Shown here: positions 1 to 7,201 of the stretch, piece after piece
Layout: the number at the start of each line of letters is the position of its first letter
Position numbering within the stretch: position 1 is the first letter of the stretch
IMG/VR virus record: IMGVR_UViG_3300029310_000130
Location: 1 to 7,201 of that record
Length of the DNA stretch: 7,201 nucleotides
Strand: one strand, 5' to 3'
From: a virus
Lineage: Duplodnaviria > Heunggongvirae > Uroviricota > Caudoviricetes
The notes under the pieces: model-generated
The model's input: the letters and a program-made list of their open reading frames with translations, nothing else
Told to the model about the DNA's origin: nothing
The model's database searches: none
Translations under genes and position numbers: made by a program

Positions 1-1846
1 ACTTCTTATGAAGTGCATCACCAACAAGTCGTCGTTGCTTATTGAGATTTGCATAAGTTAATGCGCCGTTCTTGCCTGGATTAACTGCCCGAAAGACTCT
101 CTTTTCAATAGGGTCAAGGTTTTTCATCCCGCCAAGATCTTCTGCCACCTGTTTGAGCATTGACCTTGTTGATGGCGCATCAATTTTTGCACCTGCAGGC
201 ATCGCCTTTTCAACATTGCGATAAAGCTGGTCGCTTCGTTTCATCAGCGCAGACATTCTTCCATTGATCGTATCAATAAACTTGTCGCTCATACCAAGAG
301 CATCTTTTGCACCGGAAACGCGATCAATTATCTCCCCCGCGCCATGTGCTAGTTGCCTGATTGCTTCATTTTCCTGCACCCGTAGAGCAGAACCCGCACG
401 GGACTTGATTGCTTGCTCAACTGCCTTGTATTGCTCGTTCCCGGAAAAGTGTGAAGGGAGTAATGAATCAACATTAAGCCTTTCAGCAGACTCCAGAACT
501 TCAGCCTGAGGATTGATATCTAGTTCATCAAGCGATGAAGCGAGATTTGGCCTTTTTTGTGCTGCTACTGTGCGAACGACCTCCTCTGGGTCCCTCGCCG
601 CAGGCGTCATTGGTACACCTTGTGCTGCTCTTGCCTCTGCGGCATGAACCGCAGGATTTGTTGCTGCAGCGGCATCACCGGAGAATGGTGATGTTTCTGT
701 TGGCGCAGTACCGGAGAATGGTGATGTTTCTGTTGGCGCAGTGGTCGCTCTCTGTGCAGATGTTTTATTGCCACTAATTATATTTGATGCACCACGAACA
801 CCACGGGTAACGCCATTTATCAGGCCATGCGTAGCAATGTTAAGTCCGGCATTAATAGCGGCATTTTCGGCAAAATCACCCCGTTGATTCGCCGCGTCAG
901 CGAGAGAACCAATGACCATGTTTCCAGCTACTCCTGCTCCAGGAACAAGATAACCGCCTATTGACTCTCCAGCTTGCGCATAAGGGTCTGTCGGTCGATC
1001 TACTGGACGATAGACATCGTCCAAAACCTTGGGGCCACCAAGCCCCTGGCTGATTGCATTAATCAGACTTGCGCCACCCTGCAATACGTCAAATGGTATG
1101 TTTACCAGACCACGACCAGCCTGCTCTGCAATTTGCCCTGCACTTTGACCACCTGTGAGCCAATCGCCAGCTTGTTGCATCAATGATGGTTCTTCACGTG
1201 CTGGTTCATTATTGGCCTGATTAACTGTTTGTTGCTGAACAGGTTTCGGTGCGACAGAACTTACGGGTTGAGGTGGCTGCTGACTGGCTGCCTGCTGCTC
1301 AATCTGAGCAAATGGATTATTTGGGTCTGACTGCACACCTGATGTCGATACTTGTTCGGATGACTGTGCTTCCAGTTGTGCAAACGGGTTGTTAGGGTCT
1401 TGCTGAGGATGTACCTTTGCAGAGGTGGCGCGCTGTTCGACTGTTGAGTCTGTCACCGGGTCACCCGCCCATTGAGCAAAGCGATCATCAACGTAACCGC
1501 GGCCTTCAGGTCCTGGCGTATATTCACCACGCTTTGCCTTCATAACGTTGCCGGGACCGTCGTGATAAGCCTGAAGAGCATCACGCCAGTTACCAAACTG
1601 CTGGTACATCTTTGCCAGATAGCGCGCGCCAGCGTCAGCCTGATATTCGGGGTTTTGCATTTGCTCATCGGTATAACCCATATCACGCCATGTCCCAGGC
1701 ATGACCTGAGTCAATCCTACAGCCCCGGCGGAGCTTACTGCGGCAGGGTTGTAAGAAGACTCCTTGGCACCCAGTGCAGTCATCAACCCTTCTGGCACAC
1801 CGTAACGTGCGCCAGCCTGCTCTAACAAATCACGGTAATTAGCCAT
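1..1846 (-). CDS. Third ejection (internal virion) protein in the P22 gene-16 position, with N-terminal lytic transglycosylase (SLT) domain; partial, 3' end lies beyond window start (at least 615 codons)
   Basis: Not in the ORF track because no stop occurs in-window. Manual translation of the minus strand from ATG at 1846-1844 shows no stop codon down to position 2. Start is TAAATG-coupled to the upstream gene stop (TAA 1849-1847) with a GGGG Shine-Dalgarno about 6 nt upstream. N-terminus reads [62 protein letters not shown]...[12 protein letters not shown]. Position immediately after the gp20 homologue matches P22 gene order 7-20-16. Confidence 0.8.
677..742 (-). repeat. Perfect 33-bp in-frame tandem duplication (2 copies) encoding [11 protein letters not shown] twice
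   Basis: Plus-strand 677-709 (accggagaatggtgatgtttctgttggcgcagt) is identical to 710-742. 33 bp is 11 codons, so the reading frame is preserved. Confidence 0.9.
1256..1399 (-). repeat. Imperfect 72-bp (24-aa) tandem repeat encoding a Q/P/N/S-rich linker
   Basis: Two adjacent 24-codon units both begin DPNNPFAQ(L/I)E: unit 1 at 1399..1328 ([24 protein letters not shown]), unit 2 at 1327..1256 ([24 protein letters not shown]). Nucleotide similarity is visible, e.g. gagcaaatggattatttgggtc vs gtgcaaacgggttgttagggtc. Confidence 0.7.
1487..1819 (-). other. Lytic transglycosylase (SLT family) catalytic domain within the ejection protein
   Basis: Canonical SLT motifs seen in translation: catalytic E-S (AKESSYNP, Glu codon at 1762-1760), GL(T/M)Q-x-MP-x-T ([10 protein letters not shown]) and AY(N/H)xG (AYHDGPGNV). 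Domain borders are approximate. Confidence 0.75.
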
Positions 1847-3178
1847 TTACTGCCCCAAAGATGGAAGATATCCGTAGCGATTAATGAAGTCGATTGACAG
1901 CTCGGGGTGCTGCTTCAGGTAATCTATAGAAGCCTGAGGCGCTTCCACTCGCTTGATACCGTTTTGCTGAACGTACTTACCAACCGCCTCATTACGCTTC
2001 TGGTTGAGCGTGTTCAGGATGACGCCAGCGTTGCGACGAAAGGACTCCTCGCTCTGCGAGTTCTGCAGCGAACCAACAGCCTGGTCGAGCTTTTTGCCCT
2101 CGGCATCAGAAAGTGCGCCCATGCCTCGCATGGCCTGAACCGCTGTCAGGTATGCTTGTGATTTAAAGGTATCAAGTCGTGCCTGAGTGTCTGCAGCCTG
2201 TGAGCCTGGAACGTTGGGGATTACTCCACGTAAGCCTGTAATGCTCTTAAGTGAAGGAGAACTAACGATATCGTTCAGAGTGAACATGCTGGTTGTGAGG
2301 GTGTTGATGCCGTCTTTGTAGCCATCATTTAGCGCTTGCTGCTTCTGCTGCAACTGCTGGTTGTTGGCTGCTATGCGGCTCTGTATTTCCTGGCGCTTCA
2401 GGTCGTTAGTTTCTGCTGATAGCATCCGGTCAAGGCGCTTATTTTCGTTGTTAATGCGGTTTGTTTCTGCGTCCAGATTAATGCGCTGCTGACCTAAATT
2501 CGCCTGGATATCTTGCCCGCGCATTGTGATTGCCTGATTCCGAGCGGCGGTTTGCGAATCCAGATCCTGACCGCGCATGGTAACCTGGCGACCCTGCATT
2601 TTATCCTGTAGGTCAAAGTATTTTTCGGGCCCGAGACTGTTCATCCCCAGGTGATCGACAAATTCGCCGAACTGTCGCGGGTTCTGTTGGTACATCTGAG
2701 CGACGTCATGAGGATTAACGCCAACACGAGCTAACTCACCGGCGTTGTTTTGCAGCCATGATTGCATTGCTTCTGGAGACGATGACGCAAGGCGTGCGCC
2801 AGCCGCTAAGGTGCCGATAGAATTGCGCTGCTCTTCATCAATGAATCCCATGCCTTTACGAACAGATTCAATCTGGTCTGGATATTGAGTAGCCAACTGA
2901 CGCAAAGCACCGCGATCACCAGACGCATAAGCATTAGCGTATGCCTGCTGAAATTCTTTCTGCCGCTGAGCCTGCTTTTCCTGCTGAAACACCCCTGCAA
3001 TACCTGAAAGACCTTGCAAAGCAGTCAGCCCAACATTGTTAGCGCCTGAACGCTCAATATCATTGTTCTGCCTGATAAGCTGAAGCGTATTGCCGATGTC
3101 ATTTACGCTCGGAGCGTTTGAGTTGACGCCGCCGATACCAGCTAACAATCCGCCATTTGATCCTTGCCAAGTAGCCAT
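1847..3178 (-). CDS. gp20: Ejection protein, P22 gp20-like (443 aa)
   Basis: ORF-track ORF with ATG at 3178-3176, preceded by TAAGGGGTAATC (gp7 stop then GGGG Shine-Dalgarno). Sits between the gp7 homologue and the third ejection protein as in P22. Q/N/A-rich with predicted coiled-coil character (LQQKQQALNDGYKD...). Size is close to P22 gp20 (about 470 aa as I recall). Identity is by synteny and composition rather than exact sequence recall. Confidence 0.75.
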   Translation of the reverse strand: MATWQGSNGGLLAGIGGVNSNAPSVNDIGNTLQLIRQNNDIERSGANNVGLTALQGLSGIAGVFQQEKQAQRQKEFQQAYANAYASGDRGALRQLATQYPDQIESVRKGMGFIDEEQRNSIGTLAAGARLASSSPEAMQSWLQNNAGELARVGVNPHDVAQMYQQNPRQFGEFVDHLGMNSLGPEKYFDLQDKMQGRQVTMRGQDLDSQTAARNQAITMRGQDIQANLGQQRINLDAETNRINNENKRLDRMLSAETNDLKRQEIQSRIAANNQQLQQKQQALNDGYKDGINTLTTSMFTLNDIVSSPSLKSITGLRGVIPNVPGSQAADTQARLDTFKSQAYLTAVQAMRGMGALSDAEGKKLDQAVGSLQNSQSEESFRRNAGVILNTLNQKRNEAVGKYVQQNGIKRVEAPQASIDYLKQHPELSIDFINRYGYLPSLGQ

Positions 3179-3187
3179 GATTACCCC

Positions 3188-3880
3188 TTAAAACAACGAG
3201 CCAAGCAATCCGATACCAGCACCAATTCCAGCGCCCCAAGGTGTTGATGTTCCCAAAAGGCTGGCAAGACCTGCACCGGCAATCGCACCAGACGTGCCAC
3301 CGCTAATTGCAGTCTGAAGACTTGATGGTTTATTGGCATTAGCAGCGGCAAGAGCTGCGCTTTGCTGTGCAATGCTGCTCATGTTGTTGGCGTACGTCTG
3401 CCCGGCGTTTGCCTGACCTTGCAGCGCACCAAGCCCAACGTTTGCCAGATTGTTGTAATTGCTCATCTGATTTGATAACCAAGACTGACCGAGTGTCGGC
3501 GCGATCGTAGCCAGTTGATTGCTTGTGGCTGTCGAACCAAGTCCACCCGTCGCCTCCGCAGCAGCAAGACTCTGGTAACGCGCCTGACCTGCAAGGTCTT
3601 TATACTGCTGAGAGTTGTAATACTGATTAAGTGCCTGCCCCTGACCTTCTAAACTGGAAAGATTCTGAAGCTGGTTAACATACTGCTCCGCAAGCGGCGT
3701 GAACGGAGCAAGGTTTTTCATGATCGTCTGCCACTGCTGATTTTGCAGGTCTGCGGCATACTTCTGAGCTTCTGCTGCATACTTTGCGCTTTTATCAGAG
3801 CTGCCACCTTTCCCGCCTTTTTCAGGACAATAAGGTTCCTCGCTGCGCAGTTTTCTGCCCAGCTTAAATGCATATAACAT
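3188..3880 (-). CDS. gp7: Ejection protein, P22 gp7-like (230 aa)
   Basis: N-terminus MLYAFKLGRKLRSEEPYCPEKGGKGGS matches my recollection of the P22 gp7 N-terminal leader region. Gly/Ala-rich C-terminal tail (GAGIGAGIGLLGSLF). ATG at 3880-3878 with GGGAGA Shine-Dalgarno upstream. Length matches P22 gp7 (about 229 aa). Confidence 0.85.
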   Translation of the reverse strand: MLYAFKLGRKLRSEEPYCPEKGGKGGSSDKSAKYAAEAQKYAADLQNQQWQTIMKNLAPFTPLAEQYVNQLQNLSSLEGQGQALNQYYNSQQYKDLAGQARYQSLAAAEATGGLGSTATSNQLATIAPTLGQSWLSNQMSNYNNLANVGLGALQGQANAGQTYANNMSSIAQQSAALAAANANKPSSLQTAISGGTSGAIAGAGLASLLGTSTPWGAGIGAGIGLLGSLF

Positions 3881-3882
3881 GG

Positions 3883-4338
3883 CTATCTCCCGTGATTCAG
3901 GAAGTCGATTAGTTCTTCGCGTGTGGCGCTGTAAAACGTCACGTCATCCACGCCTTTGAAGTATTTCTTGATGGTTCCTACACGCTTAAGGCCAATCATT
4001 GCGCAGTACATCTGCCCGTGGCGGAATTTGCGTGCAGCGAACGATGTGACGCACTGAACGGTGGTGTTAGTCAGAATGTATCGCCAGAACGCCAGACCGA
4101 TTTCCTTGCTGAAGCCGCGAATCTCTGGCAGGTACATGGCGTGGCAATCGAATGTAAGAGGCTGAATTTCCTGATAGTAAACAATGCCGCCGAACTGCCC
4201 GTGCACGTTCACCTCAAAGTAACGGCATTCAGGTTTGTAGTCGTATCCATCACCGTTGTTGCTCCCGGAGATAATGTCAGGGTGATTTCCTACTGCTTCG
4301 ATCAGGTCGATGTTTCGCGTTGGTTTGAATGTAATCAT
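3883..4338 (-). CDS. Protein in the P22 gene-14 position (151 aa); presumed virion-assembly/ejection accessory protein
   Basis: ORF-track ORF whose ATG (4338-4336) overlaps the gp26 stop as TGATG. Lies between the tail needle and gp7 genes exactly where P22 gene 14 sits. I cannot confirm sequence identity to P22 gp14 from memory. Confidence 0.6.
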   Translation of the reverse strand: MITFKPTRNIDLIEAVGNHPDIISGSNNGDGYDYKPECRYFEVNVHGQFGGIVYYQEIQPLTFDCHAMYLPEIRGFSKEIGLAFWRYILTNTTVQCVTSFAARKFRHGQMYCAMIGLKRVGTIKKYFKGVDDVTFYSATREELIDFLNHGR

Positions 4339-5039
4339 CAGTCAATCAGCCCATGTAATCTAAGTGCTGTTTCAAGCGCCAGAATACGCTGCCGCGCCTG
4401 CTGCAAACCTGTAGCGAGAGCTGCGACTTCGGATTGTGTGTACGTAGTGCCGACCGTGTATGACTGGTTAGCGTTGAATGAGCCAAGAAGTGGCGTACCT
4501 GTGGCTGCAGTCCATCCGGTCTGTCTTGCTCCAACGACCTGAATTCCATCAACTGAATATGATGTTTTTACATCCAGCGGTGACGCAAGAGACTGCGATT
4601 CGGTTACAGTTTTCGATACGTAATCACTCTTAATGTCAGATACATCGCTTTCTACGCCATCCAGTCTTTTGTCAACAGTGACCAGATGCGCCTGAATATC
4701 GATAACCTCATCCAGCAAGTAATCAACATCGCTACGCAGTACGACTATCTTCCCTTCGGCGGTTGTTAACCTGACCTCAAGTAGATTTATCGCTTTTGTG
4801 TTTGCGGTGATTCTTGCGTCGTGATCAGCCAGTTCGACGTCCTGTTCATCGTTTTTCACCTGAGCATCGTAAGCGCCCTGACCAGCCTGATTTGCCTTCC
4901 CGGCAATTGCGCCAACATCAGCTCCCTGATTTATGACATACAGCAGATAAGACTGGCTGAATATATTGCGTGGCAAAATTGAAGCATCAAGGCGCGTAGC
5001 CTGAACCGCGACAGGATTATTCAGTGATGAATCCGCCAT
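4338..5039 (-). CDS. gp26: Tail needle / plug protein, P22 gp26-like (233 aa)
   Basis: N-terminus [73 protein letters not shown] and C-terminus ...[13 protein letters not shown]...[34 protein letters not shown] closely match my recollection of P22 gp26. Same length as P22 gp26. ATG at 5039-5037 overlaps the gp10 stop (TAATG). Confidence 0.9.
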
Positions 5040-6395
5040 TACTCAATCCTTATCTGGCAGCCAGACAGAGTGACAGGTGACTTCGTGATAACGCGCAATT
5101 TGAAGCCGACATTTTTCCTGATGCGCCCGACCCGCTTCCACAAAACGCGTTTGTCGTAAACGAACGGTTCATTCTGCTCAATCATCTGCTCACGACCGTA
5201 ATTTATGCCGTCAGTGGTTGCAGAGAGGAACAGGCGGTCAGCATACTGCGCAACGCCAGTTGAAGATTCAACTTCAAGGTCGAAAACTCTGGCGTTATCC
5301 GCTTTGAACAGTGGAGTAAACAGCAGGTGTTCCTGCTGCTTGTCGTACTGGCTGCTGATGTCGAATTGCAATTTCCCGGTCACGGAATCCAGCTTATCGC
5401 CGCACGTTATCTGATTGCCTTCGTAAATGAAGTCGATAGCGCGGTACACATCGTCATACAGGCCTGTTTTCAGTACACACCATTGCGGACCATTGGCGCT
5501 TGAAGATGCGTCGTACACCAGAACATGGCGCGGAAGGTGGATAATCAGCAACTCATGCGCATCAAATCGCAGAGACTCCATCACGCCATCAGCCAGTTCA
5601 TCAGCAGTGTAGGAGCGGAGGATTTTCTCAATGCTCGCGCTGGCGATTGGTGACACCTGACCGGAGCCGATAATGTATACAGACGGCGCACCCGTTGCCG
5701 GATTGCTGATAAACGCATAGGAATCAGCAAACGGCGTTTTGCAGTAAGTTCCGGCGATGCCTTTTTGCACCATCAGTGATGGCTGTGCGACATACAAAGC
5801 AGCACCAACGGTGGTTGCGCCAGTCAGGGAGAAATATTCAATCGTCGATGAACCAAAGCAGACGATGAAGTCTCGCCATGTGCCGATACCGATGATGCCG
5901 TCAGGCTGCGACTCGGCACGATATTGTGCGCTGTATCGGTCAGGGTGCGATTCGTCTTCAAGATCAGTGATAAACCATGAATCAGTGCCGTCTTTTGACC
6001 ACGCATAACGCCCACGTAAGCGTGTAATGTCGCGGACTGAACCTAACTCATACTGTGTGAATCCGCTGTCTGTAGGCCAGTTTGAGACGGTTTTAACCGC
6101 GCCATCATAGCGATACTCGACCAGTTGACCATTAACGCCTACCGCCTGTGATGTCCGACCATGCGCCATTGATACGCGACCACTTCCGGCAACATCACCA
6201 ACCTCGCTTTCTCCTTTGTACAGTTTGCCACCACATACGCGATAAACAGCACTCTGCGCCATGTTGTACTCGACGCCGCGAGATACACCGTTCACATCAG
6301 AACGTTTGGCAATGCCCGGGAATGAGCGAAGATATCCGCTGCTGTTNNNNNNNNNNGCCGACACCTTTCATAAGCGGAAGTTGCTGAATAGGCAT
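5039..6395 (-). CDS. gp10: Tail hub / packaged-DNA stabilisation protein, P22 gp10-like; interrupted by a 10-N gap near the 5' end
   Basis: The 441-aa track ORF ([15 protein letters not shown]...[17 protein letters not shown]) matches my recollection of P22 gp10 and is close in length to it. The true start is the ATG at 6395-6393 (overlapping the gp4 stop as TAATG), encoding [13 protein letters not shown] before the N-run. The GTG at 6364 used by the ORF track is an artefact of the gap. Confidence 0.85.
6347..6356. other. Assembly gap (run of 10 N) inside the gp10 coding sequence
   Basis: Ten consecutive n characters. The reading frames on either side of the gap are offset by 1 nt, so the true missing length is not 10. 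Confidence 0.95.
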
Positions 6396-6895
6396 TATTC
6401 GCTCCCGTTATCGCAAGGTTCCTTTCGGTGGAAGTAATTCCAACCATTCCACTTCGCCAACTGGTTACCACTACCAACAGGCATACGGTTTGGATAACCG
6501 GACTTACATTTAGCTGCTTTTGCCCTGTCCATTGCAGACAGTTTGACGAGTCGCTCTTTCCCGTATCTGGCAGTGGTTATAAGTTTTGCAGACGCTTCCA
6601 GCGCATAATCTGGAGCAATTCGGCAGGCAAGGTTGAAAATGACGGCATTGATAGCGTTATTTGATAAGCCGTGCTCATCGCCCGGATCTGGAGCGACATC
6701 TGCATCAGCGAAAATGTAGCCAACGTTGATACCAGGTGACGCATCACCTCCAAGCCATTCAGCCATCATCATTTCAAGGTCGTTGACGCCGTCTTCCATA
6801 GACTGCGGTTCGACATCGGTTAACGTGGCATTTGATGCCACACCGAGCTTACGTAATGCCGCAAGGACTAAATCACCCTTCGTTGTCAGGTTCAT
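6395..6895 (-). CDS. gp4: Head-completion / tail-adaptor protein, P22 gp4-like (166 aa)
   Basis: [47 protein letters not shown]... resembles my recollection of the P22 gp4 N-terminus. Start chosen at ATG 6895-6893 (AAGG Shine-Dalgarno at 6908-6905, 9-nt spacer), giving 166 aa like P22 gp4. The longer track ORF begins at a TTG at 6961 and is rejected. Confidence 0.85.
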
Positions 6896-7201
6896 CTGCT
6901 GCCGCCTTAGGTTTTCGACTAGGCTTTTTACGCTGTTTTTTTTCTGGCTCTGGCTCTGCAATGGCCGGACGCAAACTCAGGAGTCGTCCAAGAACATCAT
7001 TTGCTTCATGACCATCCCACTCTTTCCCGAACTCAAGCTCAGTACCTTCAGGAAGGAACTCGATTTCTTCAACAGGTAGGTGATAAGTGATTTCGCCTTC
7101 TGGAGTGGTGATACCAGCAATGATCCAGCCATCCCACTCTTCACCGTCACTGTGTTTGCGAGACCACCACGAAAGCTCAGCGTAAGCATGCATCAGCGAT
7201 G
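6873..7201 (-). CDS. Hypothetical small acidic protein upstream of gp4; 5' end may lie beyond the window
   Basis: 106-aa track ORF from ATG at 7193. The frame stays open upstream to the window edge, so the true start may be outside. Composition: 24 Asp/Glu vs 13 Lys/Arg, with the first 66 residues 17 acidic vs 3 basic. Repeated EWDG motif (EEWDGW, KEWDGH). Basic tail [13 protein letters not shown]. Stop TGA at 6875-6873 lies 23 nt inside gp4. Function not recognised. Confidence 0.55.

Follow-up and report, generated by a model that had tools for sequence, protein, structure and literature searches.

Ejection proteins of T7 and P22

Only for T7 is there a structural understanding of how a short-tailed phage crosses the cell wall. 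T7 gp16 (internal virion protein D, 1318 aa) is the largest ejection protein of that phage, is encoded by the last gene of a three-gene ejection cluster, and carries a family 1 lytic transglycosylase at its N-terminus. This transglycosylase (Glu37) is needed when the peptidoglycan is highly cross-linked, the segment after it is a ‘molecular tape’ which binds gp15, and the protein forms the top ring of an ordered internal core stack, a structure that P22-like phages are reported to be without (PMC8954989).

The prototype inner-membrane ejection protein of the other group, P22 gp16 (609 aa), is packaged in the head, ejected before the DNA, and membrane-associated (PMC10883804, PMC4755594). In P22, gp16 and gp20 need to be a matched pair, and the ejection proteins leave before the DNA to make a trans-periplasmic conduit (PMC8402733, PMC10883804). 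P22 virions are credited with the muralytic protein gp4 (PMC5380687), which is the only virion lysin that the reviews we searched credit to the P22 group. Those reviews do not list a gp16 with a lytic transglycosylase (SLT) domain for this group, and one of them states that the activity is absent from P22-like phages.

A gene in the gene 16 position

The DNA analysed here (the window, 7,201 nt) holds a P22-type virion block, in which profile searches identified gp4, gp10, gp26, gp14, gp7, gp20, and gene 16. It also contains one masked run of Ns (6347–6356), away from gene 16. All features described below lie on the minus strand. The gp20 homologue (1847..3178, 443 aa; PF16928 Inj_translocase, E=1e-67; phrog_2534) is assigned as the ejection protein of the periplasmic tube. 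The ATG of the following gene (1846–1844) comes directly after the TAA stop of gp20 (1849–1847), and translation from 1846 to 2 gives 615 sense codons and zero stops, a run with a chance probability of approximately 1.5e-13. The gene (2..1846) runs past the window edge, so its stop lies beyond the window and it was left off the list of open reading frames; the earlier note had said as much, and had given the same minimum of 615 codons. Its C-terminal third is outside the window and is described here from relatives that are 98.6–99.6% identical. Near-identical full-length copies have 911 aa (Sf101) and 922 aa (an Escherichia coli CFSAN064035 prophage; 98.6% identity).

The gene likewise lies after gp14-gp7-gp20 and before the tailspike region in Sf101, Dewey, CFSAN064035, and another eight loci. 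The same unbroken frame is present in Sf101, APC_JM3.2, Dewey, Huey, IME10, phiKp_30, and 70 complete E. coli genomes, and full-length proteins of this kind also occur in five other genera. Since these independent sequences all carry it uninterrupted, neither a frameshift nor an error of assembly can account for it. An in-frame stop or frameshift between the SLT domain and the downstream region, which the earlier note had named as a test of its proposal, was found in none of the at least seven phages and 70 E. coli genomes.

The SLT domain

Family 1 lytic transglycosylases share three consensus motifs: the catalytic Glu in E-S, followed by G-L-M-Q and A-Y-N-x-G. By profile, motifs, and predicted fold, residues 1–125 of the window protein (1472..1846) are confirmed as such a domain, with its activity a prediction. 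PF01464 (SLT) matches residues 7–110 (nt 1517–1828) with E=2.1e-25 and 89 bits against a cut-off of 21.3, and residues 1–125 have sequence matches to Slt70, MltE, MltC, and T7 gp16. NCBIfam has no specific model for the domain and returned only sub-threshold matches to cellular lytic transglycosylases. The three strings from which the domain had originally been proposed are all in the translation: AKESSYNP (aa 27–34), a ten-residue string (aa 44–53) that opens with GLTQVMP (aa 44–50), and AYHDGPGNV (aa 93–101).

The predicted catalytic acid is Glu29 of the E-S motif (GAG codon, 1760..1762), which is placed, as in the family, where the second helix ends. Glu29-Ser30 aligns with Glu478-Ser479 of Slt70, and Glu29 with Glu37 of T7 gp16, so the catalytic Glu does align within the SLT match, a point which had been set down for checking. 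Glu29 is invariant in 15 aligned sequences including T7, as are Gly44, Leu45, Gln47, Ala93, Tyr94, Gly97, and Gly99 in 15 relatives. Across 17 SLT-bearing relatives with identity down to approximately 50%, the motifs E-S, GLxQVMP, and AY(H/N)xGPGN vary little or not at all, and the catalytic motifs are kept in relatives at 45–80% identity from five genera, as well as in Skarprettervirus and Murrayvirus.

An AF2 model of residues 1–135 (pLDDT 83.6) has a lysozyme-like, all-helical fold, and Foldseek matched it to Slt70 (TM 0.76), T7 gp16 (0.69–0.76), Pseudomonas aeruginosa Slt (0.64), and MltE (0.53–0.61). E. coli Slt70 and MltE are the best matches to residues 1–130 in sequence and fold, and have the same catalytic E-S motif, but both serve the cell as housekeeping enzymes, bearing signal peptides or lipid anchors plus further accessory domains, and are not virion proteins. 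As the earlier note had stated, P22 gp16 has no such domain: a Pfam search of the P22, HK620, and PK8217 gp16 proteins gave no match, and Sf6 gp16 likewise is without one.

The gp16 body

Residues 217–353 (788..1198, starting SLMQQAGDW) are a Gly/Ala-rich, weakly hydrophobic segment which is 81% identical to residues 53–189 of P22 gp16 (137 residues, E=1e-67) and almost invariant across seven gp16 proteins (81–100% identity). In the full-length relative, the stretch that aligns with P22 at this 81% is aa 221–353. The gene position is also shared with P22, but P22 gp16 starts with an N-terminus of approximately 50 residues (MKVTANGK...), and beyond the conserved segment the two bodies have no detectable similarity. 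What follows in the window protein is the start of a variable helical body of the Sf101 type (aa 354–615, 2..787), related to the bodies of HK620 and Murrayvirus, not to those of P22 or Sf6; a BLASTP comparison of Sf6 gp13 with the fragment gave no match. HK620 gp16 (722 aa) is homologous from the conserved segment to near its C-terminus (34% over 635 aa, E=2e-75), with another N-terminal module (MAKAWKDV...). Together with a match to phrog_770 ‘DNA transfer protein’ over residues 108–615 (E=4e-115) and the assignment of PF26808 (Phage_P22_gp16) to near-identical relatives in precomputed annotation, these similarities uphold the proposal of an ejection-protein body. On sequence grounds, the gene is confirmed as encoding a P22-type gp16 ejection protein with an N-terminal SLT domain.

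A Kyte-Doolittle plot (19-residue window) revealed no classical transmembrane segment in the 615 residues: the hydropathy maxima, near residues 256 and 307, reach only 1.18. There are also zero cysteines in the 615 residues. Having neither Cys nor a strongly hydrophobic helix is consistent with a protein that unfolds, passes the portal, and refolds. An AlphaFold model of the full 615-residue fragment had a mean pLDDT of 52 and is unusable beyond the SLT domain.

Two lytic phages from other genera, Murrayvirus IME_EC2 and Skarprettervirus Skarpretter, encode ‘DNA transfer proteins’ (1007 and 977 aa, respectively) of the same layout, with SLT domains 58–67% identical to that of the window protein. 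Their gene order is the same (gp4-gp10-gp26-gp14-gp7-gp20-[SLT-gp16]-tailspike), and homology to the IME_EC2 protein extends from end to end (31% over 997 aa, E=8e-108). They differ in having an extra 30–40 residues (MAN(V/I)FDQFDQ...) ahead of the SLT domain and linkers without the DPNNPFAQ repeats described below.

The parallel with T7 gp16 which the earlier note had drawn holds for the layout and the SLT domain but not for the bodies. Like the window gene, T7 gene 16 is the last of its cluster, and the SLT folds are similar, but identity is only 28% and is confined to residues 2–119; BLASTP of the window protein against T7 gp16 gave nothing significant beyond residue 119. We considered whether the gp16 body is remotely homologous to the approximately 1100-residue body of T7 gp16 (membrane regions and a cytoplasmic DNA-binding hub), making the SLT-bearing proteins a ‘missing link’, and rejected this because both BLASTP and hhalign came back empty: comparing 26 P22-like with 8 T7-like bodies gave an hhalign probability of 0.3%, and three sub-family profiles gave at most 1.3%. 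By these comparisons, the window gp16 is not a member of the T7 gp16 family, and by analogy it would work like the N-terminal part of T7 gp16.

Linker and mosaic joint

Between the SLT domain and the conserved segment is a linker of 91 residues (aa 126–216, 1199..1471), rich in Gln, Pro, Ala, and Ser (Q17 P12 A11 S10) and predicted to be disordered (pLDDT <50 in the full-fragment model). This linker, described earlier as flexible, holds a conserved motif, DPNNPFAQ(L/I)E, which occurs twice (aa 150–159, 1370..1399; aa 174–183, 1298..1327). Relatives keep the motif despite a diverged spacer between the copies.

Patterns of sequence sharing place a recurrent mosaic joint at approximately residues 202–206 (‘VQQQTV’, 1229..1242), between the SLT-plus-linker module and the rest of gene 16. 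On one side of it, IME10 and phiKp_30 share only nt 1229–1846 of the gene 16 region with the window. On the other, the SLT-less gp16 of E. coli PK8217 shares only nt 1–1242, at 99.6% DNA identity, and has the same body. PK8217 is a natural SLT-less twin, which the present analysis adds to the earlier proposal. The SLT module is found joined to several types of gp16 body, and the best explanation is that the short native N-terminus of gp16 was replaced by a module of approximately 200 residues (SLT domain and linker).

Linkage to gp20

The C-terminal half of gp20 (aa 241–443, 1850..2458, ending ...DFINRYGYLPSLGQ) makes up a single mosaic block with the SLT module, and the two are inherited together. 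In 20/20 loci, the N-terminal type of gp16 predicts the C-terminal type of gp20: type 1 SLT pairs with a gp20 ending ...FINRYGYLP, the SLT of Skarpretter and IME_EC2 with ...KYG(Y/F)LPEG, the MKVTANGK N-terminus with ...SKSGIQFTVE, and the MAKAWKDV N-terminus with ...FSSLWGD. The flanking N-terminal part of gp20 and the body of gp16 reassort freely.

This linkage hints at a possible site of contact between gp16 and gp20. We tentatively suggest, as a possibility which we would rate as clearly short of even odds, that the SLT domain and linker are half of an exchangeable cassette (the C-terminal half of gp20 plus the N-terminus of gp16) whose halves touch in the assembled conduit. The T7 counterpart of such a contact is the binding of gp16-N (‘wings’ and ‘molecular tape’) to the C-terminal domain of gp15. 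If the cassette is real, it would locate the gp16-gp20 contact that genetics requires and make the DPNNPFAQ(L/I)E repeats candidate docking peptides. The ‘periplasmic tip’ of P22-like phages would then be interchangeable, with a wall-cutting version among its forms.

Proposed role in DNA delivery

Our main reading, to which we give a probability of roughly 80%, is that SLT-gp16 is an ejection protein which cuts peptidoglycan locally during DNA delivery; we infer its activity, its presence in the virion, and the timing and site of cleavage by analogy with P22 and T7. Approximately a dozen copies would be packaged inside the head. After tailspike binding and loss of the gp26 needle, gp7, gp20, and gp16 would exit via the portal, unfolded, and the SLT domain would refold in the periplasm. 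There it would make local cuts at MurNAc-GlcNAc bonds, Glu29 acting as acid catalyst, and leave 1,6-anhydro-MurNAc ends, widening the peptidoglycan mesh where the gp20 tube passes. The conserved Gly/Ala-rich segment and the helical body would then engage the inner membrane, completing the DNA conduit.

The mechanism does not depend on the SLT domain, because the PK8217 gp16 with the same body and those of P22, Sf6, and HK620 are without it, and the model phages infect. Since P22 virions are already credited with muralytic gp4, which the window also encodes, the SLT activity could be redundant. Given that otherwise identical gp16 proteins exist without the module, it probably helps only under some conditions and is not essential, as in T7.

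These SLT-less twins also suit a different idea, that the domain mainly docks or anchors, binding peptidoglycan or the C-terminal domain of gp20 to position the conduit, with catalysis dispensable. One type of gp20 C-terminal half accompanies the module in every case, the linker holds a conserved repeated motif, and the T7 tape that follows the SLT domain binds gp15 (PMC8954989). However, Glu29-Ser30, GLxQVMP, and AYxxGPGN are invariant or nearly so across deep divergence, which is unexpected for binding alone, and docking and catalysis are compatible with each other. We therefore consider a docking role in place of catalysis unlikely.

The names attached to relatives raise another alternative, a tail-associated lysin rather than an internal ejection protein: there is a match to phrog_21143, and RefSeq calls Sf101 gp13 a ‘lytic tail fiber protein’. 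The gene is, however, in the gene 16 position directly behind gene 20, its conserved gp16 segment is 81–100% identical among these proteins, and Pfam assigns Phage_P22_gp16 to its relatives. Furthermore, Sf101, Dewey, and phiKp_30 are without any other gp16 gene, and a distinct gene further downstream, with a Head_binding domain, encodes the tailspike, so we regard a tail lysin as very improbable.

Slightly less credible again is late action, in lysis or cell-wall remodelling at virion release rather than at entry. Some phage endolysins do have SLT domains (phrog_669 and phrog_10475, both weak matches), but here the domain is fused to a packaged ejection protein inside the late virion operon, and the window offers neither a signal sequence for it nor any holin context. 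In P22-like phages, lysis belongs to a separate cassette, outside the window. Finally, a sequencing or assembly artefact that joined two genes is refuted by the same frame in at least seven phage genomes, 70 complete E. coli genomes, and five other genera, and has next to no probability.

Occurrence and annotation

The SLT module is present in 70 of 5,426 complete E. coli genomes, where about a tenth of the gene 16 copies in P22-like prophages carry it. It also occurs in the cultured phages Sf101, Dewey, Huey, IME10, and phiKp_30, in prophages of Klebsiella, Cronobacter, Serratia, and Shimwellia, and, with the same SLT-linker-gp16 layout, in Skarprettervirus and Murrayvirus. Sf101 (PMC4159516) and Dewey and Huey (PMC12243541) form plaques or lysogenise. 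In these three phages, SLT-gp16 is the sole gene in the gene 16 position.

Whether the architecture had been described before was left open in the earlier note; public records for Sf101 and many prophages already annotate it. Sf101 gene 13 was named ‘transglycosylase’ in GenBank in 2014 and is a ‘lytic tail fiber protein’ in RefSeq; in the paper on the Sf101 genome, ORF13 figures only among the variable genes, as an ‘injection’ protein, and the domain is not discussed (PMC4159516). In the literature that we searched, no P22-like gp16 is described as bearing an SLT domain, though an earlier description in print may exist. SLT-gp16 is therefore already catalogued but little discussed, and neither the sequence nor the architecture is new.

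The gain is a modest one—improved annotation and a testable system rather than a new principle. The databases contradict the view that gp4 is the only virion lysin of the P22 group: prophages, cultured phages, and entire sister genera carry the module. Because some gp16 proteins differ in little but its presence or absence, nature also provides an experiment on whether cutting peptidoglycan locally aids DNA delivery, and under which circumstances.

A tandem duplication in the body

The closest described relative, Sf101 gene 13 (Sf101_0013, AII27837.1, 911 aa), also follows gene 20, also consists of SLT domain, linker, and gp16, and has 99.4% DNA and 97% protein identity across the fragment. 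It differs at a perfect 33-bp tandem duplication in the window gene (677..742; TRF score 132, 100% match), which encodes an 11-residue unit twice (aa 369–390). The unit is single in Sf101, leaving an 11-aa gap in the alignment, and doubled in CFSAN064035 and PK8217.

Reading frame and intact relatives

The window holds a P22-type virion gene block with every gene on the minus strand: gp4 tail adaptor (about 6395-6895), gp10 (5039-6395), gp26 needle (4338-5039), gp14 (3883-4338), gp7 (3188-3880) and gp20 (1847-3178). The gene in the gene-16 position, here called SLT-gp16, starts with the ATG at 1846-1844, adjoining the TAA stop of gene 20. No stop occurs from this ATG to window position 2, so the earlier note was right to claim at least 615 codons after the gp20 homologue; an open run of that length has a probability of about 1.5e-13 in a random frame. 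The note was also right about the ORF track, which omits this gene only because it runs off the window end, its stop lying outside.

The missing C-terminus can be seen in full-length relatives: Sf101 gene 13 (99.4% DNA identity, 911 aa) and a gene in E. coli prophage CFSAN064035 (98.6%, 922 aa). These relatives show the fusion to be one whole, uninterrupted gene. Within gp16, a perfect 33-bp tandem duplication (window 677-742) doubles an 11-residue unit and is polymorphic, with one copy in Sf101 and two in E. coli CFSAN064035 and PK8217. SLT-gp16 is the sole gene-16 homologue in the viable phages Sf101, which lysogenises and converts serotype (PMC4159516), and Dewey and Huey, which were isolated from sewage using E. 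coli K-12 (PMC12243541).

A transglycosylase domain on a P22-type ejection protein

Residues 1-125 form a lytic transglycosylase domain (Pfam SLT, E=2.1e-25), as the earlier note had proposed. Its closest solved relatives are E. coli Slt70, MltC and MltE, with T7 gp16 a weaker match, and Glu29 (in AKESSYNP) aligns to the catalytic Glu478 of Slt70 and to Glu37 of T7 gp16, the catalytic residue of that protein (PMC8954989). A model of aa 1-135 (pLDDT 83.6) superposes on Slt70 with a TM of 0.76 and on three T7 gp16 entries with TMs of 0.69-0.76. The catalytic motifs E-S, GLxQVMP and AY(H/N)xGPGN show little or no variation across all aligned SLT-bearing sequences, which argues for a retained enzyme.

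A Q/P/A/S-rich linker (aa 126-216), modelled as disordered, follows. It contains two copies of the 10-residue motif DPNNPFAQ(L/I)E, 24 residues apart (window 1370-1399 and 1298-1327, minus strand), and both are kept in Klebsiella and Shimwellia relatives, with a diverged spacer between them; a docking peptide is one possible role. The next segment (aa 217-353) is 81% identical to P22 gp16 aa 53-189, is common to nearly all gp16 proteins compared and is near-invariant in a seven-protein alignment. From aa 354 to 615 runs the beginning of a helical body, related to HK620 gp16 (34% over 635 aa, using the full-length relative) and to the Murrayvirus IME_EC2 protein, where homology spans the full length; it shows no relation to the P22 and Sf6 gp16 bodies. 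The 615-residue fragment has no cysteine, and the full-length near-identical relative has no classical transmembrane helix. Pfam SLT has no match in P22, HK620 or PK8217 gp16, in keeping with the earlier note, which says that P22 gp16 lacks the domain. The overall reading of a chimera is correct and well supported by the open frame, the SLT match, the gp16 homology and the intact relatives.

The proposed parallel with T7 gp16 holds for the layout and the SLT domain, which are all that the two proteins have in common, and stops there: BLASTP finds no similarity to T7 gp16 outside the domain, and profile-profile comparison of 26 P22-like with 8 T7-like bodies finds none (probability ≤1.3%). Judged by sequence, SLT-gp16 belongs with P22 gp16 and not in the family of T7 gp16, and in its predicted activity it works like T7 gp16-N. 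The annotated T7-like gp16 of Vibrio phage VP4 (NC_007149; 1124 aa) starts just 27 nt ahead of the region matching T7 gp16 from about aa 185 and therefore appears to be without the transglycosylase domain, so the T7 group, too, may include members with and without it.

Distribution and modularity

The SLT+linker DNA (604 bp) occurs in 70 of 5,426 complete E. coli genomes, at ≥99% identity in all but one (69/70). Since 666 genomes carry the conserved gp16 segment, about one in ten P22-like gene 16 copies bears the module. Near-identical modules sit atop at least three downstream arrangements: the Sf101 type, as in the window; the HK620 type (Dewey, 875 aa); and a 797-aa form (IME10 and Klebsiella phage phiKp_30) with another post-linker region and a P22-like C-terminus. 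Conversely, the gp16 DNA of E. coli PK8217 is 99.6% identical to window nt 1-1242, but its front is a 32-residue P22-type N-terminus, not the SLT module, with the joint at aa 202-206. More divergent module copies (45-80% identity) are present in prophages of Cronobacter, Klebsiella, Shimwellia, Pluralibacter and Serratia, with identical synteny at every locus fetched. The SLT-gp16 layout is standard in the lytic relatives Skarprettervirus and Murrayvirus, whose virion genes are arranged in the same order; Skarpretter and IME_EC2 have a MAN(V/I)FDQFDQ start ahead of the SLT domain in place of the linker repeats.

Linkage to the C-terminal half of gp20

The stretch of high-identity DNA that holds the SLT module extends unbroken through gene 20 in IME10, phiKp_30 and Dewey. 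SLT-less phages lose similarity between window nt 1243 and about 3009, a span comprising the module and all of gp20 but its first ~56 residues. The joint block is present in 65 of the 70 E. coli module carriers; among about 700 other E. coli matches, the rows sampled covered only part of gene 20, within its N-terminal half.

At the protein level, gp16 N-terminal type predicts gp20 C-terminal type in 20/20 loci. The first SLT type pairs with gp20 ending ...DFINRYGYLP (10 loci), the SLT of Skarpretter and IME_EC2 with ...KYG(Y/F)LPEG (2), a second SLT type in Serratia with an end of its own kind (1), MKVTANGK with ...SKSGIQFTVE (4) and MAKAWKDV with ...FSSLWGD (3). The gp20 N-part and the gp16 body reassort independently of this pairing: relative to the window, P0016 gp20 has an 84% identical N-part and an unrelated C-part, and Shimwellia gp20 has 49% and 76%, respectively. 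On these sequence comparisons, the gp20 C-terminal half (window 1850-2458, aa 241-443) and gp16 aa 1-206 (1229-1846) behave as one mosaic block.

Adjacency alone could be sufficient to give this pattern. The mosaic block may instead mark the gp16-gp20 contact required by hybrid-phage genetics, in which P22 is dead when it carries only gp16 or only gp20 of Sf6 and works when it carries the two together (Leavitt et al., PMC10883804); in T7, gp16-N binds the gp15 C-terminal domain (PMC8954989). We hold direct gp20-C/gp16-N contact to be a tentative proposal, and rather doubtful.

Proposed role and previous annotation

SLT-gp16 would presumably be carried in the virion, packaged and ejected as P22 gp16 is. 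Its SLT domain would then refold in the periplasm and cleave glycan strands locally, letting the gp20 tube and the remaining gp16 get to the inner membrane. The benefit of this predicted activity is probably conditional, because SLT-less twins and model phages do without the domain and because P22 already has gp4, to which muralytic activity is attributed (PMC5380687).

The Sf101 gene was annotated 'transglycosylase' in 2014, PGAP names the product 'lytic transglycosylase domain-containing protein' in many genomes, and phrog_21143 and the Pfam architecture SLT + Phage_P22_gp16 both include it, so SLT-gp16 is already known as a database object. No description of it in P22-like phages was found in the searchable literature, two reviews do not mention it, a review states that P22-like phages lack the activity, and one genome paper places 'transglycosylase' under DNA replication and modification (PMC10345575). 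We consider it an ordinary protein, under-appreciated so far and of modest interest.

Other observations

The 5' end of the gp10 gene contains a run of 10 Ns (masked or unknown bases) at 6347-6356, so neither the GTG start nor the 'XXXX' residues in the ORF list are real; the true start is the ATG at 6395-6393, overlapping the gp4 stop (TAATG). Between the coat region and gp4, overlapping the gp4 start, a 106-aa minus-strand ORF (6873-7193) matches the C-terminal part of phrog_3769 (unknown function, E=4e-53), and the CFSAN064035 prophage has a similar annotated gene. Identity to Sf101 falls or vanishes at 4560-4792 (distal gp26) and 6357-6910 (gp4), in contrast to the ejection genes (~96% identical), which is ordinary mosaicism of head-completion genes.

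The IME10 records (NC_019501) annotate no gene at the gene-16 position, where an intact 797-aa SLT-gp16 ORF occupies 1225-3618. At the CFSAN064035 locus, a second, partial 'lytic transglycosylase domain-containing protein' pseudogene with its N-terminus missing (3552-4451, between gene 16 and the tailspike) looks like what recombination has left of another gp16 C-terminus.

Follow-up and report, generated by a model that had tools for sequence, protein, structure and literature searches.

Two exact, back-to-back copies of a 33-nt unit lie in the gene for a phage ejection protein, and they raise three linked questions: whether the second copy is real, how it arose and spread, and whether the longer protein that it encodes makes any difference to the phage. 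The repeat was analysed in a stretch of 7,201 nucleotides, here called the window, which comprises positions 1 to 7,201 of IMG/VR record IMGVR_UViG_3300029310_000130. We consider it likely that the duplication is an in-frame minisatellite allele that the protein tolerates in a variable connector, and that this allele was founded once, spread by recombination, is able to lose or gain a copy and is probably neutral or nearly so. The sections below take up the repeat and its gene, the copy number among relatives, the protein segment that holds the repeat, and the haplotypes from which a history can be drawn.

The duplication and the gene that carries it

Tandem Repeats Finder (TRF) reports a period of 33 nt at window positions 677–742, with 2.0 copies, 100% matches and zero indels, and pattern matching places the unit, ACCGGAGAATGGTGATGTTTCTGTTGGCGCAGT, exactly at 677–709 and 710–742. 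Allowing up to three mismatches reveals no further site in the window, and none of 200 dinucleotide-preserving shuffles yielded a match to the unit. On the minus strand, which is the coding strand, the first copy in gene sense is 710–742 (codons 369–379) and the second is 677–709 (codons 380–390); the duplication is in frame and doubles an 11-residue unit at aa 369–390. An earlier note, made from the sequence alone, had described a perfect 33-bp in-frame tandem duplication at 677–742, and TRF, exact matching and translation all agree with that description. The arrangement, head-to-tail copies of a unit with a length divisible by three (33 nt x 2.0, 100% identical), is that of an in-frame coding minisatellite (VNTR). 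The period is broken at both ends of the array (676 differs from 709, and 743 from 710), which leaves an array of exactly 2.0 copies without terminal microhomology; a search for microhomology at the ends of the duplication of the 33-nt unit likewise found none. The left flank, 659–676, does match the 3′ end of the unit at 11 of 18 positions (binomial p ~0.001), but this similarity is unconvincing as evidence of mechanism because the terminal bases are mismatched and the context is rich in Ala codons. A plus-strand ORF of 80 aa (535–777) overlaps the repeat and was judged spurious, as it lies wholly inside the well-supported minus-strand gene and has a low-complexity translation. An Rfam scan of window positions 1–2000 on both strands gave no match to an RNA family.

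The gene occupies positions 1–1846 of the minus strand, starts with an ATG at 1846–1844 and continues beyond the left edge of the window. Its frame is open throughout the 615 of 922 codons that lie inside the window, the full extent being taken from the 922-aa full-length versions in L024 and CFSAN064035. Pfam matches identify the window as a virion module of the P22 type (genus Lederbergvirus), in P22 gene order on the minus strand, with domains for gp4 (P22_Tail-4), gp10 (Phage_stabilise), DUF2824 at the gp14 position, P22_gp7 (3188–3880, minus strand) and Inj_translocase (gp20; 1847–3178, minus strand). In this module, a run of 10 N at 6347–6356 indicates a gapped or masked record, and what was suspected to be a 62-nt deletion in gene 10 is in fact this run.

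Beginning at 1846, the gene stands directly after the homologues of gp7 and gp20, as a P22 gp16-type gene should. Its product also resembles such proteins in sequence, matching phrog_770 'DNA transfer protein' with E=4e-115 and, as a second PHROG, phrog_21143. BLASTP and an alignment of homologues delimit a conserved gp16 N-terminal core at aa 221–353 (788–1186, minus strand); in the full-length relative L024, residues 221–353 are 81% identical to residues 53–189 of P22 gp16. The Pfam model PF26808 (Phage_P22_gp16) is precomputed on close relatives and was absent from the matches of our local Pfam scan. Ahead of the core, an N-terminal SLT lytic transglycosylase domain (aa 7–110; 1517–1828, minus strand) is recognized by PF01464 with E=2e-25 and a score of 89 bits, against a curated cut-off of 21.3. 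Its E-S motif, GAKESSYNP, aligns to ARQESAWNP of Slt70, in which the Glu of this motif is the catalytic residue. By position and sequence, then, the gene belongs to a P22-like prophage and encodes a gp16-type ejection protein with an SLT domain added at its N-terminus. The assignment of the repeat to an ejection protein gene, also proposed before, is borne out by the position after gp7 and gp20, the match to phrog_770 and the 81% identity to the P22 core.

In P22, gp16 is present in the virion, is ejected and forms part of the DNA channel (bioRxiv 10.64898/2026.09.03.749273; PMC10461980), and SieA exclusion acts on both gp16 and gp20 (PMC10461980). The N-terminal region of P22 gp16 (residues 1–205) has been modelled together with the periplasmic tube of gp20, facing its C-terminal domain, and the cytoplasmic-membrane part of the channel has been assigned to gp16; the P22 core equivalent to aa 221–353 falls within the gp20-facing N-terminal region (bioRxiv 10.64898/2026.09.03.749273). 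The window-type protein shares gene position and core with P22 gp16 (PF26808, PHROG 770) but differs from it in three respects: it is 911 or 922 aa long rather than 609 aa, it adds the N-terminal SLT domain and ends in a C-terminal module that cannot be aligned with P22 gp16, and it contains the 11-residue unit, which the P22 protein lacks. Much closer are the products of the two phages nearest to the window, the 'transglycosylase' of Sf101 (AII27837.1) and ATN92735.1 of APC_JM3.2, which have the same architecture and whose genomes are 98.8–99.4% identical in nucleotide sequence over window positions 3–1850. A more distant parallel is the internal core protein gp16 of T7, likewise an ejection protein with an SLT-type N-terminus: residues 3–112 match it weakly (7eyb_I, E=0.003), and no similarity is detectable beyond the SLT domain. 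T7 gp16 has 1318 aa and is part of an ordered core stack (PMC8954989).

Copy number among related phages and prophages

The earlier suggestion that copy number could vary between related phages is supported by the homologues, which carry either one copy or two. Sf101 and APC_JM3.2 each carry one copy, in proteins of 911 aa, and neither carries two. Among 5426 complete E. coli genomes, 51 carry the segment; one of these is cut by an IS element, and the 50 that can be scored divide into 44 with one copy and 6 with two. IMG/VR contigs with the exact unit (n=18) comprise 15 one-copy and three two-copy forms. Two metagenome contigs have two copies, found in a search by the copy junction only, which places one-copy forms outside its reach, and the draft NCBI assembly GCA_024700435.1 contributes one two-copy and no one-copy allele. 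The unit is also present in 14 protein-cluster representatives, as a single copy in every one. In species-representative genomes, the copy junction had no match and the unit itself was found only in E. coli and Shigella flexneri, once in each. Three or more copies of the 33-nt unit were seen in none of the collections. With two-copy frequencies of 12–17% in databases that are unevenly sampled, the two-copy allele is an ordinary circulating length variant, present in about one-sixth of related prophages. It is already present in annotated public genomes. One copy prevails, and the homologues do not uniformly carry two diverged copies, the pattern that would have spoken for an old duplication.

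Direct inspection of fetched alleles (30 one-copy and 12 two-copy, the window counted) confirms that copy number differs among homologous alleles, as expected of a VNTR, and adds a near-isogenic pair that differs in it. Eight of the 12 two-copy forms, including the window, consist of exact copies (P+P); in the other four, the copies differ by one base (A+P), and the variant copy is always the first in gene sense, at 710–742. Both the P and the A form also occur as single copies. Exact P+P alleles were found in E. coli 203740 (Mali), WCHEC050613 (China) and PK8217 (Pakistan), and A+P alleles in CFSAN064035 (UK) and in FDN-24 and FDN-9 (USA), FDN-9 being assigned from its matching pattern, which is the same as that of FDN-24. 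In all, the two-copy structure recurs with identical end points in 11 other independently assembled sequences. Six complete E. coli chromosomes are among them, as are contigs from IMG/VR (three) and from metagenomes (two) and an NCBI draft assembly; one of the contigs probably duplicates a chromosome.

A spacer that varies in length

The repeat lies in a variable spacer that separates the C-terminal module from the conserved core (about aa 354–420; 587–787, minus strand), delimited by the end of P22 gp16 homology, by alignment and by composition. BLASTP homology to P22 gp16 stops at aa 353, and the 33-nt repeat begins 16 residues later. Among homologues of 41–59% identity, the spacer resists alignment and is of variable length. 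Residues 361–401 are made up to 76–86% of P/T/S/G/A/E/Q, which, together with the SLT-to-core connector, is the highest proportion in the protein. A Thr/Pro/Ser-rich setting had been noted before, and the segment is indeed rich in Pro/Thr/Ser/Ala, as well as poorly conserved. An AF2 model of the 615-aa window protein, based on a 13-sequence alignment, is poor as a whole, the SLT domain included (mean pLDDT 36.5); at the repeat it shows coil with the lowest pLDDT of the model, which is a weak hint given the overall quality. A sequence search of solved structures returned matches to the SLT domain only and none over the repeat region. Composition, variability and the very-low-confidence AF2 model together suggest that the repeat region acts as a flexible connector. 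By analogy with the P22 protein, the repeat would sit at the joint between the gp20-facing core and the membrane part of gp16. The unit peptide itself is well conserved in close relatives, in which only P/A, T/A and S/P changes occur, and this conservation leaves room for a specific role of the motif.

A second length-variable repeat is found in the same spacer. Immediately downstream of the 33-nt repeat in gene sense, a 30-nt unit encoding ATNPAVHAA[A/E] is present as a single copy in the window (639–675, minus strand). It is bracketed there by a 7-nt direct repeat, GCGGCAT, at 639–645 and 669–675, a classic substrate for slipped mispairing. Related alleles carry two copies of this unit (L013, L015) or three (L014 and the protein P0001). 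The doubled copy ends in AAE in L013, whereas the multiplied copy ends in AAA in L015 and L014, and at least two separate expansion events of the 30-nt unit must therefore be assumed. The 30-nt unit expands independently of the 33-nt unit. Through one repeat or the other, the spacer naturally accepts 10–20 extra residues (+10, +11 or +20).

Such recurrent lengthening could mean that selection favours a longer spacer, perhaps one that suits a particular gp20 partner, envelope geometry or exclusion system. At least three independent in-frame expansions (+11, +10 and +20 residues) fall within 25 codons, no allele in the sample expands both the 33-nt and the 30-nt repeat, the segment lies, in a protein that forms a channel, between its conserved core and its membrane module, which it connects, and both gp16 and gp20 are targeted by SieA. 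Yet the great majority of alleles have just one copy of each unit, the N-terminal module varies among two-copy alleles with no visible association, and slippage-prone sequence in a tolerant spacer, exemplified by the 7-nt direct repeat around the 30-nt unit, explains the same pattern. We therefore regard adaptive tuning of length as unlikely. A related and rather doubtful proposal is that the spacer may serve as a length-adjustable tether, lengthened by 10–20 residues via either of the two adjoining repeats. Were this so, length might matter for the joining of the gp20 tube to the gp16 channel or for escape from SieA, and the repeats would form an evolutionary tuning knob for DNA delivery. As matters stand, the repeat leaves the current picture of phage DNA delivery unchanged.

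If the duplication is a tolerated allele, the extra 11 residues would lengthen the Pro/Thr/Ser/Ala-rich connector that links the conserved core with the divergent module at the C-terminus. Because this connector accepts +10 to +20 residues, the duplication most probably has little or no effect on fitness. Nor does the locus behave as a contingency locus, that is, a phase-variable simple-sequence repeat: the unit is 33 nt long and every allele is in frame.

Probable origin and spread of the two-copy allele

Haplotypes were tabulated for 41 alleles, each taken with 400 nt of flanking sequence to either side. Two linked SNPs, 581C and 592C (581–592), are present in all 11 two-copy alleles with enough flank and in the one-copy allele L021; they occur in none of the 29 other one-copy alleles. 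Taken together, the linkage to 581C/592C, the identical end points and the lack of microhomology argue for one founding duplication, and the data thus point to a single origin of the two-copy alleles. The A+P and P+P alleles have a common downstream haplotype, and the upstream haplotype of A+P differs from position 736 on, inside the first copy, which is the pattern expected of an exchange within or beside the repeat. Further upstream, two-copy genes fall into two types. The window, CFSAN064035, FDN-24 and L024 have an SLT-type N-terminus, and 203740, WCHEC050613 and PK8217 have a short non-SLT N-terminus, so that the repeat is preceded by about 368 or about 195 residues. Even among SLT-type genes the background has diverged, L024 and CFSAN064035 differing at 27 of 2113 aligned nt (1.3%). 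Occurrence on diverged backgrounds and with different N-terminal modules implies that the two-copy allele has circulated long enough for shuffling.

Within the lineage of the window, copy number has changed much more recently. The one-copy L021 (911 aa) differs from the window at 1 of 1813 nt and from the two-copy L024 (922 aa) at 2 of 2736 nt, the 33-nt indel aside in both comparisons. This near-isogeny implies that a copy was gained or lost very recently in this lineage. A derived 598C is found in the window, L021, L024 and L029; 598T is found in the rest of the two-copy alleles and in every one-copy allele apart from L021. The near-isogenic pair fits either direction of change, L021 being a contraction or the ancestral state. 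Beyond the founding duplication, at least one extra event is required: either L021 underwent contraction, or an identical duplication happened a second time, or an exchange took place between 598 and 677. We consider contraction between the two exact 33-nt copies the simplest option for L021.

These comparisons qualify the claim in the earlier note that perfect identity of the copies implies a very recent event. Recent gain or loss in the window's lineage is upheld by L021, at 1 of 1813 nt. Identity as such, on the other hand, says little about age, because two copies of 33 nt would often stay identical at a few percent divergence; the two-copy allele is moreover not private to the window, its backgrounds have diverged by 1.3%, and a variant with one mismatch exists.

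The exactness of the copies and the existence of a near-isogenic one-copy L021 would also fit a private de novo duplication in the window's genome that matches the other two-copy alleles by coincidence. This is very improbable, as L024 and L029, each 2 of 1846 nt from the window, share its sub-haplotype (598C, PAARD reading) and already have two copies, and all two-copy alleles share 581C/592C and the same end points with no microhomology to steer a recurrence. The same two relatives tell against an assembly artefact, in which an assembler would have made the second copy of a sequence that is single in the true genome. The note had raised this possibility, and the 10-N run does show that the record is not finished sequence. 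However, the identical structure, down to its end points, recurs in the 11 other independently assembled sequences, six complete chromosomes among them, and a 66-nt repeat is not a typical target of collapse or expansion because it is shorter than ordinary sequencing reads; the chance of an artefact is accordingly slight in the extreme. Equally hard to credit is an ancient duplication in which gene conversion, or selection acting on both copies, has prevented divergence, for although A+P shows that the copies are able to differ and the unit peptide is conserved, most relatives, the closest phages included, have one copy, the two-copy state is limited to one SNP haplotype, and the unit is unrecognizable in more distant homologues.

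For the favoured account of a tolerated, recombination-spread allele, the following history can be proposed. One illegitimate duplication of 33 nt, without terminal microhomology, would have taken place on the 581C/592C haplotype. Homologous recombination among Lederbergvirus prophages of E. coli and Shigella would then have spread the two-copy allele, which now stands, on this account, behind both SLT-type and non-SLT N-terminal modules. A single exchange or mutation in the first copy may have produced the A+P variant. Where two exact 33-nt copies are present, slipped mispairing or unequal exchange could remove one of them again.

In these respects the locus resembles protein-coding minisatellites (in-frame VNTRs that vary by slipped-strand mispairing or unequal exchange), with head-to-tail units in multiples of three and a copy number that varies between near-identical alleles. 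It differs from them in that the 33-nt unit occurs in only one or two copies and in that its founding duplication, unlike the 30-nt unit, lacks flanking microhomology. A literature search for the 33-nt polymorphism or for an SLT-bearing gp16 in P22-like phages found nothing specific. The repeat is an ordinary VNTR of the in-frame coding type.

The ejection protein is poorly understood, and the repeat shows where it naturally accepts 10–20 additional residues. Because the site coincides with the joint at which the conserved core meets the divergent module at the C-terminus, it may be useful for placing tags or for domain-boundary constructs. In typing, the repeat could help to tell apart closely related Sf101-type prophages. 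For annotation, full-length ejection proteins measure 911 aa in Sf101 and L021 and 922 aa in CFSAN064035 and L024, a difference of exactly 11 residues, and the copy number of the 33-nt unit explains these two lengths in otherwise near-identical proteins.

Mosaic joints and the SLT domain of gene 16

Among the relatives (loci L021-L028), one identical 443-aa gp20 is followed, depending on the genome, by a gp16 variant of either 911/922 aa or 797 aa. Near positions 1229 and 948 of the window, homology to many relatives at the nucleotide level breaks off, and both break points are sharp mosaic joints within gene 16. In this P22-like prophage, the N-terminal part of the gp16-type ejection protein includes an SLT transglycosylase domain, in which the E-S motif is present (window 1517-1828, minus strand); Sf101-type genes for such SLT-bearing gp16 proteins are an exception that is already in the databases. 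The SLT domain is joined to the conserved gp16 core by a Gln/Pro-rich connector, which holds an older, diverged in-frame repeat of two 10-residue segments lying 24 residues apart (aa 150-183, window about 1298-1399, minus strand).

Repeats and flanks of the 33-nt unit

The 33-nt repeat is adjoined by a second in-frame repeat at window 639-675, the 30-nt unit of which codes for ATNPAVHAA followed by Ala or Glu. The window holds one copy of this unit, flanked on both sides by the 7-nt direct repeat GCGGCAT, and the relatives L013, L014, L015 and P0001 (three loci and a protein) have two or three copies. These expansions arose in at least two independent events. The left flank of the 33-nt unit also resembles the unit itself: window 659-676 matches the unit's last 18 nt (692-709) at 11 of 18 nucleotides in the same 33-nt register. 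This similarity may be left over from an older period, or it may provide a weak substrate for slippage.

In E. coli PK5074, an IS3-family element truncates the homologous gene (L009:1519-1605). Its junction lies at most 1 bp from the upstream edge of the 33-nt unit, a single case that may be a coincidence.

Partial and pseudogene records of gene 16 in relatives

Many Shigella flexneri draft assemblies stop within gene 16, so that their partial proteins are 389-576 aa long. On many E. coli chromosomes, the gene is annotated as a pseudogene without a C-terminus, yet DNA homology runs on. Taken together, these records (proteins P0003-P0007, P0013 and P0018; loci L003, L005, L006 and L014-L020) suggest either frequent disruption of gene 16 or an effect of the annotation reference.

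Other features of the window

Within gene 10, which encodes the tail hub, a run of 10 N (window 6347-6356) replaces about 72 nt found in the near-isogenic loci L021 and L024, and the gene 10 ORF appears N-terminally truncated by this run (441 versus 472 aa). The run is a scaffold gap or a masked stretch rather than a deletion. In the gp7 homologue, TRF reported an imperfect repeat of two 21-nt units with 86% matches (window 3750-3791).
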